This document shows, in pieces, positions 1 to 64,000 of a DNA stretch of 64,000 bases. Location: the sequence record PZ452583.1; one strand, given 5' to 3'. Made by a program: the position numbers and the translations under genes. The notes below the pieces were generated by a model. That model did not search any database. It had not been told where the DNA came from and saw nothing but the letters and a program-made list of their open reading frames with translations. Every line of letters starts with the position of its first letter. Positions within the stretch are counted from its first letter, which is position 1. The stretch comes from a phage.

Positions 1-32
1 AATATATTAAAGCATATTAAAGAGGATTAAAA

Positions 33-2012
33 ATGACTTTATTATCTCCGGGCATTGAGCTCAAAGAAACTACGGTTCAAAGCACCGTGGTTAATAACTC
101 TACTGGTACAGCAGCTTTGGCCGGTAAATTCCAGTGGGGTCCTGCTTTTCAGATTAAACAGGTTACAAATGAAGTAGATTTAGTTAATACTTTTGGTCAA
201 CCAACCGCTGAAACTGCTGACTATTTTATGTCTGCGATGAATTTCTTACAGTACGGAAATGACTTACGAGTAGTTCGTGCTGTTGATAGAGATACCGCTA
301 AAAACTCATCTCCGATTGCTGGTAATATTGAATACACAATTTCTACCCCAGGTAGTAACTATGCAGTTGGAGATAAAATCACGGTCAAATATGTTTCAGA
401 TGATATTGAAACTGAAGGTAAAATTACTGAAGTAGACGCAGATGGAAAAATTAAGAAAATTAATATTCCTACTGCAAAAATTATCGCTAAAGCTAAAGAA
501 GTCGGTGAATACCCAACATTAGGTTCTAACTGGACTGCAGAAATTTCTTCGTCTTCCTCTGGTTTAGCCGCAGTAATAACTCTTGGAAAAATTATTACTG
601 ATTCTGGTATTTTATTAGCTGAAATTGAAAATGCTGAAGCTGCTATGACAGCGGTTGACTTTCAAGCAAATCTCGAAAAATACGGAATTCCAGGAGTAGT
701 AGCTCTTTATCCAGGCGAATTAGGCGATAAAATTGAAATTGAAATCGTATCTAAAGCTGACTATGCAAAAGGAGCTTCTGCATTACTCCCAATTTATCCA
801 GGTGGTGGTACTCGTGCATCTACTGCTAAAGCAGTGTTTGGATATGGACCACAAACTGATTCACAGTACGCTATTATAGTTCGTCGTAATGATGCTATTG
901 TTCAAAGTGTTGTTCTTTCAACTAAGCGTGGTGAAAAAGATATTTACGATAGTAACATCTATATCGATGACTTTTTCGCAAAAGGTGGTTCAGAATATAT
1001 TTTTGCAACTGCACAAAACTGGCCAGAAGGCTTCTCTGGAATTTTAACTCTGTCTGGTGGATTATCATCAAATGCTGAAGTAACAGCAGGAGATTTGATG
1101 GAAGCTTGGGATTTCTTTGCTGATCGCGAATCTGTAGATGTTCAACTGTTTATTGCGGGTTCTTGTGCCGGTGAATCTTTAGAAACAGCATCTACTGTCC
1201 AAAAACACGTCGTTTCAATTGGGGATGCTCGTCAAGATTGCTTAGTATTGTGCTCACCACCACGTGAAACTGTAGTTGGAATTCCTGTAACTCGTGCAGT
1301 AGATAATTTAGTTAACTGGAGAACTGCGGCAGGTTCATACACTGATAATAACTTTAATATCAGTTCAACCTATGCAGCAATCGATGGCAACTACAAATAT
1401 CAGTATGACAAATATAATGATGTGAATCGTTGGGTTCCATTAGCAGCTGATATTGCTGGTTTATGCGCGAGAACCGATAACGTTTCTCAGACTTGGATGT
1501 CTCCAGCTGGTTATAATCGTGGCCAGATTCTTAACGTTATTAAACTTGCTATTGAAACTCGCCAGGCTCAGCGCGACCGTTTATACCAAGAAGCTATCAA
1601 CCCGGTAACTGGTACAGGTGGTGATGGTTACGTATTGTATGGTGATAAAACAGCTACTTCTGTTCCTTCTCCGTTTGATCGTATTAACGTTCGTCGTCTG
1701 TTTAATATGTTGAAAACGAACATCGGACGTAGTTCAAAATATCGTTTGTTCGAATTAAACAATGCGTTTACTCGTTCATCATTCCGCACAGAAACTGCCC
1801 AGTACTTACAGGGAATTAAAGCTCTCGGTGGAATTTATGAATATCGTGTAGTTTGCGATACAACAAATAACACTCCGTCAGTAATTGATAGAAATGAGTT
1901 TGTTGCAACATTCTACATCCAACCGGCGCGCAGTATAAATTATATTACTTTGAATTTCGTCGCAACTGCTACTGGCGCAGATTTCGATGAGTTAACTGGT
2001 CTTGCAGGTTAA
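33..2012 (+). CDS. 18: tail sheath protein gp18
   Basis: 659-aa ORF recognisable as T4 gp18 over full length; SD AAAGAGGA upstream of ATG. Confidence 0.95.
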   Translation: MTLLSPGIELKETTVQSTVVNNSTGTAALAGKFQWGPAFQIKQVTNEVDLVNTFGQPTAETADYFMSAMNFLQYGNDLRVVRAVDRDTAKNSSPIAGNIEYTISTPGSNYAVGDKITVKYVSDDIETEGKITEVDADGKIKKINIPTAKIIAKAKEVGEYPTLGSNWTAEISSSSSGLAAVITLGKIITDSGILLAEIENAEAAMTAVDFQANLEKYGIPGVVALYPGELGDKIEIEIVSKADYAKGASALLPIYPGGGTRASTAKAVFGYGPQTDSQYAIIVRRNDAIVQSVVLSTKRGEKDIYDSNIYIDDFFAKGGSEYIFATAQNWPEGFSGILTLSGGLSSNAEVTAGDLMEAWDFFADRESVDVQLFIAGSCAGESLETASTVQKHVVSIGDARQDCLVLCSPPRETVVGIPVTRAVDNLVNWRTAAGSYTDNNFNISSTYAAIDGNYKYQYDKYNDVNRWVPLAADIAGLCARTDNVSQTWMSPAGYNRGQILNVIKLAIETRQAQRDRLYQEAINPVTGTGGDGYVLYGDKTATSVPSPFDRINVRRLFNMLKTNIGRSSKYRLFELNNAFTRSSFRTETAQYLQGIKALGGIYEYRVVCDTTNNTPSVIDRNEFVATFYIQPARSINYITLNFVATATGADFDELTGLAG

Positions 2013-2028
2013 TACGGTGCATTCTAAA

Positions 2029-2046
2029 GGCCTGTTTCGGCAGGCC
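2029..2046 (+). terminator. hairpin after gene 18 (GGCCTG-TTTCGG-CAGGCC)
   Basis: perfect 6-bp GC stem; no strong U-run, so possibly an RNA-stability or partial terminator. Confidence 0.35.
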
Positions 2047-2047
2047 A

Positions 2048-2055
2048 TATAAATA
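2048..2055 (+). promoter_or_regulatory. late promoter (TATAAATA) upstream of gene 19
   Basis: exact TATAAATA. Confidence 0.6.
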
Positions 2056-2106
2056 CACTATATCCTTAATTCTTTAATTCTATATGCCCTAGGTTAAACA
2101 TAGGGA

Positions 2107-2114
2107 TATAAATA
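2107..2114 (+). promoter_or_regulatory. late promoter (TATAAATA) for gene 19
   Basis: exact TATAAATA 15 nt upstream of ATG. Confidence 0.7.
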
Positions 2115-2128
2115 CTACAGAGGCTAAT

Positions 2129-2620
2129 ATGTTTGTAGATGATGTAACACGAGCGTTTGAATCTGGTGATTTTGCTCGACCTAACTTATTCCAAGTAGAA
2201 ATTTCTTATCTTGGACAAAATTTTACGTTCCAATGTAAAGCCACTGCTTTACCAGCTGGTATTGTAGAAAAAATTCCAGTCGGATTTATGAACCGTAAAA
2301 TTAACGTGGCAGGCGATCGTACATTCGATGACTGGACTGTTACAGTAATGAACGATGAAGCTCATGATGCTCGCCAGAAGTTTGTTGATTGGCAAAGCAT
2401 TGCTGCAGGACAAGGAAACGAAATTACTGGTGGAAAACCTGCAGAGTATAAAAAGAGCGCTATCGTTCGTCAATATGCTCGTGACGCTAAAACAGTAACA
2501 AAAGAAATTGAAATTAAAGGTCTGTGGCCTACTAACGTGGGTGAACTTCAATTAGATTGGGATTCAAACAATGAAATTCAAACCTTTGAAGTAACTCTTG
2601 CTCTCGATTATTGGGAATAA
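2129..2620 (+). CDS. 19: tail tube protein gp19
   Basis: 163-aa ORF, T4 gp19-like; two TATAAATA late promoters upstream. Confidence 0.95.
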   Translation: MFVDDVTRAFESGDFARPNLFQVEISYLGQNFTFQCKATALPAGIVEKIPVGFMNRKINVAGDRTFDDWTVTVMNDEAHDARQKFVDWQSIAAGQGNEITGGKPAEYKKSAIVRQYARDAKTVTKEIEIKGLWPTNVGELQLDWDSNNEIQTFEVTLALDYWE

Positions 2621-2652
2621 AATGAATGGGGAGAAATCCCCATCCTGCTTAA

Positions 2653-4277
<1,625 letters not shown>

Positions 4278-4278
<1 letters not shown>

Positions 4279-4517
4279 TGGAAGGTTTAATTGAAGCTAT
4301 TAAATCAAACGACCTCGTAGCCGCTCGTAAATTATTTGCTGAAGCCATGGCTGCAAGAACGACTGATTTAATTAAAGAAGAAAAAATCGCTATCGCTCGT
4401 AATTTCTTAATCGAAGGTGAAGAACCTGATGACGAGGATGATGACGAAGACGAAGATAGTGATGATAAAGACGACAAAAAAGACAAAGACTCTGACGAAG
4501 ACGAGGATGATGAATAA
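4278..4517 (+). CDS. 67: prohead core protein gp67
   Basis: 79-aa ORF with poly-acidic DE-rich C-terminus, start overlaps gene 20 stop; position and composition match T4 gp67. Confidence 0.85.
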
Positions 4518-4942
4518 TGCTTCTGATCCCTGAAACTCATGAATTAGTTCTCGAGAATGTCGAAGCACTTATTCCTGAAGCACAGGGTCGCTTTGACGAA
4601 TTGTCTTCTGCTTTAAATAAAGACGATATAAATACAATTGTCGAGAATATGCTTGATGATGAAACTGATTTAGCGGTTGCATTAGCTTCTATTAATGAAA
4701 ATATGCCGTTAAATGAATTTATCGTTAAACATGTTTCTGCCCGTGGTGAAATTACTCGCACTAAAGATCGCAAAACCCGCGAACGTAATGCATTTCAAAC
4801 TACCGGGTTGTCTAAAGCAAAACGTAGACAAATTGCTCGTAAAGCTACCAAAACGAAGATTGCCAATCCAGCAGGTCAATCTCGTGCTCAGCGTAAGCGT
4901 AAAAAAGCTCTTAAACGCCGTAAAGCATTAGGATTAAGCTAA
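4517..4942 (+). CDS. 68: prohead core protein gp68
   Basis: 141-aa ORF with basic C-terminus, ATGA-type coupling to neighbours; synteny with T4 gene 68. Confidence 0.85.
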
Positions 4943-5580
4943 TGAATGAACCCCAATTGCTAATTGAAACTTGGGGTCAACCTGGCGAAATTATTGATGG
5001 CGTGCCAATGCTTGAATCCCATGATGGGAAAGACTTAGGTTTAAAACCTGGTTTATACATCGAAGGAATATTCATGCAAGCAGAAGTCGTCAATAGAAAT
5101 AAACGTCTTTATCCAAAACGTATATTAGAAAAAGCGGTAAAAGACTATATTAATGAGCAAGTTTTAACTAAACAAGCTCTCGGAGAATTAAATCATCCTC
5201 CACGCGCTAATGTTGACCCGATGCAAGCCGCTATCATTATAGAAGATATGTGGTGGAAAGGAAATGACGTATACGGACGAGCTCGTGTTATTGAAGGTGA
5301 CCATGGTCCTGGAGATAAATTAGCAGCTAATATTCGTGCCGGATGGATTCCAGGAGTTTCTTCTCGTGGATTAGGTTCATTGACTGACACAAATAAAGGT
5401 TATCGTATCGTAAACGAAGGATTCAAATTAACTGTAGGTGTTGATGCAGTATGGGGTCCAAGTGCTCCAGATGCATGGGTAACTCCTAAGGAAATTACCG
5501 AATCACAGACGGCGGAAGCCGATACAAGTGCCGATGACGCCTATATGGCTCTCGCAGAGGCCATGAAAAAAGCGTTATAA
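4942..5580 (+). CDS. 21: prohead core protease gp21
   Basis: 212-aa ORF, T4 gp21-like sequence and length. Confidence 0.93.
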   Translation: MNEPQLLIETWGQPGEIIDGVPMLESHDGKDLGLKPGLYIEGIFMQAEVVNRNKRLYPKRILEKAVKDYINEQVLTKQALGELNHPPRANVDPMQAAIIIEDMWWKGNDVYGRARVIEGDHGPGDKLAANIRAGWIPGVSSRGLGSLTDTNKGYRIVNEGFKLTVGVDAVWGPSAPDAWVTPKEITESQTAEADTSADDAYMALAEAMKKAL

Positions 5581-5583
5581 ATA
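5576..5583 (+). promoter_or_regulatory. late promoter for gene 22
   Basis: exact TATAAATA overlapping gene 21 stop. Confidence 0.65.
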
Positions 5584-5610
5584 TTATTATCTAAACAACA
5601 GGACTACAAA

Positions 5611-6420
5611 ATGCTTAAAGAACAACTGATTGCCGAAGCGCAGAAAATTGATGCTTCCGTTGCTCTTGATAGTATTTTCGAATCAGTTAATATTTCTCCG
5701 GAAGCAAAAGAAACTTTCGGCACTGTATTCGAAGCTACCGTCAAGCAGCACGCCGTTAAATTAGCTGAATCTCATATCGCTAAAATTGCTGAAAAAGCAG
5801 AAGAAGAAGTAGAAAAAAATAAAGAAGAAGCAGAAGAAAAAGCTGAGAAGAAAATCGCTGAGCAAGCTTCTAAATTCCTTGACCATCTTGCAAAAGAATG
5901 GCTCACTGAAAATAAATTAGCAGTAGATAAAGGTATCAAAGCCGAACTGTTTGAATCCATGCTTGGTGGATTGAAAGAGCTCTTCGTTGAACACAACGTT
6001 GTTGTTCCAGAAGAATCAGTTGATGTTGTAGCTGAAATGGAAGAAGAACTGCAAGAACATAAAGAAGAATCAGCTCGTCTGTTCGAAGAACTCAATAAGC
6101 GTGACGCATATATCAATTATGTGCAGCGTGAAGTGGCATTGAGCGAAAGTACTAAAGATCTGACTGAGTCTCAAAAAGAAAAAGTCTCTGCTCTGGTCGA
6201 AGGTATTGATTATTCAGATGCATTCTCAAGCAAATTGAGTGCCATCGTAGAAATGGTGAAGAAATCTAATAAAGATGAAAGCACTATTACTGAGAGTATA
6301 AATACTCCTGATACTGAAGCAGCCGGACTGAATTTCGTCACTGAAGCTGTAGAAGATAAATCTGCACAAGGTGCAGAAGATATTGTAAGTGTATATGCGA
6401 AAGTCGCATCTCGTTTCTAA
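5611..6420 (+). CDS. 22: prohead core scaffold protein gp22
   Basis: 269-aa highly charged coiled-coil-type ORF; late promoter TATAAATA at 5576-5583. Confidence 0.9.
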   Translation: MLKEQLIAEAQKIDASVALDSIFESVNISPEAKETFGTVFEATVKQHAVKLAESHIAKIAEKAEEEVEKNKEEAEEKAEKKIAEQASKFLDHLAKEWLTENKLAVDKGIKAELFESMLGGLKELFVEHNVVVPEESVDVVAEMEEELQEHKEESARLFEELNKRDAYINYVQREVALSESTKDLTESQKEKVSALVEGIDYSDAFSSKLSAIVEMVKKSNKDESTITESINTPDTEAAGLNFVTEAVEDKSAQGAEDIVSVYAKVASRF

Positions 6421-6438
6421 TTTTAAAGGTTAACACAA

Positions 6439-8004
6439 ATGACTATCAAAACTAAAGCTGAACTTTTGAACAAATGGAAGCCATTACTGGAAGGTGAAGG
6501 TTTACCGGAAATTGCTAATAGCAAACAAGCGATTATCGCTAAAATCTTTGAAAACCAGGAAAAAGATTTCCAGACAGCTCCGGAATATAAAGACGAAAAA
6601 ATTGCTCAGGCATTCGGTTCTTTCTTAACAGAAGCTGAAATCGGTGGTGACCACGGTTACAATGCTACCAACATCGCTGCAGGTCAGACTTCTGGCGCAG
6701 TAACTCAGATTGGCCCAGCTGTTATGGGTATGGTACGTCGTGCTATTCCTAACCTGATTGCTTTCGATATTTGCGGTGTTCAGCCGATGAACAGCCCGAC
6801 TGGTCAAGTATTCGCACTTCGTGCGGTATATGGTAAAGACCCAATCGCTTCCGGCGCTAAAGAAGCATTCCACCCAATGTATGGTCCAGATGCAATGTTC
6901 TCTGGTCAGGGTGCTGCTAAGAAATTCCCAGCTCTGGCTGCTAGTACTGAAACTGTTGTAGGTGATATCTATACTCACTTCTTCCAGGAAACCGGTACTG
7001 TATATCTGCAAGCTTCAGCTGTTGTGACAATTGATTCTAGTGCAAATGATGCAGCTAAATTAGATGCTGAAATTAAGAAACAAATGGAAGCAGGTGTACT
7101 GGTAGAAATCGCTGAAGGTATGGCTACTTCTATCGCTGAACTTCAGGAAGGTTTCAACGGTTCTACCGATAACCCATGGAATGAAATGGGCTTCCGTATC
7201 GATAAACAAGTTATTGAAGCTAAATCTCGCCAGCTGAAAGCTGCTTACTCTATCGAATTAGCACAAGACCTCCGCGCTGTTCATGGTATGGATGCTGATG
7301 CTGAACTGTCTGGTATTCTGGCTACAGAAATTATGCTGGAAATCAACCGCGAAGTTGTTGATTGGATTAACTACTCAGCGCAGGTTGGTAAATCTGGTAT
7401 GACCCTGACTCCGGGTTCTAAAGCTGGTGTATTTGACTTCCAGGATCCAATTGATATTCGTGGTGCTCGCTGGGCAGGTGAATCCTTTAAAGCTCTGTTG
7501 TTCCAGATTGACAAAGAAGCAGTTGAAATTGCTCGTCAGACCGGTCGTGGTGAAGGTAACTTCATTATCGCTTCCCGTAACGTAGTTAACGTTCTGGCTT
7601 CAGTTGATACCGGCATTTCTTATGCTGCACAGGGTCTGGCTACTGGCTTTAACACTGATACTACCAAGTCAGTATTTGCTGGTGTTCTGGGTGGTAAATA
7701 CCGTGTATATATCGACCAGTATGCTAAACAGGATTATTTCACTGTAGGTTATAAAGGTCCGAACGAAATGGATGCTGGTATTTACTATGCTCCATATGTA
7801 GCTCTGACTCCGCTGCGTGGTTCCGATCCGAAGAACTTCCAACCAGTAATGGGATTCAAAACTCGTTACGGTATCGGTATCAACCCATTTGCAGAATCCG
7901 CTGCTCAGGCTCCGGCTTCTCGCATCCAGAGCGGTATGCCTTCTATTCTGAACAGCCTTGGTAAGAACGCTTACTTCCGCCGTGTATATGTTAAAGGTAT
8001 CTAA
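6439..8004 (+). CDS. 23: major capsid protein gp23
   Basis: 521-aa ORF, unmistakable T4 gp23 homolog (MTIKTKAELLNKWKPLLEGEG...); strong terminator downstream. Confidence 0.97.
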   Translation: MTIKTKAELLNKWKPLLEGEGLPEIANSKQAIIAKIFENQEKDFQTAPEYKDEKIAQAFGSFLTEAEIGGDHGYNATNIAAGQTSGAVTQIGPAVMGMVRRAIPNLIAFDICGVQPMNSPTGQVFALRAVYGKDPIASGAKEAFHPMYGPDAMFSGQGAAKKFPALAASTETVVGDIYTHFFQETGTVYLQASAVVTIDSSANDAAKLDAEIKKQMEAGVLVEIAEGMATSIAELQEGFNGSTDNPWNEMGFRIDKQVIEAKSRQLKAAYSIELAQDLRAVHGMDADAELSGILATEIMLEINREVVDWINYSAQVGKSGMTLTPGSKAGVFDFQDPIDIRGARWAGESFKALLFQIDKEAVEIARQTGRGEGNFIIASRNVVNVLASVDTGISYAAQGLATGFNTDTTKSVFAGVLGGKYRVYIDQYAKQDYFTVGYKGPNEMDAGIYYAPYVALTPLRGSDPKNFQPVMGFKTRYGIGINPFAESAAQAPASRIQSGMPSILNSLGKNAYFRRVYVKGI

Positions 8005-8019
8005 TCTTTGACGATTTAA

Positions 8020-8050
8020 GGGACCTTCGGGTCCCTTTAGTTGTTTTTAT
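8020..8050 (+). terminator. rho-independent terminator after gene 23
   Basis: GGGACC-TTCG-GGTCCC then TTTAGTTGTTTTTAT. Confidence 0.75.
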
Positions 8051-8052
8051 GG

Positions 8053-8060
8053 TATAAATA
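8053..8060 (+). promoter_or_regulatory. late promoter for gene 24
   Basis: exact TATAAATA following the gene 23 terminator. Confidence 0.7.
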
Positions 8061-8087
8061 AATCATATAAACTGAAAGGAAAGCGCA

Positions 8088-9371
8088 ATGGCTAAAATCA
8101 ACGAACTTCTGCGCGAATCAACCACAACGAATAGCAACTCAATCGGTCGCCCAAATCTCGTTGCTTTGACTCGCGCTACCACTAAATTAATATATTCTGA
8201 CATTGTAGCAACGCAAAGAACTAATCAACCTGTTGCTGCTTTTTATGGTATCAAATACCTTAACCCAGACAATGAATTTACATTTAAAACTGGTGCTACT
8301 TATGCTGGCGAAGCTGGATATGTAGACCGAGAACAAATCACAGAATTAACAGAAGAGTCTAAATTAACTCTCAATAAAGGCGATTTATTCAAATATAATA
8401 ATATCGTTTATAAAGTATTAGAAGATACACCATTTGCTGATATTGAAGAAAGTGATTTAGAATTAGCTCTTCAGATTGCAATTGTTCTTTTAAAGGTTCG
8501 TCTATTTTCTGACGCAGCGTCAACAAGCAAATTTGAAAGCTCTGATAGTGAAATTGCGGATGCTAGATTCCAGATTAATAAATGGCAAACCGCAGTTAAA
8601 TCTCGTAAACTTAAAACTGGCATCACAGTTGAATTAGCACAAGATTTAGAAGCAAATGGATTCGATGCTCCTAATTTCTTGGAAGATTTGCTTGCAACTG
8701 AAATGGCAGATGAAATCAATAAAGATATTCTGCAGTCTTTGATTACAGTATCAAAACGTTATAAAGTTACAGGAATTACTGACACTGGATTCATTGATTT
8801 GAGTTATGCATCTGCACCTGAAGCTGGTCGTTCATTATACCGAATGGTATGTGAAATGGTTTCGCATATCCAAAAAGAATCAACTTATACAGCAACGTTT
8901 TGTGTTGCTTCAGCTCGTGCCGCTGCGATTCTTGCTGCATCAGGTTGGTTAAAACATAAACCAGAAGATGATAAATATCTTTCACAAAATGCCTATGGGT
9001 TCTTAGCTAATGGTTTACCGCTTTATTGCGATACTAACAGCCCATTAGATTATGTAATCGTTGGCGTAGTAGAAAATATCGGTGAAAAAGAAATTGTTGG
9101 ATCAATTTTCTATGCTCCGTATACAGAAGGTCTCGACTTAGATGACCCTGAACATGTAGGTGCATTTAAAGTTGTTGTTGATCCAGAAAGCTTGCAACCG
9201 TCTATCGGTTTATTAGTTAGATATGCTTTATCTGCAAATCCTTACACCGTAGCAAAAGATGAAAAAGAAGCAAGAGTAATTGATGGTGGAGACATGGATA
9301 AAATGGCGGGTCGTTCAGATTTGTCTGTTTTATTAGGTGTTAAGCTACCAAAAATTATCATTGATGAATAA
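8088..9371 (+). CDS. 24: capsid vertex protein gp24
   Basis: 427-aa ORF, gp23 paralog in T4 position; late promoter 8053-8060. Confidence 0.95.
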   Translation: MAKINELLRESTTTNSNSIGRPNLVALTRATTKLIYSDIVATQRTNQPVAAFYGIKYLNPDNEFTFKTGATYAGEAGYVDREQITELTEESKLTLNKGDLFKYNNIVYKVLEDTPFADIEESDLELALQIAIVLLKVRLFSDAASTSKFESSDSEIADARFQINKWQTAVKSRKLKTGITVELAQDLEANGFDAPNFLEDLLATEMADEINKDILQSLITVSKRYKVTGITDTGFIDLSYASAPEAGRSLYRMVCEMVSHIQKESTYTATFCVASARAAAILAASGWLKHKPEDDKYLSQNAYGFLANGLPLYCDTNSPLDYVIVGVVENIGEKEIVGSIFYAPYTEGLDLDDPEHVGAFKVVVDPESLQPSIGLLVRYALSANPYTVAKDEKEARVIDGGDMDKMAGRSDLSVLLGVKLPKIIIDE

Positions 9372-9377
9372 AACAAA

Positions 9378-9402
9378 GGGACCTTTCGGTCCCTTTTTAT
9401 TT
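9378..9402. terminator. bidirectional terminator between gene 24 and rnlB
   Basis: GGGACC-TTTC-GGTCCC flanked by T-runs on both strands. Confidence 0.7.
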
Positions 9403-10405
9403 AGCTCACCAATTCAATCCAAGCCGGACGAAGTACATCTTGTACCATTTTAACTAATTCCTTTTTAATCAAAGAAGGATTATCCGCTTGAGTTAGAGTA
9501 ATACCTTCACGAGAAGTTTCTTCCAAAATATCTTGAACAGTTAGTCCCATCACCTTTCCAAAATCTTTTGGACCAATTTCGCCAATTTTAGAAATAACGT
9601 TATTTACTCGGTTTAGTGTAACGTAACAAGCTAAAATTCCCACCAATTTGTTATCAGCTTCTGACAGTTCAACTTTAGCTTTAATAGGCTTATCAGACTT
9701 TTTCTTTTCACTAAATTTAGAATTCTTGCATTTGATAGCTACACGATTGCGATTAGGCAGCCAAGAAGGATAACAAGGTTTCAATACATATCCTTCAGCG
9801 GTAAATACTTCGCCTTTGGCTTCAGCTTTCCAAACACATTTGTTAGCGTCAATTAAACCTGCATTATCTACGGTAAAATTATAAGACGGAACAACAGAAT
9901 CCAAATCATTTGGAAGTTTAATAAGATCTTCAAATTTACCACGACCCAAAAGTGGAGCGATTTTAAACCCAAATGAATTACAAAACGATTCCATCATGTA
10001 ATCATCAACATAAGTTACATCGCCACTTTCTGTAGTGACAATAATGTCAAATACATAAAAATCTTTATCGCCATAATCAACATTCTTCTGAATGCCAGGT
10101 CCAGCGAATTCGCCAAAGACTTGATAAGATACAACCGCTGAAGTTTCCATAATATCTTGTACTGCTTTAATGGAATCAGCGTAATTCTTTAGAATAATTT
10201 CATACCCAAAGAAATCTTCAGCAGGAAGAATCGGTCCAGTACGTTTAGCGCAAGTTACTTTATCACGCTCAATAATCAAAGAAAAGTTTGTTCCATGAAT
10301 TTTTTCACGAGCTACCCATTCGCCGCCAGTCAATCCCAAGCTATAAAGTTTTTCAATAAATTTAGAGTTGTAATGATTTTCAAGACTGCTATACTTTTTA
10401 AACAT
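9401..10405 (-). CDS. rnlB: RNA ligase 2 (Rnl2)
   Basis: 334-aa ORF with nucleotidyltransferase motif KIHGTN; T4 rnlB position after gene 24. Confidence 0.9.
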
Positions 10406-10414
10406 AATTAATCC

Positions 10415-10693
10415 TCAAAATGTAATTTCTAACCAATCACCATCACGCTGATCACTATTGACTTTAAAATTAAATCCTTCTTTTCTCAGCCAATCACCAA
10501 TTTCTTCAGTAATCAGTTTATCGCGAGCAGTACAATAATAACTAAAATATGTTTTACCTTGTTCAGCTGCTTTATTAGCAAGTTCTGAAAAATCTTTAAT
10601 AAAACACTCTAGCTTAAACTGTTTACTTTTTAATGCTTTTTCACGTAATTGATTAGCAAAAGATTCATTTTCATAAAGATCATACTGTTCCAT
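10415..10693 (-). CDS. hypothetical protein (T4 24.2 position)
   Basis: 92-aa ORF, synteny only. Confidence 0.55.
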   Translation of the reverse strand: MEQYDLYENESFANQLREKALKSKQFKLECFIKDFSELANKAAEQGKTYFSYYCTARDKLITEEIGDWLRKEGFNFKVNSDQRDGDWLEITF

Positions 10694-10895
10694 TTTTCAC
10701 CTTTTTATTAATATGTCTTTTTCTATAGACAACTTTTTCTCGAGTCTCAAATTTATTCTTAGCAGTCATAGCTCGAGCCCATAATACAGCCACTTCTTTC
10801 GCCTGTAAGTTTAATTCACGAGCAATTTCAATGAATGACTTTCCAGACTCATGAAGAGTAAACACCACAACCTCAGTTCTCATAATCAATCTCAT
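10680..10895 (-). CDS. hypothetical small basic protein (T4 24.3 position)
   Basis: 71-aa ORF overlapping downstream ORF; synteny only. Confidence 0.5.
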   Translation of the reverse strand: MRLIMRTEVVVFTLHESGKSFIEIARELNLQAKEVAVLWARAMTAKNKFETREKVVYRKRHINKKVKNGTV

Positions 10896-10954
10896 GTTAT
10901 CGAGTTGGTGCCATTATATACACCATTTTCTGATTGTGTTTTGTGTGCTTTCAA

Positions 10955-10978
10955 AATGAAAAAAGGGGCCGAAGCCCC
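10955..10978 (-). terminator. terminator downstream of hoc
   Basis: GGGGC-CGAA-GCCCC then minus-strand TTTTTTCATTTT. Confidence 0.6.
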
Positions 10979-10984
10979 TTATGA

Positions 10985-12115
10985 TTATGGATAGGTATAG
11001 ATGATACCAGTTTCTAAAGCAGTTTTGTGAATGATGTATCCATTACGCGATTCTTGAACATCAACTTCTGGATAATCTTTCATCATTTTCTGAAGAGTGT
11101 AACGATGCAAGTAGTACTTACTATCTGGATCATCAGTTTTCCAATCTTTACCTTCTTCGGTCATTTTTTGGATTTCATCCATAACCCACCAACCACACCA
11201 GATGTAAGCTGAAGTACGATGTGGAAGAGGATGAACATAAGGTAATTCACCTTCTGGTTCTGGAGCAACTTTATCAGTTACCTGAACTTGACCTTCTGCT
11301 GTAATAGTTTTGCTATCATAATCAGTAGCAGTAACAATTGCAGTAACTTCAATAGTTTGACTTCCAATAGATGAGGTATCAACGGTATATACATTAGTTG
11401 ACCCTTCTACAGGAGAAGAATCTTTCTTCCATGAATACGCAATTTGCGCTTCTTCTGGAGCATCAGTGACATTAGCGGTAAATGTAGCCGAAGCATCTTG
11501 TTGAACGTTAATAGAAGGAGGAGTCAATGTAACCTGTGGATTCATTGTCTTCTTATTAACCGTTAATGATACTTCATTCGAAGTAACTTCTTTTGCGTCA
11601 TAATCTGTTGCGGTTACTTGAGCCACACACTTGATTTTTTTAACTCCGCTTGTAGTAGGAGTGTAATTGAATGTAGCAGAAGTTGCTTCGCCCACAGGAG
11701 AACCGTCAACGTGCCATTGATACGTAGCAGATGCACCTGATGGCTGCGAAGCTAAAGCAGCAGTAAATTCAACTGGGGTTCCGATTACTCCAGCAGCGGG
11801 GCTATCAGGAGTTACTGCCAAGGTAGTTGTCTGTGTCTTGTTTTGAACTGTAATAGTTGTACTAATTTCAGCTGTTTCAGCTTCAGAATCAGGAATAGTA
11901 TTTGTTGCAACTACCTTAATAGTCTTTTGACCGGCAGGTCCTTTTAATACATAATCAAAAGTTGCTGCTGATCCTTCTTGGGGAGCATCATCTACACTCC
12001 AAGCATAGGTAATAGTTCCACCTCCAGTTTCACCACTGGGTGTAGCAGTAAACTGCTTGGTTTCATCAATAACCCCTGTTGGTGTTTTAGGAGTTATATC
12101 AACTGTAAAAGCCAT
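10985..12115 (-). CDS. hoc: highly immunogenic outer capsid protein Hoc
   Basis: 376-aa ORF with repeated Ig-like Thr/Val-rich modules and conserved C-terminal capsid-binding region; T4 Hoc length. Confidence 0.9.
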   Translation of the reverse strand: MAFTVDITPKTPTGVIDETKQFTATPSGETGGGTITYAWSVDDAPQEGSAATFDYVLKGPAGQKTIKVVATNTIPDSEAETAEISTTITVQNKTQTTTLAVTPDSPAAGVIGTPVEFTAALASQPSGASATYQWHVDGSPVGEATSATFNYTPTTSGVKKIKCVAQVTATDYDAKEVTSNEVSLTVNKKTMNPQVTLTPPSINVQQDASATFTANVTDAPEEAQIAYSWKKDSSPVEGSTNVYTVDTSSIGSQTIEVTAIVTATDYDSKTITAEGQVQVTDKVAPEPEGELPYVHPLPHRTSAYIWCGWWVMDEIQKMTEEGKDWKTDDPDSKYYLHRYTLQKMMKDYPEVDVQESRNGYIIHKTALETGIIYTYP

Positions 12116-12124
12116 AAGTTATCC

Positions 12125-12805
12125 TTATTTTAATGTTACGAAAGAAGAATTGCGTGTTTCACGAATTAGAACTGATCCGTCGCGGTTAATGTAATAAATT
12201 AAGCTAAATAAAGTTTGGTGTGCTGACGCATGTTCAAAACTAGTTGGGTGAGATTTCCAATCAGGAGTTTCAGCAATCCATTGATAAATCCACCAAGGAA
12301 CAGTGCAGAATCCTGGATTTTTTCCAATCAGCTGAAGATTCGGGCTAAAGTTTTCCGGAAGAGTAAATACAGACGGCTTTTCAGATTCAATAATCTCAGC
12401 TACAGCTTGTTCGAATTTTTCTTCAACAAAAGGAGTGTCTTCAATCAAAACATCAGTATTTTCAGGAATTTTATCCGTTTCTACTACTTCAATTTTAATG
12501 TCAGATTTAACTGGAGAATCAATCAGAAGTGCTGCTTCTGGATTGACTTCTTCATCGTCATATTTTAATCCCTCTGCGGCATCAGCAGCATCAATTAAGT
12601 CTTTAATAGATAACCCATCAGTCTCTGGCATAGGTTCACTAGCGAGCTTCTGGAGGGCTTCTTCAATATCAACAACGATATTATCAAAAGATTTATTCTT
12701 TTTGACCTTTATACCAAACTGTTCAGCATATTCAGCTAATTTAGCTTTAGCTTCTTTATTATCATCAAGAGCCTTCAGCTCTGCAATATAATCTTTATCT
12801 ATCAT
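12125..12805 (-). CDS. inh: prohead protease inhibitor Inh
   Basis: 226-aa ORF in T4 inh position between hoc and uvsW. Confidence 0.75.
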   Translation of the reverse strand: MIDKDYIAELKALDDNKEAKAKLAEYAEQFGIKVKKNKSFDNIVVDIEEALQKLASEPMPETDGLSIKDLIDAADAAEGLKYDDEEVNPEAALLIDSPVKSDIKIEVVETDKIPENTDVLIEDTPFVEEKFEQAVAEIIESEKPSVFTLPENFSPNLQLIGKNPGFCTVPWWIYQWIAETPDWKSHPTSFEHASAHQTLFSLIYYINRDGSVLIRETRNSSFVTLK

Positions 12806-12818
12806 AATATTTCCTCAG

Positions 12819-12826
12819 TATAAATA
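12819..12826 (+). promoter_or_regulatory. late promoter for uvsW
   Basis: exact TATAAATA about 30 nt upstream of start. Confidence 0.6.
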
Positions 12827-12855
12827 TAGATATATTTATTACATGGTATTTAGAC

Positions 12856-14367
12856 ATGACTGACATTAAAGTACATTTTTATGATTTTAGTCACGTGAGA
12901 ATTGATTGTGAAGAAAGTACATTTCATGAACTCCGTGATTTCTTTAGCTTTGAAGCTGATGGGTATCGTTTTAATCCGAAGTACAAATATGGCCACTGGG
13001 ATGGACGAATCCGTCTTTTAGATTATAATCGACTTCTTCCATTCGGCTTAGTCGGGCAAATTAAAAAGTTCTGTGATAACTTTGGCTATAAAGCCTGGAT
13101 TGACCCGCAAATTAACGAAAAAGAAGAATTATCAAGAAAAGATTTTGATGAATGGCTTTCTAAATTAGAAATCTATTCAGGAAATAAAAGAATTGAACCA
13201 CACTGGTATCAAAAAGATGCAGTGTTCGAAGGATTAGTTAATCGTCGTAGAATTCTTAATCTTCCAACATCTGCAGGTAAATCTTTAATTCAAGCTTTGC
13301 TTGCGCGATATTATTTGGAAAATTATGAAGGTAAAATTCTTATCATTGTTCCAACAACTGCTCTGACAACTCAGATGGCTGATGACTTCGTTGACTATCG
13401 TTTATTCAGTCATGCAATGATAAAGAAAATTGGTGGCGGAGCATCAAAAGATGATAAATATAAAAATGATGCACCAGTCGTTGTTGGTACATGGCAAACT
13501 GTAGTAAAACAACCAAAAGAATGGTTCTCACAGTTTGGAATGATGATGAATGATGAATGCCATCTTGCTACAGGAAAAAGTATTTCATCTATCATATCAG
13601 GTTTAAATAACTGCATGTTCAAATTTGGTCTATCTGGTTCATTACGTGATGGCAAAGCCAATATCATGCAGTATGTTGGAATGTTTGGTGAAATATTTAA
13701 GCCAGTAACGACTTCTAAGTTAATGGAAGATGGACAAGTAACTGAGCTAAAAATTAATAGTATTTTTCTTCGCTATCCCGATGAGTTCACTACTAAATTA
13801 AAGGGAAAAACTTATCAAGAAGAAATAAAAATTATTACGGGGCTTAGTAAAAGAAATAAATGGATCGCTAAATTAGCTATTAAGCTTGCGCAAAAAGATG
13901 AAAACGCTTTTGTCATGTTTAAACATGTATCACATGGTAAAGCTATTTTCGATTTAATTAAAAATGAATACGATAAAGTTTATTACGTATCAGGGGAAGT
14001 TGATACCGAAACCCGCAATATAATGAAAACCTTAGCTGAAAATGGTAAAGGAATAATTATAGTAGCTAGTTATGGTGTATTTTCTACTGGTATTTCAGTT
14101 AAAAATCTGCATCACGTTGTTTTAGCGCACGGTGTTAAATCAAAAATCATTGTATTACAAACAATCGGTCGTGTATTACGTAAGCATGGTTCTAAGACAA
14201 TAGCAACCGTCTGGGACCTCATAGATGATTGTGGCGTTAAGCCAAAATCTGCTAATACGAAAAAGAAATATGTTCATTTGAACTATCTTTTAAAACACGG
14301 CATTGATCGTATTCAGCGCTACGCAGATGAAAAATTCAATTACGTAATGAAAACAGTTAATTTATAA
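12856..14367 (+). CDS. uvsW: UvsW RNA-DNA and DNA-DNA helicase
   Basis: 503-aa ORF with SF2 helicase motifs (Walker A region PTSAGKS, DECH box); late promoter 12819-12826. Confidence 0.95.
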   Translation: MTDIKVHFYDFSHVRIDCEESTFHELRDFFSFEADGYRFNPKYKYGHWDGRIRLLDYNRLLPFGLVGQIKKFCDNFGYKAWIDPQINEKEELSRKDFDEWLSKLEIYSGNKRIEPHWYQKDAVFEGLVNRRRILNLPTSAGKSLIQALLARYYLENYEGKILIIVPTTALTTQMADDFVDYRLFSHAMIKKIGGGASKDDKYKNDAPVVVGTWQTVVKQPKEWFSQFGMMMNDECHLATGKSISSIISGLNNCMFKFGLSGSLRDGKANIMQYVGMFGEIFKPVTTSKLMEDGQVTELKINSIFLRYPDEFTTKLKGKTYQEEIKIITGLSKRNKWIAKLAIKLAQKDENAFVMFKHVSHGKAIFDLIKNEYDKVYYVSGEVDTETRNIMKTLAENGKGIIIVASYGVFSTGISVKNLHHVVLAHGVKSKIIVLQTIGRVLRKHGSKTIATVWDLIDDCGVKPKSANTKKKYVHLNYLLKHGIDRIQRYADEKFNYVMKTVNL

Positions 14368-14392
14368 GGGCTTCGGCCCTTTGGAGAAAAAG

Positions 14393-14623
14393 ATGTTACT
14401 AGAATTTAAACAATTTCTTTATGAAGCTTCTATTGATGAATTTATGGGTAAAATTGCCTCTTGTCAAACATTAGAAGGTTTAGAAGAACTTGAAGCTTAT
14501 TATAAGAAAAGAGTTAAAGAAACTGAATTAAAAGATACTGATGACATCTCAGTCAGAGATGCTTTGGCAGGAAAAAGAGCTGAATTAGAAGATTCAGACG
14601 ATGAAGTAGAAGAAAGCTTTTAA
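14393..14623 (+). CDS. uvsW.1: UvsW.1 small acidic protein
   Basis: 76 aa from ATG 14393 with SD GGAG (ORF track begins at a TTG at 14381); separated from uvsW by a stop codon and a hairpin. Confidence 0.8.
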   Translation: MLLEFKQFLYEASIDEFMGKIASCQTLEGLEELEAYYKKRVKETELKDTDDISVRDALAGKRAELEDSDDEVEESF

Positions 14624-14655
14624 ATTAAAAAAGGCCCAACCAAAAAGGAAGGGCC
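14624..14655 (-). terminator. terminator at the end of the uvsY transcription unit
   Basis: GGCCC...GGGCC hairpin then minus-strand TTTTTTAATTT. Confidence 0.45.
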
Positions 14656-14678
14656 AAAACTATAGACTAAAGGTCACA

Positions 14679-14846
14679 CTATAGCAAAAGTTGTGTTTCA
14701 TTTAATTGTTCTTCCGAACTTTCTGAAACTGGTAGTTCTTTAATGTAATTATAGCAAGGCCCAGGATGTACAGGACCTTTGTCTGTTTCAACAACCAATG
14801 CAGAATCGATTGGAGTTTTACAGACAACACAAATCTTATCTGACAT
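14679..14846 (-). CDS. small Cys-rich protein (T4 uvsY.-2 position)
   Basis: 55-aa ORF below ORF-track cutoff, found by manual translation (MSDKICVVCKTPIDS...); SD AGAGGAGA 7 nt upstream; CxxC...C motif. Confidence 0.6.
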   Translation of the reverse strand: MSDKICVVCKTPIDSALVVETDKGPVHPGPCYNYIKELPVSESSEEQLNETQLLL

Positions 14847-14871
14847 GATTGTCTCCTCTGAATTATATATC

Positions 14872-14879
14872 TATTTATA
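14872..14879 (-). promoter_or_regulatory. candidate late promoter for the uvsY.-2-position ORF
   Basis: TATAAATA on minus strand inside the 3' end of the upstream ORF. Confidence 0.4.
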
Positions 14880-15099
14880 CAACTCTCATATGCATATCAA
14901 TGCCCATATCTTTAGAATAAAAATATTCATCAAGATATCCGGCAAATTTTCCTTTAATATAAAGGACATCTTCACCACACGGGTGGTCGGCCAGGATACG
15001 AATATCCTGACGCTTAAGATTATGCTTTTTCATTAAGAATTGAATTTCCGTTTCAAATTCTTCTTCATAATTAAAAGCATCATCAATGCTATATCTCAT
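14875..15099 (-). CDS. hypothetical protein (T4 uvsY.-1 position)
   Basis: 74-aa ORF translationally coupled to uvsY. Confidence 0.65.
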   Translation of the reverse strand: MRYSIDDAFNYEEEFETEIQFLMKKHNLKRQDIRILADHPCGEDVLYIKGKFAGYLDEYFYSKDMGIDMHMRVV

Positions 15100-15512
15100 T
15101 ATTTTCCAGCCTCAAATGCCCGCATGTCTTGAATATGCTTAATAGCAAATCCGCGTGATTTGATAGCATCAAGAGCTCCGCTACAGAAATCCAATAAAAT
15201 CCCCCAATACTGTAACGAGGTATCAACCTTTAAAACATCCTTATCAGCTGATAGAACTGTTTTCATTTCTGATTTCTCGTAACGATCCATACTAAATTCA
15301 TCACCATCTCCTCGTCCCGAGTAGTAGTCTAATTTAGCTTTAAGGGCAACTTTTTTCTGTGCATCAATTCTAAGCATTTCCTTTTTAATACTTGAATGCT
15401 TATTAAGCCATTTACTATATAACATCACATTATTAGCTGCTTCATACTGTAATTTAGTCGAATCTATAAACACATCTTTCTTCAATTCTTCTTGAAGATC
15501 TTCTAATCTCAT
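15099..15512 (-). CDS. uvsY: recombination mediator UvsY
   Basis: 137-aa ORF, T4 UvsY length and sequence; MotA-box middle promoter upstream. Confidence 0.9.
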   Translation of the reverse strand: MRLEDLQEELKKDVFIDSTKLQYEAANNVMLYSKWLNKHSSIKKEMLRIDAQKKVALKAKLDYYSGRGDGDEFSMDRYEKSEMKTVLSADKDVLKVDTSLQYWGILLDFCSGALDAIKSRGFAIKHIQDMRAFEAGK

Positions 15513-15552
15513 ATTGTTCTCTATTCAATTGTTATTGGATGGACTTAGATTC

Positions 15553-15578
15553 ATTATACCACGTTTATACGTGAAGCA
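15553..15578 (-). promoter_or_regulatory. MotA-dependent middle promoter for uvsY
   Basis: minus strand ATGCTTCA (MotA box), 13-nt spacer, then TATAAT. Confidence 0.45.
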
Positions 15579-15977
15579 TTATACTCTATTACTGGAAGCC
15601 AGTTGTAGTTTTATCTGCTCAATATCATCAGGGTTATCGATGACTGAAAAGCGTATTTCTACTATCAAAGTATAATCATCATAAACCGGTATTACATTAA
15701 CTGCTAATTTATCAATACGTGGCTCATAGTTTCTTACTGCGCTTTCGATATTACGCTCAACCGTGTCAGCAGTAAGAGGAGTCATATTCTCAAAAAGTTG
15801 GTCAGATAAATCGCATCCAAATTCAGGGTCAAACGGTCTTGAACCTTTTCTTGTTGTAATAATTCCTAAAAGACTATTTTTAATTGACCTTAATCCAAGT
15901 GATCTTGAAACGTCTTTGTTCCAATCCATTTTCATCTCTGGGTCAATATCAGAATAAAGCTTATTAATATTTGCCAT
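15579..15977 (-). CDS. 25: baseplate wedge protein gp25
   Basis: 132-aa ORF, T4 gp25-like (lysozyme-like fold family). Confidence 0.92.
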   Translation of the reverse strand: MANINKLYSDIDPEMKMDWNKDVSRSLGLRSIKNSLLGIITTRKGSRPFDPEFGCDLSDQLFENMTPLTADTVERNIESAVRNYEPRIDKLAVNVIPVYDDYTLIVEIRFSVIDNPDDIEQIKLQLASSNRV

Positions 15978-16603
15978 TACAATAGCTCAAAGAATTCTTT
16001 GAGTCCTCTTATTACATGAGCGTGAGTTTTTCCACACTCTGGACACTTAATTGGAACAGCCAAATAAACAGTAGGCTTTAAAAGCATATCTTTTATAGCT
16101 ACAATATCTGACTCTGTGATGATAGAATATAAATCTTCCAATTCTTTTTCATTTAAGTCTTCAACTGGAATGCTTTCACCGTTAGCATGAATCGTTTCTA
16201 TACATGATACTATCATGCGGGCTATATTTTTATCATCAAAAATTTTAGGGTAATGGAATTTAATTTTAATGTCACCCAGTGTATACCAGAGGTCTTCTGG
16301 TGCATCTATTTGTGTATGTAATAGATTTATATGGGTTGGTATTTCAGTTCCACAGGTGCACTTCCAAAAGTTTTCGTGATTAACTTCACCAAGAGAATGC
16401 GCCCATAAATGAATCAGTAATAGTTCTGATTCTTGGCGGTTTAAATCTTTTGCATTTGTACAGTCTTTGATTAGCTTTTTAACAATCTCTTCTACTGAAC
16501 CATTCTTTTTAGCAGTAATAAGTTCTAGATATTCTTTAAGAGTAAATGCGCGACAGTTGATTATTTTAGAACCAACTCTCACATCAAATTTGTATTCATA
16601 CAT
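15977..16603 (-). CDS. 26: baseplate hub protein gp26
   Basis: 208-aa ORF coupled to gene 25; late promoter on minus strand just upstream. Confidence 0.9.
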
Positions 16604-16618
16604 ATTTAGCTCCTTTAT

Positions 16619-16626
16619 TTATCATA
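16619..16626 (-). promoter_or_regulatory. late promoter for genes 26-25 (divergent, overlapping the gene 51 promoter)
   Basis: TATAAATA on minus strand; SD AAGGAG and gene 26 ATG directly downstream. Confidence 0.65.
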
Positions 16627-16630
16627 TTTA
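16623..16630 (+). promoter_or_regulatory. late promoter for gene 51
   Basis: exact TATAAATA. Confidence 0.7.
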
Positions 16631-16653
16631 TAAATAGAATAAAAGGAGCATCT

Positions 16654-17406
16654 ATGGCAAACATTATTCGTTGTAAATTACCAGATGGTGTTCATCGTTT
16701 TAAACCATTTACGGTAGAAGATTATCGAGATTTTTTGTTAGTTCGAAACGATATAGAACATCGGTCACCACAAGAACAAAAAGAAGTAATTGCTGATTTA
16801 ATTGCTGATTATTTTGGAGACTATCCAAAGACTTGGCAACCATTTATATTTTTGCAGGTATTTGTAGGGTCAATAGGTAAAACTAAAGTACCAGTCACAT
16901 TCATATGTCCAAAATGTAAAAAAGAAAAGACAGTTCCATTTGAAATATATCAAAAAGAATTAAAGGAACCTATTTTTGATGTAGCTAATGTTAAAATTAA
17001 ATTAAATTTTCCTTCTGAGTTTTATGAAAATAAAGCAAAGATGATTACTGAAAATATTCATTCTGTTCAAGTCGATGAAATGTGGTATGATTGGAAGGAA
17101 ATTAGTGAATCAAGTCAAATAGAACTTGTTGACGCCATCGAGATAGAAACATTAGAAAAAATTCTCGATGCAATGAATCCTATTAATTTAACATTGCACA
17201 TGTCGTGTTGTGATAAGTACATTAAAAAATACACTGATATAGTAGATGTGTTTAAGCTATTAGTTAATCCAGATGAGATATTTACTTTTTATCAAATTAA
17301 TCACACGCTTGTAAAAAGTAATTATAGCTTAAATTCAATAATGAAAATGATTCCTGCCGAGCGCGGATTCGTATTAAAACTGATTGAGAAGGATAAACAT
17401 CAATGA
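16654..17406 (+). CDS. 51: baseplate hub assembly catalyst gp51
   Basis: 250-aa ORF divergent from gene 26; late promoter 16623-16630. Confidence 0.9.
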
Positions 17407-18575
17407 GTATGTTACAACGTCCTGGATATCCAAATCTCAGCGTTAAATTATTTGAGAGTTATGACGCTTGGAGTAATAATAGATTTGTTGAATTAGCTGC
17501 TACTATTACCACATTAACTATGCGTGACTCTCTTTATGGTCGAAATGAAGGAATGCTACAATTTTATGATTCTAAAAACATTCATACAAAAATGGATGGA
17601 AATGAAATAATTCAGATTTCTGTAGCTAATGCAAACGATATTAATAATGTTAAAACCCGAATTTATGGATGCAAGCATTTTTCCGTGTCAGTAGATTCAA
17701 AAGGCGATAACATCATTGCTATTGAATTAGGAACTATTCATTCTATAGAAAATCTTAAATTTGGTAGACCATTTTTCCCTGATGCCGGTGAATCTATAAA
17801 GGAAATGCTTGGCGTAATTTATCAAGATCGTACATTATTAACTCCAGCGATAAATGCTATTAATGCTTATGTTCCTGATATTCCATGGACTAGCACATTT
17901 GAAAACTATTTGTCATATGTAAGAGAAGTTGCTCTAGCGGTAGGAAGCGATAAGTTCGTATTTGTATGGCAAGACATCATGGGAGTTAACATGATGGACT
18001 ATGATATGATGATAAATCAAGAACCATATCCAATGATTGTAGGTGAGCCAACTTTAATAGGTCAATTCGTCCAAGAATTGAAATATCCATTAGCATATGA
18101 TTTTGTTTGGTTGACTAAATCAAACCCGCATAAACGCGATCCAATGAAAAATGCTACTATCTATGCTCATTCATTTTTAGATTCTTCATTACCAATGATT
18201 ACTACAGGAAAGGGTGAAAACTCTATTGTAGTGTCAAGGTCAGGTGCTTATTCTGAAATGACTTATAGAAATGGATATGAAGAAGCTATTCGTCTTCAGA
18301 CTATGGCGCAGTATGATGGTTACGCTAAATGTTCTACTGTCGGTAATTTTAACTTGACTCCTGGCGTTAAAATTATTTTTAATGATAGTAAAAACCAATT
18401 TAAAACAGAATTTTACGTTGATGAAGTTATTCACGAATTATCAAATAATAATTCCGTAACTCATCTTTATATGTTCACTAATGCAACGAAACTGGAAACA
18501 ATCGACCCAGTTAAGGTTAAAAATGAATTTAAAACTGATACTACCACTGAAGAAAGTAGTTCTTCCGATAAGTAA
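17403..18575 (+). CDS. 27: baseplate hub protein gp27
   Basis: 390-aa ORF, T4 gp27-like. Confidence 0.93.
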
Positions 18576-19056
18576 TAAAGAAGTTTCTATTCCTAAGATG
18601 GGTCTTAAACATTATAACATTTTAAAAGATGTTAAAGGTCCTGATGAAAATTTAAAGCTTCTTATTGATTCTATTTGTCCAAATTTATCACCGGCAGAAG
18701 TTGATTTCGTTTCTATTCATTTGCTAGAATTTAATGGAAAGATTAAATCTCGTAAAGAAATAGATGGTTATACTTATGATATTAATGACGTTTATGTATG
18801 CCAAAGATTGGAATTTCAATACCAAGGAAATACATTTTATTTTAGACCGCCTGGAAAATTTGAACAATTTTTAACTGTGAGCGATATGTTATCCAAATGC
18901 TTGCTTAAGGTCAATGATGAAGTTAAAGAAATTAATTTTCTTGAGATGCCAGCATTTGTTTTAAAATGGGCAAATGATATTTCTACAACTTTAGCAATTC
19001 CTGGCCCTAATGGTCCAATAACCGGAATTGGCAATATTATTGGATTATTTGAATGA
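18523..19056 (+). CDS. 28: baseplate hub distal protein gp28
   Basis: ORF track 18481-19056; internal ATG at 18523 gives a 177-aa T4 gp28-length product; overlaps the end of gene 27. Confidence 0.8.
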
Positions 19057-20825
19057 AAAAGCCACAAGAAATGCAAACGATGCGTAGAAAAGTTATTTCA
19101 GATAATAAACCAACACAGGAAGCGGCTAAATCCGCTTCTAATACTTTATCTGGTCTTAATGACATTTCTACAAAATTAGATGATGCTCAAGCTGCCTCTG
19201 AATTAATAGCTCAGACTGTTGAAGAAAAATCAAATGAAATAGTTGGAGCAATTGATAACGTTGAAAGCGCAGTAAGTGATACTACTGCCGGTTCTGAGTT
19301 AATTGCTGAAACTGTTGAAATTGGAAACAATATTAATAAAGAAATCGGTGAATCGCTCGGAAGCAAATTAGATAAATTAACAAGTTTACTGGAACAAAAA
19401 ATTCAGACAGCTGGAATTCAGCAAACTGGAACGAGTTTAGCAGTAGTCGAAAATGCTATTCCTGTTAAAGTCGTCGAGGATGATACAGCTGAATCTGTGG
19501 GTCCTTTATTACCGGCTCCTGAAGCAGTTAATAATGATCCTGATGCTGATTTTTTCCCTACTCCTCAGCCAATTGAACCAAAACAAGAGTCTCCAGAAGA
19601 GAAGCAAAAAAGAGACGCATTTAACTTAAAAATATCTAATGCATTAGATAAATTAACAAAGACAGTTGATTTCGGATTTAAGAAATCTATTTCAATTACT
19701 GATAAAATATCTAGCATGCTATTTAAGTATACCGTCAGTGCTGCTATTGAAGCTGCTAAAATGGTTGCATTGATAATGGCTGTTGTTATTGGAATAGACC
19801 TGCTGATGGTTCATTTTAAATACTGGTCAGATAAATTTTCAAAAGCCTGGGATTTATTTAGCACTGATTTTAAAACTTTCTCAAGCGAAACAGGAACTTG
19901 GGGTCCTTTATTACAAAGCATCTTTGAATCTATTGATGAAATTAAAAAGTTCTGGGAAGCTGGAGATTGGGGCGGATTAACAGTAGCTATTGTTGAAGGG
20001 CTTGGAAGTGTTCTTTATAATTTAGGAGAGCTTATTCAATTAGGTATGGCTAAATTATCTGCAGCAATTCTTCGAGTCATTCCTGGCATGAAGGATACTG
20101 CTGATGAAGTAGAAGGAAGAGCATTAGAAAATTTCCAAAATTCTACTGGAGCATCTCTTAATAAAGAAGACCAAGAAAAAGTAGCAAATTATCAAGATAA
20201 ACGAATGAATGATGATCTTGGCCCAATAGCAAAAGGATTAGACAAAATTGCGAACTGGAAAACTCGTGCATCTAACTGGATTCGTGGTGTAGATAATAAA
20301 GAAGCATTGACTACTGACGAAGAACGTGCAGCAGAAGAAGAAAAATTAAAACAGCTTTCACCGGAAGAAAGAAAAAATGCTTTAATGAAAGCTAATGAAG
20401 CTCGTGCTGCGATGATTCGTTTTGAAAAATACGCTGATTCAGCTGATATGAGCAAAGACTCGACAGTTAAATCAATTGAAGCTGCTCATGAAGACCTTAA
20501 AAAACGAATGAATGATCCGGATTTAAATAATTCACCAGCAGTTAAAAAAGAACTTGCTTCTAGATTTGCTAAAATTGATGCCACTTATCAAGAGCTCAAG
20601 AAAAATCAACCTGAAGCAAAACCTGAAACTTCTGCTAAATCACCAGAAGCAAAACAGGTCCAGGTGATTGAAAAGAACAAAGCACAACAAGCTCCTGTTC
20701 AACAAGCATCTCCTTCAATCAATAATACTAATAATGTTATTAAGAAAAATACTGTCGTTCATAATATGACACCTGTCACAAGCACAACTGCTCCTGGTGT
20801 ATTTGGTGCGACGGGAGTTAATTAA
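19053..20825 (+). CDS. 29: tail tape measure / baseplate hub protein gp29
   Basis: 590-aa ORF, T4 gp29 length and character. Confidence 0.92.
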   Translation: MKKPQEMQTMRRKVISDNKPTQEAAKSASNTLSGLNDISTKLDDAQAASELIAQTVEEKSNEIVGAIDNVESAVSDTTAGSELIAETVEIGNNINKEIGESLGSKLDKLTSLLEQKIQTAGIQQTGTSLAVVENAIPVKVVEDDTAESVGPLLPAPEAVNNDPDADFFPTPQPIEPKQESPEEKQKRDAFNLKISNALDKLTKTVDFGFKKSISITDKISSMLFKYTVSAAIEAAKMVALIMAVVIGIDLLMVHFKYWSDKFSKAWDLFSTDFKTFSSETGTWGPLLQSIFESIDEIKKFWEAGDWGGLTVAIVEGLGSVLYNLGELIQLGMAKLSAAILRVIPGMKDTADEVEGRALENFQNSTGASLNKEDQEKVANYQDKRMNDDLGPIAKGLDKIANWKTRASNWIRGVDNKEALTTDEERAAEEEKLKQLSPEERKNALMKANEARAAMIRFEKYADSADMSKDSTVKSIEAAHEDLKKRMNDPDLNNSPAVKKELASRFAKIDATYQELKKNQPEAKPETSAKSPEAKQVQVIEKNKAQQAPVQQASPSINNTNNVIKKNTVVHNMTPVTSTTAPGVFGATGVN

Positions 20826-20833
20826 GGAATAAT

Positions 20834-21928
20834 ATGGCAATTGTTAAAGAAATAACTGCTGATTTAATTAAAAAGTCCGGTGAAACAATTTCAGCCGGAC
20901 AGAGTACTAAATCAGAAGTAGGAACTAAAACATACACAGCCCAGTTTCCAACTGGGCGTGCTAGTGGTAATGACACTACAGGGGACTTCCAGGTAACAGA
21001 TCTATATAAGAATGGATTATTATTTACTGCATACAATATGTCATCTAGGGATTCTGGAAGTCTTAGAACGATGAGATCTAACTACTCTTCTTCATCTTCG
21101 AGTATTTTACGTACAGCCAGAAACACTATCAGTAATACAGTATCAAAACTATCAAATGGACTAATATCAGATAATAATTCAGGAACAATAAGTAAAGTTC
21201 CTGTTGCAAATATTCTTTTACCTAGATCTAAATCTGACGTCGATACGTCATCACATAGATTTAATGATGTTCAAGATAGTCTTATTACAAAAGGCGGAGG
21301 TACTGCTACTGGTGTGCTAAGTAATATGGCTTCAACTGCAGTATTTGGTGCGCTTGAAAGTATAACACAAGGAATAATGGCTGATAATAATGAACAGATC
21401 TATACAACAGCTAGAAGTATGTATGGCGGTGCTGAAAATAGAACAAAAGTGTTCACCTGGGATTTGACTCCGCGCTCAACAGAAGATTTAATGGCTATTA
21501 TTAATATCTATCAGTATTTTAACTATTTTTCTTACGGTGAAACTGGTAAATCTCAATATGCTGCTGAAATAAAAGGATATTTAGATGAGTGGTATCGTTC
21601 TACATTTATTGAACCATTAACGCCAGAAGACGCGATTAAAAACAAGACGTTATTTGAAAAAATGACATCGAGTTTAACGAACGTTCTTGTAGTTTCAAAC
21701 CCGACAATTTGGATGGTGAAAAACTTTGGTGCAACTTCTAAATTTGATGGAAAGACTGAAGTATTCGGTCCATGCCAAATACAGAGTATTAGATTTGATA
21801 AAACACCAAATGGTAACTTTAATGGATTAGCTATTGCTCCTAACCTTCCAAGTTCTTTTACACTCGAGATTACTATGAGAGAGATTATTACGTTAAACCG
21901 TGCTTCTTTATATACGGGGACTTTCTAA
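20834..21928 (+). CDS. 48: baseplate tail tube cap gp48
   Basis: 364-aa ORF, T4 gp48-like. Confidence 0.92.
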   Translation: MAIVKEITADLIKKSGETISAGQSTKSEVGTKTYTAQFPTGRASGNDTTGDFQVTDLYKNGLLFTAYNMSSRDSGSLRTMRSNYSSSSSSILRTARNTISNTVSKLSNGLISDNNSGTISKVPVANILLPRSKSDVDTSSHRFNDVQDSLITKGGGTATGVLSNMASTAVFGALESITQGIMADNNEQIYTTARSMYGGAENRTKVFTWDLTPRSTEDLMAIINIYQYFNYFSYGETGKSQYAAEIKGYLDEWYRSTFIEPLTPEDAIKNKTLFEKMTSSLTNVLVVSNPTIWMVKNFGATSKFDGKTEVFGPCQIQSIRFDKTPNGNFNGLAIAPNLPSSFTLEITMREIITLNRASLYTGTF

Positions 21929-22893
21929 TGTATTCTTTAGAGGAATTTAATAATCAAGCAATAAACGCAGACTTCCAACGTAATAATATGTTCAGCTGTG
22001 TTTTTGCTACAACTCCATCAACTAAAAGCTCATCGTTAATAAGCTCAATTAGTAACTTTGCTTATAATAACTTGGGTCTAAATTCAGATTGGTTGGGATT
22101 AACTCAAGGTGATATTAATCAGGGAATTACCACGCTAATTACCGCTGGAACACAAAAACTAATAAGAAAATCGGGAGTCAGTAAATATCTTATTGGCGCT
22201 ATGAGTCAGCGTACTGTCCAGAGTTTATTAGGCTCATTTACAGTTGGTACATATTTAATTGACTTCTTTAACATGGCATATAACTCATCTGGATTGATGA
22301 TATATTCTGTAAAAATGCCAGAAAATAGATTATCTTATGAAACTGACTGGAACTATAACTCTCCTAATATTCGTATAACTGGAAGAGAATTAGACCCTTT
22401 GGTTATTTCATTCAGAATGGATTCAGAAGCTTGTAACTATCGTGCAATGCAAGACTGGGTTAACGCTGTTCAAGACCCAGTAACTGGATTGCGTGCTTTG
22501 CCGCAAGATGTCGAGGCAGATATTCAGGTTAATCTTCATTCTCGCAATGGATTGCCTCATACTGCGGTGATGTTCACTGGCTGTATTCCAATATCTGTGA
22601 GTGCTCCTGAGTTATCGTATGATGGAGATAACCAAATAACTACATTTGATGTTACTTTCGCTTATAGAGTCATGCAGGCTGGAGCAGTTGATAGACAAGC
22701 TGCCCTTGAATGGCTTGAATCTGCTACTATAAATGGTATTCAAAGCGTTCTCGGAAATAGTGGAGGTGTTACTGGACTATCTAATTCGCTTTCACGACTT
22801 AGTAGATTAGGGGGAACTGCAGGAAGCATTTCAAATATTAATACTATGACAGGAATTGTCAATTCGCAAAGTAAAATATTAGGAGCAATATAA
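21928..22893 (+). CDS. 54: baseplate tail tube initiator gp54
   Basis: 321-aa ORF, T4 gp54-like; bidirectional terminator downstream. Confidence 0.92.
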   Translation: MYSLEEFNNQAINADFQRNNMFSCVFATTPSTKSSSLISSISNFAYNNLGLNSDWLGLTQGDINQGITTLITAGTQKLIRKSGVSKYLIGAMSQRTVQSLLGSFTVGTYLIDFFNMAYNSSGLMIYSVKMPENRLSYETDWNYNSPNIRITGRELDPLVISFRMDSEACNYRAMQDWVNAVQDPVTGLRALPQDVEADIQVNLHSRNGLPHTAVMFTGCIPISVSAPELSYDGDNQITTFDVTFAYRVMQAGAVDRQAALEWLESATINGIQSVLGNSGGVTGLSNSLSRLSRLGGTAGSISNINTMTGIVNSQSKILGAI

Positions 22894-22897
22894 CAAT

Positions 22898-22927
22898 GGG
22901 GACCTTTCGGTCCCCATATTTTTATTT
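22898..22927. terminator. bidirectional terminator after gene 54
   Basis: GGGGACC-TTTC-GGTCCCC then ATATTTTTATTT. Confidence 0.7.
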
Positions 22928-23212
22928 ACGGAATGAAATAAAAGCAGCAACTGAAGCAACTAAACTGTCTTCAATATAAACTTCAATTTTTACCGGAGCT
23001 TCTGACTCAAATTTACCTGTTACTACACCCTGAAAAATACTTTCAGTCTGTTCTGGCTTTGAAAAATTTTCAGAAGGAAAAATTCCGAACTTTTTATCTG
23101 TTCCAAAAATTTTGATAAATTCATCGTAAACTGCTTCATTAAAAGCATTATCAGCAGGAATAACGCCTTCAACTACAAGTTCTTGACCTAAAAAGCGCAA
23201 AGAAGATTTCAT
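22922..23212 (-). CDS. hypothetical protein (alt-proximal small ORF)
   Basis: 96-aa ORF with SD GAGGAA and early-promoter cassette upstream. Confidence 0.55.
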   Translation of the reverse strand: MKSSLRFLGQELVVEGVIPADNAFNEAVYDEFIKIFGTDKKFGIFPSENFSKPEQTESIFQGVVTGKFESEAPVKIEVYIEDSLVASVAAFISFRK

Positions 23213-23219
23213 TTTGTGT

Positions 23220-23273
23220 TCCTCATGTTATGTCAGTAAGACTACTATAACACAACACGAGGGACTTGTAAAC
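23220..23273 (-). repeat. 54-bp early promoter cassette, copy A
   Basis: 53 of 54 nt identical to 38546-38599. Confidence 0.8.
23244..23272 (-). promoter_or_regulatory. early promoter (TTTACA-17-TATAGT) within 54-bp repeat copy A
   Basis: T4 early-type GTTTAC -35 and TATAGT -10, followed by SD GAGGAA. Confidence 0.6.
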
Positions 23274-25330
23274 TACATTTTGAACTTTTTAGACATTCCG
23301 TTGATGTTAACCAAAGAAGCTAAGATTTGAGAAACTTCGTTTTCCTCTTCTTTTGATTCTTCTACAAGGAATTGATTAAATCCAGCCATTGGACGAACTT
23401 CACCAGTTTCCATTAGATGGTCGCCATCATATACTGATTCTTCTAATTGTTCAGAAGGAGGAACGATTGTACCTTCGATTAGATACTTGTTATAAGCAGT
23501 TTCTTTCATAAAGTAAGTACTTACTTTATTAATCTTCAGTAAAATTCCACGTGGTAGAATAACTTCAGCTTCTGATGGAAATCCTGATAAATGACCTGGA
23601 ACGATAACTTTTATTCGCTCAGCTCCTTTAATTACCATACCCACGCTAGTTTCAGCATCTTCATTAGCATATGTAGAATGACTACCCATATGCATCAAAT
23701 CTTCTGCATCAACGGAACCTTCTCCTTCGCCAGAAAATACTGCACCGGAATCATCTAGAGCCATATAGTTTTTACCATGCTCACCGAAGATATTTGGTTT
23801 AAGTGATGTCGATACGAAGTTCTTGAAATAGAACATTTTATTTTCAATATTGTGACGCAAAGTTTTAAAGGTAACTTCTTGTCCACGGTAAAGTGTAGTT
23901 CCTGGAGGAAGAACTGAACCTTTAGCGAATGCAGAATCCAGCGTCTCAATATGTTTAATAGCTCGTTCCATATATTCTTCACGGGTAGAATCTGGTTTAC
24001 CCAAAAGGAACGAGTTCATTTCAACATATGAATCTGCGCAATAATCTTCAATTACGTCAGATTCAGCCTGAGTTAATCCTTTTGGAGTTACTTCAGTACT
24101 TGCATATTCATATGCCTGAGCGGCAGATTCATTAATCAATTTATAAATGCCATTCATGACAAATTGAATAATAGCTGTCTTTTCATCTGGCGTAGCTTTA
24201 GAACCTTTAACTAAATCATTGATAATTTTCTTAATAACATCAAAGCTATTAGAAATATTAATGTCAGCAAGATCGCTTAAAATTTTATCAGTTTTATAAT
24301 CAAAGAATTCTTTATTCTTTAAATATTCTTGAGAACCTTGATATGTTATATCGCTCTGCAACTTGATAGATGGATCACGTAAACGCGCATGGGCTAATGC
24401 AATATGATTTCGGAAGTTTTCTAGTTCATAATCGTTAGATTTAAAACGAGAAGCACTTCTCATACCACCGATAGCTCCTTTGCCGAAGTTTGAACCAATC
24501 TGAATAACGCCAGAGTTCATTGGTCCTTCTGCTTTATATACCGGAACTTTGGATTCAAACTCTTGATATTTCTTAGCAGCGAAGCTATCACCCTGAAGTG
24601 AAGCATCAACAGTAGAATATTGAGCTTGTGCTGCTAATCGACGACTAATTTTAGTTTTCTGAATAACAGCTTGGTCCGTGCGCTTATCATTTTCTAAAGC
24701 AATAGAAGCAGCAACTGCGACAGCTTTAGGAACAGCATTACCTGTTTTAACGTCTACATAAACATCACCAACCTTTGATTCAACTTTTGTGAATAACTCA
24801 GTTGAAATAGGAGGTACACCTGGAATGTCTTCTAAATTGGCATTTTTACGGTAAACCATAATATATGCGTACTTTTTATCATAATCCCAGATTTCCTTTA
24901 AAAGAACATATCGACCTGCTCCTTTAGTACGTACTAAACGGTCAGCAATAACTTGCATTTGACGAGCAGCGCCATTTGTTTTACTCTTTAGTACGCGGAA
25001 TAAGCATGCATCAATTTTATACTGTTTCATTGTTTGAAGAGCAGTATCAAAAACAGCATTAATGACGCCAATTGGATTTCCACCCAAGTTTTTAAGCTTA
25101 ACTAATGATAGTTTCTCATTAACACCTATCATTACGATATGCATCATTTTGTCGCCTGGCTTAACGTTTTTATTCGTATCACCGCCAGAGGTGTATGTAC
25201 AAAATCTAAATCCAGGGAGAACGCTTTCTTCACCGGCTTGAATAGCAAAAATTTGTGGTATTTTATGCTTAGGATTTAAGTTAACAACCGGCGCCGAAGC
25301 GCCGTCAAATAATTCTGTAATAAGTTCCAT
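23273..25330 (-). CDS. Alt-like ADP-ribosyltransferase, paralog 1
   Basis: 685-aa ORF; N-terminus MELITELFD...; ART R-S-ExE signature (YRGQ, FVSTSL, EAEVILPRG); paralogous to the adjacent upstream gene. Confidence 0.85.
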   Translation of the reverse strand: MELITELFDGASAPVVNLNPKHKIPQIFAIQAGEESVLPGFRFCTYTSGGDTNKNVKPGDKMMHIVMIGVNEKLSLVKLKNLGGNPIGVINAVFDTALQTMKQYKIDACLFRVLKSKTNGAARQMQVIADRLVRTKGAGRYVLLKEIWDYDKKYAYIMVYRKNANLEDIPGVPPISTELFTKVESKVGDVYVDVKTGNAVPKAVAVAASIALENDKRTDQAVIQKTKISRRLAAQAQYSTVDASLQGDSFAAKKYQEFESKVPVYKAEGPMNSGVIQIGSNFGKGAIGGMRSASRFKSNDYELENFRNHIALAHARLRDPSIKLQSDITYQGSQEYLKNKEFFDYKTDKILSDLADINISNSFDVIKKIINDLVKGSKATPDEKTAIIQFVMNGIYKLINESAAQAYEYASTEVTPKGLTQAESDVIEDYCADSYVEMNSFLLGKPDSTREEYMERAIKHIETLDSAFAKGSVLPPGTTLYRGQEVTFKTLRHNIENKMFYFKNFVSTSLKPNIFGEHGKNYMALDDSGAVFSGEGEGSVDAEDLMHMGSHSTYANEDAETSVGMVIKGAERIKVIVPGHLSGFPSEAEVILPRGILLKINKVSTYFMKETAYNKYLIEGTIVPPSEQLEESVYDGDHLMETGEVRPMAGFNQFLVEESKEEENEVSQILASLVNINGMSKKFKM

Positions 25331-25333
25331 GAT

Positions 25334-27427
25334 TTATCCTTGAACGAACTTGTAAGGCATGTTTGTAATATCTATGCAAGACGCAATAATTCCAAGAGAT
25401 GATTCTACTTTCTGTTTAACATTTGATGAAACAAATGATGCAAAGTCAACTCTGTCTTCTATTTCAATATCACCTGTCATTGCAACCAATTCACCAGTTT
25501 CCATTAAATGGTCTCCGTCATAGATTACCGATTCGGTGAGTTCTTCGGTGGTCATAACTTCAGCTTGAATGAGTTTTGTATTATTAGACGTGGTTCCGTC
25601 ATTATTAGAAGCATCAGTTATTTTATTAACTTTGACCATCAATCCGCGCGGTAGAATAACTTCAGCTTCTGTTGCTATTCCGAGACTTCCTGGATATACA
25701 ACATTAACTTTATGAGCTCCATCAATTGCCCATCCTATTTGAACTTTAACGTATTCAGGATTTTCTTTATACGCTCTTATTTCGTTTGGATTAATAGTTA
25801 TTCCTTCTTCATTTTTATCAACTGTCAATTCATTACGAGTTTCTGGTTCTAAAAGACCAATACCAGCATGTGTAATTCCAAAACGTCCAAAAATGATAGG
25901 AGTTAAAGAAGTAGATACAAAATTTCTGAAATAGAACACTTTATTTTTAACTAGTGCTTCGTATATAGGAGCAGTCATACTTTGAGCACGATAAACTGTG
26001 ATGCCTTCCGGTATGCGGTCACCATTTTCAAAAGCTGAATCTAAGTTATTTATAGCAGATTCAATTTCTTTTTCACTCATTACATCATATCGTTCTGGAT
26101 TGTAACGACCTAAAAGAAGATTATTAATGTCAGTATATCCTGAACCGCAATATTCTCTAATGCCACGCTTTTGTGATGGAGTATATTTAGAACCATCGCG
26201 GGCAATAGTAATATCAATCATTGGACCAGCACCAATTCCAGAAAAACTGTAAATCATTCGTTTGAGGAATTTAGTTTTTGCTACGTTCCAGGAATTTTTA
26301 GTTATTTCTTCCCAGACTTCATCTGGTTGTCCTTTACGATTTTTATTATGATTAGCAAGCCATTTATCTTTATAATCTTCAAAGAATTGATTTACAGCTG
26401 CTGCGTATTTCTCTAAACATTTTATTGAAGTAGTTGGTTCATTTTTAATTGCATTAAAAATTACTTCTTTAATTTTTTCTGAAACTTCACCGACTTGACT
26501 CATTGGAAAGAATTTATAATCATAGTGAAGTTCATCTGCCGTTCCTTCAGCAATAATTTTTGCTGCCTTTGTTTTAGAAGCTAATGAATTAATTCCAATT
26601 TTCATTTCTTCTGCTTCGGGAATTAAAGGTGCAGTAGCTGGTTTATTAAAATTAGCTGCTGTAGATTCATACTTCTGGAATAATTCACTTTCAAATCTAG
26701 AAGATTCCAATGATTGACTTTGCGCAATTGCTCTACGGGAAATTTTAACTTTAACGATTACAGCTTGGTCAGAACGTTTATCATTTTCTTGCGCAATAGA
26801 TGCTGCAATTGCCTCATTTTTAGTTACTTGGGCTCCAGTATCTTTATTGATATAAACATCGCCGACTTTCGATTCAACTTTAGTAAAGAGCTCGGTACTA
26901 ATTTCCGGAACTCCTGGAATGTCTTCTAGTGATACATTTTTGCGATGTATAAGAATATATGCATACTTTTTATCATAATCCCAGAGTTCCTTAAGAAGGA
27001 CGTATCTACCACCTGAACGACTACGGATAAGTCTATCAGCAATAACTTGAATTTGTCGAGCTTGGCCAGCAGTTTTAGACTTAAGAATACGAAGCATACA
27101 AGCATCAATTTTATATTGACGCATTGTTTGCATTGCAACAGTAAAAACTGAATTGATATAATTAATCGGGCTTGGACCAAGACCTTTTAATTTAGCAATT
27201 GAACCTTTAGCAGTTAATGTAAAAGGAACAATATGCATCATTTTATCGCCCATCTTTAAATCGCGATTAGTATCACCTCCAGATGTATAGGTACATAAAC
27301 GAAAGCCTGGTTGTTCAATTGCATCATCAACATGAACTGAAAAAATTTGTGGTATTTTCTTCTTTGGATTTAAGTTTGTAATCGGAAGAGTAGTATCTTC
27401 GTCAAATAATTCTGTAATGAGTTCCAT
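25334..27427 (-). CDS. alt: Alt ADP-ribosyltransferase (internal head protein), paralog 2
   Basis: 697-698 aa (two adjacent ATGs at 27430 and 27427); ART signature YRAQ, FVSTSL, EAEVILPRG; late promoter TATAAATA upstream. Confidence 0.88.
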   Translation of the reverse strand: MELITELFDEDTTLPITNLNPKKKIPQIFSVHVDDAIEQPGFRLCTYTSGGDTNRDLKMGDKMMHIVPFTLTAKGSIAKLKGLGPSPINYINSVFTVAMQTMRQYKIDACMLRILKSKTAGQARQIQVIADRLIRSRSGGRYVLLKELWDYDKKYAYILIHRKNVSLEDIPGVPEISTELFTKVESKVGDVYINKDTGAQVTKNEAIAASIAQENDKRSDQAVIVKVKISRRAIAQSQSLESSRFESELFQKYESTAANFNKPATAPLIPEAEEMKIGINSLASKTKAAKIIAEGTADELHYDYKFFPMSQVGEVSEKIKEVIFNAIKNEPTTSIKCLEKYAAAVNQFFEDYKDKWLANHNKNRKGQPDEVWEEITKNSWNVAKTKFLKRMIYSFSGIGAGPMIDITIARDGSKYTPSQKRGIREYCGSGYTDINNLLLGRYNPERYDVMSEKEIESAINNLDSAFENGDRIPEGITVYRAQSMTAPIYEALVKNKVFYFRNFVSTSLTPIIFGRFGITHAGIGLLEPETRNELTVDKNEEGITINPNEIRAYKENPEYVKVQIGWAIDGAHKVNVVYPGSLGIATEAEVILPRGLMVKVNKITDASNNDGTTSNNTKLIQAEVMTTEELTESVIYDGDHLMETGELVAMTGDIEIEDRVDFASFVSSNVKQKVESSLGIIASCIDITNMPYKFVQG

Positions 27428-27450
27428 CATATCCTCTCTAGTGTTTATTC

Positions 27451-27458
27451 TATTTATA
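27451..27458 (-). promoter_or_regulatory. late promoter for alt
   Basis: TATAAATA on minus strand between a hairpin and the alt SD GAGAGGA. Confidence 0.6.
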
Positions 27459-27463
27459 AAATT

Positions 27464-27480
27464 AAAGGCCCGAAGGCCTT
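27464..27480 (-). terminator. hairpin upstream of the alt late promoter
   Basis: AAAGGCC-CGAA-GGCCTTT. Confidence 0.45.
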
Positions 27481-27668
27481 TAATAATCTATTGGTAATAG
27501 AGTACGATATATTTCAAACTTTGGACCTTTTTCATAAGCATCAAAAGTTTCTGTGAATTTATTATAAGCATATGCATCTATAAATTCAATCATGATTTGC
27601 GATACAGAAGTAGAAACATCTCCACCTTCTTTTTGAGCCACGACAATTGTTTCTAAGTAAGCTTTCAT
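27480..27668 (-). CDS. hypothetical protein
   Basis: 62-aa ORF coupled to gene 30 stop. Confidence 0.5.
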   Translation of the reverse strand: MKAYLETIVVAQKEGGDVSTSVSQIMIEFIDAYAYNKFTETFDAYEKGPKFEIYRTLLPIDY

Positions 27669-29128
27669 AAACCAGTTACCTCATGAAAATCGCCAAATAC
27701 ATCTTCGAACGTATTAGCTTTAGTTTTATCTTCACGTAAACGAATCGCAATTGGAAGAAATAATTTAACGTAATCGGTGCGGCCATCAGATTTTAACCAA
27801 CCGTTGCATTCGCACTCTAGAATTTTTCCAATATAATAATTTTGGTTTTCCATAATGCGAGTACGGTCAAGTTCATGCGATTTTACACCGGCTTTATCTT
27901 TTAAGCCTGAACCAGCATTTACTTTAATTTTTCCACACTCTGACTCAAGAATAAATCCACCCGCTTTAGTAGGGTCTTTACGGTGAGGATAAATTCCTAC
28001 AATTTTTAAATCAACATCAATTACTTCTTTAAATTTATAAAGATTTTTTGAACGAGCATTTTCCCATAATCCATCGATATTTTTGAGAATAATACCTTCA
28101 AGACCTTGGTCAATATACTTTTTGTAAATTACCTTAGCTTCATCTAGGTTATTTACTACTTGGTTTTCAATTAAAATTACTTTATCATAGCCTGATGTCA
28201 TTTGTTCTAGTTTAGAAAAACGTACATCATATTTTAAACGAAACGCTGGAAGACAATATATTTCTACTAATGGAACATAGTCCCAGACCTGAAACTTCAT
28301 GCATTGTGCTTCTTTTTCAGAAATGGTTCCCTTTAAAGATTTATTAGCGATTCCATTAGAAGTAGTACGTGATTCAGCTACTTCAGCGAATTCTTTAGCT
28401 TTACTAATTTCAGGATAAGCATCAAAAAGAAAATCTAGGCCTTCTGGTTCATTTTCAACTTGCTCATGGTATACCAATTCGCCATCAATTAACACACCTT
28501 CTGGATGAATCTGGCGAGCTTCTGCAGTCATTTTGATTAACTCTTCCTTGAGAAGATCTAATCCTAGATATTCATTACCAGCTCGTGATAAAAGACGAAC
28601 ATCATCTAATTCATCACCTCTGACTTCAGCAAAGCACCGAGCTCCATCAGCTTTTAACTGGGCAAAAGCTGGAAATTTGATATTCTTATTAATGCCTTTT
28701 TCATCATAAGAACTTGCAAGCATTTGAGGTTGTTCAGGAATTAAACCTGGCCAAACTTTGTTTGCAATAGATACTGAAGCACCGCATTCAAGGTCTCGCA
28801 TCATCACACGACGCAAAACTTCAACATCATCTTTTTTACCGTCAGTAATATATCCAGTTAATTCCTCAATTGCCGCATTTCCAGTCAATTTCCGAGTAGC
28901 TAACGTTAATTCAATGAAGTCAAGCATATCGGTAAGAGTCAACATTCCAAAACTCTGGGTAGCAATACCCGGTTTAGGCCATTTCTTGATATAATACTGT
29001 AACCCGCGAGAATAAGTCAGACGATATACTCGTTTAAGCAATTCATTATCTTTGTTCTTTTCAAGAATTGCTTGCTTCTGCTTAGTTGAACCAATAGATG
29101 CTATTTCGTTCAGAATTTTAAGAATCAT
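27665..29128 (-). CDS. 30: ATP-dependent DNA ligase gp30
   Basis: 487-aa ORF with adenylation motif KADGAR; T4 DNA ligase length. Confidence 0.95.
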   Translation of the reverse strand: MILKILNEIASIGSTKQKQAILEKNKDNELLKRVYRLTYSRGLQYYIKKWPKPGIATQSFGMLTLTDMLDFIELTLATRKLTGNAAIEELTGYITDGKKDDVEVLRRVMMRDLECGASVSIANKVWPGLIPEQPQMLASSYDEKGINKNIKFPAFAQLKADGARCFAEVRGDELDDVRLLSRAGNEYLGLDLLKEELIKMTAEARQIHPEGVLIDGELVYHEQVENEPEGLDFLFDAYPEISKAKEFAEVAESRTTSNGIANKSLKGTISEKEAQCMKFQVWDYVPLVEIYCLPAFRLKYDVRFSKLEQMTSGYDKVILIENQVVNNLDEAKVIYKKYIDQGLEGIILKNIDGLWENARSKNLYKFKEVIDVDLKIVGIYPHRKDPTKAGGFILESECGKIKVNAGSGLKDKAGVKSHELDRTRIMENQNYYIGKILECECNGWLKSDGRTDYVKLFLPIAIRLREDKTKANTFEDVFGDFHEVTGL

Positions 29129-29394
29129 TGTTCATCCTTTAGAGTTTGGTTTACAGCTCTATTATAAATCAATTCATCATTAAGCTCAGTCAAAGACCTG
29201 TGGTACGTGGTTCTAACTTTATTTCCTTGCATCCAGTGCTTGACGTAAATGAAACCTTGCTCTACACATTTTTTAAAAATTCGTTCGTCTTTTTGAGCTC
29301 GGAATTCTGGATTGCATCTAAAAAATTGATTTACGTGACCGTAATCACGTGTAGTATTACCTTCATTTTCATAAATAGTGTGAACGACAAACAT
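29125..29394 (-). CDS. hypothetical protein (30.1 position)
   Basis: 89-aa ORF, coupled. Confidence 0.55.
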   Translation of the reverse strand: MFVVHTIYENEGNTTRDYGHVNQFFRCNPEFRAQKDERIFKKCVEQGFIYVKHWMQGNKVRTTYHRSLTELNDELIYNRAVNQTLKDEQ

Positions 29395-30233
29395 TAGAAT
29401 GCTCCTTGGAAAATATTATCACCACTAGTAGGTCTATTATACAAATACTCTATGCCACCAGGTTTAATATAGTTCCATGTCTGAAACGGATGTGTCTGAT
29501 ATGGATGATATAGATGATTATAAGGATTAAATCCAGGAGTTCTCCAGGTAGTATTCCAAGGAAAAGAATCATTTTTAATCATCTTTTCAATTACATCTTT
29601 TATAACTTTTTCACTATCAAAACTTTCTTTATTTTCCTTCGATGGAAAAAGCTTATTCTCTACATCATTCCATGTATAAACTCGCTGAGCGGTTTTTGGA
29701 ATACTGTCACGCTCCCCTCGAGCCATCCAATAAACAGGAACATTTAATATTTCACTCGCGTGATCGCAGTGGTGAGCGAGATCGTCAATATAACAAATTA
29801 CGTTATATTTCTCTTTTGCCTTTTTGAACAACTCTTCTTTTGAAGAATCATGACCACACATCAATACTTCTGAGAAAGCACCAGGAAAAAGAGCATTCAA
29901 ATTAAATTGACGATTCAGCAGAGCGTCAATAGAATCACCCAATGCTGTAACAGCTACAAAATTATAATCTTCTTTTAATTTGTTAATTACACACAGGGCA
30001 TCTTTATATGGAGACAAGTAACGAATAAAATCTGAACGATTATACTTTTCGATTAATTTAACACCGAGTTCTTCATCGCAATTAAAGAGCTTACCAGGAG
30101 AAATAAATTTTTCGTCCTGAATCATTTTTAAAATATGTTCTAATGGAAGATTATATTTTTGGGCAAAATAAGGAAGGCCTGATTGCCAGCTTAAACATAC
30201 CCCGTCAATATCAGTCAAAATAGTAGGCTTCAT
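29394..30233 (-). CDS. hypothetical protein, possible HAD-like hydrolase (30.2 position)
   Basis: 279-aa ORF; N-terminal ILTDIDGV resembles HAD motif I. Confidence 0.6.
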   Translation of the reverse strand: MKPTILTDIDGVCLSWQSGLPYFAQKYNLPLEHILKMIQDEKFISPGKLFNCDEELGVKLIEKYNRSDFIRYLSPYKDALCVINKLKEDYNFVAVTALGDSIDALLNRQFNLNALFPGAFSEVLMCGHDSSKEELFKKAKEKYNVICYIDDLAHHCDHASEILNVPVYWMARGERDSIPKTAQRVYTWNDVENKLFPSKENKESFDSEKVIKDVIEKMIKNDSFPWNTTWRTPGFNPYNHLYHPYQTHPFQTWNYIKPGGIEYLYNRPTSGDNIFQGAF

Positions 30234-30694
30234 AGAGAGTCTCTTAATAGGTTTAACACATCAATAAATTCAGCTTCGGTTAGTATTGTATCATCTTTTG
30301 TTAGACCACTAGCCATGCTGTGCTTCAAAACTTTTCCTTTCGAGGCTTGTAATGCATCACGAAAACCCTTGTTTTGAATCGCTGCTTCAAAATATGCATT
30401 TGTGTATAATTCTTTCCACGCTGGGGAGTATCTTGAAAACGGAACTCCAAGCCAGAAGAGGGTCCCACGGTCCTGAGCTCTAGCATAAGACCTTCCAGTT
30501 TGTTGGGCGGCAAGCCCAGATAACCCAAATACACGACGTTGTTGTTCAACATTTTTCACCTTGCATCCTTGGAGGAATCCTTCGAGACCTCCAAATTGAA
30601 TACCATCCATGACGAAAGGCCATTGGGCGAAATTACTTAATGCGCATGATGGCCATCTAAAATTGCTTCTAATCTCTAACTCAGACATTTTCAA
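30230..30694 (-). CDS. NADAR (YbiA/DUF1768-like) domain protein (30.3 position)
   Basis: 154-aa ORF with the pattern SNFA.WP...DG..F...E...Q..K characteristic of the YbiA/NADAR family. Confidence 0.6.
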   Translation of the reverse strand: MKMSELEIRSNFRWPSCALSNFAQWPFVMDGIQFGGLEGFLQGCKVKNVEQQRRVFGLSGLAAQQTGRSYARAQDRGTLFWLGVPFSRYSPAWKELYTNAYFEAAIQNKGFRDALQASKGKVLKHSMASGLTKDDTILTEAEFIDVLNLLRDSL

Positions 30695-30887
30695 TACTTA
30701 TAATTTCAACATCAGCCCAATGACCATAGCAAGGAAGACGAAATTCAACTGGCCAGTTAGGGTCCTTTTCTAATATAATAGACTTAACTTGTGGTTCTTC
30801 ATGTTCATCAGTATATGGATTTTTATCTGTTACTTTATATGTGACCTTAATGTACTGAATTCCAAAAATCTTATTAATTATATTCAT
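30681..30887 (-). CDS. hypothetical protein
   Basis: 68-aa ORF in the coupled 30.x array. Confidence 0.5.
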   Translation of the reverse strand: MNIINKIFGIQYIKVTYKVTDKNPYTDEHEEPQVKSIILEKDPNWPVEFRLPCYGHWADVEIISIENV

Positions 30888-31081
30888 ACTAATTCCTTTA
30901 ATCCGTAAATAGGAGATAATTCATCACCCATACGAAGGTCTTCATTTCCATCTACCCAGGAAACAATATAAGCCTCTTTTATTTGAATACCACTCCATTT
31001 AAATGGAGGTAGAACCTTAGAAATTAATCCAGGTATACCAACTCCCTTTAATTCAACAGTTTGACCTAAAAAGAATTTCAT
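30884..31081 (-). CDS. hypothetical protein
   Basis: 65-aa ORF, ATGA-coupled. Confidence 0.5.
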   Translation of the reverse strand: MKFFLGQTVELKGVGIPGLISKVLPPFKWSGIQIKEAYIVSWVDGNEDLRMGDELSPIYGLKELV

Positions 31082-31368
31082 TAGAACCTCATCTGAAAAC
31101 CGTGCGATTTAACATTACCGCCGCCAATATCAGAAATGTTAATTTCACGCGCAATTGAAGGGTCAATGTCAATTTCGCGATTGAGTTTAGTGATAGCTAA
31201 AGTATCACGCCCATTTACAGTACGGAATTCTAAAGGACAAACCACATCAACGTAATTTTTAATCGATTCACTGGTAGGTTGCAAATGAGCAGGAAGGTCT
31301 TTAGGCGCCTTTGAGAAAACCACTTCACAGAAATTTTTACGGGTATCAAAATAAGTAGTCATAAACAT
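31081..31368 (-). CDS. hypothetical protein
   Basis: 95-aa ORF; SD GAGGAAAA upstream. Confidence 0.55.
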   Translation of the reverse strand: MFMTTYFDTRKNFCEVVFSKAPKDLPAHLQPTSESIKNYVDVVCPLEFRTVNGRDTLAITKLNREIDIDPSIAREINISDIGGGNVKSHGFQMRF

Positions 31369-31385
31369 AGTATTTTCCTCAGTAA

Positions 31386-31399
31386 GGGGCCGAAGCCCC
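31386..31399. terminator. GC hairpin between 30.x ORFs
   Basis: GGGGC-CGAA-GCCCC; the U-run is on the plus strand only. Confidence 0.4.
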
Positions 31400-31409
31400 T
31401 CATTTTATT

Positions 31410-31775
31410 TTAAATATCAAATTCGTTAAGAACTACATCAAAGATTGCTTCAAGATGCTCAGGTTTAGCTCTGTTACTCAGAATATGACGAATCCAAGTT
31501 TTAACCAAAAGCTTGCGATTAACGCCATTCCAGCAAGGATGAGTCCCTAAATCGCGTTCACGGAAATCATCATCCAGAGCGATTTTAAAGTTGGAACCTT
31601 CCATCGTGATTGAAACCGTGATGCCATTTTCAAATCGCATATAAACGTAGTTAGGAGTCATATACTGTTCAATTTCGCATACTGATCCATTTTGATGTTT
31701 CCAGAGGCAAATAGTATCAATAGAACCTGCAATACCATTAGAAACATATTTACGTTCAAAGTTAATGTAGTTCAT
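31410..31775 (-). CDS. hypothetical protein
   Basis: ORF track 31410-31838; ATG at 31775 with SD GGAG lies downstream of the early promoter, giving a 121-aa product. Confidence 0.55.
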   Translation of the reverse strand: MNYINFERKYVSNGIAGSIDTICLWKHQNGSVCEIEQYMTPNYVYMRFENGITVSITMEGSNFKIALDDDFRERDLGTHPCWNGVNRKLLVKTWIRHILSNRAKPEHLEAIFDVVLNEFDI

Positions 31776-31816
31776 TTTATTCTCCAGGTGTTTAAGTTGT
31801 TTGTTGGTACAGGTAT

Positions 31817-31844
31817 ATAATATCATATCCTGTACCAAAGTAAA
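31817..31844 (-). promoter_or_regulatory. early promoter (GTTTAC...TATTAT) with -10 inside an inverted repeat
   Basis: minus strand TTTACT-16-TATTAT; flanked by GGTACAGG / CCTGTACC. Confidence 0.5.
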
Positions 31845-31849
31845 CTATT

Positions 31850-32218
31850 TTATGCAACTTTAATCCAATTATCTAAATTTAATTCACCTTTGGCTTTCAT
31901 TTTTTCAATCAAGAGGTCAGCGGTAATACGACCATTTTGATACCACGTGACATCTTCAGAGTAACCAGTTTCTTTATCTTCATAAGTCTCACAGCGAATT
32001 TTACCAAGAATCAAAGTTTTTAATTCGTATGTATCTCCAGTAAAAAAGTTAGTTAACATTATTTTCCAAGAGAAATCATCAGAAGGACCTTCAGGAGTCA
32101 TACAATCTACAAATTCAAATTGTTCTTTATATAAATGCCACTGAAGTTCTTTAGTTTCGATAGCTTTATAGCCGTCGTGATCTTTACCTTTGATGTATGA
32201 GTTAAGATTGATTTTCAT
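31850..32218 (-). CDS. hypothetical protein
   Basis: 122-aa ORF with SD AAGGAG and early promoter upstream. Confidence 0.55.
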   Translation of the reverse strand: MKINLNSYIKGKDHDGYKAIETKELQWHLYKEQFEFVDCMTPEGPSDDFSWKIMLTNFFTGDTYELKTLILGKIRCETYEDKETGYSEDVTWYQNGRITADLLIEKMKAKGELNLDNWIKVA

Positions 32219-32245
32219 TTTATTCTCCTTTGTTTGTGTAAGATA

Positions 32246-32274
32246 ATACTATCACAAAGGAACCATACTGTAAA
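32246..32274 (-). promoter_or_regulatory. early promoter (TTTACA-17-TAGTAT)
   Basis: minus strand; flanked by inverted repeat CCTTTGT / ACAAAGG; SD AAGGAG downstream. Confidence 0.45.
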
Positions 32275-32289
32275 CAACTTTGTGCAATC

Positions 32290-32323
32290 TTTGGAAAATA
32301 AAAAAGGACTCCCGAAGGAGTCC
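32290..32323 (-). terminator. rho-independent terminator after the small basic ORF
   Basis: GGACTCC-TTCG-GGAGTCC then TTTTTTATTTT on minus strand. Confidence 0.65.
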
Positions 32324-32328
32324 TCAAC

Positions 32329-32505
32329 TTATGCTTTCTGCTTACCAAAACGAGAAGCATCATCTCGAAGAACCGCACGTGCTCGGCGCATGATCTTCTC
32401 AACAGTTTGATTGATACGAGAGTTCGACCCGCGCTTGTAACCAGCGCGTTTAGAATCACCAACTTTCTTTTCAACTGCTTTCTTTGCTTTAGCTTGTTTT
32501 GCCAT
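32329..32505 (-). CDS. small basic protein (30.9 position)
   Basis: 58 aa from the internal ATG (MAKQAKAKK..., Lys/Arg-rich); alternative start at 32547; terminator downstream. Confidence 0.45.
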   Translation of the reverse strand: MAKQAKAKKAVEKKVGDSKRAGYKRGSNSRINQTVEKIMRRARAVLRDDASRFGKQKA

Positions 32506-32748
32506 TATAAATTCTCTTTTAAATGAAAATGCAGGACTTATTGGCATTGCCTGCGCAAGCCCTCAAGGGGAACATAGGTTTTGAATATTTACCGACAGGA
32601 TAACCATAAACCCGTCATCATTCACATTCAAGAGGTACACCATAAAACTGCCGGGGTCTTAAAACTATAATGATTCGCAAATCATTAATCAGACAGTTCG
32701 ATGGCTCCTCGATTTTAGCTCACACTAAGGCAGTGAATCTCCAATAAA

Positions 32749-32997
32749 TTACTTCAATGTTACCACAAAGTGACGAACTGCTTTTCGTGCAGCAGAAGCC
32801 AGAGGCTTGGCATATTTAAGTTCATCTTTTTCCTGAAGCTCAGCAGCTAATGCAGTTTGAGCAGGATTTAGATGTTTGAAATAACGCAGGATTTCAAGAG
32901 CTTCGGCTTCAACATCAATAGATGCGCCATAGTTTTCGTGACCATTATTCCATGCGTTTCGTTGCAGTTCAAGAGCGTGTTGTAATTGTTTAATCAT
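32749..32997 (-). CDS. rIII: lysis inhibition accessory protein rIII
   Basis: 82-aa ORF, T4 rIII length and sequence character. Confidence 0.88.
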   Translation of the reverse strand: MIKQLQHALELQRNAWNNGHENYGASIDVEAEALEILRYFKHLNPAQTALAAELQEKDELKYAKPLASAARKAVRHFVVTLK

Positions 32998-33144
32998 TTA
33001 AAAATTCTCGTTAGAGATTAAAACTCGGTAGTCACGTTCTTCTGAATTTCATCTTCTTTCGACAGATCTCTCAGTTGTAGACTACCACATAGAATTGTTC
33101 GGTTAACTTATTATTCCGACACCCAATTCATATTATTATTTATA

Positions 33145-33480
33145 TCACTTATAAAGACACGGAATAGCTTTATAGTGACAGGTAACGAATTTTTGTTTAA
33201 TTTCTTTTGGCTGCTTAAGACCCAGAGCTACAAAAGGATGCGGAACGTTTCGAATTTGACCAACTGGAAGAGAAGTCAAATCACCAACTTCGCAGAAACC
33301 TTCAGGAACATCAGGACCAACAGAGTGAACTACACACAGTTCAGGAACTTCACCTTGAACACGTTTACCGATAATAAGTCCTGATTCTGTAACTTCTTCA
33401 TCACCGGCTTGTGCAGGTTCAGAAACTAAAATAACATATTCACCGACAGCACGAATTGGTAGCTGTTGTACTTCAGACAT
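33145..33480 (-). CDS. 31: co-chaperonin gp31 (GroES analog for capsid folding)
   Basis: 111-aa ORF, T4 gp31-like. Confidence 0.93.
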
Positions 33481-33536
33481 CGTTTTTCCTTTTTGTTAAC
33501 AGATGAATTAATAATAACAAATAATTCTTAAAGCAT

Positions 33537-33845
33537 TTATTTACCAATAAATTGAAGCAAATGCTCAACTTTCATACCATTAACAGAAATCAATTTGTCA
33601 ATAGAAAAACCTCGCCATGCACCAAGCTCAACATCAAACACTGGAATCATGTCAGTAGATTCTTTCCGAGTAGATTCAGTCAATTTACCAGTTTGCATGG
33701 TTGGCATAAAGTCAGCATCGCGAGTACCTTTCATAGTACGAATAGTACCATCAGACTTTTCAAAAACTACGTTTGAAATACCCATGGACAATTTAGTTTT
33801 CAAAATTTCACGAATTGCCACTTTCTGTTCAGTTGTCAGTTTCAT
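33537..33845 (-). CDS. hypothetical protein (31.1 position)
   Basis: 102-aa ORF. Confidence 0.55.
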   Translation of the reverse strand: MKLTTEQKVAIREILKTKLSMGISNVVFEKSDGTIRTMKGTRDADFMPTMQTGKLTESTRKESTDMIPVFDVELGAWRGFSIDKLISVNGMKVEHLLQFIGK

Positions 33846-34082
33846 TTATTTACCTATTACAGTTTTAATATGAGTTGTTCCACGTTCTTTAAGGGTGGAA
33901 AGTAATTTTTGGCATTTTTCTAAATCAGATTTCCAACTATATGGTCTATCAATACTAGTCCAATCAGTTTTATAATACTGTTTCCATTTAGAGAAAAAAT
34001 ATTTCTTATACTCTACAGCAAACGAGATGTTCTCGTTAGAATAAGAACTAATTGCTGTAAGCTTTACCAAACGAAATTTCAT
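33846..34082 (-). CDS. hypothetical protein (31.2 position)
   Basis: 78-aa ORF. Confidence 0.5.
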   Translation of the reverse strand: MKFRLVKLTAISSYSNENISFAVEYKKYFFSKWKQYYKTDWTSIDRPYSWKSDLEKCQKLLSTLKERGTTHIKTVIGK

Positions 34083-34663
34083 TATTCACCACAGAATTCG
34101 TTGATATTTTCCCAGTTTAACTTATTCAAGTTTTTCTTAGGAACATTAAACACTTCAATACCTGCATTTCGCAGAATATCATCCCAACCAGGTTTATTTT
34201 TATCGTATGTTTCGCAATAAACCAGCTTTTTAATACCAGATTGAGCTATCGCTTTTGCACAATCTGGACAAGGAGAAAGTGTTACATACATAGTAGCACC
34301 TTCAATAGAAGAACCATTTCGTGCAGCAAATAAAATTGCATTTAGTTCAGCATGAATTTCATTTTTAGATGACCATTCCGAGTGAGCACTACGATGTTCT
34401 TTTGCCAAGACAAAACGATCAGTTGAACCAAATGATACACATTCGGGCTTATGACCTTGGATGATAGTATGTTTAGGTTTATTCAGCAACCAACCTTGCT
34501 CGGCGGCATAATCACAACAGTTCACACCACCAGCAGGTGAACCATTATATCCGGTAGAAATAATACGTCCATTCTTTTCAATTACTGCTCCTACCTTCCA
34601 GGAGCAACATTTTGATTCTTGTGATACTAAATATGCAATTTGAAGTACTGTACTCGCTTTCAT
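34082..34663 (-). CDS. cd: dCMP deaminase
   Basis: 193-aa ORF with zinc-binding deaminase motifs HAE...PCxxC. Confidence 0.92.
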   Translation of the reverse strand: MKASTVLQIAYLVSQESKCCSWKVGAVIEKNGRIISTGYNGSPAGGVNCCDYAAEQGWLLNKPKHTIIQGHKPECVSFGSTDRFVLAKEHRSAHSEWSSKNEIHAELNAILFAARNGSSIEGATMYVTLSPCPDCAKAIAQSGIKKLVYCETYDKNKPGWDDILRNAGIEVFNVPKKNLNKLNWENINEFCGE

Positions 34664-34998
34664 TTCATAATCACCAAATAAGCAGATTTAGCAGTTTCAA
34701 CACGATAAATTTCGTGACGAAGTTTAGTTATACTTTTAATAACAGAACTAATTATATTCTGCCCATCTTTAAAGCGGTTTTTCTTATCAATAAAAATTGC
34801 GCCAACCATCTTTTTGTGAAGCTCAACTGGATACTTCGTCACAATAATAGCATCATATACGGAAGGATGAATACTATTCACCAGAGTGTCATTCATTAAA
34901 GTTATTCTAATGAACTGAGCTGTTTCAGAGTCAAGCGCTCTATGATCGCCAGTATCATTTTCAAGACAATTATCAATTATATCAGTTAAATTCATCAT
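34660..34998 (-). CDS. hypothetical protein (cd.1 position)
   Basis: 112-aa ORF. Confidence 0.55.
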   Translation of the reverse strand: MMNLTDIIDNCLENDTGDHRALDSETAQFIRITLMNDTLVNSIHPSVYDAIIVTKYPVELHKKMVGAIFIDKKNRFKDGQNIISSVIKSITKLRHEIYRVETAKSAYLVIMK

Positions 34999-35234
34999 AG
35001 TACGCCATACACCCTTTGTGCTTCAACTAATCCATCAAAATCCAATTTGAGATGTGTTATTTGATCACCATCACCTGGATTCACAATTACTAATACTGAA
35101 CGAGGAGTTTCGGTAATAACACGAACTGATGTTTCAGGAAATCGTTCAGAAACCTTATTTACCAATTCCTGTGCAAATAGCTTAACTTTTTCTTGGAATT
35201 CTTTAACAGTAATCGGTTTTTCACTTAGCAGCAT
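34995..35234 (-). CDS. hypothetical protein (cd.2 position)
   Basis: 79-aa ORF; SD GAGGAA and early promoter upstream. Confidence 0.55.
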   Translation of the reverse strand: MLLSEKPITVKEFQEKVKLFAQELVNKVSERFPETSVRVITETPRSVLVIVNPGDGDQITHLKLDFDGLVEAQRVYGVL

Positions 35235-35263
35235 TTTGTTTTCCTCATTTGTTTGGTAGAGCT

Positions 35264-35292
35264 ATAATATCACAACTCTACCATAAAGTAAA
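35264..35292 (-). promoter_or_regulatory. early promoter (TTTACT-17-TATTAT) with -10 inside an inverted repeat
   Basis: flanked by GGTAGAG / CTCTACC. Confidence 0.5.
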
Positions 35293-35295
35293 CTA

Positions 35296-35601
35296 TTAAA
35301 TTGCTTTGAATTCTGCTGTCTGCGATTCAAAACGAATATCGCCTTTGATAACTAGCTCAGCATCAAGACCGAATACAACAATGATATGCGCGGAACCTGG
35401 ATACAACGTAATTGCAATAGAATCCACCTGGTCTGGAAGCAAAGTGTTCAATACATGAGTCACTTGAGCATGGATTCGAAGCTCGGCTGCGTTATCAAGC
35501 TTTTCAAACATGTTATTAGCGATAATTTGGCTAAACACTACTTCTACGATTTTAGAGTAAGTCGGAAACATATTTACCTCACATAATTTTCTTCGAGCCA
35601 A
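35296..35601 (-). CDS. hypothetical protein (cd.3 position)
   Basis: 101-aa ORF. Confidence 0.55.
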   Translation of the reverse strand: MARRKLCEVNMFPTYSKIVEVVFSQIIANNMFEKLDNAAELRIHAQVTHVLNTLLPDQVDSIAITLYPGSAHIIVVFGLDAELVIKGDIRFESQTAEFKAI

Positions 35602-35774
35602 TCAATAACATCCAAAGCGTTATCAAAAGTTGAACCATCTACTTTGTCTTCTGTTTCATAATCAAGAACATCTAAACCTACTCTTCCATTAACAATAGGC
35701 CATAAACAAAACAGGTATTTCTTTTCTTTTTCAATTTTATCACAAAGACGATAAATCTTTTCTAGATTATTCAT
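35574..35774 (-). CDS. hypothetical protein (cd.4 position)
   Basis: 66-aa ORF. Confidence 0.5.
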   Translation of the reverse strand: MNNLEKIYRLCDKIEKEKKYLFCLWPIVNGRVGLDVLDYETEDKVDGSTFDNALDVIDWLEENYVR

Positions 35775-35963
35775 AAGTTTTCCACGGTAAAGGCAGTTTA
35801 GTTTTCTTTACTGTTAGTTCAACATCGGGATTCTTTTCTCTTAATTTAAGACATTCCTCCCAAGCTCTGATTTCACTAGTGAAAACACAAAATTGACCAT
35901 TACTAGTACCAACTAAACCGCTATTTACAATAACAATAGCCCAAGTTTCATGATGCAAAGCCA

Positions 35964-35964
<1 letters not shown>
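35767..35964 (-). CDS. hypothetical protein (cd.5 position)
   Basis: 65-aa ORF. Confidence 0.5.
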
Positions 35965-37167
<1,203 letters not shown>

Positions 37168-37171
<4 letters not shown>

Positions 37172-37398
37172 TTATTTTTCTCAACCAATGATTGAATATA
37201 ATCATGTAGGTCTTTAGATGCTTTACCCCACTTATTTTGGTATTCATTTTTAAGATTAGCACGTGATTGAGCTAATAAAACATCATTAGTTGGAGGTAAA
37301 GATTCTAACCGCTGAATCTGGCGTCCATAAATCATTGCAGCCATCTCGGATTCATAAATCAATCCTTTGAGATGTTCAAATTGATGCCACGAAATCAT
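37168..37398 (-). CDS. hypothetical protein
   Basis: 76-aa ORF. Confidence 0.5.
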
Positions 37399-37694
37399 TT
37401 ACATTTATCCTCTTTTAACTCTTGACGATAATAACATATCATAGTTTTCTGGTCATGTACATATCGTTTTACATCATTAAGCCAAATACGAAATTCCTGG
37501 GAATCTTCAAATGGCATACCGACCCAAGCTTTACCATCGATAACTTTAACTTGCCAAGATAGTTTAGCTTCGTCATATGACTTTATTTGCACAGGCCAAT
37601 TGGGATGAACTGTTTCTTTCTTTACTTCTAGAGGCTTTGTAGAACAACCAACTAGAAGACCAATAGATAATATTACTGCTAATAGTTTAATCAT
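37395..37694 (-). CDS. pseT.2: outer-membrane spanin (o-spanin, Rz1-like lipoprotein)
   Basis: 99-aa ORF with signal peptide and lipobox LVGC; immediately downstream of a TM/coiled-coil protein; matches the T4 pseT.2 and pseT.3 spanin arrangement as I recall it. Confidence 0.65.
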   Translation of the reverse strand: MIKLLAVILSIGLLVGCSTKPLEVKKETVHPNWPVQIKSYDEAKLSWQVKVIDGKAWVGMPFEDSQEFRIWLNDVKRYVHDQKTMICYYRQELKEDKCK

Positions 37695-38044
37695 TTAGAA
37701 AGGTCCTGGATGTCTTCTGCGAACTTGTTGAAGGAGTTGTTGATTTGTTTTTCAACCAATCCTGGCTTATGAGCCACCACATCCGCCTTCTTTGCGTCTT
37801 TGCGCAGCTTTTCATTTTCACGCTCAATAGCAGCAATTGCCTCACGATTTTTATTATTCATCGCATCAATATAATTATACTGAATTCGCAAATTATTTAA
37901 TGCTAAAGCGTTTTCATTGGCCGTTTTTGTAATTTCTACAACAGACGTTTCTAATCTTTCAATTTTATTTTTTAAAATTAAAGAAGTTCCGCCCAATGCA
38001 ATTACAATTAATAACAAGCCTGCTGTCGTATTACTTAATTGCAT
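37691..38044 (-). CDS. pseT.3: inner-membrane spanin (i-spanin, Rz-like)
   Basis: 117-aa ORF: N-terminal transmembrane helix followed by charged coiled-coil periplasmic domain. Confidence 0.65.
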   Translation of the reverse strand: MQLSNTTAGLLLIVIALGGTSLILKNKIERLETSVVEITKTANENALALNNLRIQYNYIDAMNNKNREAIAAIERENEKLRKDAKKADVVAHKPGLVEKQINNSFNKFAEDIQDLSK

Positions 38045-38541
38045 AAAGTTTTAATAACCTCTATAATATCGTCTTGAGAAAGACCGTTAATTAAAATATG
38101 ATGTTCAGCCGGAGATTTAGAAATTTTAAAGCATGCCTCAACATCTTCTGCCATATCCGATGCACTACGATTTGGATTACTAATTCCAAGACGATGCTTT
38201 CCAGTCAAAGGATTAACGATGATATAGCATTTGCAGCTATTGATATGAACATTAGGCTGAGTCTGATTAATGAACACTTCGCAATCATACTTAGCGAGTT
38301 GATTTTCTAAAAAGACTTTCATCTCTTCAACCGCATCAGGAAGCATATCACGGGCTTGCTCAAGACGACGATTTCGATATTCTTTAATGGTCGTTTTCCG
38401 CTTGACTTGCTTAGCTAAATCTTTCTTAAGATCGGTGATATATCCAACTCGACGATTTCCTTTGAATACAGAAATCCCATCTGTAGTATCACCGTATGCT
38501 TCAACGACCATTTCAGTAGTAATAAGCTGCAAATCCATCAT
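38035..38541 (-). CDS. alc: Alc transcription terminator for cytosine-containing DNA
   Basis: 168-aa ORF in T4 alc position; early promoter cassette upstream. Confidence 0.75.
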   Translation of the reverse strand: MMDLQLITTEMVVEAYGDTTDGISVFKGNRRVGYITDLKKDLAKQVKRKTTIKEYRNRRLEQARDMLPDAVEEMKVFLENQLAKYDCEVFINQTQPNVHINSCKCYIIVNPLTGKHRLGISNPNRSASDMAEDVEACFKISKSPAEHHILINGLSQDDIIEVIKTLCN

Positions 38542-38545
38542 AAAG

Positions 38546-38599
38546 TCCTCATGTTATGTTAGTAAGACTACTATAACACAACACGAGGGACTTGTAAAC
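38546..38599 (-). repeat. 54-bp early promoter cassette, copy B
   Basis: 53 of 54 nt identical to 23220-23273. Confidence 0.8.
38570..38598 (-). promoter_or_regulatory. early promoter within 54-bp repeat copy B (upstream of alc)
   Basis: identical promoter sequence to copy A. Confidence 0.6.
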
Positions 38600-38602
38600 A
38601 GC

Positions 38603-40190
<1,588 letters not shown>

Positions 40191-40198
40191 AATAAAAT

Positions 40199-40212
40199 GG
40201 GCCTTGCGGCCC
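40199..40212 (-). promoter_or_regulatory. hairpin between nrdB stop and denA start
   Basis: GGGCC-TTGC-GGCCC lying between an AAGGAG and the denA ATG. Confidence 0.4.
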
Positions 40213-40217
40213 ACTCC

Positions 40218-41396
40218 TTAAAAGTATTTTTTAAAACTCATCATAACTTTATCATCAACATCATTATCAATCTGTGCTACAAGGTAAGATGACAGTTCTA
40301 CTTCTTGCGGTGCAGATTGAACATTATCAGAATTAAGATATTCACGAATCCAAGGATATGGATGTTTAACCGGAGCATCGGTAATTGGGCATGGAAGACC
40401 GCACTGTTTCATACGAGATACAGTTAAGTAATCAATAAAGCTCCACATGCTATTTGTATTTAATCCAGGAACATCACCATCTTTAAATAAATGAACTGCC
40501 CAATCTTTTTCTTGGCGGTTAACTTCCATGAAAATATCAACTGCTTCTTGTTCACACTCTTTGGCAATTTTAACCCATTCATCACCATCAGTGCCAAGTT
40601 GAAGTTGACGAATAATATATTGTGTACCTTTAAGATGAAGCTGCTCATCACGTGCAATGAACTTCATAATCTTGGCATTACCTTCCATGATTTCCATGTT
40701 TTTATGGAAGTTAAAGGTACATGCGAAAGATACATAAAAACGAATAGCTTCCAATGCATTGATTACATGCAAACAGAGGTAAAGAGATTTCATTAGCTCA
40801 CGCTTCCAATATGTCTCATGCTCTATGGCATCTTCAATAACGTCTTCGTCTGCATTAATTTCTTTTTGGTATTCGATATCAGCTTTAGCGTTTTCCCAAT
40901 AACGAGTTTTAATCAGAACATCATCATAATAACGTCCAATAGATTCAGCACGTTTCATAATAGCTTCATCTAATACAATTTCATCAAATACCTTCGATGG
41001 ATCAGTATAAAGATTTCGCATGATATGTGTATATGAACGGCTGTGAATAGTTTCACTAAAAGTCCATGTAGCAACCCATGTATCAAGACTTGGGTCTGAA
41101 ATTAACGACATAAGTACAGCAGATGGTGCACGACCCTGAATGCTATCCAAAAGTGATTGATACTTCAAGTTGTTAGTAAAAATATCTTGCTGATATTGAG
41201 GAAGCTTGTTAAATTGCGCAGCATCCATCATTAAGTTTACTTCTTCAGGACGCCAGAAAAATGACAACTGCTTTTCGGTTAAATCTTCAAAAACTTTATG
41301 ACGTTGAATATCATAACGCGCAATACCAAGACCTGAACCAAAAAACATAGGTTCTTTTAAAACATCAACTGGATTTGTATTAAAAACTGTGCTCAT
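40218..41396 (-). CDS. nrdB: ribonucleotide reductase beta subunit
   Basis: 392-aa uninterrupted ORF, class Ia R2-like; no intron. Confidence 0.95.
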   Translation of the reverse strand: MSTVFNTNPVDVLKEPMFFGSGLGIARYDIQRHKVFEDLTEKQLSFFWRPEEVNLMMDAAQFNKLPQYQQDIFTNNLKYQSLLDSIQGRAPSAVLMSLISDPSLDTWVATWTFSETIHSRSYTHIMRNLYTDPSKVFDEIVLDEAIMKRAESIGRYYDDVLIKTRYWENAKADIEYQKEINADEDVIEDAIEHETYWKRELMKSLYLCLHVINALEAIRFYVSFACTFNFHKNMEIMEGNAKIMKFIARDEQLHLKGTQYIIRQLQLGTDGDEWVKIAKECEQEAVDIFMEVNRQEKDWAVHLFKDGDVPGLNTNSMWSFIDYLTVSRMKQCGLPCPITDAPVKHPYPWIREYLNSDNVQSAPQEVELSSYLVAQIDNDVDDKVMMSFKKYF

Positions 41397-41447
41397 AAAT
41401 TTTCCGCTTAGTTAATAGTTAGTGACTCGTCCGTGAGTCAAATTATA

Positions 41448-43712
41448 TCATAATTTACAGGATGAACAATCTTCAGCTTTTGGAGTTTCTATTTCATAAT
41501 CATCAGTACCAGAACCATCGCGGGTATTATGATAATAGAAATTTTTTCCGCCAAAATACCAAAAATACAAAAGGTCATCAATCATTATTGACATTGGAAC
41601 CTTTCCTTTTGGAAAAATCTGCGGGTCATAATATGTATTCGCCGAAGCTGATTGACAAACCCATTTCAGCATAATAGCTACCTGCGTAAGATAAGGTTTA
41701 TTACCTTTCTTAGCTAATTTCCATGTATAATCATAGAGGTCTATGTTATGCTCAATATTGGGCACGACTTGATTAAAGGAGCCCTCTTTTGATTCTTTAA
41801 CAGAGACTGGTCCACGTGGAGGCTCGATACCGTTTGTACTGTTAGAAACTTGGGAAGATGACTCACATGGCATAAGTGCTGATAATGTGCTATTACGGAT
41901 GCCAAAGAGCTTAAGGTCTTCCCGCAGCGCCGACCAGTCACAAACGTATTTTGGAGCTGCGATTTGGTCAATCTTTTTATTGTACCAGTCGATAGGTAAT
42001 TCGCCTCGAGACCAACGAGTGTCTGAATAATATTCGCAAGGTCCTTTTTCTTTGGCGAGCTTAATGGATGCTTTAATGAGTCCATACTGTAATCTCTCAA
42101 ATAGTTCATGTGTTAAATCGTTAGCATCTTCATAAGAAGCAAAGTTACTTGCCAGCCAAGCTGCATAGTTGGTAACACCTACACCGAGGTTACGACGCTT
42201 TTTAGCTTTTTCTGCTTCAGGAACTGGATATCCTTGGTAATCCAATAGATTATCAAGAGCACGAACTTGAACTTCTGCCAATTCATTAATTTTATCTTGG
42301 TCTTGCCAGTCAAAATTATCTAGTACGAATGCAGAGAGAGTACACAATCCAATTTCAGCATCAGAACTATTCACATCATTTGTTGGAATAGCAATTTCAC
42401 AGCACAAGTTACTCTGACGAATAGGTGCCTTTTCACGAATAAACGGAGTGTAGTTATTCGTATTATCAATGAACTGCACATAAATCCTTGCTGTTCCTGA
42501 ACGTTCAGTCATGAGCAATTCAAATAGTTCACGGGCTTTAATACGCTTTTTACGAATATTAGGGTCTTTTTCTGCTGCTTCGTATAATTCACGGAAACGG
42601 TCTTGGTCTTTAAAATAAGAATAATAAAGCTCGCCACCCATTTCGTGTGGACTGAACAAAGTAATGTAATCGTTCTTTCCGAATCGTTCCATCATCAAAT
42701 CATTCAGCTGAACACCATAATCCATATGACGAATGCGGTTTTCTTCTACGCCTTTGTTATTTTTCAAAACGAGAAGATTTTCAACTTCCAAATGCCAAAT
42801 AGGATAATAAGCAGTAGCAGCGCCGCCACGAATTCCACCCTGTGAACATGATTTAACAGCAGTCTGAAAATGTTTCCAAAAAGGAATAACACCAGTATGG
42901 CGTACTTCACCCATGCCAATCTTAGAACCTTCGGCACGAATCATACCAACGTTAATACCAATTCCAGCACGTTTAGAGATATATTCAACAATTGAAGCGG
43001 AAGCCTTATTGATAGACTTCAATGAATCACCTGCCTCAATAACAACACATGAACTAAACTGCCGAGTTGGAGTACGGCAACCAGCCATAATAGGAGTTGG
43101 CAATGAAATTTGTCGAGTAGATACTGCTTCATAAAAACGGATAACATGTTTTAATCTATCAACAGGTTCATCTTGATGCAGTGCCATTCCAATAGTCATA
43201 AATGCAAACTGTGGAGTTTCATAAATTTGACCAGTGGTTTTATCTTTAACTAAATATTTTTCTTTTAATTGCATCGCCCCGGAATAAGTAAATTCCATAT
43301 CCCGCTCGTGCTTAATTTTTGATTCTAAAAATGTAATTTCTTCTGCTGAATATTTTGACAATAATTCAGAGTCATATTTACCTGCATTTACACAGTAAGA
43401 AATATGGTCAATAAATGAACGTGGTTCATACTGTCCATAAACATGCTTACGAAGAGCAAACATTAAACAGCGTGCAGCTACATATTGATAATCAGGCTCT
43501 TCAACCGAAATAGAATTCGCAGCGGCTTTAATGACAATAGTCTGAATATCATCAGTTGTCATTCCATCACGGAGATAAGATTTAATATTTTCATATAATT
43601 CATAAGGATCTACTGATGTTCCCTCAGCTGCCCAAGATAAAACTTTAATAATTTTTTGTGGGTCAAAGCTCTGAGAAACACCACTACTTTTGATAACATT
43701 AATTAATTGCAT
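41448..43712 (-). CDS. nrdA: ribonucleotide reductase alpha subunit
   Basis: 754-aa ORF, class Ia R1 with ATP-cone N-terminus and C-terminal CxxC tail. Confidence 0.95.
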   Translation of the reverse strand: MQLINVIKSSGVSQSFDPQKIIKVLSWAAEGTSVDPYELYENIKSYLRDGMTTDDIQTIVIKAAANSISVEEPDYQYVAARCLMFALRKHVYGQYEPRSFIDHISYCVNAGKYDSELLSKYSAEEITFLESKIKHERDMEFTYSGAMQLKEKYLVKDKTTGQIYETPQFAFMTIGMALHQDEPVDRLKHVIRFYEAVSTRQISLPTPIMAGCRTPTRQFSSCVVIEAGDSLKSINKASASIVEYISKRAGIGINVGMIRAEGSKIGMGEVRHTGVIPFWKHFQTAVKSCSQGGIRGGAATAYYPIWHLEVENLLVLKNNKGVEENRIRHMDYGVQLNDLMMERFGKNDYITLFSPHEMGGELYYSYFKDQDRFRELYEAAEKDPNIRKKRIKARELFELLMTERSGTARIYVQFIDNTNNYTPFIREKAPIRQSNLCCEIAIPTNDVNSSDAEIGLCTLSAFVLDNFDWQDQDKINELAEVQVRALDNLLDYQGYPVPEAEKAKKRRNLGVGVTNYAAWLASNFASYEDANDLTHELFERLQYGLIKASIKLAKEKGPCEYYSDTRWSRGELPIDWYNKKIDQIAAPKYVCDWSALREDLKLFGIRNSTLSALMPCESSSQVSNSTNGIEPPRGPVSVKESKEGSFNQVVPNIEHNIDLYDYTWKLAKKGNKPYLTQVAIMLKWVCQSASANTYYDPQIFPKGKVPMSIMIDDLLYFWYFGGKNFYYHNTRDGSGTDDYEIETPKAEDCSSCKL

Positions 43713-44029
43713 AAGTCCTCAACTTGAAAATCGTCTTTAAACAATCGGTTAACTATATGAGCTATTATATCACCATGACACGGCTTTGGTTTACATGTGC
43801 ATCCTAGTCTCATTCCACGTAAAGGCTCTAAATGTGCTTTAGTTATTTCTCCGGATTTAATTCGACGTATAAAATCTTTTTTGAATAATTCAATGGCAGC
43901 CTCCCGGCTGCCAGCATCTTTACCGACGTAATTTCCCCAAAATGTACCACGGTGAATATTAACATCAAAGTCGGATTTATATTTATTCACTACCCGGCAT
44001 AGACGGCCCGCGCGGTTGTAGATGTTCAT
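43703..44029 (-). CDS. hypothetical Cys/His-motif protein (nrdA.1 position)
   Basis: 108-aa ORF with [11 protein letters not shown] motif. Confidence 0.55.
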
Positions 44030-44258
44030 ATTGTTCTTCCGTTAAAACAGTAATATCGTAGTAACAGTCAGAAGAAGTTTTAACTGTGGAAATTTTATTA
44101 TCAAAATACTCACGAGTCATTTTATGAGTATAGTATTTTTTACCATAAATGGTAATAGGCTGTTCTGGTCCTGGAACTTCTAACTCGCTTGGGTTAGGAA
44201 GTGTAAAAAGAACAACGCCAGAAGTATCTTTAAATCGTAAAATCATATATCCTCGCAA
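43983..44258 (-). CDS. hypothetical protein (nrdA.2 position)
   Basis: 91-aa ORF overlapping downstream ORF by 47 nt; start uncertain. Confidence 0.45.
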
Positions 44259-44266
44259 TAATAAAA

Positions 44267-45127
44267 TTACACCGCCATTTTTCCTTTAATTGGCGGATGA
44301 GATACATAGTTGTTAAGAACAAAATTATGAGGCTTTGCAAATTGACTCAACCAAAATACCTGCGATTCTGTGTCCCATTCATCAAATTCATCTGGAAATT
44401 TTAATTGTAATTCGCATAAATCCATAGGTTCACGACGTAAAATTTCTTTACATTGTTCTACGTGATTCATATAGATATGAGTATTACCACCAGAAAATAT
44501 CAAATCTCCAGGAATAAGATTACACATTTTAGCTACAATATGAACTAACGTAGCATATGATGCAATATTAAATGGAAGACCGAGGAAAACATCTACCGAA
44601 CGTTGATACCACTGCAAATCTAAATAGCCATTACGCACATTAAACTGATAGAACATATGACAAGGCGGTAATGCCATATATTTAAGTTCAGCTGGATTCC
44701 ACGCAGAAACAATTTGACGCCTATCATTTGGCAGTTTTTTAATACGATCAATAACTTCTATAATTTGATCTACACCGCCAAAATCACGCCACTGTTTTCC
44801 ATAAATTGGACCAAGTTCACCGCTATGGTATCCTAAATCTTTTGCTTGATTTTCGTAATTTTCATCCCAGACTGTTTTGCCTTGAATTAATGAATCATGT
44901 TGAATTAATCGCAAATCATTGACATTTGTGCTTCCTGATAAAAACCATATTAGCTCAGCAATGCATGCATTCCAGGCGAGCTTCTTAGTTGTTACTGCAG
45001 GAAAACCTTTAGTTAAATCCCATCGTAATTTAGTACCGAACAAAGCAATTGTTCCTGTGCCTGTTCGATCATCGGTTTCATAGCCATTTTCAAAAATGTC
45101 TTTAATTAAATCTTGGTATTGTTTCAT
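44267..45127 (-). CDS. td: thymidylate synthase
   Basis: 286-aa uninterrupted ORF with active-site LPPCH; no intron. Confidence 0.95.
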
Positions 45128-45172
45128 TTAGTACCTTATATAAATTATAATACATTTTATGAAGCTGAATAA

Positions 45173-45520
45173 TCAATACGGTTTAGCATCAAATTTTCTC
45201 TCAATTTCAGGTGTGAAATATAATTCTTTACCGCGTTTGGAAAAGCGACCAATAATATGATAATTATTCTCATCAAACGTGATATTACCAATATCCATAG
45301 CTTTCAACCAAATATCGATATTTCTATCCAGCTTTATGTCAAAATTCCAATACGGAGAACTATTACCGAAAATACTACAAGCGGATTCAGTGAAACAGCT
45401 ACTATAAATCTTATCTTTAGGAACTACTAATTGATAGACACCTTTAATAAACTGAGGACCTTGCCATTTTGGCTGTTTCTCATCTTTTTCTAATAGAATA
45501 GGGTAATAATTAAAATTCAT
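45173..45520 (-). CDS. hypothetical protein inserted between frd and td
   Basis: 115-aa ORF with its own start and stop; no motif I recognise. Confidence 0.6.
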   Translation of the reverse strand: MNFNYYPILLEKDEKQPKWQGPQFIKGVYQLVVPKDKIYSSCFTESACSIFGNSSPYWNFDIKLDRNIDIWLKAMDIGNITFDENNYHIIGRFSKRGKELYFTPEIERKFDAKPY

Positions 45521-45539
45521 ATTTCCGCCGCGCGTTATT

Positions 45540-46362
<823 letters not shown>

Positions 46363-46378
<16 letters not shown>

Positions 46379-46722
46379 TGAAAGGGGCCAGAAGCAAATC
46401 CGCTATCTTTAATCATTTTAACTAAAGTTACCATTCCTCTGTTAACTGCTTGTGCAATTTCATCAAAAACTTCATCACTATCACCATAAAGATCGCTAAA
46501 AAGTTCTAACACGTTCTTCTGAACTTTTAATTTACAGCCAACAAATTCGCCTACAGTAAATTCGTTTCCACCAATTCCAGCGTAAAACGTAATTACACCA
46601 GTTAACTGTCTTTCACTAGAACATAGGTCGTGTGATAAATTAATATAAGCCGTCCCGGATGCAGTTTTAAGTTGGCAACGAATATTTACTCGAGCAATTC
46701 CAGCTACACGAATGTCAGACAT
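46363..46722 (-). CDS. hypothetical protein (frd.2 position)
   Basis: 119-aa ORF. Confidence 0.55.
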
Positions 46723-46732
46723 AATATTTTCC

Positions 46733-46975
46733 TCAAACAGACTTTTTCACAATTTTCCAATCAGCTTTAAACTGCTCGACGTCAGAATGGTAAATCCAGA
46801 ATCCTGCGCTTTCTCCATCCTCATAAAGAGGGCATCTATCACATTCATCTTCCCATCCCATATCACGCAAAAGATGTTCAGCTTTTTCAACAAGTTCAGA
46901 ATCTTTACCGATGATATTAAAATACCATTTACCTCTAACTTCCGAATCTTTGATGCTCTGACGTTGTAATCTCAT
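46733..46975 (-). CDS. hypothetical protein (frd.3 position)
   Basis: 80-aa ORF. Confidence 0.5.
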   Translation of the reverse strand: MRLQRQSIKDSEVRGKWYFNIIGKDSELVEKAEHLLRDMGWEDECDRCPLYEDGESAGFWIYHSDVEQFKADWKIVKKSV

Positions 46976-47033
46976 TTTATTCTCCTCAAGTTGATAAGGC
47001 TATAGTATCATTACCATAGCCTGATGTAAACAT

Positions 47034-47294
47034 TTATTTTTGAATTTTATCGAGCCACTTACCAAGCTTAATCATTTCTTTAGTAGCCTTTTCCATACTT
47101 CTGAACTTAACCAATAGAGGATAGGTATCGACACCCATAACTAAACTGGTTACAAGACTGTGTTCACCCACAAGCCATAATGAATACGTTTGAATATCGA
47201 GTCCGTAATTTCTGTCTTTATGGACCCGTACACCCATCACTTCAAATTTCTCACTAGCTTTTTCTACCGCATCCAGGAAATCATCTTTAGTCAT
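47034..47294 (-). CDS. hypothetical protein
   Basis: ORF track 47034-47336; ATG at 47294 with SD AAGG immediately after the upstream stop gives 86 aa. Confidence 0.45.
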   Translation of the reverse strand: MTKDDFLDAVEKASEKFEVMGVRVHKDRNYGLDIQTYSLWLVGEHSLVTSLVMGVDTYPLLVKFRSMEKATKEMIKLGKWLDKIQK

Positions 47295-47295
47295 A

Positions 47296-47682
47296 TTAGG
47301 CCTTAAAAGTTTTTCGCAAAAGTTCAATGATTTCATCTACATTGTTTTCATCAACAATGCAGTGAATTTTTGTTACGTCATAAACCTTGTCTTCGACTTT
47401 ATCTTCTTCAGAAGTTGGTTCTTTATATTCGCGGAAACAATAAAACTCTTCTTCACTAAGTTCAAAATAATCATCACCCATACCATCATCATTATAGATT
47501 TCACCGTTAGCACAAATGATTTCGGTTACATAATCAAAGCCATCTAAACTTAATATTGATTTAACTTCAAACCAACCACCATTTTCTTGAATGATGCCGA
47601 CCATATTAGCATTTGATGAACTAATATCAATGAAAGATTTAATACGGTGTGGATTTAACTCATATTTTTTGCCGATTTCCAT
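47296..47682 (-). CDS. hypothetical protein
   Basis: ORF track 47296-47697; second ATG at 47682 has SD GAGGAAAA (ATGAGGAAAATCAAAATG). Confidence 0.5.
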   Translation of the reverse strand: MEIGKKYELNPHRIKSFIDISSSNANMVGIIQENGGWFEVKSILSLDGFDYVTEIICANGEIYNDDGMGDDYFELSEEEFYCFREYKEPTSEEDKVEDKVYDVTKIHCIVDENNVDEIIELLRKTFKA

Positions 47683-47703
47683 TTTGATTTTCCTCATTTT
47701 AAT

Positions 47704-47721
47704 AGGGGCTTAATAGCCCCT
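47704..47721 (-). terminator. hairpin between small early ORFs
   Basis: AGGGGC-TTAATA-GCCCCT. Confidence 0.4.
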
Positions 47722-47727
47722 TGATAA

Positions 47728-47955
47728 TTATTGTTCAATCAGTCCCATGTAAAATTCTGCGTCTTCAGAATCCATGCCATCACAATATTCATTAGCCATA
47801 AAGCGGGTGAGGTCTTCAAGAGGACCTTCAACAACAATTTGAATACTCCAAAATTTAGAATCTTGCACACTTGTGATACTAAGTTCAGGATAACGATTAC
47901 GAATAATCTCTTCAATATATTCAAAATCAACAATGTCAATATCAACTTTAGCCAT
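47728..47955 (-). CDS. hypothetical acidic protein
   Basis: ORF track 47728-48018; ATG 47955 has SD AAAGAGGAAA and follows a predicted early promoter, giving about 75 aa. Confidence 0.5.
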
Positions 47956-47998
47956 ATTATTTTCCTCTTTAATCATCAGCAGTATTGCCGATAGTTGT

Positions 47999-48027
47999 AT
48001 AGTACCATGGAAGGACAAGGATGTAAA
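47999..48027 (-). promoter_or_regulatory. candidate early promoter (TTTACA-17-TACTAT)
   Basis: lies just downstream of the gene 32 terminator and upstream of the 47955 start. Confidence 0.4.
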
Positions 48028-48039
48028 CCGTTTTGTGAA

Positions 48040-48078
48040 AAAAATTTTTGAAATAAAAAGGGGACCTCTAGGGTCCCC
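48040..48078 (-). terminator. rho-independent terminator of gene 32
   Basis: GGGGACC-TCTA-GGGTCCCC then minus-strand TTTTTATTTCAAAAATTTTTTT. Confidence 0.75.
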
Positions 48079-48100
48079 AATTAATTAGTAATATAATCTA

Positions 48101-49009
48101 TTAAAGGTCATTCAAAAGGTCATCCAGGTCCGTGTCATCAGCACTAGATGAACTACCAGAGCTTGAGCTCATAAAATCATCTTCAGTTTTTGTATTGAAG
48201 TCATCAACATTGAATGCATCCAAATCATCAGCAACTTTATCAGCTTTCTTAGCAGCAGTTGCAGCAGCACCGCCCATCACAGCAGTTCCCATAACTTGAC
48301 CGAATTTAGTGCTCAGTTCTTCAAACGATTTGAATTTATCTTTAGAAGTCATTTCAGAAAGGTCAACCATTTGTTCGAACAGTTCTTTCTGGAAAGATTC
48401 ATCGTCAATGTTTGGAATCGCAGATTGATTCAGGAATTTAGATTCATCGTAGTTACTAAATCCAGAAACTTGTTTAACTTTCAGTACAAAGTTAGCACCT
48501 TCCCACGGACAAGTTACATCAACCGGAGTTTCACCCATTTCAACATCAACTGCAATCATTGCGTTGATTTTATCCCAGATTTTCTTACCGAAACGGTATT
48601 TAAATACTTTACCTTCATTTTCTGGAGCAGCTGGGTCTTTTACTACAAGAATGTTAGCCCAGTAAGAAGTTTTACGTTTAACAAGACTGTACTCTTTATT
48701 GTCAGTGTTGTACAAATCATTTTTACTGATGTACTGACATACTGGACAAGAATCGTAATCACCGTGGGTAGATGAGCAATTTTCGATATACCATTTACCG
48801 TTTTTCTTGAAACCGTGATTTACAAGAATTGCGAATGGTGCTTGTTCATCATTTTTAGACGGAAGAAAACGAATTACTGCTTGACCGTTACCCGCATTGT
48901 CGAGTTTCAGTTTCCACTCGCCTTTATCTTCAGAAGAAAAACCACCTTTATTTCCAGCCAATTTAGCCATTTGTGCAGCGAGTTCAGCAGTAGATTTACG
49001 TTTAAACAT
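48101..49009 (-). CDS. 32: single-stranded DNA-binding protein gp32
   Basis: 302-aa ORF, unmistakable gp32 ([17 protein letters not shown]..., zinc site [14 protein letters not shown], acidic C-terminal tail). Confidence 0.96.
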
Positions 49010-49092
49010 TTTTATTTCCTTTTTAATTTAATTAACAGTTGGTGCTATGACGATGTATGACCTCATAGCTGGTCAGTGAGATAATTATAATC
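49010..49092 (-). promoter_or_regulatory. gene 32 leader / autogenous translational operator
   Basis: AU-rich unstructured tract GTTAATTAAATTAAAAAGGAAATAAAA immediately before the ATG, preceded by a GC-containing structured region. Confidence 0.6.
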
Positions 49093-49100
49093 TATTTATA
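49093..49100 (-). promoter_or_regulatory. late promoter upstream of gene 32
   Basis: TATAAATA on minus strand in the 32 leader. Confidence 0.55.
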
Positions 49101-49108
49101 ATAAGCAA

Positions 49109-49762
49109 TTAATACTTACAAGATTTCACAGTTTCAATAAAAACTTTTTTAGCTTCCTGTGAATCAATATTTAAAATTTTTCTATAAGCCTTTAATTTTA
49201 TAGAATAATTATTCCAGACTAAATTATCAGTCTGTTCATCATGTTTATCAATTATATTTAAAAACGAATCAAGCAAGATAAACGTCTCAAACGAAATTAT
49301 ATTTGATTGAAGTAGTTTAAAAATATAACTTGATTGAACTTTTGGATTATACTCAAAAATTTCTTTAAAAGCAGAAACTTCAACTTTTTTACTAAAATAA
49401 TAAATGTTGCGAATATCTTCTTCAAACTTAAATTTAATTTGCTTTAAGCGTCCGATATATTCACGATAAAACACAAGTGCATCAGCGTCAGAGATGTCAC
49501 CAATCCAAGCATCTTGGTTAGCAACCAAATTACTTATAAAGATTAAAGCAAGTTCCTTTAATTTATATTTTTCTGATAACTTCTGGAAAAAATACTTATC
49601 CCTTCGCTTTTGATAAGCGGCATCAGACACCCGCATGCACCAATTATACTTAATAACATCATACTTTCCATTCATATGTTGTTTTATCATTAAGTATAAT
49701 TTATAAACTGATTTACCATCAATATATCTTTCACCACCAGCAGGCATGCGGAGTTTAATCAT
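49109..49762 (-). CDS. 59: helicase loader gp59
   Basis: 217-aa ORF, T4 gp59 length, basic. Confidence 0.9.
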   Translation of the reverse strand: MIKLRMPAGGERYIDGKSVYKLYLMIKQHMNGKYDVIKYNWCMRVSDAAYQKRRDKYFFQKLSEKYKLKELALIFISNLVANQDAWIGDISDADALVFYREYIGRLKQIKFKFEEDIRNIYYFSKKVEVSAFKEIFEYNPKVQSSYIFKLLQSNIISFETFILLDSFLNIIDKHDEQTDNLVWNNYSIKLKAYRKILNIDSQEAKKVFIETVKSCKY

Positions 49763-50097
49763 AGTAGAAAATCTAATGTATTAGTTTTTTCACAACGAAC
49801 AACAGAAGGACGTAAAAGATTTTCGTCAATGGCTTCTGACTGAATTTTTTCAATTATACCCGAAGGAATAAATTTAGCAAATTGAGTTTCAGGAATAGAA
49901 TTTTCTTCCAAGAATGCTGTCGTAGCTTCAAGATAACTCATTCCAAACTCTTCTACCATTTTTTCAATAATAAATCCATTTTCTTGACGATCAAGAAGCT
50001 TTGCGATTTCATCTTTTTCCTTTTTAAGGGAAAGTTCTTTTTCTGAAAGCCCGGCCTCATCGACCGGGCGAATATCATTTAGAGAAAACTGTGTCAT
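49759..50097 (-). CDS. 33: late transcription co-activator gp33
   Basis: 112 aa from ATG 50097 (MTQFSLNDIRPV...); ORF track begins at a TTG. Confidence 0.85.
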   Translation of the reverse strand: MTQFSLNDIRPVDEAGLSEKELSLKKEKDEIAKLLDRQENGFIIEKMVEEFGMSYLEATTAFLEENSIPETQFAKFIPSGIIEKIQSEAIDENLLRPSVVRCEKTNTLDFLL

Positions 50098-50344
50098 AAA
50101 GTTCAACTACCTCTTCAGTTTCAGCTTCAAACACATCACGGTTATCTTTATGATACAAAGCTAATAGACGATTAAACATCTTACCATCAACGCCAAGTTC
50201 ATCTTTAGCACGAATTCGAATATCTTTAATCAGTTCATTATAACCGGAAATTTTCAGTTTATGATCAGATGCTTCTTTAATAAATTTAGCCAAGTCTTCG
50301 CCGTGGATAGCTTCATCAAATTCAACCATTTCTTTTTTAGCCAT
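50075..50344 (-). CDS. dsbA: dsDNA-binding protein DsbA
   Basis: 89-aa ORF in T4 dsbA position between rnh and 33. Confidence 0.8.
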   Translation of the reverse strand: MAKKEMVEFDEAIHGEDLAKFIKEASDHKLKISGYNELIKDIRIRAKDELGVDGKMFNRLLALYHKDNRDVFEAETEEVVELYDTVFSK

Positions 50345-50352
50345 TATTCACC

Positions 50353-51270
50353 TCAAAATTCATTAATGCTATTAGTTAATTTAGAAAGACCCGCTTTTAC
50401 AAAATATGAATAAATTTTGCCACGCGGTGGTAATTTATATGAATTATAGTAATTCACAATGTTTGAAGCAATATTATCAGGAATATAATCAAAATCAATT
50501 AGAACTAAATTTTCTTTATAACGATTATATTCAGATTCTGTGAGAAGCACCTTAGCTTGCTCACGGTCATTAGCAATAGCTTCAACGATTGAAGTTTTCA
50601 TTGAAGGAGTTCGTTCACCTTCAACTTTGGTAAACCAAAAGTCAGATCGTACTTTAACTGAAGCAACGTTATCCTTTTTGTCACCCTTAAGGATTTTAGT
50701 CATACAGTCAATTTCAGCAGAACCGCTTTTAATTTTAACCCATTTCTTATGCATCGGCGACCATTGCTTAACATTTGGATATTTGTGAAGTTGAGTAAAG
50801 TCACCATCCGATGAAATGATTAAAATCTTGTGTCCTTCTAAAGAGAACTTTTTAACAAGAACAGCAATGTGGTCATCTGCTTCATACTTATCAATATCCA
50901 TAACAATGTATGGCATATAAGCTTTCAATTCATCTATAACTTTATGGCTGGATTCAAAATAACCTTCCCAGTCCCAAGTAGATTCTTCTCGTGCTTTTCC
51001 ACGGTTTTTCTTATAATAATACGCGAAATCACGACGCCAGTATCCAGATTTCGCGTTATCAATACACAGTACAATTTTAGTGTATCCAAGAGTTTTTGCT
51101 TTTTTGACATTAAACTTAATTGAGTTCAATATCAAATGACGAACCATTGATAAATTAATTTTTTCTTTATCTGGGAAGTTTACTAAAGCAGTTGAAAGCG
51201 CAATTTGACTAAAGTCAATAAAGCAAATTCCTTCTTTATAATCTTCATCCAACATCATTTCTAAATCCAT
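50353..51270 (-). CDS. rnh: RNase H / 5'-3' exonuclease
   Basis: 305 aa from ATG 51270 (MDLEMMLDEDYKEG...) with SD GAGG; FEN-family acidic residues. Confidence 0.9.
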   Translation of the reverse strand: MDLEMMLDEDYKEGICFIDFSQIALSTALVNFPDKEKINLSMVRHLILNSIKFNVKKAKTLGYTKIVLCIDNAKSGYWRRDFAYYYKKNRGKAREESTWDWEGYFESSHKVIDELKAYMPYIVMDIDKYEADDHIAVLVKKFSLEGHKILIISSDGDFTQLHKYPNVKQWSPMHKKWVKIKSGSAEIDCMTKILKGDKKDNVASVKVRSDFWFTKVEGERTPSMKTSIVEAIANDREQAKVLLTESEYNRYKENLVLIDFDYIPDNIASNIVNYYNSYKLPPRGKIYSYFVKAGLSKLTNSINEF

Positions 51271-51332
51271 ATGAACCTCGTTCAATTAGTGAGATTTCTA
51301 TTATATACCATCCAAATCTTAAAGTAAACAAG

Positions 51333-51340
51333 TATAAATA
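51333..51340 (+). promoter_or_regulatory. late promoter for gene 34
   Basis: exact TATAAATA. Confidence 0.7.
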
Positions 51341-51374
51341 CTTATTATTGAAAACACAATAGGAGCCCGGGAGA

Positions 51375-54300
51375 ATGGCCGAGATTAAAAGAAAGTTCAG
51401 AGCAGAAGATGGTCTGGACGCAGGTGGTGATAAAATAATCAACGTAGCTTTAGCTGATCGTACCGTAGGAACTGACGGTGTTAACGTTGATTACTTAATT
51501 CAAGAAAACACAGTTCAACAATATGATCCAACTCGTGGATATTTAAAAGATTTTGTAATCATTTATGATAACCGCTTTTGGGCTGCTATAAATGATATTC
51601 CAAAACCAGCAGGAGCTTTTAATAGCGGACGCTGGAGAGCATTACGTACAGATGCTAACTGGATTACGGTTTCATCTGGTTCATATCAATTAAAATCTGG
51701 TGAAGCAATTTCGGTTAACACTGCAGCTGGAAATGACATTACGTTTACTTTACCGTCTTCTCCAATTGATGGTGATACTATCATTCTCCAAGATATTGGA
51801 GGAAAACCTGGAGTTAACCAAGTTTTAATTGTAGCTCCAGTGCAAAGTATTGTAAACTTTAGAGGTGAACAGGTACGTTCAGTACTAATGACTCATCCAA
51901 AGTCACAGCTAGTTTTAATTTTTAGTAATCGTCTGTGGCAAATGTATGTTGCTGATTATAGTAGAGAAGCTGTAATTGTAACACCAGCGAATACTTATCA
52001 AGCGCAATCAAATGATTTTATCGTACGTAGATTTACTTCTGCTGCACCAATTAATGTTAAACTTCCAAGATTTGCTAATCATGGCGATATTATTAATTTC
52101 GTTGATTTAGATAAACTGAATCCACTTTATCATACAATTGTTACTACATACGATGAAACGACTTCAGTACAAGAAGTTGGAACTCATTCCATTGAAGGCC
52201 GTACATCAATTGACGGTTTCTTGATGTTTGATGATAATGAGAAATTGTGGAGATTGTTTGACGGGGATAGTAAAGCGCGTTTACGCATTATAACGACTAA
52301 TTCTAATATTCGTCCAAACGAAGAAGTTATGGTATTTGGTGCGAATAACGGAACAACCCAAACAATTGAGCTTCAGCTTCCAACTAATATTTCTGTTGGT
52401 GATACTGTTAAAATTTCCATGAATTACATGAGAAAAGGACAAACAGTTAAAATCAAAGCTGCCGGTGAAGATAAAATTGCTTCTTCAGTTCAATTACTGC
52501 AATTCCCAAAACGCTCAGAATATCCGCCTGAAGCTGAATGGGTTACAGTCCAAGAATTAGTTTTTAACGGTGAAACTAATTATGTTCCAGTTTTACAACT
52601 TGCTTATATTGAAGATTCTGATGGAAAATATTGGGTTGTACAGCAAAACGTTCCAACTGTCGAAAGAGTAGATTCTTTAAATGATTCTACTAGAGCAAGA
52701 TTAGGCGTAATTGCTTTAGCTACACAAGCTCAAGCTAACGTCGATTTAGAAAATTCTCCACAAAAAGAATTAGCAATTACTCCAGAAACATTAGCTAACC
52801 GTACTGCTACTGAAACTCGTAGAGGTATTGCAAGAATAGCAACTACTGCTCAAGTGAATCAGAACACCACATTCTCTTTTGCTGATGATATTATCATCAC
52901 TCCTAAAAAGCTGAATGAAAGAACTGCTACAGAAACTCGCAGAGGTGTTGCAGAAATTGCTACTCAGCAAGAAACAAACGCAGGAACAGATGATACAACC
53001 ATCATTACTCCTAAAAAGCTTCAAGCTCGTCAAGGTTCTGAATCATTATCTGGTATTGTAACTTTTGTATCTACTGCAGGTGCTACTCCAGCTTCTAGCC
53101 GTGAATTAAATGGTACGAATGTTTATAATAAAAACACTAATAATTTAGTTGTTTCGCCAAAAGCTTTGGATCAGTATAAAGCTACTCCAACACAGCAAGG
53201 TGCAGTAATTTTAGCAGTTGAAAGTGAAGTAATTGCTGGTCAAAGTCAAGAAGGATGGGCAAATGCTGTTGTAACGCCAGAAACGTTACATAAAAAGACA
53301 TCAACTGATGCAAGAATTGGTTTAATTGAAATTGCTACGCAAAGTGAAGTTAATACAGGAACTGATTATACTCGTGCAGTCACTCCTAAAACTTTAAATG
53401 ACCGTAGAGCAACTGAAAGTTTAAGTGGTATAGCTGAAATTGCTACACAAGTTGAATTCGACGCAGGCGTCGACGATACTCGTATCTCTACACCATTAAA
53501 AATTAAAACCAGATTTAATAGTACTGATCGTACTTCTGTTGTTGCTCTATCTGGATTAGTTGAATCAGGAACTCTCTGGGACCATTATACCCTTAATATT
53601 CTTGAAGCAAATGAGACGCAACGTGGTACACTTCGTGTAGCTACACAAGTTGAAGCTGCTGCAGGAACATTAGATAATGTTTTAATAACTCCTAAAAAGC
53701 TTTTAGGTACTAAATCTACCGAATCGCAAGAAGGTGTTATTAAAGTTGCAACTCAGTCTGAAACTGTGACTGGAACGTCAGCGAACACTGCTGTATCTCC
53801 AAAAAATTTAAAATGGATTGTGCAGAGTGAACCTACTTGGGCAGCTACTACTGCAATAAGAGGTTTTGTTAAAACTTCATCTGGTTCAATTACATTCGTT
53901 GGTAATGATACAGTCGGTTCTACCCAAGATTTAGAACTGTATGAGAAAAATAGCTATGCGGTATCACCATATGAATTAAACCGTGTATTAGCAAATTATT
54001 TGCCATTAAAAGCAAAAGCTGCTGATACAAATTTATTGGATGGTCTAGATTCATCTCAGTTCATTCGTAGGGATATCGCACAGACGGTTAATGGTTCACT
54101 AACCTTAACCCAACAAACGAATCTGAGTGCCCCTCTTGTATCATCTAGTACTGCTACGTTTGGTGGATCAGTTTCGGCAAATAGTACATTAACTATTTCT
54201 AATACTGGAACGGCAACTCGTCTGATTTTTGAGAAAGGACCTCAAACTGGAACTAACCCAGCACAGACGATGACTATCAGAGTTTGGGGAAATCAGTTTG

Positions 54301-55244
54301 GTGGCGGATCAGATACAACGCGTTCTACTGTATTTGAAGTTGGTGATGAAACATCTAATCACTTTTATTCTCAACGTAATAAAGATGGGAATATAACGTT
54401 TAGCATTAATGGTACTGTGATGCCAATAAATGTTAACGCTTCAGGCACGTTAAATGCGAATGGCGTTGCAACATTCGGTCGTTCAGTTACAGCCAACGGT
54501 GAATTCATTAGCAAGTCTGCAAATGCTTTCAGAGCAATTAGTGGTGATTACGGATTCTTTATTCGCAATGATGCTGCTAATACCTATTTTATGCTCACTG
54601 CATCCGGTGATCAGACTGGCGGATTTAATGGATTACGTCCTTTGTCTATTAATAATGCATCTGGCCAAGTAACGATTGGTGAAAGCTTAATCATTGCCAA
54701 AGGTGCTACTATAAATTCTGGTGGTTTAACTGTTAACTCGAGAATTCGTTCTCAAGGTACTAAAACATCTGACTTATATACCCGTGCGCCAACATCTGAT
54801 ACTGTAGGATTCTGGTCAATTGATATTAACGATTCAGCCACTTATAACCAGTTCCCGGGTTATTTTAAAATGGTTGAAAAAACTAATGAAGTGACTGGAC
54901 TTCCGTACTTAGAACGTGGCGAAGAAGTTAAATCTCCTGGTACACTGACACAGTTTGGTAACACACTTGATTCGCTTTACCAAGATTGGATTACTTATCC
55001 AACGACACCAGAAGCGCGTACCACTCGCTGGACACGTACATGGCAGAAAACCAAAAACTCTTGGTCAAGTTTTGTTCAGGTATTTGACGGAGGTAACCCT
55101 CCTCAACCATCTGATATCGGTGCTTTACCATCTGATAATGCTACAATGGGGAATCTTACTATTCGTGATTTCTTACGAATTGGTAATGTTCGCATTATTC
55201 CTGACCCAGTGAATAAAACTGTTAAATTTGAATGGGTTGAATAA
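51375..55244 (+). CDS. 34: long tail fibre proximal subunit gp34
   Basis: 1289-aa ORF, T4 gp34 length; late promoter 51333-51340. Confidence 0.95.
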   Translation: MAEIKRKFRAEDGLDAGGDKIINVALADRTVGTDGVNVDYLIQENTVQQYDPTRGYLKDFVIIYDNRFWAAINDIPKPAGAFNSGRWRALRTDANWITVSSGSYQLKSGEAISVNTAAGNDITFTLPSSPIDGDTIILQDIGGKPGVNQVLIVAPVQSIVNFRGEQVRSVLMTHPKSQLVLIFSNRLWQMYVADYSREAVIVTPANTYQAQSNDFIVRRFTSAAPINVKLPRFANHGDIINFVDLDKLNPLYHTIVTTYDETTSVQEVGTHSIEGRTSIDGFLMFDDNEKLWRLFDGDSKARLRIITTNSNIRPNEEVMVFGANNGTTQTIELQLPTNISVGDTVKISMNYMRKGQTVKIKAAGEDKIASSVQLLQFPKRSEYPPEAEWVTVQELVFNGETNYVPVLQLAYIEDSDGKYWVVQQNVPTVERVDSLNDSTRARLGVIALATQAQANVDLENSPQKELAITPETLANRTATETRRGIARIATTAQVNQNTTFSFADDIIITPKKLNERTATETRRGVAEIATQQETNAGTDDTTIITPKKLQARQGSESLSGIVTFVSTAGATPASSRELNGTNVYNKNTNNLVVSPKALDQYKATPTQQGAVILAVESEVIAGQSQEGWANAVVTPETLHKKTSTDARIGLIEIATQSEVNTGTDYTRAVTPKTLNDRRATESLSGIAEIATQVEFDAGVDDTRISTPLKIKTRFNSTDRTSVVALSGLVESGTLWDHYTLNILEANETQRGTLRVATQVEAAAGTLDNVLITPKKLLGTKSTESQEGVIKVATQSETVTGTSANTAVSPKNLKWIVQSEPTWAATTAIRGFVKTSSGSITFVGNDTVGSTQDLELYEKNSYAVSPYELNRVLANYLPLKAKAADTNLLDGLDSSQFIRRDIAQTVNGSLTLTQQTNLSAPLVSSSTATFGGSVSANSTLTISNTGTATRLIFEKGPQTGTNPAQTMTIRVWGNQFGGGSDTTRSTVFEVGDETSNHFYSQRNKDGNITFSINGTVMPINVNASGTLNANGVATFGRSVTANGEFISKSANAFRAISGDYGFFIRNDAANTYFMLTASGDQTGGFNGLRPLSINNASGQVTIGESLIIAKGATINSGGLTVNSRIRSQGTKTSDLYTRAPTSDTVGFWSIDINDSATYNQFPGYFKMVEKTNEVTGLPYLERGEEVKSPGTLTQFGNTLDSLYQDWITYPTTPEARTTRWTRTWQKTKNSWSSFVQVFDGGNPPQPSDIGALPSDNATMGNLTIRDFLRIGNVRIIPDPVNKTVKFEWVE

Positions 55245-55252
55245 GAGGTATT

Positions 55253-56368
55253 ATGGAAAAATTTATGGCAGAGTTTGGACAAGGATATGTCCAAACGCCA
55301 TTTTTATCGGAAAGCAATTCAGTAAGATATAAAATAAGCATAGCGGGTTCTTGCCCGCTTTCTACAGCAGGACCATACGTTAAATTTCAGGATAATCCTG
55401 TAGGAAGTCAAACATTTAGCGCAGGCCTTCATTTAAGAGTTTTTGACCCTTCCACCGGAGCGTTAGTTGATAGTAAATCATATGCTTTTTCGACTTCAAA
55501 TGATACTACATCAGCTGCTTTTGCTAGCTTCATGAATTCTTTGACAAATAACAGAATTGTTGCTATATTAACTAACGGAAAGGTTAATTTTCCTCCTGAA
55601 GTAGTATCTTGGTTAAGAACAGCAGGAACGTCTGCTTTTCCATCTGACTCTGTATTGTCAAGATTCGACGTATCATATGCTGCTTTTTATACTTCTTCTA
55701 AAAGAGCTATTGCATTAGAGCATGTTAAACTGAGTAATAGAAAAAGCACAGATGATTATCAAACTATTTTAGATGTTGTATTTGACAGTTTAGAAGACGT
55801 CGGAGCTACCGGGTTTCCAAGAAGAACGTATGAAAGCGTTGAGCAATTTATGTCAGCGGTTGGTGGAACTAATAACGAAATTGCAAGATTACCAACTTCA
55901 GCTGCTATAAGTAAACTCTCTGATTATAATTTAATTCCTGGTGACGTTCTTTATCTTAAAGCCCAGTTATATGCCGATGCTGATTTACTTGCGCTTGGAA
56001 CTACAAATATATCTATCCGTTTTTATAATGCATCTAATGGATATATTTCCTCGACACAAGCTGAGTTTACTGGACAGGCTGGGTCTTGGGAATTAAAGGA
56101 AGACTATGTAGTTGTTCCAGAAAATGCAGTTGGATTTACGATATATGCACAGAGAACTGCTCAAGCGGGACAAGGCGGTATGCGAAATTTAAGCTTTTCT
56201 GAAGTATCAAGAAATGGCGGCATTTCAAAACCTGCTGAATTTGGCGTCAATGGTATTCGTGTTAATTATATCTGTGAATCTGCTTCACCTCCGGATATAA
56301 TGGTACTTCCTACGCAAGCATCGTCTAAAACTGGTAAAGTGTTTGGGCAAGAATTTAGAGAAGTATAA
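55253..56368 (+). CDS. 35: long tail fibre hinge (knee) protein gp35
   Basis: 371-aa ORF, T4 gp35-like. Confidence 0.9.
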   Translation: MEKFMAEFGQGYVQTPFLSESNSVRYKISIAGSCPLSTAGPYVKFQDNPVGSQTFSAGLHLRVFDPSTGALVDSKSYAFSTSNDTTSAAFASFMNSLTNNRIVAILTNGKVNFPPEVVSWLRTAGTSAFPSDSVLSRFDVSYAAFYTSSKRAIALEHVKLSNRKSTDDYQTILDVVFDSLEDVGATGFPRRTYESVEQFMSAVGGTNNEIARLPTSAAISKLSDYNLIPGDVLYLKAQLYADADLLALGTTNISIRFYNASNGYISSTQAEFTGQAGSWELKEDYVVVPENAVGFTIYAQRTAQAGQGGMRNLSFSEVSRNGGISKPAEFGVNGIRVNYICESASPPDIMVLPTQASSKTGKVFGQEFREV

Positions 56369-56373
56369 ATTGA

Positions 56374-56400
56374 GGGAGCCTTCGGGTTCCCTTTTTCTTT
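56374..56400 (+). terminator. rho-independent terminator after gene 35
   Basis: GGGAGCC-TTCG-GGTTCCC then TTTTTCTTT. Confidence 0.75.
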
Positions 56401-56407
56401 ATAAATA
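56400..56407 (+). promoter_or_regulatory. late promoter for gene 36
   Basis: exact TATAAATA right after the gene 35 terminator. Confidence 0.7.
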
Positions 56408-56430
56408 CTATTAAAATAAAGGGGCATACA

Positions 56431-57096
56431 ATGGCTGATTTAAAAGTAGGTTCAACAACCGGAGGCTCTGTCATTTGGCATCAAGGAAATTTTCCATTGA
56501 ATCCAGCCGGTGACGATGTACTCTATAAATCATTTAAAATATATTCAGAATATAATAAACCACAGGCAGCTGATAACGATTTCGTTTCTAAAGCTAATGG
56601 TGGTACTTATGCATCAAAGGTAACATTTAACGGCGGCGTCCAAGTCCCGTATGCTGTAAACAACACAAACCCATGCGGTATTTATCCAGGTAACGGTGAT
56701 AATGCTACTTTTGCTGTAGCAAATATTGATATTGTTTCGTGGAATGGTATTGGTTTTAAATCATCGCAAGGTTCAGCAGCCCGAACTGTTGTAATTAATG
56801 CACGTAATGGTGATATTAATACAAAAGGTGTTGTGTCTGCGGCAGGTCAAGTAAGAAGTGATGCAGCTGCTCCTATAGCAGCGAATGACCTTACTAGAAA
56901 GGACTATGTTGATGGAGCAATAAATACTGTTACAGCAAATGCGAACTCTAGAGTGTTGCGTTCTGGCGACACTATGATAGGTAATTTAACCGCGCCAAAC
57001 TTTTTCTCACAGAATCCTGCGTCTCAACCTTCACATGTTCCACGATTTGACCAAATCGTAATTAAGGATTCTGTTCAAGATTTCGGCTATTATTAA
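56431..57096 (+). CDS. 36: long tail fibre distal connector gp36
   Basis: 221-aa ORF; late promoter 56400-56407. Confidence 0.9.
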   Translation: MADLKVGSTTGGSVIWHQGNFPLNPAGDDVLYKSFKIYSEYNKPQAADNDFVSKANGGTYASKVTFNGGVQVPYAVNNTNPCGIYPGNGDNATFAVANIDIVSWNGIGFKSSQGSAARTVVINARNGDINTKGVVSAAGQVRSDAAAPIAANDLTRKDYVDGAINTVTANANSRVLRSGDTMIGNLTAPNFFSQNPASQPSHVPRFDQIVIKDSVQDFGYY

Positions 57097-57104
57097 GAGG
57101 ACTT

Positions 57105-60100
57105 ATGGCTACTTTAAAACAAATACAATTTAAAAGAAGCAAAACTGCAGGTCAACGTCCTGCTGCTTCAGTATTAGCCGAAGGTGAATTGGCTATAAAC
57201 TTAAAAGACCGTACTCTTTTTACTAAAGATGACTCGGGAAATATTATTGATTTAAGCATTACCGCTGGCGGTAATATTAGTGGAAATATCACTCAAACTG
57301 GCGATTATACACAGACTGGAAAATTTAATTTAATTGGTCCGCAAATTGTAGCAAGCGGTGGATATATTGAGTTTAATTATCGTACTACTGGAAGTGGGGC
57401 TTGGTCCGGTCAACACACTGCAAAAGCTCCAATTTTTGTAGATTTAAGCTCAGCTACTTCCACATCTGAATATAATCCTATAATTAAACAGCGCTTTAAA
57501 GATGGAACTTTTTCATTAGGTACTTTAGTTTCTGAAGGTTCGTTGAAGATTCATTATATTGATGAAACTGGTCAATCTAAATATTGGACATTTGCGCGCT
57601 CAGGTAATTTTCAAGTTGATTCTGGTAATTTATTAGTATCTGGTGGGTATTTAGTCGCTCAGAGTAATATTGAAACAAGAACAGGTTCTTTGATTGGTCC
57701 ATCTGTTGTAACTAAAAATATTTCATTTGATACGAAAGCGTTTGGACAATACGATTCGCAGTCATTAGTTCAATATGTTTATCCTGGAACTGGTGAAACA
57801 AACGGAATTAATTACCTTCGTAAATTCCGTGCAAAATCTGGTGGTACGATTTATCATGAATTAGCTTCTGCACAAACCGGAAAAAGTGATGAACTGTCTT
57901 GGTGGACCGGTAATACAGCCGTTAATAAACAAATGGGCCTTCGCAATGATGGGTCTTTAGTGTTGCGACGCTCACTCGCAATTGGTACAATTACAACAGA
58001 TGAAAACATTAATAATTACGGCTCCACTGGAGCAATGGGTGAATGCTATATAGTCATTGGAGATGCCGCAACTGGTGTATCATATAAAAGATCTGGTGTA
58101 TATGATTTAGTTGCTAATGGTCTTTCTATCGCGTCTATTACTCCTGACAGTTTCCGTAGTACTCGTAAAGCATTATTTGGACGTTCAGAAGACCAAGGCG
58201 GAACATGGAATATGCCTGGAACGAACGCTGCGCTTTTATCAGTTCAAACACAAGCTGATGGAAACTCTGCCGGTGATGGTCAAACCCACATTGGATATAA
58301 TTCTGGCGGTAAAATGAATCATTATTTTCGTGGTACTGGTCAGATGAATATCAATACCCAACAAGGTATGGAAATTAATCCAGGACTGTTGAAACTAACA
58401 ACCGGTACAAACAATGTAATGTTCTATGCTGATGGCGGTATTACATCTGTTAAGCAGCTTTCAATTTATAACGGCGTATATTTAGCAGCCAATAATTCTA
58501 CTGCTGGGCTAACATTCGCTCCAACTACTACAATTGATGGTACTAAGCAAATTTTGTGGGAAGGTGGTAAGCGTGCTGGTCAGAATAAAAGCTATGTAAC
58601 TGTTAAAGCGTGGGGTAATTCATTTAACGCATCTGGCGATCGTAATCGTGAAACAGTTTTTGAAGTAGCTGACGGACAAGGTTATTATTTTTATTCCCAA
58701 CGCGTAGCCCCAAGCGGCTCAGAAACTACTGGTCCTGTTGTAACCCAGTTTGCTGGAGCTGTTAATGCTAGAGGAAGTATTATTACTGACGGAAGTTTTA
58801 AAGTTAATGGATTAAGCACTTTAGTCGGTAATGTTACCATGTCTAATGGTTTGTTTGTCCAAGGTGGTTCTTCTATTACTGGACAAGTTAAAATCGGCGG
58901 AACTGCAGATGCATTAAGAATTTGGAATGCTGAATACGGGGCTATTTTCCGTCGTTCTGAAGATAAGCTTTATATTATTCCAACTCCGCAGAATGCTGGT
59001 GAATCAGGTGGTATTTCTAATTTACGTCCGTTCTATATTACATTAAGTACTGGTAAAGTTTCCATGGTTCATGATGTAGATATCGGCGGCGGTAGATTTA
59101 AAGTAGAAGTGGCTGGAACTACGGCTGGTCAACGTATTATAGTTAATGCAGCGAGCGATGCTATTAGAATAAATGCTCCAACACAAGAGTCTTCTAACTT
59201 CATTCAAGGACGTAAGGCTGATGTGAATAAATGGTATTTGGGTATTGGCGATGGCGGCAACGTCGTTCGTATGCACAGCTACACATATTCACATGGTATT
59301 GCATTAAATTCTGATTCTGTCGATATTACTAAGCCTCTTAAAGTCGGAAACGCCCAACTAGGAACTGACGGTAATATTACCAATGGTTCAGGAAACTTTG
59401 CCAACTTAAATACCACGTTAAATCGTAAAGTTAATTCTGGATTTATTACTTATGGAGCAACCTCTGGATGGTATAAGTTTGCAACAGTAACAATGCCACA
59501 ATCCACTTCGACAGTCTTCTTTAAAATAGTTGGAGGTTCTGGATTTAATAGCGGATTATTCACACAATGTAATATTGCTGAAATTGTTTTACGTACTAGT
59601 AATGAAAGACCTGCTGACTTAAATGCTGCATTATACACAAGAACAATTGGAGCTGCATTTAAAGATATTGCAGTTAATAACGTCTCTGGAGATACATATG
59701 ACATTTATGTTTCTGCTGGAACATATTGTAATCAATTAGCTTGTGAGTGGTCATGTACCGAAAATGCTACTGTTAGTGTTATTGGTATTAACTCATCTAC
59801 ACAATCACCTGTAGATGCTCTTCCAGATACAGCAGTTAACGGTCAAGTTGCTAATGTTCTTAATAACTTAGTTGATCGCGGTAAAGTTAAGCGTTATGAA
59901 GCCGATTCTGAAATAGCTATTAATAACCAAACCGGTATTCGTATCAGAAGCAACAGCGATAAAACTGGTTCTGTTGCTACAATGCTACGAAATGATGGCG
60001 GTAGTTTTTATATTCTGTTTACAGATAAAAATGCCACCGATGGCGCAGCAACTGTTAATGGTGATTGGAATAGTAAACGTCCTTTCGCAATTAACTTAAC

Positions 60101-60866
60101 AACCGGCGAAGTGATGATGAATAACGGCATAGCTGTTCGCAGCGCTGCTTTATTCTATAATAGCATAAACGTCAAAGATAATGGTTCTATTAACTTTGAT
60201 AAATCAGGCGCTAACCCGAGAAATATGAGAATATTTCATGCTGGCGATGCTTCTCGCGGTAACCGTATTGAAATTGCCGATGAAACTAACTATATTGCTT
60301 ACTTTGAAAAAACACCAGGTGGAGCTAATCGCTTTGTAGTAAATAATGCTACTGTAGCTGGTGTTAATCAAATGAATTCATTTGGTATTAACATCAATAA
60401 CGCACTTGGTGGAAATAGTATAGCGTTTGGCGATAATGACACTGGTATTAAGCAAAATGGCGATGGATTATTAGACATATATGCGAATGGTGTACAGACT
60501 TTCCGTTTCCAAAACGGTGATTTGTACTCATACAAAAATATAAATGCTCCAAACGTTTATATTCGTTCTGATATTCGTTTAAAATCTAACTTCAAACCTA
60601 TCGAAAATGCACTTGATAAAGTTGAAAAACTTAACGGTGTCATTTACGATAAAGCTGAATATATCGGTGGAGAGGCAATTGAAACTGAAGCGGGTATTGT
60701 GGCTCAAACGTTACAAGACGTTTTACCAGAAGCTGTCCGTGAAACAGAAGACAGTAAGGGTAATAAAATACTCACTGTTTCTTCTCAAGCCCAGATTGCT
60801 CTTCTGGTTGAAGCTGTGAAAACACTTTCTGCTCGTGTAAAAGAACTTGAATCTAAACTTATGTAA
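57105..60866 (+). CDS. 37: long tail fibre distal subunit gp37 with C-terminal intramolecular chaperone domain
   Basis: 1253-aa ORF; N-terminus is the conserved gp36-binding region; C-terminal about 100 aa (SDIRLKSNF...ARVKELESKLM) resembles autoproteolytic intramolecular chaperone domains. Confidence 0.92.
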   Translation: MATLKQIQFKRSKTAGQRPAASVLAEGELAINLKDRTLFTKDDSGNIIDLSITAGGNISGNITQTGDYTQTGKFNLIGPQIVASGGYIEFNYRTTGSGAWSGQHTAKAPIFVDLSSATSTSEYNPIIKQRFKDGTFSLGTLVSEGSLKIHYIDETGQSKYWTFARSGNFQVDSGNLLVSGGYLVAQSNIETRTGSLIGPSVVTKNISFDTKAFGQYDSQSLVQYVYPGTGETNGINYLRKFRAKSGGTIYHELASAQTGKSDELSWWTGNTAVNKQMGLRNDGSLVLRRSLAIGTITTDENINNYGSTGAMGECYIVIGDAATGVSYKRSGVYDLVANGLSIASITPDSFRSTRKALFGRSEDQGGTWNMPGTNAALLSVQTQADGNSAGDGQTHIGYNSGGKMNHYFRGTGQMNINTQQGMEINPGLLKLTTGTNNVMFYADGGITSVKQLSIYNGVYLAANNSTAGLTFAPTTTIDGTKQILWEGGKRAGQNKSYVTVKAWGNSFNASGDRNRETVFEVADGQGYYFYSQRVAPSGSETTGPVVTQFAGAVNARGSIITDGSFKVNGLSTLVGNVTMSNGLFVQGGSSITGQVKIGGTADALRIWNAEYGAIFRRSEDKLYIIPTPQNAGESGGISNLRPFYITLSTGKVSMVHDVDIGGGRFKVEVAGTTAGQRIIVNAASDAIRINAPTQESSNFIQGRKADVNKWYLGIGDGGNVVRMHSYTYSHGIALNSDSVDITKPLKVGNAQLGTDGNITNGSGNFANLNTTLNRKVNSGFITYGATSGWYKFATVTMPQSTSTVFFKIVGGSGFNSGLFTQCNIAEIVLRTSNERPADLNAALYTRTIGAAFKDIAVNNVSGDTYDIYVSAGTYCNQLACEWSCTENATVSVIGINSSTQSPVDALPDTAVNGQVANVLNNLVDRGKVKRYEADSEIAINNQTGIRIRSNSDKTGSVATMLRNDGGSFYILFTDKNATDGAATVNGDWNSKRPFAINLTTGEVMMNNGIAVRSAALFYNSINVKDNGSINFDKSGANPRNMRIFHAGDASRGNRIEIADETNYIAYFEKTPGGANRFVVNNATVAGVNQMNSFGININNALGGNSIAFGDNDTGIKQNGDGLLDIYANGVQTFRFQNGDLYSYKNINAPNVYIRSDIRLKSNFKPIENALDKVEKLNGVIYDKAEYIGGEAIETEAGIVAQTLQDVLPEAVRETEDSKGNKILTVSSQAQIALLVEAVKTLSARVKELESKLM

Positions 60867-60867
60867 A

Positions 60868-60885
60868 AGAGGGCTTCGGCCCTCT
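60868..60885 (+). terminator. hairpin between genes 37 and 38
   Basis: AGAGGGC-TTCG-GCCCTCT directly before the gene 38 SD AAGGA; weak U-tract. Confidence 0.45.
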
Positions 60886-60896
60886 AAGGATTTTTA

Positions 60897-61682
60897 ATGG
60901 CAATTGTAGGTGTTCCTGGCTGGATTGGTGAATCTGCCGTGAATGAAACTGGACAACGCTGGATGGATGCTGCAATGAAAGCAGTTCGCGTTTCAGTTCC
61001 TGGCTGGATGAGCTCAATGGCTGGACAATCTAAAGAAGTATATTACAGCATTGGTGCTAGCAATTCTTATAATAAAGACACGTTAATAAACTGGATAAAA
61101 GCCCAAGGAAGCACTCCTGTTGTTATTACTATTACAGGAAATATTGTTTCTCAATCTACTGGTGTTCCATGCTTAGATTTTCCTAGCTCATTAACTAATG
61201 CATACGTGACACTTAATATCAATTCAGGCGTGCATGTTTGGGGCCGTGGCGGGAATGGCGGAAATAACTCTGCCGGTGGAGCAGGAGGAACTGCAATAAA
61301 TAATGGAATTGGAACTAGATTGCGTATTAATAACAATGGTGTTATCGCAGGAGGCGGTGGCGGAGGCGGTGGCGGATACTACTCTCCTTTTTCACAAATG
61401 AAATTGACTTTTGGCGGAGGAGGCGGTCGTCCATTTGGTGCTGCTGGCGGGTCTGCTAATATGGAACAAGGAGCTACTGCTGGTACTATTTCTGCACCTG
61501 GTAAAGGGTCTGTCAATGGTATCTATAATGGCGGGAATGGTGGTGATGCCGGAGCTGCAGGAGGTAAATGTAATATTCGTGGTCAAGGATCAGAATATAA
61601 CGGTGGTGCTGCGGGTAAAGCTGTTACTGGTAATGCTCCAACTTGGACTAAAGTTGGCACAATATATGGTTCAAGAGTATAA
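60897..61682 (+). CDS. 38: receptor-recognising tail fibre adhesin gp38 (T2/T6 type)
   Basis: 261-aa ORF with conserved N-terminal gp37-attachment region and C-terminal glycine-rich motifs separated by variable segments. Confidence 0.85.
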   Translation: MAIVGVPGWIGESAVNETGQRWMDAAMKAVRVSVPGWMSSMAGQSKEVYYSIGASNSYNKDTLINWIKAQGSTPVVITITGNIVSQSTGVPCLDFPSSLTNAYVTLNINSGVHVWGRGGNGGNNSAGGAGGTAINNGIGTRLRINNNGVIAGGGGGGGGGYYSPFSQMKLTFGGGGGRPFGAAGGSANMEQGATAGTISAPGKGSVNGIYNGGNGGDAGAAGGKCNIRGQGSEYNGGAAGKAVTGNAPTWTKVGTIYGSRV

Positions 61683-61714
61683 TTTTTGAATAAATATCCT
61701 TAAAAGGAGGGTCT

Positions 61715-62371
61715 ATGGCAGCACCTAGAATATCATTTTCGCCCTCTGATATTCTATTTGGTGTTCTAGATCGCTTGTTCAAAGATAACGCTACCGGGAA
61801 AGTTCTTGCTTCCCGGGTAGCTGTCGTAATTCTTTTATTTATGATGGCGATTGTTTGGTATAGGGGAGATAGTTTCTTTGAGTACTATAAGCAATCAAAG
61901 TATGAAACATACAGTGAAATTATTGAAAAGGAAAGAAATGCACGCTTTGAATCTGTCGCCCTGGAACAACTCCAGATAGTTCATATATCATCTGAGGCAG
62001 ACTTTAGTGCGGTGTATTCTTTCCGCCCTAAAAACTTAAACTATTTTGTTGATATTATAGCATATGAAGGGAAATTACCTTCAACAATAAGTGAAAAATC
62101 ACTTGGAGGATATCCTGTTGATAAAACTATGGATGAATATGCGGTTCATTTAAATGGACGTCATTATTATTCCGATTCAAAATTTGCTTTTTTACCAACT
62201 AAAAAGCCTACTCCCGAAATAAACTACATGTACAGTTGTCCATATTTTAATTTGGATAATATCTATGCTGGAACGATAACCATGTACTGGTATAGAAATG
62301 ATCATATAAGTAATGACCGCCTTGAATCAATATGTGCTCAGGCGGCCAGAATATTAGGAAGGGCTAAATAA
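61715..62371 (+). CDS. t: holin T
   Basis: 218-aa ORF, T4 T holin-like (N-terminal TM helix, large periplasmic domain). Confidence 0.92.
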   Translation: MAAPRISFSPSDILFGVLDRLFKDNATGKVLASRVAVVILLFMMAIVWYRGDSFFEYYKQSKYETYSEIIEKERNARFESVALEQLQIVHISSEADFSAVYSFRPKNLNYFVDIIAYEGKLPSTISEKSLGGYPVDKTMDEYAVHLNGRHYYSDSKFAFLPTKKPTPEINYMYSCPYFNLDNIYAGTITMYWYRNDHISNDRLESICAQAARILGRAK

Positions 62372-62644
62372 TTATTTGTTCGTATACATCTCTAGATATC
62401 GATATACACCCTCAAAACCCTCGTTGAATTCGTCGATGAGGGTTTTCTTATCTTCTTGAGTTAATTCAGAAACAATTTTACGGAATGAATTCTGATTTAA
62501 TTTTCTACCTTCATGCGTTACTCCAATCTCATTCAGAAATGCAATAAAATTAGCACGATTCTCAACAATATCTTCTCTGGAAAATTTAATCAAAATAGAC
62601 GCAACAGTAATAATTTCACGAACTGTATCAATGTTTTTATTCAT
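62372..62644 (-). CDS. asiA: anti-sigma70 factor AsiA
   Basis: 90-aa ORF, AsiA-like sequence; early promoter upstream. Confidence 0.92.
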   Translation of the reverse strand: MNKNIDTVREIITVASILIKFSREDIVENRANFIAFLNEIGVTHEGRKLNQNSFRKIVSELTQEDKKTLIDEFNEGFEGVYRYLEMYTNK

Positions 62645-62675
62645 TAACTATACCACTCAATTAGTTGACTTTGTT

Positions 62676-62704
62676 ATAATATCATCAGACGCTTGATTTG
62701 TAAA
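62676..62704 (-). promoter_or_regulatory. early promoter for asiA (TTTACA-17-TATTAT)
   Basis: minus strand GTTTACA...TATTAT about 30 nt upstream of asiA ATG. Confidence 0.55.
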
Positions 62705-62805
62705 CTGGTCTGTGTTATTTTCTTCAAAAATTTTTTCTACGAATTCCTTGAACGACTTACGTTCCTGAGCTACATTATGCTCGATTACTTTTTCAAGATT
62801 ATGAC

Positions 62806-63084
62806 TCATTCGAAATAATCTTCAATTTCATAATCATAGACATAAATCATTATAGTTTTTAATACATCATCAATACTTTTTCCTGGAGCTGGAATTACGT
62901 AAAAATATCCTGCTTTTGAGAGGTCTTTATAAGTTCCAATCAAGAAATCATTATTCTCAAGATGTAGTTCTTCAACTAATTCATTAACAATTGAGTGGTA
63001 TAAATTTGGTAGAAACTTATATAGCTTTTCTAGAATATCAATTTTGATTGTGTATTGAACCACGGACTGAGAATCAATAATCAT
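62806..63084 (-). CDS. arn: anti-restriction protein Arn (putative)
   Basis: 92-aa acidic ORF in the position adjacent to asiA. Confidence 0.7.
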   Translation of the reverse strand: MIIDSQSVVQYTIKIDILEKLYKFLPNLYHSIVNELVEELHLENNDFLIGTYKDLSKAGYFYVIPAPGKSIDDVLKTIMIYVYDYEIEDYFE

Positions 63085-63167
63085 AGACCTTCCCCTTATG
63101 TTTCTGTTTGCGATTAGATTCTTTAAACGCTTTCTTCTTATCTTTATGAACAGAAGCTTTATTAAAA

Positions 63168-63386
63168 TTATGCTTTGCGACTAAATTGTTCATAGTGCTG
63201 AATTACCTCTCTCAAACATTTGCATGTGAATGAAAACTTTTTAGCTACACCACATTCAAATATATGTTCTCTTAAATCGCGTGTATCCGTATATCCCATC
63301 TCAACAATAAAATGCCGTATTAGATTTTTATCTTTATCATTGAGAGAATTAAAATAATCAGATTTTGAATTAATTTCTCTGGCCAA
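63168..63386 (-). CDS. hypothetical protein
   Basis: 72-aa ORF with four Cys. Confidence 0.45.
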   Translation of the reverse strand: MAREINSKSDYFNSLNDKDKNLIRHFIVEMGYTDTRDLREHIFECGVAKKFSFTCKCLREVIQHYEQFSRKA

Positions 63387-63666
63387 ATTGAATCACCTTC
63401 AGTTGACGTTTTAGCTCTTTTATCATCTCTTCGTTCATCGCAATATAAAGATCGCGTAAAGCAGGTTTTAGCATGTCATTTATTATAGAACTAAATGGAC
63501 ATACATAATCTTTTCCTACAAGCTTTTTGGTGAATTCCATATCGCAGAACTTAAATCCCGGCTCATTGGTATAAATTCCCCAATTAGTTGACATCATTTT
63601 ATTAGCATATTCCAGTGCCTGGATTTGATTCATAATTCCATCGATTTGAAACTTTTTAATATTCAT
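63370..63666 (-). CDS. hypothetical protein
   Basis: 98-aa ORF. Confidence 0.5.
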   Translation of the reverse strand: MNIKKFQIDGIMNQIQALEYANKMMSTNWGIYTNEPGFKFCDMEFTKKLVGKDYVCPFSSIINDMLKPALRDLYIAMNEEMIKELKRQLKVIQFGQRN

Positions 63667-64000
63667 TAGTAAAGGTCCTCAGAGTAAAGTTCTTTTTCAC
63701 TACCACCACGTTCAATACGTACTTGTCCAGCGTAAGTTGCAATAATCATTGCTTCTTCGCGAGTCCAATAATTACTATATTGGTCAATAAACCCTTGGTC
63801 ATCATCACAAACTTGTTGAGTAACTAATTGAGGTTTAACTACATCTAAAACTTCTGCCATATCTTTAGAATAATGACGAGCACCTGGAATAATAAGAGTT
63901 CGTCCATCTTTTAATTTAAAACGGTTGGCTGCACAGACAATTCGTCGTTGATACTTTTGGTTTTCATCCCAATATGCAGTCTGCCAACAGATTTCAGGAA
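63666..64000 (-). CDS. hypothetical protein, 5'-truncated by window edge
   Basis: Reading frame stays open from the window end (…[27 protein letters not shown]…) to the stop at 63666; ORF-track start at 63860 is an internal Met. Confidence 0.5.

Follow-up and report, generated by a model that had tools for sequence, protein, structure and literature searches.

Organization of the alt locus

The genes described here lie on the minus strand of a phage sequence (record PZ452583.1), of which a stretch of 64,000 nucleotides, hereafter the window, was analyzed; no tRNA genes are present in the window, and Rfam gave no match within positions 22000-28500. Our check of the open reading frame coordinates agreed with the initial annotation in placing two adjoining minus-strand frames at 23273..25330 (685 aa) and 25334..27430 (698 aa). 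The upstream frame opens with the residues MMELITELFD, and its second ATG, at position 27427, gives a protein of 697 aa; this is the start annotated in relatives and it agrees with the known T4 Alt propeptide MELITE. We refer to the upstream gene as alt-1 and to the downstream gene as alt-2. They are separated by a spacer of 3 nt, and the duplication is also seen in the DNA as direct repeats ~2,094-2,103 nt apart. An exact copy was found in the protein collection for neither protein. The features of the locus are:

22896..22917, no strand assigned: hairpin acting as a bidirectional terminator where alt.-3 and gene 54 converge
22922..23212, minus strand: neighboring alt.-3 homologue, 96 aa, DUF5498, not an ADP-ribosyltransferase (ART)
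23244..23272, minus strand: sigma-70-type promoter (TTTACA, 17-nt spacer, TATAGT, preceded by TG), right after the alt-2 stop codon
23273..25330, minus strand: alt-2, Alt paralogue of 685 aa; Shine-Dalgarno sequence AAGGA within the 3' end of alt-1 (25327-25342, CAAGGATAAATCATGG); catalytic residues R482, S507 and E587/E589; gp21 motifs ITE-6 and LEE-631
23284..24983, minus strand: segment of alt-2 deleted in T4, 1,699 bp, with flanking microhomology CTAAA(G/A)AGT, the bounds being approximate within the microhomology
25334..27427, minus strand: alt-1, Alt ADP-ribosyltransferase of 697 aa; Shine-Dalgarno sequence GAGAGGA at 27432-27438; catalytic residues R480, S505 and E587/E589; gp21 motifs ITE-6 and LTE-632
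26047..26054, minus strand: second TATAAATA, within alt-1 (codons A-I-N-N), 717 nt ahead of where alt-2 starts
27451..27458, minus strand: late promoter motif TATAAATA of the T4 type, serving the alt-1/alt-2 unit
27462..27483, minus strand: GC-rich, terminator-like hairpin TTAAAGGCCTTCGGGCCTTTAA, read directly from the sequence and overlapping the alt.1 stop codon

Transcription of the tandem genes

The terminator-like hairpin upstream of alt-1 is kept in AV122, T2, T6, T4 and G28 and sets the alt late unit apart from the early/middle unit upstream of it; it did not come up in a simple scan for terminators. Directly following the hairpin, 20 nt upstream of the alt-1 start, stands the late promoter motif, which is identical in the same five phages, and the T4 alt gene is expressed late (PMC9697503). 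A late promoter had initially been ascribed to the upstream copy only: the motif ahead of alt-1 bears out the assignment, but a second TATAAATA on the minus strand inside alt-1 means that the restriction cannot be taken literally. We rejected this internal motif as a promoter of alt-2, as the motif is frequent by chance (18 occurrences in the window vs. 8.5 expected) and is found at this position in window-type alt-1 genes only, with T4-type alt and the Dhakavirus counterpart LQ5_b (see below) both lacking it. In SH7, moreover, a T4-type alt-1 without the motif precedes an intact alt-2; the internal TATAAATA is probably incidental. No late promoter motif belonging to alt-2 itself was found within 700 nt upstream of that gene. 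With no recognizable terminator or dedicated promoter between the genes, co-transcription from the alt-1 late promoter, as first proposed, is the simplest reading, and alt-2 most likely relies on late read-through through alt-1.

Downstream of alt-2, the sigma-70-type promoter is kept in T4 and would serve the transcription of alt.-3, a gene for which extension mutants of T4 evade the CmdTAC defense system (PMC11618068). The alt transcription unit probably has its 3' end at the bidirectional hairpin beyond alt.-3.

A shared N-terminal domain and divergent catalytic modules

Pairwise alignment of the two proteins gave 41% identity (BLASTP, E = 5e-158). The conserved N-terminal region and the strong divergence beyond it, both noted at the outset, are borne out: residues 1-238 are 55-75% identical and the remainder 15-45%, and the central-plus-ART modules taken as a whole are only 29% identical. 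Recent gene conversion between the two genes was ruled out, given an N-domain identity at third codon positions of 40-63% and a longest exact shared stretch of 22 nt.

Among 1.84 billion representatives, the N-terminal domain occurs in just 69 clusters, in every one of which it occupies the N-terminus; the full-length members measure ~600-712 aa. Among the long members scanned, 57 of 59 carry PF03496 and no other family was found, ruling out non-ART cargo fused to this domain. These N-terminal domains group by genome and the catalytic modules by orthology. Scanned by itself against a local copy of Pfam, the N-terminal stretch of 237 aa returned no match; a newer family, PF26846, is listed for these Alt proteins in the protein database.

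The ART domain is intact in both copies

Both copies retain the complete ART signature, at YRAQ 479, STS 505 and EAE 587-589 in alt-1 and at YRGQ 481, STS 507 and EAE 587-589 in alt-2, so that neither lacks the catalytic triad. In an alignment of 22 sequences R482, S507, S509, E587 and E589 (alt-2 numbering) are invariant, and the catalytic residues are invariant or nearly so across 59 homologues as well. PF03496 (ADPrib_exo_Tox) is matched with 128.4 bits by alt-1 and 71.9 bits by alt-2, the gathering cutoff being 23.4 bits, and phrog_802 is matched over the whole length (E = 4e-273 and E = 1e-256, respectively). NCBIfam holds no family for alt-1, alt-2 or T4 Alt. The ART fold is like that of the solved C3/VIP2-type enzymes; in the AlphaFold model of alt-2 the mean pLDDT is 74.7, with 80-92 in the catalytic region and disorder at residues 1-11 and 629-685. 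A sequence search of the PDB with alt-2 gave no match at E ≤ 1, and we know of no solved Alt structure.

In this enzyme class an E-x-E motif goes with arginine specificity (the C2/iota/VIP2 group) as opposed to Q-x-E (the C3 group). The R-S-ExE motif therefore predicts that alt-1 and alt-2 are arginine-specific, by extrapolation from the E-x-E rule. Resemblance to the C3, VIP2, iota, CDTa and Vis toxins of the R-S-E clade is nevertheless limited to 13-25% sequence identity. The insert between S-T-S and E-x-E is variable in the Alt proteins and, at 69-80 aa, much longer than in the toxins, and the bacterial ART toxins lack the Alt N-domain and gp21 propeptides and use other delivery routes.

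Comparison with T4 Alt and with other genera

The nearest characterized relative is T4 Alt (gpalt, NP_049811; PHROG 802; PF03496), a capsid-packaged, injected, arginine-specific mono-ADP-ribosyltransferase. All three proteins have in common the N-domain, the R-S-ExE signature and the ITE-6 and L-x-E motifs, and the loci of T4 and the window share the late promoter motif and the place between gene 30/alt.1 and gene 54. Full-length identity to T4 Alt is 72% for alt-1 and 45% for alt-2; for the central-plus-ART module the values are 48% and 31%. Residues 1-240 and ~640-697 of alt-1 are 96-100% identical to T4 Alt, and this pattern marks the alt-1 of the window as a mosaic allele: its ends are T4-identical, whereas its catalytic module has diverged.

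Dhakavirus phages (LQ5, 04086, JS10) carry three tandem Alt copies at the same locus. LQ5_b is the counterpart of alt-1 (81% module identity) and LQ5_c that of alt-2 (53%), whereas the third, more distant copy lies upstream, measures 631 aa and is ~30% identical in the module to every other copy. The genes flanking the locus in LQ5 and the window are 55-64% identical for four of the five compared, gp29 reaching only 35%. The identity between alt-2 and LQ5_c is thus about that of the flanking genes, and the duplication is therefore older than the split of the two genera. A duplicated alt has also been described in Aeromonas phage 44RR (PMC1524935).

T4 retains a remnant of alt-2

T4 does carry a single alt gene, of 682 aa, as had been stated, and it does not have an identical pair of characterized genes. 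The implication that a tandem paralogue is novel did not hold up: the GenBank note of T4 itself states that a remnant is present, annotated as alt.-1 and alt.-2, and the intact pair is annotated as Alt-like ARTs in T2, T6, RB14, RB51 and ~400 records. The two T4 frames (61 and 67 aa; PHROGs 23015 and 15247) are collinear with the first ~350 nt (~116 codons) of alt-2 at ~95% DNA identity, and the alt-2 protein matches both PHROGs (E = 2e-40 and 3e-38). Positions 123065-123450 of T4 align base for base with these 5' ~350 nt and with the last 11 nt of alt-2, between the same flanks as in the window, namely the alt stop codon upstream and alt.-3 downstream. A 1-nt deletion splits the frame, and a 1,699-bp deletion removes the rest, including the ART domain.

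In 91 of 500 records the sequence runs unbroken across the T4-type deletion junction, and 402 records contain the alt-2-specific part at ≥95% identity. Since T4 and ~91 related records lack alt-2, the gene is dispensable, at least on laboratory hosts. The full-length frame is intact in all two-copy genomes examined (the window, AV122, G28, OES_C-2, T2, T6 and SH7), and in T2, T6, RB14, RB51, RB18, SH7 and AV122 alt-2 encodes 685-686 aa at the same position with 96-100% amino-acid identity, so that the alt-2 of the window is another allele, with no difference of substance. GenBank labels it variously as "alt.-2", "alt.-1" (these two in RB14, T6 and T2) or "Alt-like RNA polymerase ADP-ribosyltransferase". 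The duplication was already mentioned in papers of 2006 and 2026 (PMC1524935; PMC13600099). The tandem pair is thus real but already known, an ordinary sequence finding and the usual annotated arrangement in most T4 relatives.

Cleavage motifs, virion evidence and selection

The gp21 sites of T4 Alt, ITE-6 and LTE-619, have been mapped by mass spectrometry (PMC5694885; PMC9026906). Motifs for this prohead protease occur at both ends of both proteins and align with the T4 Alt sites, as matches at the motif level, and in six paralogues drawn from two genera neither of the two Glu columns varies. In the one virion proteome that was mapped to the pair, that of Shigella phage SH7, only the upstream Alt copy was detected, by 2 peptides with 3% coverage, among 13 proteins in all (PMC5238451); because so few proteins were found, the non-detection of alt-2 is a weak negative.

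Across four phages alt-2 has a dN/dS of 0.01-0.07 (26-81 synonymous vs. 1-19 non-synonymous differences), similar to that of alt-1 (0.04-0.09), and is under strong purifying selection. Together with the cleavage motifs and the 3-nt spacing with its own ribosome-binding site, this selection leads us to the view that alt-2 is most probably transcribed late together with alt-1 and that its product is packaged, processed and injected. We found no experiments on alt-2 or its targets in the searchable literature, and to our knowledge T4 Alt is the only one of these enzymes with established targets.

Function and evolution of alt-2

We consider it likely that alt-2 is a functional, long-established paralogue of T4 alt, that the two-gene arrangement is both ancestral and predominant at the Tequatrovirus locus, and that T4 is derived by loss. 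We suggest that late transcription from the motif ahead of alt-1 would run through alt-1 into alt-2, that both Alt proteins would enter the prohead core via their shared ~235-aa N-domain and terminal propeptides, and that gp21 would trim six N-terminal residues and a C-terminal tail of ~54-65 residues, leaving mature proteins of ~69-70 kDa. Ejected with the DNA, their C3/VIP2-type ART domains would mono-ADP-ribosylate host proteins with NAD+. Because the catalytic module of alt-2, which comprises the central helical region and the ART domain, is so dissimilar to that of alt-1, its substrate spectrum would probably differ, and distinct targets are plausible.

The likeness of the two proteins in architecture, catalytic residues, cleavage motifs and operon could also be read as redundancy, with alt-2 modifying the same host targets as alt-1 (e.g., RNA polymerase alpha Arg265) and just adding enzyme or robustness; in T4, losing alt-2 is not known to cause any phenotype, which fits this. 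We regard such a dosage copy as unlikely, given that the two modules have diverged so far while alt-2 itself is highly conserved within the genus and recognizable at 53% in Dhakavirus; the long retention of two diverged modules under purifying selection suits separate functions better. Decay toward the T4 state, with alt-2 a young pseudogene, would be in keeping with the deleted and frameshifted remnant in T4 and ~91 records, but is hardly credible and effectively refuted by the dN/dS values; moreover, the frame is intact in every two-copy genome examined and an orthologue is kept in another genus.

It is also conceivable, if rather improbable, that alt-2 is made late but never injected, acting in the producing cell or contributing chiefly to the structure of the prohead core, its ART activity being secondary. 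The detection of the upstream copy alone in SH7 virions (PMC5238451) and the description of T4 Alt as an important core protein (PMC11404850) point in this direction; for an exclusively structural or intracellular role, however, neither the Alt-specific N-domain with both propeptide cleavage motifs nor catalytic residues invariant across diverged homologues would be needed.

Knowledge of injected phage ADP-ribosyltransferases comes almost wholly from T4. If alt-2 has substrates of its own, part of the early host takeover by T-even phages has never been studied. At this locus T4 is atypical, having one particular alt-1 allele and no alt-2, whereas T2, T6 and most wild relatives keep alt-2. More tentatively, and with some doubt on our part, the alt locus could be a modular site of effector exchange, at which the packaging N-domain is kept alike and ART cassettes are swapped, with alt-2 directed at a target beyond those of T4. 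The genus-specific similarity of the N-domains among tandem paralogues would then stem from gene conversion or co-evolution with the capsid core, and ART cassettes would be exchanged between genera, duplicated and lost. If true, alt-2 would equip T2/T6-type phages with a host-takeover or anti-defense activity whose target T4 is unable to modify, and it could underlie some of the differences in host-defense sensitivity among T2, T4 and T6. Alleles with and without alt-2 exist in nature.

The alt locus and its two genes

The window is a segment of a Tequatrovirus (T4-like) genome, and the best DNA match to positions 22900-27700 is Escherichia phage AV122 (98.7%, full length). The genes of the locus are ordered gp48, gp54, alt.-3, two alt genes, alt.1 and DNA ligase gp30; the features discussed here are listed below.

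Features of the alt locus in the window
27480-27668, minus strand: alt.1 homologue, 62 aa, Pfam PF24647 'Phage blade protein' (E = 7.5e-29)
27462-27483, minus strand: hairpin, directly before the late promoter motif
27451-27458, minus strand: late promoter motif TATAAATA, then the Shine-Dalgarno sequence GAGAGGA, then the alt-1 start
25334-27427, minus strand: alt-1, the upstream alt gene, 697 aa
26047-26054, minus strand: second TATAAATA, within alt-1, overlapping the conserved codons A-I-N-N
23273-25330, minus strand: alt-2, the downstream alt gene, 685 aa
23244-23272, minus strand: sigma-70-type promoter TTTACA-17-TATAGT preceded by TG, right after the alt-2 stop; alt.-3's own
22922-23212, minus strand: alt.-3 homologue, 96 aa, DUF5498

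The initial annotation had described two tandem full-length ADP-ribosyltransferase genes of the Alt type, and both minus-strand ORFs are present exactly as claimed (23273..25330, 685 aa; 25334..27430, 698 aa). The upstream ORF opens with two ATG codons, the second of which (27427, giving 697 aa) is the start annotated in relatives and agrees with the MELITE propeptide of T4 Alt. The two proteins share 41% identity (E = 5e-158), both exceed the gathering score of Pfam PF03496, and each is matched along its entire length by PHROG 802 ("Alt-like RNA polymerase ADP-ribosyltransferase"). A conserved N-terminal region and a diverged centre, as originally noted, are evident from the alignment, in which identity is 55-75% over residues 1-238 and 15-45% thereafter, and the catalytic R / S-T-S / E-x-E residues are complete in both copies, with no or almost no variation across two homologue alignments (22 and 59 sequences). 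A second Pfam family, PF26846, which the protein database lists on nearly all full-length Alt homologues (P0001-P0120) and which is not in the local Pfam copy, presumably models the Alt N-terminal domain.

Of the 542 records from the phage collection that match, 346 span 80% or more of the whole locus, and 402 records contain the part specific to alt-2 (residues 241-685) with an identity of at least 95%. In phages T2 and T6 the pair is likewise intact, with the same lengths of 697 and 685 aa and with 97% and 99% identity to the window; alt-2 is labeled "alt.-1" or "apparent insertion in alt.-2; also similar to alt" in their records, and both genes appear in RefSeq as "Alt-like RNA polymerase ADP-ribosyltransferase". 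The intact alt pair is the norm of the locus, and T4 is the exception. As a genomic feature the tandem pair is already known, since it is annotated in many records and the duplication is described in two papers: Nolan et al. [quoted passage not shown] The observation behind that annotation is thus sound and its functional reading, a second enzyme with a different target, is a reasonable hypothesis, while the feature itself is an ordinary, already annotated T-even alt locus. The searchable literature yielded no work on the biochemistry or proteomics of the second copy.

Loss of alt-2 in T4 and its maintenance elsewhere

The T4 reference does carry a single alt gene (682 aa), as stated in the initial annotation, with three small ORFs behind it (alt.-1, alt.-2 and alt.-3), and its GenBank note traces alt.-1 and alt.-2 to an old duplication of alt's first part. 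In our alignment the first ~116 codons of the window alt-2 are collinear with T4 alt.-1/alt.-2 (NC_000866, 123065-123450), where a separate 1-nt deletion splits the remnant reading frame, and the rest of alt-2, apart from its last 11 nt, is lost through a clean deletion of 1,699 bp between copies of the microhomology CTAAA(G/A)AGT (window about 23284-24983). The window alt-2 also matches both PHROGs built from the T4 fragments (E = 2e-40 and 3e-38), consistent with these fragments being a remnant of alt-2. In 91 of 500 records, wild sewage isolates among them, the sequence runs without interruption across the T4-type deletion junction, and the loss is therefore an allele that occurs in nature rather than an artefact of laboratory culture.

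Given that such remnants exist, the intact alt-2 might be regarded as a duplicate in decay. Pairwise Nei-Gojobori comparisons among the window, AV122, G28 and OES_C-2 gave a dN/dS for alt-2 of 0.01-0.07 (26-81 synonymous vs 1-19 non-synonymous differences), and therefore exclude this explanation and mark alt-2 as a functional gene; alt-1 yielded 0.04-0.09 in the same four phages. The AlphaFold model of alt-2 (mean pLDDT 74.7, catalytic region 80-92) comprises an alpha/beta N-terminal domain at about residues 15-215, a long helical region at residues 250-470, the ART core, and disordered termini (residues 1-11 and 629-685).

Mosaicism and the Dhakavirus arrays

Compared with T4 alt (5455-7503 in the local coordinates of the T4 sequence), alt-1 is a mosaic allele with sharp boundaries: DNA identity is 96-99% over codons 1-240 and about 98% over codons 641-697, but 44-70% over codons 241-600, and the module, that is the central region and ART domain following the N-terminal domain, is 48% identical at the protein level. 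Tequatrovirus contains both types of alt-1 module: about 350 records have the window type at 80% identity or higher, and for T4-type genomes the identity to the window module is only about 46%. Intact alt-2 is found behind either type, phage SH7 combining a T4-type alt-1 with alt-2.

At the same locus, between ligase/alt.1 and alt.-3/gp54, Dhakavirus carries three tandem Alt genes where the window has two.

Alt gene arrays in Dhakavirus (local coordinates)
Escherichia phage LQ5, 1244-7356: Alt genes of 631, 693 and 707 aa
Dhakavirus 04086, 3362-9913: Alt genes, third copy frameshift-split

The module of the second LQ5 gene (LQ5_b) is 81% identical to that of the window alt-1, and the module of the third (LQ5_c) 53% identical to that of alt-2. 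Of five flanking genes compared between the window and LQ5, gp30, gp54, gp48 and gp27 show 55-64% identity and gp29 only 35%. By this comparison the alt-2 lineage is placed before the split of the two genera, whereas the LQ5_b value, lying above the flanking genes and higher than vertical descent would give, suggests that the alt-1 module has been exchanged between genera. The N-terminal domains (residues 1-235 of alt-1, alt-2 and the three LQ5 proteins) are 63-68% identical within a genome and 43-46% across genera, so that they group by genome while the catalytic modules group by orthology. Because paralogues in one genome are closer than cross-genus orthologues, we suggest concerted evolution of this domain or its co-evolution with the capsid core of the same phage; if gene conversion took part, it is not recent.

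Predicted packaging, activity and targets

Mass spectrometry has shown that the prohead protease gp21 trims T4 Alt at both ends, taking off six N-terminal residues at ITE-6 and 63 C-terminal ones at LTE-619 (PMC5694885; PMC9026906). Cleavage motifs are found at the aligned positions, ITE-6 in both proteins, LTE-632 in alt-1 and LEE-631 in alt-2, and the glutamate of each motif is unchanged in all six paralogues compared, which come from two genera. The predicted mature products have masses of 70.2 and 69.1 kDa, and the predicted alt-2 propeptides correspond to the disordered ends of the AlphaFold model. Among 1.84 billion representative proteins, only 69 clusters contain the N-terminal domain (~235 aa); it is always N-terminal, and in 57 of the 59 long members scanned it is paired with PF03496, which fits a dedicated packaging or delivery domain of the Alt enzyme family. 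Taken together, motifs, propeptides and N-terminal domain suggest that alt-2 would be packaged and injected. In the SH7 virion proteome the upstream copy alone was detected, with two peptides, and the data are too shallow to weigh against alt-2 (PMC5238451).

In the R-S-E clade of these enzymes the E-x-E motif denotes arginine-directed mono-ADP-ribosylation, and T4 Alt modifies Arg265 of RNA polymerase alpha; on these grounds the E-x-E motif predicts the same type of activity here. The alt-2 module has 29% identity to alt-1 and 31% to T4 Alt, and the least conserved part is the 69-80-residue stretch from S-T-S to E-x-E, which makes it likely that the substrates of alt-2 differ from those of alt-1. 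Natural presence and absence alleles of alt-2 exist, and the matter of its targets is not specific to the window. That the locus is a modular effector-exchange system, with an alt-2 cassette that would add a host target in phages other than T4, is a tentative proposal that we hold to be rather doubtful. The E-x-E of T4 Alt is E574-M-E576 when counted from the annotated start, and the inactive mutant is named E577A (PMC11404850), a mismatch that probably reflects a numbering offset.

Transcription and neighbouring genes

T4 expresses alt late (PMC9697503), and the block of hairpin, TATAAATA, GAGAGGA and alt-1 start is identical in T2, T4, T6, AV122 and G28. The alt-2 start lies 3 nt past the alt-1 stop, its Shine-Dalgarno sequence AAGGA is located inside the 3' end of alt-1, and this junction is also preserved in T4, ahead of the remnant. 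A terminator scan of the coding strand returned no terminator-like site between the two genes. The second TATAAATA within alt-1 could be a separate alt-2 promoter; however, motifs of this type occur 18 times in the window vs 8.5 expected by chance, the site overlaps the A-I-N-N codons, and it is absent from T4-type alt-1 genes (one of which precedes intact alt-2 in SH7) and from the Dhakavirus orthologue, and is thus probably incidental. Given the spacing, the lack of a terminator and the probably incidental internal motif, co-transcription, as proposed in the initial annotation, is the best reading of the sequence, and the alt-1 late promoter would drive both genes.

Downstream of the pair, T4 mutants of Alt.-3 with a C-terminal extension are reported to escape the CmdTAC ADP-ribosyltransferase defence system (PMC11618068). 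On the upstream side, the alt.1 stop codon shares bases with the hairpin ahead of the alt late promoter.

Follow-up and report, generated by a model that had tools for sequence, protein, structure and literature searches.

A near-identical pair of early-promoter cassettes upstream of alc and alt.-3 in a Tequatrovirus genome, with a predicted hairpin covering the ribosome-binding site

In the 64,000-nt stretch of phage DNA analyzed here (record PZ452583.1; hereafter, the window), a 54-nt cassette occurs twice on the minus strand, once in front of alt.-3 and once in front of alc, and each copy was predicted to form an RNA hairpin that pairs the SD sequence. We consider it rather likely that each copy is a compact, self-contained T4 early expression cassette, combining a promoter with a hairpin that hides the ribosome-binding site (RBS), and that copying from alc to alt.-3 accounts for the pair. 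The stem-loop, which went unnoticed in the original prediction, is the main functional feature of the cassette. The duplicated cassette is a further example of a known T4 type of regulatory cassette.

The duplicated cassette and its promoters

On direct comparison, the two copies agreed at 53 of 54 positions in the same orientation at a spacing of 15,326 bp, as had been claimed beforehand, and both read TCCTCATGTTATGT[C/T]AGTAAGACTACTATAACACAACACGAGGGACTTGTAAAC. A search for further copies at up to three mismatches returned only these two in the window, where 100 shuffles gave an expectation of zero. The features at the two loci are as follows.

23220..23273, minus strand: cassette copy 1, the entire gap separating the second alt paralog's stop codon from alt.-3
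38546..38599, minus strand: cassette copy 2, the whole gap between rnlA (gene 63) and alc
23244..23272, minus strand: early sigma-70-type promoter of copy 1 (TTTACA at 23267-23272, 17-nt spacer with TGn, TATAGT at 23244-23249)
38570..38598, minus strand: early sigma-70-type promoter of copy 2 (TTTACA at 38593-38598, TATAGT at 38570-38575)
22922..23212, minus strand: alt.-3 (96 aa), served by copy 1 and so named in the T2 and T4 records
38035..38541, minus strand: alc (inhibitor of host transcription), served by copy 2, annotated from close relatives
23273..25330 and 25334..27430, minus strand: two tandem alt paralogs, whose transcripts would read into copy 1
38603..39727, minus strand: rnlA (RNA ligase 1, gene 63), whose transcripts would read into copy 2
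22896..22917, no strand assigned: terminator-like hairpin, bidirectional, lying between alt.-3 and gene 54, with a terminator annotation in relatives

Each copy has the same minus-strand order, namely upstream stop codon, TTTACA-17-TGnTATAGT promoter, leader, SD sequence GAGGA and ATG. At copy 1 the upstream stop codon TAG has its G in common with GTTTAC, and at copy 2 the rnlA stop codon TAA ends 3 nt ahead of the cassette. The hairpin at 22896..22917 marks the end of the minus-strand unit, and direct-repeat families at a spacing of about 2094 nt match the tandem alt paralogs.

A consensus scan scored both promoters at 10/12, with the upstream TG present and 17-nt spacing, and the T4 early-type promoter, leader and SD sequence originally ascribed to this strand were present in both copies. 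As judged from this consensus, each copy was predicted to act at the DNA level as a strong sigma-70 immediate-early promoter, and the usual 7-nt distance would place the transcription starts at about 23237 (copy 1) and 38563 (copy 2), corresponding to T4 positions near 123057 and 136300, respectively. The cassette has in common with T4 early promoters (Hinton 2010, PMC2988021) a GTTTAC-type -35 box, an extended -10 box (TGn), 17-nt spacing and a location directly before an early gene. It differs from them in having TATAGT instead of TATAAT or TACTAT as the -10 box, in that its UP-element region is coding sequence, and in that a second signal, acting at the RNA level, lies in its spacer and leader.

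To place this similarity on a scale, 33 early-promoter cassettes of T4 were aligned in one common 54-nt register, giving 528 pairs with a mean identity of 50.8% (sd 9.3%, 99th percentile 81%), of which the alc/alt.-3 pair ranked first (53/54, 98%). Although the common consensus of T4 early promoters reaches beyond the hexamers (PMC2988021) and T4 has promoter-region families with 75-87% identity, a mere consensus effect or chance is practically refuted as an explanation by this margin over the mean, by the agreement at 37/38 positions outside the -35 and TGn/-10 boxes (T4 mean, 37%) and by the shuffles, which expect no such pair. The earlier contention that the identity exceeds what promoter consensus would give was thus upheld.

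The phage is a Tequatrovirus (T4 genus), and its duplicated cassette is not private to it. The alc-locus query matched 999 places in 500 phage records and the alt.-3-locus query two places each in T4 and T2; both copies are present in about 500 sequenced members of the genus, including T4 and T2, essentially all of which keep both.

The predicted hairpin and an early-only translational gate

In RNA that reads through the cassette from upstream, the promoter spacer was predicted to form the 5' arm of a hairpin, with the -10 box in the loop and the SD sequence in the 3' arm.

23218..23265, minus strand: RNA hairpin of copy 1 in read-through RNA, with SD GAGGA (23220-23224) in the 3' arm
38543..38593, minus strand: RNA hairpin of copy 2 in read-through RNA, with SD GAGGA at 38546-38550
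27451..27458, minus strand: match to the late-promoter consensus, TATAAATA, immediately ahead of alt and a putative source of late read-through
About 39754-39779, upstream of rnlA: putative MotA-box middle promoter, as a consensus match

The sense RNA folded at -23.0 kcal/mol for copy 1 (z -4.4) and -24.4 kcal/mol for copy 2 (z -5.2), where the stem base AAGTCC/GGACTT reaches 3 nt past the repeat into alc-specific sequence. The antisense strand folded 6-8 kcal/mol more weakly (copy 1, -17.2), because several of the stem pairs are G-U; for the same reasons, namely the reliance on G-U pairs and the weaker antisense fold, a DNA cruciform role was dropped. In the read-through RNA, the predicted cost of opening the RBS from SD to AUG was 13.7 kcal/mol for copy 1 and 17.4 kcal/mol for copy 2, with an unpaired probability of about zero at four of the five SD bases, and in RNA begun at the cassette's own start it fell to 2.4 and 3.8 kcal/mol, respectively. 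The predicted start, 7 nt downstream of the -10 box, falls at the top of the 3' arm. In the own-start RNA of alt.-3, the SD sequence still pairs weakly with the first codons despite the small opening cost.

These predictions are consistent with a translational gate in which transcription starting inside the hairpin loop would yield a transcript whose leader, some 25 nt long and predicted to be nearly unstructured, leaves the SD GAGGA accessible ahead of the alc or alt.-3 ATG. RNA begun further upstream would include the promoter spacer, which would pair with the SD region in a stem of about 20 bp and block ribosome binding. Such read-through RNA would be furnished by late transcripts from the alt late promoter and by middle or delayed-early transcripts passing through nrdB, denA and rnlA. 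Essentially the only templates for translation of alc and alt.-3 would then be the early transcripts from each gene's own promoter. The TATAAATA motif also occurs at T4 position 125531, its promoter activity being predicted from the consensus, and none was found inside the cassette; the T4 middle promoters PI-TevIII and PnrdB+ have been mapped upstream of rnlA (PMC2988021, Table 1).

Gates of this kind are known for T4 e, soc, 49 and I-TevI, in which the SD and/or AUG becomes part of a helix in long transcripts begun further upstream and an internal promoter gives translatable transcripts that do not include the 5' arm (PMC3014915). In the cassettes, likewise, the SD sequence was predicted to be paired in upstream-started RNA and the start site to fall inside the hairpin. 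However, the internal promoter of those genes is late and restricts translation to the late period, whereas that of the cassette is of the immediate-early sigma-70 type and would restrict it to the first minutes; moreover, the gate of e, soc, 49 and I-TevI was shown by experiment (PMC3014915), whereas that of alc and alt.-3 is a prediction with covariation support.

In the whole window, no curated covariance model of Rfam 15 gave a hit at its gathering threshold, and the sole Rfam hit near a cassette was at chance level (E = 0.98). An inverted-repeat finder did not pick up the RNA stem, with its G-U pairs, and gave other, short arms of Watson-Crick pairs. A role as a RegB target was dropped, as the Tequatrovirus cassette carries GAGGA and not GGAG. 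Our literature search yielded nothing on a hairpin at alc or alt.-3, which older T4 work (Miller et al. 2003; the promoter compilation of Liebig and Rueger) may describe; the single paper mentioning alt.-3, on CmdTAC escape mutants, is silent on its promoter.

Conservation of the hairpin across genera and its other possible roles

Scans of IMG/VR with the Alc and Alt.-3 proteins gave five to six T4-like loci each, too few for a population test, and most comparative data therefore came from the phage collection. At the rnlA-alc junction, nine genera (Tequatro-, Dhaka-, Gelderland-, Karam-, Jiaoda-, Moon-, Roskilde-, Braga- and Winklervirus) were all shown to have, directly behind TTTACA, a sequence perfectly complementary to the SD region, with arm sequences that vary by genus, for example TCTCCGTTTAGTT/AACTAAACGGAGA, ACCTCTCATTTT/AAAATGAGAGGT and TCCTCATCAG/CTGATGAGGA. 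All 81 of the 81 alignment cells were paired, and double-sided (compensatory) changes were observed at 8/9 pair positions; slid partners paired in 42-51% of cells, and the best of 2000 shuffles reached 85%. Pairs and controls were computed in Python on an alignment made by seeking the complement, which leans towards structure. As judged from these sequences, the hairpin design at alc appears to be ancient and conserved across genera.

The design does not extend to every cassette of the group. In five other genera, alt.-3 is preceded by a different cassette of equal length that has only a mini-hairpin inside the spacer and leaves the SD sequence free, so that shortage of room does not impose the hairpin design. 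Before alc, Mosigvirus has a cassette of another kind, in which the SD sequence is not paired, so that at least one genus can dispense with the gate; in Gaprivervirus the locus is rearranged.

Covariation does not separate a gate from 3'-end stabilisation or from RNA polymerase pausing or attenuation, any of which could maintain the pairs. The hairpin might accordingly be mainly a transcriptional or RNA-stability element, serving as an attenuator or terminator or protecting the 3' end of the rnlA and alt mRNAs, with the SD pairing incidental. Attenuation or stability is the role proposed for PeSL stem-loops, one of which, placed before lacZ, cut expression as much as rrnB T1 (Arbiol et al., PMC2839356), and stems that surround the -10 box but stop short of the SD sequence occur at other early promoters, both on the minus strand of the window (31845, 35293) and in T4. 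That lacZ assay, however, did not separate termination from translational occlusion. A terminator scan was empty at either cassette, where the sequence after the stem (ACACAAAAUG in copy 1, UAUGAUG in copy 2) does not have the U run that, with a GC-rich stem, defines an intrinsic terminator, and no U-tract follows the alc stem in any of the nine genera, the downstream sequence being A-rich. Furthermore, the SD sequence lies within the 3' arm in all nine genera though the arm sequences differ, and the equal-length alt.-3 cassettes of other genera have their stem elsewhere. On balance, we regard this role as unlikely to be the main one.

It is even less likely, to a degree that we would call very doubtful, that the hairpin couples translation of alc and alt.-3 to the upstream gene, with the stem melted and the SD sequence exposed by ribosomes that end translation at the stop codon of rnlA or alt, 0-9 nt ahead of the 5' arm. 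In every genus, the stop codon of the upstream gene adjoins the -35 hexamer or overlaps it, and the 5' arm begins 6-9 nt later, as coupling would have it, but a minimal intergenic promoter also demands such tight spacing. In the window, the pairing partners of GAGG are found 12-15 nt past the stop codon in copy 1 and about 15-18 nt past it in copy 2, and a terminating ribosome is not expected to unwind RNA that far, given the position of the ribosomal helicase.

Origin of the alt.-3 copy and relation to mobile cassettes

As to how the predicted early-only gate came to stand at both loci, we infer that alt.-3 received its cassette from alc in the ancestor of Tequatrovirus; the copies are near-identical, in this proposal, because the alc cassette was copied over that of alt.-3. 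The direction is suggested by the fit of the stem to its flanks: AAGTCC of the cassette pairs with GGACTT, whose CTT lies outside the repeat and is alc-specific, and the equivalent position at alt.-3 gives a C/A mismatch. In T2-type phages, the change C11T at alt.-3 restores pairing with the alt.-3 flank GGAAC, and in phage ACG-C40 a 1-nt G insertion at alc removes a bulge and brings the fold to -32.8 kcal/mol. In the common ancestor of the genus, the alc cassette would have overwritten the one that alt.-3 then had, probably by short-patch conversion bounded by motifs already common to both cassettes, GTTTACAA and AACATGAGGA. Selection on promoter and hairpin would then have held both copies, with exchange occasional at most. 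An independent alc/alt.-3 exchange in Mosigvirus was also considered and found unconvincing, the common part, ATCAACAACA(C/T)GAGGA, being close to the general early-leader consensus.

The original prediction had likened the copies to the promoter-early stem-loop (PeSL) cassettes proposed as recombination sites for shuffling small ORFs. PeSLs are defined as comprising an upstream stop codon, -35 and -10 boxes, a stem-loop overlapping the -10 box, an SD sequence and an ATG (Arbiol 2010, PMC2839356). The cassette anatomy fits this class: in common with PeSLs (PMC2839356; Comeau et al. 2014, PMC4122927), both copies are intergenic units from upstream stop codon to downstream ATG, with a sigma-70-type early promoter, a stable stem-loop over the -10 box or between the boxes and an SD sequence at the 3' end, and they are repeated within the genome, one copy having apparently moved between loci. 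PeSLs, however, are described as terminator/attenuator-plus-promoter units and crossover points, enriched in hyperplastic regions by variable ORFans, whereas the alc and alt.-3 loci are syntenic across genera and not hyperplastic, with no indel ending in the cassette and no U-tract. The 3' arm of the cassette stem is, in addition, the ribosome-binding site, unlike in the PeSL descriptions; a text search of PMC2839356 and PMC4122927 for translation, sequestration and ribosome gave nothing on a stem arm in this role. The likeness thus stands for anatomy and for the apparent copying of one cassette between loci, and fails for small-ORF shuffling, since synteny holds in every genus examined.

That the copies serve chiefly as PeSL-type recombination substrates, as linkers for modular shuffling or for mini-circles or deletion of the intervening DNA, appears improbable to us. 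Besides the matching anatomy (PMC2839356) and the evident movement between loci, several observations speak for such a role: Mosigvirus has a related -10-to-ATG segment at a third locus, beside ndd; the same base change recurs at both loci at four of the variable positions, 16, 27, 32 and 40 (hypergeometric p = 0.003); ACG-C40 and T2 each have a derived base common to both copies, compatible with occasional conversion; and homology of less than 50 bp suffices for recombination in T4 (Singer et al. 1982, as cited in PMC2839356). The recurrent changes, however, are all transitions, some of them improving the stem or the -10 box, and can be explained by parallel selection, and in several genomes the two copies differ at three to five positions, which argues against steady homogenisation. 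The gene order flanking both copies (rnlA-alc and alt-alt.-3-gene 54) was the same in every genus examined, counter to any ORF shuffling. The only nearby difference in gene content, the absence from T4 of most of the second alt paralog, has its breakpoint about 20 nt outside the cassette.

Deletion of the intervening block, which had also been raised, can be set aside. The 15.3-kb interval holds DNA ligase (gene 30), co-chaperonin (gene 31), cd and pseT, and because genes 30 and 31 are essential, a deletion between the copies would not be viable; the retention of both copies in essentially all of the roughly 500 genomes agrees with this, no natural recombinant being visible among the 999 matched places. 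One old cassette replacement followed by purifying selection, with later exchange only hinted at, accounts best for the near-identity.

The early-promoter repeats of the T-even internal-protein loci (Repoila et al. 1994, as cited in PMC2839356) have AT-rich stems and are likewise common to neighbouring genes. In the account given there, they flank a highly variable gene set and are linked to shuffling of internal-protein genes, whereas alc and alt.-3 are conserved.

Should the gate work as predicted, it would explain how synthesis of Alc and Alt.-3 is confined to the first minutes of infection, their genes lying directly downstream of rnlA and alt, two genes with middle- and late-period transcription. 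PeSL-type stem-loops would also gain a second role, in translation, one not considered in the PeSL papers. The pair would further provide a natural example of a regulatory cassette copied to another gene and then adapted to its new flank, of relevance to the evolution of phage modules, and a portable 54-nt "own-promoter-only" expression unit could be useful in phage engineering. Because the element is present in T4 itself, these predictions are directly testable in a standard model system.

More tentatively, and with less confidence than in the reading of the two copies themselves, we suggest that T4-like phages possess a subclass of immediate-early promoters set inside RBS-sequestering hairpins, acting as early-only gates against middle and late read-through, transplantable by short-patch conversion and re-tuned to a new flank. 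An example would be the copying from alc to alt.-3 in the ancestor of Tequatrovirus, with the later compensatory C11T of T2-type phages. In T4, the subclass would include at least the cassettes preceding alc, alt.-3, regB, denV, dexA and nrdC.8, the six of the 33 whose own spacer-to-SD complementarity was more extreme than the 5th percentile of cross pairs (permutation test on the mean, p < 5e-5).

Duplication of the early-promoter cassette

The 54-bp duplication was found as two direct copies lying 15,326 bp apart, with 53/54 identity.

23220-23273, minus strand: copy 1, beginning on the final stop-codon base of a 685-aa alt paralog and ending 7 nt before the ATG of a 96-aa ORF
38546-38599, minus strand: copy 2, starting 3 nt past the stop codon of RNA ligase 1 and ending 4-7 nt before the alc ATG

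The 96-aa ORF was identified as alt.-3 by T2 and T4 annotation, and the genes around both copies lie on the minus strand. The sole difference between the copies, C/T at base 15, corresponds in the minus-strand reading, GTTTACAAGTCCCTCGTGTTGTGTTATAGTAGTCTTACT(G/A)ACATAACATGAGGA, to G/A at cassette position 40 (window 38560 in copy 2). The A form at alc was rare, in that only 2 of 500 records matched the alc-locus query of the window at >=99%; in T4, the same A sits instead in the alt.-3 copy (T4 123054). A consensus scan identified a minus-strand early promoter in both copies (TTTACA, 17 nt, TATAGT, with TG upstream), and a search of the window allowing up to three mismatches detected these two copies only, none being expected by chance.

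As originally predicted, the similarity exceeded that attributable to promoter consensus. Among 33 T4 early-promoter cassettes preceding a start codon in the reference genome, compared in the same 54-nt register, the 528 pairs showed a mean identity of 50.8% (sd 9.3%, 99th percentile 81%), and the alc/alt.-3 pair ranked first at 53/54. Outside the -35 and TGn/-10 boxes, this pair retained 37/38 identity versus a mean of 37% for the T4 cassettes. The proposed refuting outcome, copies no more alike than random early-promoter pairs, was thus not obtained. The repeat is real and highly non-random.

The flanks were about 99% identical to those of phages AV122, G4498, and PE37, and the window belongs to Tequatrovirus. 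An 81-nt alc-locus query matched 999 places in 500 phage records, and the alt.-3-locus query matched two places each in T4 (123040-123096 and 136283-136339), T2, and every listed Tequatrovirus member; the duplication is thus not peculiar to this genome. Other repeated T4 promoter regions comprised one 73-nt pair at 97% (55346-55417 versus 146837-146909, 91 kb apart, upstream of nrdC.10 and frd.3) and one family at 75-87% over 80-100 nt, indicating that near-identical early cassettes are a recurring T4 feature rather than a unique event.

Hairpin and ribosome-binding site

The sense RNA across each cassette was predicted to form a long stem, a feature absent from the original prediction, in which the promoter spacer constitutes the 5' arm, the -10 box lies in the loop, and the 3' arm, AUAACAUGAGG, includes the SD. 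The predicted folding energies were -23.0 kcal/mol (z -4.4) for copy 1 and -24.4 kcal/mol (z -5.2) for copy 2. The antisense strand folded 6-8 kcal/mol less well owing to several G-U pairs in the stem, which favours a role at the RNA level, in the coding-strand transcript. The predicted start, at the top of the 3' arm, lies about 7 nt past the -10 box, and RNA initiated at the cassette promoter would lack the 5' arm. The predicted cost of opening the SD-to-AUG region was 13.7 (copy 1) and 17.4 (copy 2) kcal/mol in read-through RNA started further upstream, and 2.4 and 3.8 kcal/mol, respectively, in own-start RNA. The stem would hide the ribosome-binding site in read-through RNA, and this is most likely its function. 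No U-tract follows the stem, and the terminator scan gave no call at either cassette. Two further early promoters of the window (31760-31860 and 35210-35310, minus strand) carried 12-14-bp stems enclosing the -10 box, with the 3' arm at the transcript start and, in the centroid fold of one, a free SD.

Comparison of rnlA-alc junctions from other genera revealed a common plan in eight (Dhaka-, Gelderland-, Karam-, Jiaoda-, Moon-, Roskilde-, Braga-, and Winklervirus). In 8/8, (G)TTTACA comes after the rnlA stop and runs directly into the complement of the SD region; a TAnnnT box then occupies the loop, and the SD-bearing arm stands 6-10 nt before the ATG. The arms vary by genus yet remain complementary (TCTCCGTTTAGTT/AACTAAACGGAGA, TCTCCATTTGGTTG/CAACCAAATGGAGA, ACCTCTCATTTT/AAAATGAGAGGT, and TCCTCATTTCGTT/AACGAAATGAGGA), with predicted energies of -17 to -25 kcal/mol, and no U-run followed the stem in any genus at the junctions examined. 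When one sequence per genus was taken from nine genera including Tequatrovirus, the nine pairs after TTTACA were standard in 81/81 cells, with two-sided changes at 8/9 pair positions; sliding the 3' partner by 1-3 nt left 42-51% paired, and the best of 2000 column shuffles reached 85%. Although the alignment was made by locating the complement and so leans towards structure, the occurrence in nine genera of an unbroken 9-nt complement lying precisely over the SD cannot be put down to chance.

Lineage-specific changes in the Tequatrovirus copies likewise kept or improved the stem: C15T and G16A convert C:G to U:G and G:U to A:U, and a 1-nt G insertion in the ACG-C40 alc copy pairs a bulged C (predicted -32.8 kcal/mol). 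By such comparative evidence, namely covariation at alc and compensatory changes at both loci, the stem was shown to be under selection. Two exceptions were encountered at alc. The Mosigvirus cassette is a different one, whose small hairpin is confined to the spacer and leaves the SD free. In Gaprivervirus VR25, rnlA and alc are separated by an additional 78-aa ORF (460-693 of the comparison sequence), which looks like a partial duplicate of the Alc N-terminus and follows a GGGG/CCCC stem that overlaps the -35 box.

Probable origin of the alt.-3 copy and possible later exchange

In Mosig-, Marfa-, Moon-, Karam-, and Dhakavirus, the alt-to-alt.-3 gap was equal in length and different in design, carrying a mini-hairpin of 4-6 bp wholly within the -35/-10 spacer (e.g., CACAC-GGAT-GTGTG, TCCAC-ATGGAA-GTGGA, GCACAC-GGAA-GTGTGT, and CCACA-AGGA-TGTGG).

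L034 343-400, L035 341-400, L036 341-400, L037 342-400, and L007 1509-1565 (comparison sequences from other phages), minus strand: alt.-3 mini-hairpin cassettes

The mini-hairpin stems showed compensatory changes between genera, with the SD unpaired with the spacer; the SD-pairing cassette at alt.-3 is thus Tequatrovirus-specific. The mini-hairpin cannot occlude the SD. Similar CCAC...GTGG mini-hairpins precede T4 gene 60, nrdC.5, and ndd.6 (T4 promoters 2458, 50973, and 167086), and a comparable spacer hairpin, ACACCA...TGGTGT, precedes Mosigvirus alc.

The alc stem base AAGTCC pairs with GGACTT, whose CTT lies outside the 54-nt repeat and is alc-specific; the alt.-3 flank GGAAC creates a C/A mismatch at the stem base. 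C11T, found at alt.-3 only, in T2 and a related metagenomic phage, restores GUUCC/GGAAC pairing. The flank fit at the stem base and C11T point to alc as the probable source of the cassette, and the most likely reason for the near-identity is that the alc cassette was anciently copied onto alt.-3. Since the repeat ends coincide with the motifs GTTTACAA and AACATGAGGA, we infer that about 36 nt were converted as a short patch between two microhomologies; both motifs were found at alt.-3 in Dhaka- and Mosigvirus, and the ancestral alt.-3 cassette would already have had them. In the Mosigvirus ndd-denB region (L005 and L006, ~1500-1570), a third locus, next to ndd, carries before a small ORF a cassette whose segment between -10 box and ATG is 87% identical to that of the alt.-3 copy, with a different stem, GTAGGA/TCCTAC, around the -10 box.

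The copies differed at 0, 0, 0, 1, 1, 1, 1, 3, 4, and 5 of 54 substitution positions in ten genomes, the alt.-3 copy being the more variable. Differences of up to 5/54, together with the 1-nt insertion in the alc copy of ACG-C40, one of the three genomes without a substitution difference, show that steady homogenisation is not taking place. At positions 16, 27, 32, and 40, the same base change recurs at both loci in one genome or another (hypergeometric p = 0.003), and both copies share T27C in ACG-C40 and G32A in T2. This recurrence fits occasional conversion between the copies; it fits parallel selection or transition hot spots as well, since every change is a transition and several of them improve the -10 box or reinforce the stem.

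Relation to known T4 elements and to recombination

In terms of function, the nearest counterparts are T4 genes e, soc, 49, and I-TevI, whose RBS-sequestering hairpins enclose a late promoter (PMC3014915); the internal promoter of the alc/alt.-3 cassette is early, so that the logic is inverted. Strong complementarity of a cassette's own spacer to its SD was found in T4 before regB, denV, dexA, nrdC.8, alc, and alt.-3. These 6/33 T4 cassettes lay beyond the 5th-percentile mark for cross pairs (for the mean, permutation p < 5e-5), indicating that the design is a class and not a one-off.

T4 62797 (regB), 65413 (denV), 8218 (dexA), and 53943 (nrdC.8): cassettes with spacer-SD complementarity, duplex -10.7 to -19.5 kcal/mol

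These four appear to belong to the same SD-sequestering class as alc, and occlusion of the RBS in longer transcripts was reportedly noted for dexA in the 1980s. As an expression cassette that combines promoter and hairpin, the repeat falls within a known T4 kind.

An early-only gate would matter where early genes sit downstream of later-transcribed genes, and alc and alt.-3 are so placed, given a late-promoter consensus before alt and the mapped T4 middle promoters PI-TevIII and PnrdB+ upstream of rnlA (PMC2988021, Table 1).

27451-27458, minus strand: late-promoter consensus TATAAATA, about 20 nt before the alt start (in T4 at 125531)
~39754-39779, minus strand: candidate middle promoter by consensus match only (MotA-box-like TGCTT, 15 nt, TGnTACTAT), just upstream of rnlA and absent from the published T4 middle-promoter table

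The scan detected no terminator-like site between the late-promoter consensus and the cassette, the next one lying after alt.-3. Overall, an RBS-hiding promoter-hairpin cassette whose alc copy was placed onto alt.-3 is, in our estimation, a reasonably probable explanation.

The proposed likeness to promoter-early stem-loop (PeSL) cassettes held for anatomy and found no support in behaviour. A PeSL comprises an upstream stop codon, an AT-rich region, -35/-10 boxes, a stem-loop, an SD, and an ATG, with the stem-loop placed either between the boxes or across the -10 box (PMC2839356). The behaviour ascribed to it is terminator activity, variable-ORF neighbours, and indels ending in the element. 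The alc/alt.-3 cassette lacks the U-tract of a terminator and departs from this behaviour in the other respects: synteny was kept at both loci in the genera examined, where flanking gene content revealed none of the suggested ORF shuffling, and in T4, where most of the second alt paralog is gone, the missing stretch stops about 20 nt upstream of the cassette. Translation is not discussed in the PeSL papers. A recombination hot spot at these loci is possible but unsupported. The suggested deletion between the repeats would yield a non-viable phage, as the 15.3-kb block (alt, gene 30 for DNA ligase, rIII, gene 31, cd, pseT, and spanins) contains genes 30 and 31, both essential in T4, and about 500 genomes showed no such deletion; circles might form transiently in infected cells.

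The window also contains alt (ADP-ribosyltransferase) as a tandem pair of full-length paralogs, 685 and 698 aa long (23273-27430, minus strand), about 70-80% identical in patches (direct repeats with ~2094-nt spacing). T4 has one alt only, plus alt.-1 and alt.-2, which its record describes as remnants of an alt duplication.

Follow-up and report, generated by a model that had tools for sequence, protein, structure and literature searches.

The adfN locus in the window

The window, a 64,000-nucleotide stretch of phage DNA (sequence record PZ452583.1), carries on its minus strand a run of genes in the order ligase (30), 30.1, 30.2, 30.3, 30.4, 30.5, 30.6, 30.7 and 30.8, which is the gene order of T4. 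The surrounding 3.5 kb share 96%–98% identity with many Tequatrovirus genomes. Gene 30.3 sits in the array leading from 30.9 to 30 and adjoining DNA ligase, in agreement with the first-pass annotation, which had reported a 154-residue open reading frame (ORF) at 30230–30694 within a 30.x array. This ORF exists, and its strand, left unstated at that time, is the minus strand. The count of 154 residues begins at a TTG codon, the presence of which was verified at 30692–30694. The real start, however, is almost certainly the ATG at 30688, which yields a protein of 152 rather than 154 residues followed by a TGA stop (30230–30688, minus strand), given that T4 30.3 is annotated at 459 nt, that close homologs have 152 residues, and that the published numbering of E36 and K43 is reproduced only from this ATG. 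The protein probably does not include the extra codons TTG AAA (30689–30694, minus strand); T4 and the close homologs begin at the ATG.

The predicted product, a phage-type NADAR protein and putative ADP-ribosyl-guanine glycohydrolase, is equal in length to T4 gp30.3 and identical to it at 149 of 152 positions (98%). The three substitutions relative to T4 are conservative (V53I, T64A and M125I), with M125I located two residues away from H123. Using hmmscan, the product was matched to PF08010 (Phage_30_3) over profile positions 1–138 of 138 with an E-value of 4.9e-70 (234.2 bits against a gathering cutoff of 36). Of the roughly 50,700 deposited phage records, 1,511 contain a gp30.3 homolog according to tblastn, and in 1,505 of these the match extends over 80% of the protein or more. 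The Pfam match and the breadth of homologs thus indicate that adfN is not a chance frame. As judged by sequence, the gene is gene 30.3 (adfN) of a T4-like phage (Tequatrovirus) and the ortholog of the T4 gene.

The genes of this region are tightly packed, the successive starts and stops from 30.6 to 30 overlapping by 1, 4, 8, 4, 1 and 4 nt. Immediately upstream of adfN, in the same transcription and translation unit, lies gene 30.4 (68 aa; 30681–30887, minus strand), the end of which shares 8 nt with the adfN start (30681–30688, minus strand). Its product gp30.4 falls into PHROG 2042, which is uncharacterised, and has no Pfam match. On the other side, the TGA stop of adfN and the ATG of gene 30.2 form an ATGA overlap (30230–30233, minus strand); 30.2 (279 aa; 29394–30233, minus strand) is downstream of adfN and translationally coupled. 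Scanning the upstream regions of seven genes revealed that adfN is the sole one without a Shine–Dalgarno-like motif, none being present within 22 nt upstream of its ATG. Given this lack of a motif of its own and the 8-nt overlap, translation of adfN is probably coupled to that of 30.4. An RNA structure masking the adfN start was also considered and rejected, the predicted fold being no better than that of shuffled sequence (z = 0.35).

Further upstream, between 30.9 and 30.8, the hairpin GAGGACTCC-TTCG-GGAGTCCTT and the T run behind it resemble a strong terminator (32304–32325, minus strand). Next comes a promoter-like site just upstream of 30.8, TTTACA-17-TAGTAT, which is extended by TG (32246–32274, minus strand). 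The two elements could mark the start of the adfN transcription unit, in a scan in which promoter and terminator sites overall were not enriched over shuffled sequence; we make no promoter claim here. Inside adfN, the out-of-frame ORF annotated in T4 as 30.3' (75 aa; 30325–30552, minus strand) is also open, and we found no support for it as a conserved gene. In related contigs its ATG is lost (L003) or its frame is interrupted by an internal stop (L013), with the adfN frame intact in both. 30.3' seems to be no more than a side effect of the overlapping frames.

Conserved residues and placement in the NADAR superfamily

The signature from which a NADAR protein had been proposed (SNFAQWPF, DGIQF and LEGFLQGCK) is present in the translation. 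Aligning the gp30.3-family profile to Escherichia coli YbiA via hhalign paired three parts of the protein with their YbiA counterparts. The conserved N-terminal NADAR motif S18-N19-F20 (30629–30637, minus strand) pairs with SNF of YbiA; these residues are conserved in 153, 157 and 122, respectively, of 176 family domains. The nearly invariant active-site helix (EGFLQGCK; 30560–30583, minus strand) contributes E36, Q40 and K43, which pair with the E..Q..K of YbiA, whereas H123 (30320–30322, minus strand), the residue that marks the phage (gp30.3) NADAR family, is aligned with the Glu of the last strand of YbiA. Among the 176 aligned family domains, Glu is found at position 36 in 163, Lys at position 43 in 157 and His at position 123 in 162. 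Given the alignment to YbiA and a common spacing of seven residues between Glu and Lys, E36 and K43 correspond to E43 and K50 of PnNADAR, which contact the distal ribose and the adenine, respectively. At the C-terminus, codons 138–152 (30233–30277, minus strand) encode a helix that spans residues 138–151 in the AF2 model of this allele and is lost in the RB69 allele.

Taken at face value, direct scans would have argued against a NADAR protein. At E ≤ 1, hmmscan gave PF08010 and an insignificant DUF724 only, with no match to PF08719 (NADAR); NCBIfam returned zero matches for gp30.3; the PHROG match, number 652, is labelled 'unknown function'; and phmmer against PDB sequences gave only an insignificant hit. 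Such a verdict would be wrong, as it is overturned by sensitive profile tests. Among 1.84 billion representative proteins, searching with a profile recovered 1,448 gp30.3-family clusters at 50% identity, 148 of which were used to build a family profile. By hhalign, this profile is related to E. coli YbiA with a probability of 95% and an E-value of 3.9e-8 over 134 columns, and hmmsearch against all PDB sequences gave YbiA as the sole match (E = 0.0011). The crystallised NADARs 8bau and 8bat were not reached by the family profile among PDB sequences at E ≤ 10, so that the link of the gp30.3 family to them rests on fold. The protein adopts the α+β fold of YbiA, in which small β hairpins flank a helical core, and 124 residues of gp30.3 align to the 219-residue chain of 8bat. 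Furthermore, PF08719 is also matched by 21 of the 148 relatives, the best at 1.2e-6. The missing PF08719 match can be attributed to Pfam keeping the phage clade as a separate family, that is, to model boundaries and not to absent homology. The earlier assignment to a YbiA-like NADAR family is therefore borne out by the profile comparison with YbiA, the kind of check that it had called for, and not by the direct Pfam scan; the catalytic Glu, Gln and Lys positions (E36, Q40 and K43) are all kept in the alignment.

The literature divides NADARs into three branches according to the residue of the last strand, which is Glu in YbiA-type proteins, Asp in the BC4488/DarG1-type that is associated with DarT1, and His in the gp30.3 proteins of phages. 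In published trees, the NADARs closest to gp30.3 proteins are those of the DarG1 type. Given the last-strand His combined with the hhalign relation to YbiA, the protein belongs to the phage branch within the NADAR superfamily, and strictly speaking to neither the YbiA family nor the DarG1 family.

The family is varied in architecture. Some family proteins, namely P0023, P0025, P0026, P0037 and P0110 (~290 aa) and P0024 (480 aa), carry a tandem duplication in which a near-complete domain is preceded by a partial copy, and such duplications account for the length of the PHROG 652 profile, which has 296 positions. Of the 147 closest cluster representatives, about half are extended at the N- or C-terminus by 40 residues or more, the added domains including LRR_5, ASCH, DUF6939, NT5C and GDSL-lipase.

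Published function of T4 AdfN and state of the present allele

The resistance of T2 and T4 to DarTG1 was mapped to the 3' part of 30.3 by means of RB69 chimeras, and the gene was renamed adfN (Johannesman et al., Nat Commun 2025, PMC11825919). In the same work, T4 or T2 deleted for adfN formed no plaques on DarTG1 hosts, RB69 was fully rescued by ectopic adfN, and T4 30.3 proved both necessary and sufficient against DarTG1 (PMC11825919). The mutations E36A and K43A weakened the counter-defence of T4 AdfN, and purified AdfN removed ADP-ribose from DarT1-modified DNA in vitro, which the E36A variant did not (PMC11825919). An independent study found that T4 gp30.3 hydrolyses guanosine-ADP-ribose on DNA and not thymidine-ADP-ribose, and a 2026 study found that cytidine-ADP-ribose is not removed either. 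In a genome-wide transposon screen of T4 (HIDEN-SEQ preprint), 30.3 was non-essential on K-12, and insertions in it were completely depleted on DarTG1 (log2FC -7.25, adjusted p reported as 0). The de-ADP-ribosylation of DNA against DarT that the first-pass annotation had proposed is thus correct. Published work has established it for the T4 protein, which is 98% identical to the present one; the function of adfN is already known, and this copy is not unusual. As a side remark, the methods of PMC11125620 give a construct as 'T4 phage NADAR (gp30.3; residues 1-208)', as against the 152 residues of T4 gp30.3; the count may include a tag or come from a different source protein.

In uninfected E. 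coli, T4 AdfN cannot neutralise DarT1, and it rescues T5 and Bas25 only weakly. These two observations point to a T-even-specific requirement and suggest that T4 AdfN needs a further T-even factor. A free enzyme that cleans DNA is accordingly an incomplete picture of AdfN.

The DarTG1-sensitive phage RB69 provides a natural comparison. Its sensitivity is due to a single T insertion that truncates gp30.3 by 15 residues, and C-terminal truncation lowers AdfN activity (PMC11825919). Our three-way DNA alignment revealed that the extra T, which brings in a TGA after residue 137, is found in RB69 only and is absent from both the window and T4; in line with this, the annotation of RB69 gp30.3 gives 414 nt and 137 aa. 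The RB69 protein occupies the same locus and is 94% identical to the window protein over residues 1–137. However, it has lost the terminal helix and its phage is DarTG1-sensitive, whereas the window allele is full length. Given the intact C-terminal helix and the absence of an RB69-type frameshift, we predict that the phage carrying this allele is DarTG1-resistant. The window allele most likely behaves like T4 AdfN, and nothing in its sequence suggests a functional difference.

Neighbouring genes as candidate partners

The coupling of 30.2 to adfN and the phosphatase nature of gp30.2, along with the fusion of a gp30.3 domain to an NT5C nucleotidase in the distant relative P0033, led us to consider gp30.2 as a cofactor of AdfN. 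All four motifs of HAD-superfamily phosphatases are conserved in gp30.2, and its model shows a confident HAD fold over about residues 1–195, followed by a disordered variable tail. Nevertheless, in the DarTG1 table of the HIDEN-SEQ preprint, insertions in 30.2 come out as neutral (log2FC -0.12, p=0.61), and no significant sequence similarity links gp30.2 to the domains fused to gp30.3, among which NT5C is rare (2 of 148 family members). 30.2 and adfN are neighbours in close T4-like loci and in one locus at 46% identity. Among the ten more distant viral loci, the pair is rearranged in one, and in eight 30.2 is absent within 4 kb of the adfN homolog. With neutral insertions, no similarity to the fused domains and an adjacency that is lost with distance, we rejected gp30.2 as an essential cofactor.

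On the upstream side, the transposon table of T4 on DarTG1 contains two significant genes genome-wide, adfN and 30.4 (log2FC -1.79, padj 0.014; HIDEN-SEQ preprint), the latter of which is unmentioned in the main text of the preprint. In the loci examined, 30.4 is confined to T4- or RB69-like phages, in which it always abuts adfN, and is absent from distant loci. One reading is that the products of 30.4 and adfN counter the defence jointly as one module, in which gp30.4 would help, stabilise or target AdfN and would account for the T-even restriction; we regard this as unlikely. More likely, the effect of 30.4 in the screen is polar and operates via lost translational coupling to adfN, even though the authors of the screen argued that polar effects are not widespread. 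A polar effect would be sufficient, given that adfN has no ribosome-binding motif of its own and overlaps 30.4. In a separate T4-like contig (L006, IMG/VR UViG_2974742932_000001), 30.4 is seemingly split over two frames at 3809–4005, possibly by a frameshift, beside an intact adfN of 97% identity. If this split is true, it would offer a natural test of the dependence of adfN expression or function on 30.4. The gene arrangement and the published transposon data together narrow the question of T-even restriction to a test of gene 30.4.

Putative mechanism and alternative readings

Taken together, we propose that the gene is very probably adfN in the functional sense, encoding an orphan antitoxin-like enzyme of the NADAR phage branch that acts against DarTG1. 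The present analysis provides the orthology, the fold, the conserved residues, the intact frame and the arrangement of the genes, whereas enzyme activity and phenotype come from the T4 literature. In this putative model, DarT1 of the host would ADP-ribosylate the N2 position of guanines while the phage DNA replicates. AdfN, expressed within the tightly packed chain from 30.6 to 30 with its translation probably coupled to 30.4, would then cut the N-glycosidic bond that joins guanine to the distal ribose. The active site is predicted to use E36 and K43 on the central helix, with His123 taking the last-strand position in place of the Glu or Asp of cellular NADARs, and the C-terminal helix (residues 138–152) would be required for full activity. 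Release of ADP-ribose would restore normal DNA, such that replication goes on and the DarTG1 defence fails.

The substrate is the point at which a different account has been argued. In their comparative genomics, Iyer et al. 2022 considered how NADAR, Macro, SLOG and Nudix genes of phages are distributed and in which contexts they occur, and on these grounds favoured a soluble-molecule role for most phage NADARs, in which case the protein would mainly degrade soluble ADP-ribose-derived molecules, such as host TIR, sirtuin or ART signals and toxins, instead of DNA adducts. The size of the family (the 1,448 clusters described above) and its varied fusions (ASCH, LRR_5, GDSL and NT5C) indeed suggest more than one substrate across the family as a whole. 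For the T4 ortholog, however, DNA de-ADP-ribosylation and a DarTG1-specific phenotype were shown directly and no soluble substrate is reported in the papers examined, and Iyer et al. 2022 themselves conceded DNA-adduct targets for some phage NADARs; we thus consider a mainly soluble substrate very unlikely here. The kinship with YbiA raises another role, that of a metabolic N-glycosidase destroying reactive riboflavin-pathway intermediates during infection. It has hardly any chance of being right, as the last-strand Glu that defines YbiA is His123 in this protein, the published trees put gp30.3 nearest the DarG1-type NADARs, the gene is dispensable on plain K-12 and essential on DarTG1 hosts, and no riboflavin genes were seen in the region examined.

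The first-pass annotation had also drawn attention to ADP-ribosyltransferases (ARTs) of the phage itself. The ARTs nearest to adfN, about 3 kb away and in the same orientation, are two tandem full-length Alt-type genes, both PF03496 and not DarT, at 23273–25330 and 25334–27430 (minus strand; 685 and 698 aa). T4 has one alt and, where the second copy would lie, the decayed remnants alt.-1 and alt.-2; RB69 has one alt, whereas the window phage keeps an intact alt duplicate. Since NADARs remove G-ADPr from RNA in vitro according to the literature, adfN might balance the phage enzymes (Alt and its paralog, ModA and ModB) by erasing off-target ADP-ribosylation or RNAylation. But Alt-type enzymes modify protein side chains, whereas NADARs act specifically on the N-glycosidic linkage of guanine; moreover, adfN is non-essential without DarTG1, and alt insertions show no interaction under the DarTG1 condition (log2FC -0.01). 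Such a balancing role is extremely improbable, and an enzyme directed against DarTG1 is the reading that we retain.

Among the matches listed, nearly all homologs still bear the name 'hypothetical protein', although the function has been established since 2024–2025. An intact adfN predicts resistance to DarTG1 hosts, which is useful for the host range of therapy or typing phages.

Comparison with known systems

The closest counterpart is T4 AdfN (gp30.3) itself, which has the same position between 30.4 and 30.2, the same catalytic residues and the same C-terminal helix as the protein described here. The DarG1 NADARs (BC4488 family; 8bat of Geobacter/Trichlorobacter lovleyi and the NADAR of E. 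coli C7) are antitoxins that the present protein would resemble in action, but they differ in several respects. They have a catalytic Asp at the last-strand position, which is His here, and they carry an N-terminal extension and an electropositive channel, whereas the phage NADAR is described in the literature as the core domain only, in keeping with the 152 residues of the present protein. The DarG1 antitoxin is encoded in an operon with the DarT1 toxin; adfN is flanked by 30.4 and 30.2 with no adjoining DarT, and is in this sense an 'orphan'. According to the literature, DarG1 is not replaceable by T4 AdfN in uninfected cells. E. coli YbiA (2b3w) shows 18% identity and has a last-strand Glu, the equivalent of PnNADAR E125, as against His123; its gene adjoins dinG on the host chromosome, and its biological role also differs from that of adfN. 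AdfN-Bas32, AdfN-Bas60 and the T4 macrodomain protein AdfM (Tk.4) are, like AdfN, orphan antitoxin-like ADP-ribosylglycohydrolases of phages that counter DarTG. The NADARs of Bas32 and Bas60, however, belong to other branches and are active without T-even infection, and AdfM acts on the thymidine modification of DarTG2 and is encoded outside the region covered by this window.

Follow-up and report, generated by a model that had tools for sequence, protein, structure and literature searches.

An early promoter with a built-in stem-loop between genes 30.8 and 30.7 of a T4-like phage, probably of the published PeSL type

Site 1, an intergenic element of a T4-like phage, is very probably a PeSL-type composite, i.e., a strong sigma-70 early promoter with a built-in stem-loop that belongs to a published class. 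The PeSL account as a whole, including the mechanism proposed for it, is held to be reasonably probable. The analysis covered a stretch of 64,000 nt from sequence record PZ452583.1 (termed the window, positions are those of the window), and site 1 occupies positions 31804-31845 on the minus strand. The phage belongs to the genus Tequatrovirus. The 2 kb around site 1 span genes 30.4 to rIII, whose T4 counterparts are all encoded on the minus strand, and this region shares 99.7% identity with phage LZ1 and about 97% with many T-even phages.

Genes 30.8 and 30.7 are co-oriented, and site 1 is located in the 74 nt that separate the TAA of the former (31852-31850) from the ATG of the latter. The minus strand reads AAAATA GTTTAC TT TGGTACAGG ATATGATATTATATA CCTGTACCA ACAAAC...GGAG...ATG, and the features are listed in Table 1. 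The promoter matches the T4 early-promoter pattern, and an identical core of 40 nt is present at the same location in T4. The original prediction of a minus-strand GTTTAC-type promoter with a TATTAT element was confirmed, with a 17-nt spacer and a TG. The perfect 8-bp inverted repeat that it had also described was found to be longer. The 8-bp arms are present (GGTACAGG, 31806-31813, and CCTGTACC, 31829-31836), but the perfect repeat comprises 10 bp with 15 nt between the arms, and 15 pairs can form in RNA. Likewise, the arms do bracket the -10 element, as had been proposed, but the -10 does not lie in a simple loop; as RNA or as single-stranded DNA, the stem runs into the TGn/-10 region. The RNA fold has a free energy of -17.7 kcal/mol (z -5.6), which was equalled by none of 200 shuffles. 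Both strands also fold as single-stranded DNA, with -10.2 and -9.8 kcal/mol and z values of about -5.

Judged from the sequence, transcription would start at about 31808-31811, 6-9 nt past the -10 element. On the minus strand of T4, this predicted start corresponds to about 129,881-129,885, inside the 3' arm at 129,886-129,879. A modelled transcript starting at 31810 had no structure (0 kcal/mol). The hairpin starts 11 nt past the stop codon of 30.8, and its 3' arm ends 18 nt ahead of the GGAG; the folded read-through RNA leaves the Shine-Dalgarno (SD) motif unpaired. A U-tract is absent after the stem, where the 3' flank is CAACAAACAACUUAAAC, and the terminator scan made no call at this position. 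A comparison of the whole window with Rfam covariance models gave no match at the gathering score; a single match below the threshold (32290-32373) was judged to be due to chance.

Table 1. Coordinates of site 1, of related elements in the window and of neighboring features, and stems of gene 30.7 promoters
Feature	Positions	Strand	Description
-35 GTTTAC, candidate early promoter of gene 30.7	31845-31840	-	Preceded by AT-rich stretch and 30.8 TAA; identical in T4
Extended -10 (TG, one base, TATTAT)	TG 31825-31824; TATTAT 31822-31817	-	17-nt spacer after GTTTAC
5' arm, sense strand (TTGGTACAGG)	31829..31838	-	Inside promoter spacer, upstream of predicted start site
3' arm (CCTGTACCAA)	31804..31813	-	Spans discriminator and predicted start site
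Whole hairpin	31804..31838	-	15 pairs, one bulge, 4-nt AUAU loop
Leader	31773..31803	-	Unstructured, A/C-rich; GGAG 31785-31782, 30.7 ATG 31775-31773
Site 2, cd.3/cd.2 intergenic	35254..35293	-	GTTTAC 35293-35288, N18, TATTAT 35269-35264
Site 3, 30.9/30.8 intergenic	32226..32275	-	GTTTAC 32275-32270, TAGTAT 32251-32246
Intrinsic terminator	32304..32325	-	C(UUCG)G hairpin, then U-tract; just upstream of 30.8 promoter
54-bp repeat, copy 1	23220..23273	-	Early promoter; spacer pairs with GAGGA Shine-Dalgarno, 15 pairs including G-U
54-bp repeat, copy 2	38546..38599	-	98% identical to copy 1; same architecture
Further member	46997..47031	-	GTTTAC, N18, TACTAT; 7-bp stem AGGCTAT/ATAGCCT overlapping -10; shuffle p = 0.02
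Gene 30.8 allele	31850..32218	-	39% protein identity to T4 gp30.8
Tequatrovirus stem			GGTACAGG / CCTGTACC
Winklervirus stem			GGTGAGAGTC / GACTCTCACC
Marfavirus stem			TTGGTGTAGGAGTA / TACTCTTACACCAA
L054 stem			GCTGATTGAGTGT / ACACTCAATCAGC

The PeSL (promoter-early stem-loop) was described in the phages RB49 and phi1 as an intergenic AT-rich stretch with an early promoter, a stem-loop and an SD motif (Arbiol 2010, PMC2839356). The stems mostly lie between the promoter boxes or overlap the -10, G-T pairs are marked, and the elements showed promoter and terminator-like activity in reporter constructs, recombination between copies and formation of mini-circles. The class was later extended to the phage pairs T4/PST and KVP40/nt-1, with TTTACW-N17-TAYWAT as the promoter, and a figure legend places the T4/PST stems just upstream of the promoter (Comeau 2014, PMC4122927).

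The same parts are found at site 1. The element extends from the stop codon of 30.8 to the start codon of 30.7 and contains an AT-rich stretch, a sigma-70 early promoter that is a candidate by sequence (TTTACT, 16 nt, TATTAT, with TGn and AAAATA upstream), a stable stem-loop, and GGAG and ATG at its 3' end. The stem occupies one of the five positions allowed for PeSLs; it encloses the -10, and overlap with the -10 is one of the two commonest positions in the published descriptions. G-T pairs occur in the stems as well, the window contains at least six members, and dispersed copies lie beside swapped or deleted open reading frames (the swap of 30.8 and the deletion at locus L048 versus L047, see below). 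Differences from the published elements concern the sequence, the position and the spacing. The RB49 and phi1 stems are polyG/polyC, whereas the stems in the window are of mixed sequence; according to the legend, the T4/PST stem directly precedes the promoter, but the stem of site 1 brackets the -10; and the spacer of site 1, counted from TTTACW, is 16 nt instead of the published N17. The element itself is already known as a class, and, measured against the accessible parts of these papers, the compensation across genera, the sense bias and the split into a short and a long form are added here. A recurring oddity of T4-type intergenic regions is tied to a named published element, and annotators can label it accordingly. 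The quantitative additions, i.e., enrichment, cross-genus compensation and sense-strand bias, make the effect of PeSLs on read-through RNA directly testable in T4, which has been studied better than any other phage. A review from 2010 on prereplicative transcription in T4 is silent on inverted repeats at early promoters. A literature search for maps of the 5' and 3' transcript ends of T4 found none; a T4 dRNA-seq preprint is represented by GSE255091.

Features of site 1 are also shared with other known systems. Hairpins that sequester the ribosome-binding site and contain an internal promoter occur at the T4 genes e, soc, 49 and I-TevI. There, a late or middle promoter lies between the arms, and the long upstream transcript folds, while the short transcript does not. 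The elements in the window likewise have the promoter between the arms, and their long-form members mask the SD motif in the same way, but their promoters are early, and the SD motif of site 1 lies outside the stem. Pairing of the 3' arm with the SD motif or the start codon is lacking at site 1, but site 3, the 54-bp repeats and the Karamvirus orthologues have it. Site 1 resembles intrinsic terminators, among them the T4 hairpins of the C(UUCG)G type, in that its sense RNA can form a stable hairpin between two genes, shortly past a stop codon; in contrast to them, it has no U-tract, and its stem overlaps a promoter. A canonical intrinsic terminator was rejected for site 1 because no U-tract follows the stem. 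REP-type mRNA stabilizers are intercistronic 3'-protective hairpins. Site 1 resembles them in having a stable stem without a U-tract between co-transcribed genes, which could block 3' exonucleases after downstream cleavage, but a common sequence family is lacking, and 3' protection is a proposal for site 1.

The architecture of site 1 was predicted to recur at 35255-35282 and 32227-32260, and both copies were found, at 35254-35283 and 32226-32261. The former, site 2, corresponds to the T4 early promoter Pe133295, which is named in the T4 GenBank record; its stem (TGGTAGAG/CTCTACCA) has 13 RNA pairs and a free energy of -17.2 kcal/mol (z -5.6). The fold of site 3 is weaker (-12.1 kcal/mol, z -2.5), and the 3' arm of its stem (TCCTTTGT/ACAAAGGA) overlaps the AAGGAG SD motif. 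The 54-bp repeats, for which an imperfect version had been proposed, also have the architecture, but together with site 3 they represent a separate sub-type, whose 3' arm consists of the SD motif. Two forms can be distinguished on the predicted pairing. In the short form, to which sites 1 and 2 belong, the SD motif is free, and this form is also predicted for the gene 30.7 promoters of Winklervirus, Marfavirus and the loci L049 and L054. The long form has the SD motif as its 3' arm and is represented by site 3, the 54-bp repeats, many T4 promoters (T4 positions 8218, 62797, 53943 and 166807) and the gene 30.7 promoter of Karamvirus and Gelderlandvirus; in these two genera, GGAG pairs with a CTCC that immediately follows the -35.

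Because the 5' arm of site 1 precedes the predicted start site, only read-through RNA from 30.8 can fold the full hairpin. RNA initiated at the site 1 promoter would lack the 5' arm and have an open leader, while read-through RNA from 30.8 would fold the complete hairpin, which would thus mark or punctuate read-through transcripts only. A structure in read-through transcripts had been considered in the original prediction; it is supported, and the geometry limits the hairpin to this RNA. In the short form, with its free SD motif, the hairpin would most likely attenuate read-through or, once the leader has been cleaved, shield the upstream cistron as a 3' barrier. That site 1 has such an attenuator or 3'-protector role is a tentative assignment. 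The role of the short form is the weakest link of the account and is deduced from the position of the stem, the reporter result with RB49 and a few stem-less cases with a terminator; the reporter evidence for termination stems from the G/C-rich RB49 stems, not from the site 1 stem (Arbiol 2010, PMC2839356). In the long form, in which the SD motif is the 3' arm, read-through RNA would be masked from ribosomes and from RegB; GGAG is protected from RegB by secondary structure. We speculate that the placement of a 5' arm in the spacer might be a rule of design that is general among the early transcription units of T-even phages and is under selection. Promoter-proximal and read-through copies would be treated differently, the read-through copy would be punctuated by the short form or made inaccessible to ribosomes and RegB by the long form, and the form would switch between genera at one orthologous promoter. 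If true, this rule would go further than the published picture, in which PeSLs mediate shuffling as terminator-plus-promoter cassettes.

Alternatively, the hairpin could chiefly be a translational mask or coupling device, which would restrict translation of the downstream gene to promoter-proximal RNA. Site 3, the 54-bp repeats and many T4 promoters are built in this way, as are the gene 30.7 promoters of Karamvirus and Gelderlandvirus with their CTCC-GGAG pairing. The arrangement resembles the T4 late-gene cases e, soc, 49 and I-TevI, and secondary structure also shields GGAG from RegB. However, the SD motif is unpaired at site 1, where the 3' arm falls 18 nt short of the GGAG, and it is also free at site 2, in Winklervirus, in Marfavirus and at L049/L054. 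Masking as the chief function is unlikely.

A second alternative is that the inverted repeat acts on DNA, as a cruciform or a single-strand hairpin that modulates the opening or the early shut-off of the promoter, or else the cleavage and recombination carried out by structure-specific enzymes. Both DNA strands of site 1 are able to fold, the shut-off of early promoters is described as incompletely understood, and in RB49 a crossover was mapped inside the loop of a stem-loop (Arbiol 2010, PMC2839356). In addition, the T4 GenBank record notes that 14 nt between the arms of site 2 were once reported as the inverted complement. The two strands were compared at early promoter candidates, which were collected from the early regions of T4 and the window by a search for GTTTAC-N16-19-TAnnnT with a ribosome-binding site behind it. 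This T4-specific motif was used because a generic sigma-70 scan was uninformative (36 sites versus 43 expected). For the 43 T4 candidates, the fold was -12.5 kcal/mol for the sense RNA and -9.6 kcal/mol for the antisense RNA. The gap between the strands was 0.5 kcal/mol in shuffled controls, and an excess of 2.4 kcal/mol remained (p = 1.5e-4). In the 17 strongest hairpins, G-U pairs accounted for 35/259 pairs in the sense strand and for 7/227 in the antisense strand (p = 0.001), and single stem changes led to sense-strand G-U pairs, for example at the loci L005, L038, L049 and L019. Some of the sense G-U pairs result from the promoter consensus (TGTGR with UAYWAU) and may be a by-product, so that the bias is suggestive, but short of conclusive. 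It points to the sense RNA or the non-template strand and away from a symmetric cruciform, from which better pairing of one strand throughout would not be expected. Action on DNA is also at odds with the identity of the 3' arm with the SD motif, an RNA-level signal, in many members, and with the presence of the stem at only about half of the early promoters. Altogether, an effect at the DNA level is improbable, whereas an action of the structure in the sense RNA is considered rather probable.

The 14 nt of site 2 that were earlier recorded as inverted (T4 133300-133313, locus L001 11301-11314, window 35264-35277) are exactly the segment between the arms, and therefore, the earlier T4 version is either a hairpin artefact or a real flip. 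The inverted version would have destroyed the -10.

The original prediction had also suggested that the hairpin could act on DNA, in recombination or regulation. One part of this suggestion held, namely the location at recombination junctions, while a cruciform is disfavored by the strand asymmetry. The gene 30.8 DNA of the window is only 25-70% identical to that of T4, while the identity is about 100% for gene 30.7 and 97-100% for the neighboring genes. The promoter/hairpin elements on both sides of 30.8 are 95-100% identical to T4, and the break points coincide with both of them. On this identity pattern, the 30.8 difference is to be read as a cassette swap with the flanking elements as junctions. 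At L048, a direct fusion joins gene 30.7 to the first promoter of the cluster, and about 1 kb is deleted relative to L047. The missing DNA lies between two paralogous early promoters in L047 (L047 1-1200 versus L048 1014-1200). Furthermore, L015 is a mosaic of the upstream flank of one type and the loop and downstream flank of another, with the crossover inside the core. The swap, the deletion and the mosaic together identify the conserved core as a crossover site, and the core of about 40-50 bp would thus have a second role in cassette exchange. Cores that serve as junctions for the exchange of gene cassettes are relevant to the understanding and the engineering of T4-like therapeutic phages. 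The two paralogous promoters of L047 have a common 3' half, GGTTACTATAGAC[C/T]TGTACCACCCAAAC, which differs by one base; the complementary 5' arm is present only in the promoter without an upstream terminator.

A third alternative is that the repeat arose by chance or as a by-product of promoter duplication and is functionless, and that its conservation is merely that of the promoter. Repeats of 8-10 bp are indeed common in this AT-rich genome. The window contains 63 perfect inverted repeats of at least 8 bp, compared with 32.8 +/- 4.7 in dinucleotide shuffles, and 7 of at least 10 bp, compared with 2.5 expected. A 10-bp inverted repeat by itself is unremarkable; what is improbable is its position around the -10. 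For every early promoter candidate, the longest stem with the 5' arm in the spacer and the 3' arm downstream of the -10 was scored, and the scores were compared with shuffles of the promoter's own spacer and leader and with 4000 random T4 positions of the same geometry. None of 200 shuffles of the site 1 promoter reached a 10-bp stem in this geometry. Fourteen of the 43 T4 candidates (16 when G-U pairs were counted) and six of the eight candidates in the window had p <= 0.05 against their own shuffles. Watson-Crick stems of at least 7 bp enclose the -10 in 17/43 T4 candidates, but at only 4.8% of the random positions (p = 5e-12), and stems of at least 10 bp occur in 5/43 candidates versus 0.03% of the random positions (p = 9e-13); some T4 promoters are paralogues, and these counts are therefore partly non-independent. 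The systematic scan around GTTTAC promoters that had been suggested as a check thus revealed enrichment of inverted repeats over background. The predicted family of promoter-stem-loop elements was borne out by its strong enrichment at early promoters in T4 and in the window, although its name, PeSL, had not been given. About half of the T4 early promoters have no stem, which shows that the stem is dispensable for promoter function. Among the T4 candidates, stems were found in 1/6 promoters with an upstream intrinsic terminator and in 17/37 of the others, a difference that was not significant (p = 0.26). The paralogous T4 early promoters at 20612 and 57990 (L055 and L056) have stems of 14-15 bp (CTGACAAGACTAT... 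and GTTGACAAGATTAT...) that differ by compensated changes.

The stem hardly varies within Tequatrovirus, which would fit a functionless repeat and makes covariation invisible in this genus. Therefore, the regions upstream of gene 30.7 were compared at 52 loci from several lineages of the Tevenvirinae (among them Tequatrovirus, Winklervirus, Marfavirus, Karamvirus and Gelderlandvirus), which yielded 22 distinct sequences. A MAFFT alignment set the arms out of register because the stem and loop lengths differ, and each distinct sequence was folded and compared with shuffles instead. Nineteen of the 22 sequences fold with z values of -3.2 to -8.5. For 18 of these 19, none of 300 shuffles per sequence folded as well, and the fraction was 0.003 for L041. 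The promoter boxes are conserved among the lineages, whereas the stems are unrelated (GGTACAGG, GGTGAGAGTC, GGTGTAGGAGTA and GCTGATTGAGTGT; Table 1). Karamvirus, Gelderlandvirus and their relatives have an 11-bp stem with CTCC/GGAG pairing, and within this group, CTCCGTTGTAT/ATACAACGGAG is replaced by CTCCGAGGTTT/AAACCTCGGAG in L051 through a run of compensated changes. The three exceptions are L005, which has a loop change and a G-U pair, and L046 and L048, in which an intrinsic terminator is located directly upstream of the promoter. The retention of the hairpin with unrelated stem sequences in other genera indicates that the stem is under selection, and the folds clearly suggest that it is maintained by compensatory change across genera. 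A functionless repeat is rejected as very improbable, given the enrichment over shuffles and random positions and the compensatory changes; in addition, the stem positions are not part of the promoter consensus. Even less credible is a repeat that serves as the operator of a dimeric repressor with sequence specificity for early promoters. This reading was rejected, although the palindrome is centered on the -10, a classical operator position, and early-promoter shut-off is unexplained, because the stems have no half-site in common, the arm sequences vary by promoter and genus, which leaves no common recognition sequence, and G-U pairs count towards conservation.

Further repeats were noted in the window. 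Closely similar G+C-rich tetraloop hairpins are located at 8018-8037, 9375-9396, 22896-22917, 27461-27484 and 32305-32324 (GGGACC-TTCG/TTTC-GGTCCC and GGACTCC-CGAA-GGAGTCC), and they are of the stable C(UUCG)G type that is typical of T4 terminators. Between 23380 and 27430, several families of direct repeats (70-94% identity) recur at a constant interval of about 2094 bp and look like a tandem duplication of a gene of about 2 kb, probably alt, of which T4 has a single full copy there. At 4419-4513, an imperfect repeat of GAYGAR codons is present in four copies of about 32 nt, which, if translated, would encode an acidic stretch rich in Asp and Glu.

Follow-up and report, generated by a model that had tools for sequence, protein, structure and literature searches.

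The DNA analysed here, a 64,000-nucleotide stretch of a phage genome (sequence record PZ452583.1; hereafter the window), encodes what we take, with a probability of about 90%, to be a distal long tail fibre of the T2 design from Tequatrovirus, the genus of T4-like coliphages. It would combine a gp37 with a self-cleaving C-terminal chaperone, a gp38 adhesin docked on the fibre tip, and adsorption most likely through Tsx, the nucleoside channel of E. coli. The system is already known: this is the host-recognition end of an ordinary, well-studied T-even long tail fibre. What is observed directly is the order of the genes, their domains, the positions of the motifs and the identity to alleles already characterised, and nothing in the sequence of the window speaks against a T2-design fibre with a Tsx adhesin.

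Gene order and borders of the module

The list of open reading frames, together with Pfam and PHROG matches, gives the order g34-g35-g36-g37-g38-t across the region. The adhesin gene lies directly 3′ of g37 and 5′ of the holin gene t, as it does in T2, T6, S16, Bas39 and JLBYU22. Both g37 and g38 start with ATG, and their positions and lengths in the list agree to the base with those of the initial annotation. The module and its surroundings comprise:

56400..56407, + strand: TATAAATA, a late promoter motif of the T4 type, 5′ of g36 (exact motif search)
56431..57096, + strand: gp36, distal hinge connector of gp37 to the proximal half-fibre (Pfam Phage_T4_gp36, 1.8e-43; phrog_1425)
57105..60866, + strand: g37, long tail fibre distal subunit precursor, 1253 aa (phrog_1699 over its full length, E 0)
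60868..60885, + strand: intergenic RNA hairpin AGAGGGC-UUCG-GCCCUCU between g37 and g38 (sequence)
60897..61682, + strand: g38, tail fibre tip adhesin, 261 aa (Pfam GP38, 3.6e-72, and Gp38_N, 7.2e-18)
61715..62371, + strand: holin t, which bounds the module on its downstream side (Pfam Phage_holin_T, 5.4e-117)

The promoter motif at 56400 is the probable start of a late g36-g37-g38 transcript; the same search found a second copy of TATAAATA at 51333, upstream of g34. The hairpin between g37 and g38 (fold energy −13.4 kcal/mol, z −2.1) is flagged as terminator-like, and a Shine-Dalgarno sequence, AAGGA at 60886-60890, follows it directly. T4, T6 and S16 carry a hairpin at the same site with other stem sequences, and the K3 record X04747 annotates the g37/g38 hairpin as a potential terminator.

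The gp37 fibre and its C-terminal chaperone

The initial annotation described a long gp37 that ends in a chaperone with an SDIRLK motif and a coiled-coil tail. The protein is indeed longer than that of T4 (1026 aa), but its length is unremarkable within the T2-type range of 994-1341 aa (T6, 994 aa; K3, 1243 aa; T2, 1341 aa). Its recognizable parts are:

58626..59039, + strand: gp37 aa 508-645, domain that gp34 also has in its C-terminal part (Gp34_trimer, PF21446, 3.8e-09)
59160..59381, + strand: gp37 aa 686-759, gp37 trimerization region (Pfam PF20744, 9.7e-12)
60393..60566, + strand: gp37 aa 1097-1154, mature distal tip ending in NVYIR (matches the S16 gp37 tip, 6F45_A)
60567..60863, + strand: gp37 aa 1155-1253, intramolecular chaperone (Peptidase_S74, Pfam PF13884, 3.5e-15)
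60795..60863, + strand: gp37 aa 1231-1253, C-terminal amphipathic heptad helix (a/d positions I, L, V, L, V, L, L)

The gp34 structures PDB 4UXE and 5NXF match gp37 aa 467-699 at about 4e-12, and the distal tip is the predicted docking surface for gp38.

The chaperone claim is well supported. The match to Peptidase_S74, an intramolecular chaperone of the endosialidase CIMCD type, scores 56.5 bits against a curated cut-off of 22 and covers profile positions 1-58 and aa 1155-1212 of 1253, with position 1 on S1155. SDIRLK occupies aa 1155-1160, and 99 residues run from S1155 to the C terminus, the Pfam match spanning the first 58 of them. S1155 and K1160 form a dyad at the canonical spacing, with the Lys five residues after the Ser (S-D-x-R-x-K), and this Ser/Lys motif is conserved in T2, T6, K3 and S16. 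Over its whole length (aa 1155-1253) the chaperone is 100% identical to its counterparts in T2 and K3; Drexler and colleagues are said to have reported C-terminal processing of T2 gp37 in 1986. The domain also matches the C terminus of S16 gp37 and the MYRF auto-processing domain 7DC3. With the scissile bond written as a slash, NVYIR/SDIRLK aligns onto the S16 site DLNVS/SDRRIKK, which is given as cleaved where PMC7917993 cites Dunne 2018, and self-cleavage of gp37 is predicted between R1154 and S1155. 'Coiled-coil tail' is a fair name for the short amphipathic helix that follows, in which the last 23 residues show a clean heptad pattern of hydrophobic residues with 3-4 spacing (I1231, L1234, V1238, L1241, V1245, L1248 and L1252).

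The gp38 adhesin

The window gp38 belongs over its full length to the Gp38 adhesin family (PF05268 and PF21721; T2/T6/S16 type), the class to which the initial annotation had assigned it. GP38 scores 243.2 bits against a cut-off of 25 over aa 47-261, and Gp38_N scores 64.8 bits over aa 1-42. The scores of S74 in gp37 and GP38 in gp38 lie so far above the Pfam cut-offs that chance matches can be dismissed. The protein falls in phrog_2056 (2.6e-105) and also matches phrog_1121. At the level of sequence comparison, aa 8-259 match the solved S16 gp38 (6F45_D, E 2.4e-49), and the protein also matches a PP01-type gp38 fusion (9V85_A, 1e-33). This homology points to the three-domain layout of 6F45, namely an attachment bundle, a beta-helix and a polyglycine sandwich. 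Alignments and the resulting segment table place glycine-rich motifs (GRMs) and hypervariable segments (HVS) as follows:

60897..61034, + strand: gp38 aa 1-46, attachment domain, in which W9, W22 and W37 are the Trp prongs (Gp38_N at aa 1-42)
61242..61616, + strand: gp38 aa 116-240, polyglycine specificity domain with GRM1-5 and HVS1-4 (alignments, segment table)
61263-61349, + strand: HVS1 (alignments)
61377-61412, + strand: HVS2 (alignments)
61440-61529, + strand: HVS3 (alignments)
61545-61601, + strand: HVS4 (alignments)

In alignments, W9, W22 and W37 are invariant among the window, T2, T6, Bas39, Bas43, Bas45 and S16, and in S16 the gp38 tryptophans plug into the gp37 tip (PMC6851490). 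Glycine makes up 23% of the protein and 36% of aa 111-245, with 10 glycines in the first 110 residues. The runs are GRGGNGG at 116-122 (GRM1), GGAGG at 127-131, nine glycines at 152-160 (GRM2), GGGGGRPFG at 173-181 (GRM3), GGNGG at 212-216 (GRM4) and GGAAG at 236-240 (GRM5). The five motifs, defined as in PMC3157838, keep a fixed order and are conserved, the last three being nearly invariant, and the four segments between them are variable.

Receptor prediction

The proposal that the variable segments determine specificity matches published work (PMC3157838, PMC12032242, bioRxiv 10.64898/2026.04.02.716166). The initial annotation had left the receptor open among OmpA, OmpC, OmpF, Tsx and FadL; the choice can be narrowed, the allele being that of typed Tsx users. 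The window gp38 is identical at 260 of 261 residues to the proteins of Bas39, JLBYU22 and JK38, the sole difference being K28R in the attachment domain, and all four HVS are identical to those of Bas39 FriedrichMiescher and JK38. The primary receptor of the former is listed as Tsx in the BASEL supplement, and the latter was typed Tsx/Kdo by RB-TnSeq (bioRxiv 10.64898/2026.04.02.716166). Because the segments are identical to those of experimentally typed Tsx-dependent phages, Tsx is the predicted receptor.

Among classical phages the window HVS are closest to those of T6, the classical Tsx phage: over HVS2-4, 47 of 61 positions are identical to T6, compared with 35/61 for the OmpA-user PaulHMueller, 16/61 for S16 and 13/61 for T2. 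About 20 of the Tequatrovirus genomes on deposit carry this adhesin allele, and K28 is also present in the gp38 of the Tsx phage TadeuszReichstein. Single HVS residue changes can switch or broaden specificity, as does Q206L in RB51/RB68 (bioRxiv 10.64898/2026.04.02.716166), so that prediction from the allele is safe only because the segments are identical to those of typed phages. gp37 may also contribute to host range; the gp37 shafts of Bas39 and JK38 partly differ from that of the window.

Alternative readings

Three other readings bear on the tip of the fibre. It is unlikely that the adhesin uses a receptor other than Tsx (OmpA, OmpF, FadL, OmpC or OmpW), or Tsx together with a second one, as does phage PST, which has a T6-like adhesin. 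The C-terminal half of gp38 is overall about as similar to that of PaulHMueller (79%) as to that of T6 (79%), 14 of the 61 HVS2-4 positions differ from T6, and a handful of HVS substitutions can be enough for a phage to gain or change a receptor, as the altered receptor use of PST relative to T6 illustrates (PMC3157838). Against this stand the complete HVS identity to Bas39 and JK38, which were independently typed as Tsx-dependent, and HVS2, in which 10 of 12 positions are identical to T6 and 3 of 12 to PaulHMueller.

Considerably less probable still is that the S74 domain is kept in the mature fibre, inactive or structural, with gp38 binding elsewhere. The Pfam match does span only 58 of the 99 chaperone residues, but the dyad is intact at its canonical spacing and T2 carries an identical domain. 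We give next to no credence to gp38 being solely a T4-like assembly chaperone, absent from the virion, with the gp37 C terminus binding the receptor. Close homologues are labelled 'distal long tail fiber assembly catalyst' or 'tail assembly protein' in databases, labels that are inherited T4 nomenclature. BLASTP found no similarity between the window gp38 and T4 gp38 (E = 20), which falls in another family, phrog_105, and the claim that gp38 is not of the T4 chaperone type therefore stands. A T4-type gp37 receptor-binding tip has a C-terminal Collar domain and His-x-His 'Phage_fiber' repeats and lacks S74. In Pfam searches, T4 gp37 has Collar and Phage_fiber without S74, T2 and T6 gp37 have S74, and the window gp37 has the removable S74 domain and neither Collar nor Phage_fiber. 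Moreover, crystal structure 6F45 shows the S16 homologue of gp38 attached to the tip of gp37, and virions of T6 g38 amber mutants look normal but cannot adsorb (PMC3157838).

Proposed mechanism

For the T2-design fibre we infer cleavage, 3:1 assembly and Tsx binding by homology. gp37 would be made as a 1253-aa precursor, the last 99 residues of which, as a Peptidase_S74-type intramolecular chaperone, would help three chains to fold into a trimeric beta-helical fibre. The chaperone would then remove itself by Ser/Lys-catalysed cleavage at the predicted site, leaving a fibre that ends in NVYIR. One gp38, with the helical bundle at its N terminus (W9, W22 and W37), is expected to dock on the trimeric tip thus exposed, and its polyglycine sandwich would display the hypervariable loops for receptor contact. 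Reversible adsorption would most likely take place through Tsx, the loops being those of Tsx-dependent phages.

Comparison with known systems

The closest known system is JLBYU22 (OK272484), with 97.0% nucleotide identity over 100% of the 4578-bp module. Its gp37 is also 1253 aa long, with 24 amino-acid differences (96-100% identity per segment), and its g37-g38 hairpin is identical to that of the window. Nucleotide differences number 107 in g37 and 30 in g38 and are mostly synonymous; next to the predicted cleavage site, the window has I1153 and JLBYU22 has T1153. When g38 is compared with three relatives, 29-36 codons differ synonymously and only 1 non-synonymously, so that purifying selection on the protein is strong. 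Bas39 (BASEL, MZ501066) and Shigella phage JK38 (MK962755) share the gene order of the window. Bas39 gp37 has 1260 aa and is 57-71% identical to the window at aa 601-800, and in the JK38 record a 730-bp tandem duplication splits g37.

T2 (AP018813) has the same architecture of S74 chaperone and adhesin and closely resembles the window in the gp37 N terminus (97%), the gp37 tip (93% at aa 1101-1154) and the gp38 attachment domain (44/46). However, its longer gp37 is only 23-59% identical at aa 401-1100, its hypervariable segments are unrelated, and its receptor is FadL or OmpF. K3 uses OmpA, through another gp38 allele. The distal shaft of its gp37 (aa 801-1100) is 92-95% identical to that of the window, and the two agree fully in the g37-g38 hairpin and the ribosome-binding site, whereas identity at gp37 aa 101-200 is 22%.

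Salmonella phage S16 (PDB 6F45), homologous over the gp37 tip and chaperone and all of gp38, serves as the structural model, in which one adhesin with Trp prongs and a polyglycine sandwich caps a trimeric tip (PMC6851490). It belongs to another genus (Gelderlandvirus), its gp37 and gp38 are 749 and 249 aa long, and its hypervariable segments are unrelated to those of the window; the title of Marti et al. 2013, as given in PMC7917993, names Salmonella OmpC as its receptor.

T6 gp38 (MH550421), the classical Tsx adhesin, has 261 aa like that of the window and aligns without gaps, with all five GRMs identical and matches of 10/12 in HVS2, 23/30 in HVS3 and 14/19 in HVS4. Its attachment domain (30/46) and beta-helix half (24/69) are divergent, as is its gp37, which is mostly 10-34% identical to that of the window (chaperone, 43%). 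Since T6 is alike in the loops and divergent in gp37 and the N-terminal half of gp38, the window carries T6-type loops on a T2/K3-type fibre. The 'T2/T6-type' label of the initial annotation thus holds as T6-like for the specificity loops only, gp37 and the attachment half of gp38 being of the T2/K3 type. By these comparisons the module is a mosaic, in which a T2/K3-type fibre and docking interface are combined with T6-type specificity loops.

Tail-fibre locus and gene order

Pfam and PHROG profiles resolve the canonical T-even long-tail-fibre block, g34-g35-g36-g37-g38-t, in the window. Over its first 25 kb the window shares ~98% identity with Tequatroviruses of the RB18 and RB51 kind; the sequence is therefore that of a typical T4-like coliphage genome. 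The ORF list agrees exactly with the initial annotation on the positions of gp37 and gp38, and a motif search places T4-type late promoters upstream of g34 and g36.

51333, T4-type late promoter motif TATAAATA, upstream of g34 (motif search)
51375..55244, gp34 (Pfam and PHROG profiles)
55253..56368, gp35 (Pfam and PHROG profiles)
56400-56407, T4-type late promoter motif TATAAATA, upstream of g36 (motif search)
56431..57096, gp36 (Pfam and PHROG profiles)
57105..60866, + strand, gp37, 1253 aa (ORF list, Pfam and PHROG profiles)
60897..61682, + strand, gp38, 261 aa (ORF list, Pfam and PHROG profiles)
61715..62371, holin t (Pfam and PHROG profiles)

Separately, aa 58-127 of gp35, the proximal hinge connector, score above the curated cut-off for the Pfam domain ILEI (Interleukin-like EMT inducer; PF15711, E 9.4e-09), a family name that one would not expect on the hinge protein of a phage fibre.

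gp38 is of the receptor-binding adhesin type

The annotation had read gp38 as an adhesin of the receptor-binding type, and the profile and structure matches bear this out. Pfam GP38 (3.6e-72) and Gp38_N (7.2e-18) together cover the protein end to end, the S16 adhesin (6F45_D) matches aa 8-259 (E 2.4e-49), and the PP01-type gp38 fusion 9V85 is also hit (1e-33). In aa 111-245, 36% of the residues are glycine. All five of the glycine-rich motifs (GRMs) defined by Trojet et al. (PMC3157838) are present, in order and conserved in our alignments, with GRM3-5 nearly invariant, and the four segments between them differ among phages, which is the layout of motifs and variable segments that had been described. 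In S16, three tryptophans of gp38 dock onto the gp37 tip (PMC6851490); their counterparts here, W9, W22 and W37, are invariant in the alignments.

Alignment with the T4-type gp38 chaperone, named in advance as the contrary outcome, was not seen. Similarity between T4 gp38 and the window gp38 is undetectable by BLASTP (E = 20), and T4 gp38 belongs to a separate PHROG (phrog_105), and on these grounds we rejected the T4-type chaperone. We also considered phrog_1121 (profile length 181; matching gp38 aa 1-87) as the T4 family and rejected it on the scan of T4 gp38. Many database records label close homologues 'distal long tail fiber assembly catalyst' or 'tail assembly protein'; such labels are a nomenclature carry-over from T4 and provide no evidence for a chaperone role.

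A predicted self-processing chaperone on a mosaic gp37 fibre

The C-terminal chaperone module proposed for gp37 was recovered as Pfam Peptidase_S74 ('chaperone of endosialidase'): the match spans aa 1155-1212, scores 56.5 bits (cut-off 22 bits; E 3.5e-15) and has profile position 1 at S1155. The SDIRLK motif (aa 1155-1160) carries the Ser/Lys pair at canonical spacing, 99 residues run from there to the C-terminus, and the coiled-coil tail is visible as perfect 3-4 hydrophobic spacing over the last 23 residues (I1231, L1234, V1238, L1241, V1245, L1248, L1252). The isolated C-terminus hits the gp37 chain of S16 in 6F45 as well as 7DC3, the auto-processing domain of MYRF and a known S74 relative. 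Homology to these and other solved structures settles the predicted folds of both the chaperone and gp38. Among the control gp37 proteins, those of T2 and T6 carry S74, whereas that of T4 lacks it and instead has a Collar domain plus Phage_fiber repeats. The window chaperone agrees with those of T2 and K3 at every residue (100% identity), compared with 43% identity for T6. According to the passage of PMC7917993 that cites Dunne et al. (2018), S16 gp37 autocleaves at DLNVS|SDRRIKK, uncovering the gp38 docking surface; NVYIR|SDIRLK of the window gp37 aligns with this site.

Outside the chaperone, gp37 is a mosaic by segment identity: the closest reference for aa 1-100 is T2 (97% identity) and for aa 801-1100 is K3 (92-95%), and for the whole protein it is Escherichia phage JLBYU22 (OK272484; 96-100% per segment), from which it differs by 24 of 1253 amino acids. 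Its length is ordinary for T2-type gp37 proteins (994-1341 aa). The tip is 93% identical to that of T2 and only 34% to that of T6. For a further stretch, aa 467-699 (58503-59201), there is homology to gp34, in its C-terminal part (PDB 4UXE/5NXF, E ~4e-12; Pfam Gp34_trimer). The middle of gp37 and the C-terminal part of gp34 are a known module that the distal and proximal half-fibres have in common.

The T2-like tip and K3-like shaft, joined to T6-like loops on the adhesin (see below), together argue that the module is a recombinant of known parts, in which a T2/K3-type fibre and docking interface carry specificity loops of T6 type. Such a make-up fits the modular exchange that Trojet et al. 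(PMC3157838) described. Of the designation 'T2/T6-type', the T6 part holds for the adhesin loops only; the fibre is T2/K3-type. Overall, the observation of the initial annotation is confirmed and its interpretation supported, refined to a T2/K3-type fibre with a Tsx-type (T6-like) adhesin.

Tsx as the predicted primary receptor

A single attachment-domain substitution, K28R, separates the window gp38 from each of those of BASEL phage FriedrichMiescher (Bas39, MZ501066), JLBYU22 and Shigella phage JK38 (MK962755); K28 is also found in TadeuszReichstein. The window adhesin is in this sense the same as alleles whose receptors were assigned by experiment. The primary receptor of Bas39 is listed as Tsx (BASEL supplementary file 5; the main text has only a colour-coded figure), and JK38 was assigned Tsx/Kdo by RB-TnSeq in a 2026 preprint (bioRxiv 10.64898/2026.04.02.716166), so that the window allele is typed by two independent experiments on relatives. 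The same preprint reports that exchange of gp38 from hypervariable segment (HVS) 2 onward suffices to switch porin specificity. A swap of this kind has been made for CM8/EV240. Over the 61 positions of HVS2-4, the nearest classical phage is T6.

Receptors of reference phages and identity of their HVS2-4 to the window gp38. The OmpA-type adhesin reference is PaulHMueller; K3 is represented by g37 record X04747.
T6: Tsx, 47/61
PaulHMueller (Bas45): OmpA, 35/61
TadeuszReichstein (Bas43): Tsx, 30/61
T2: FadL/OmpF, 13/61

T6 is the archetypal Tsx phage. We confidently predict Tsx as the primary receptor. HVS2-4 differ from T6 at 14/61 positions, and the distal shaft is K3-like. A wider host range, such as recognition of a second porin besides Tsx or of Tsx variants from Shigella or other enterobacteria, which the E. 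coli K-12 screens of the twins did not show, is conceivable but improbable. The sequence establishes the order of the genes and their domains, the catalytic motif, the docking residues and how GRMs and HVSs are arranged. By homology, the S74 chaperone would assist gp37 trimer folding and then cleave itself at R1154|S1155, a single gp38 would cap the exposed tip, and the HVS loops would bind Tsx for reversible adsorption; the short fibres would then bind the LPS core and the tail contract.

Relative to FriedrichMiescher, JLBYU22 and JK38, g38 has 30-38 nucleotide differences and only one amino acid change (29-36 synonymous and 1 non-synonymous codon changes). This indicates that the adhesin allele is under strong purifying selection, the 'hypervariable' segments being frozen within the Tsx allele. 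In the JK38 record, 730 bp of g37 are tandemly duplicated without a mismatch (100%; 2276-3005 and 3006-3735), and g37 is annotated there as two overlapping CDS because 730 is not divisible by 3. The duplication either arose in assembly or is real and shifts the frame; the window lacks this repeat.

RNA and promoter signals around the fibre genes

A hairpin with a GC-rich stem of 7 bp and a UUCG tetraloop (60868-60885; -13.4 kcal/mol) separates the g37 stop from the g38 ribosome-binding site, with the Shine-Dalgarno sequence (60886-60890) directly 3' of it. Hairpins occupy the same site in T2, K3, T4, T6 and S16, where stem sequences vary and pairing is kept (AAGGGGC-TTT-GCCCCTT in T6, AGAGCC-TAC-GGCTCT in S16); the element covaries across T-even phages. 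A scan flagged it as an intrinsic terminator, but the T-run begins 5 nt past the stem and overlaps the g38 ribosome-binding region, so it is no clean terminator. It may be an RNA stabiliser or attenuator that adjusts gp38:gp37 output (one adhesin per three fibre chains).

A second UUCG hairpin with a T-run directly follows g35 (56372-56393) and precedes the g36 late promoter; the whole (56372-56407) looks like a terminator-promoter junction, with the fibre genes on either side of it forming separate late transcription units, two in all. Upstream of holin t lie two features that are consensus matches only: a near-consensus sigma-70-like promoter at the extreme end of g38 (61654-61683; TTGGCA, 18 nt spacer, TATAAT; 11/12 matches) and, in the g38-t spacer, AATAAATA (61690-61697), a late-promoter motif with one mismatch. 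A 14-bp inverted repeat at 62414-62446, terminator-like by score, falls within the minus-strand asiA ORF (62372-62644).

Relation to known systems

The value of the analysis is practical only: from sequence alone, the primary receptor and the processed gp37 of this phage can be predicted with confidence, which is of use in choosing phages for cocktails, in foreseeing that loss of tsx brings resistance and in the design of adhesin swaps. The T2/K3/Ox2-type architecture has been familiar since the 1980s, and that of S16 was solved structurally in 2018. JLBYU22 is 97.0% identical over the full 4578-bp module, coverage of the module reaches at least 80% in 13 records, and 21 records in the annotated phage collection have gp38 identity of at least 99%. 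The exact adhesin allele has been deposited many times and already typed experimentally; architecture, processing, structure and receptor are all in the literature, and the module is a known system without new biology.
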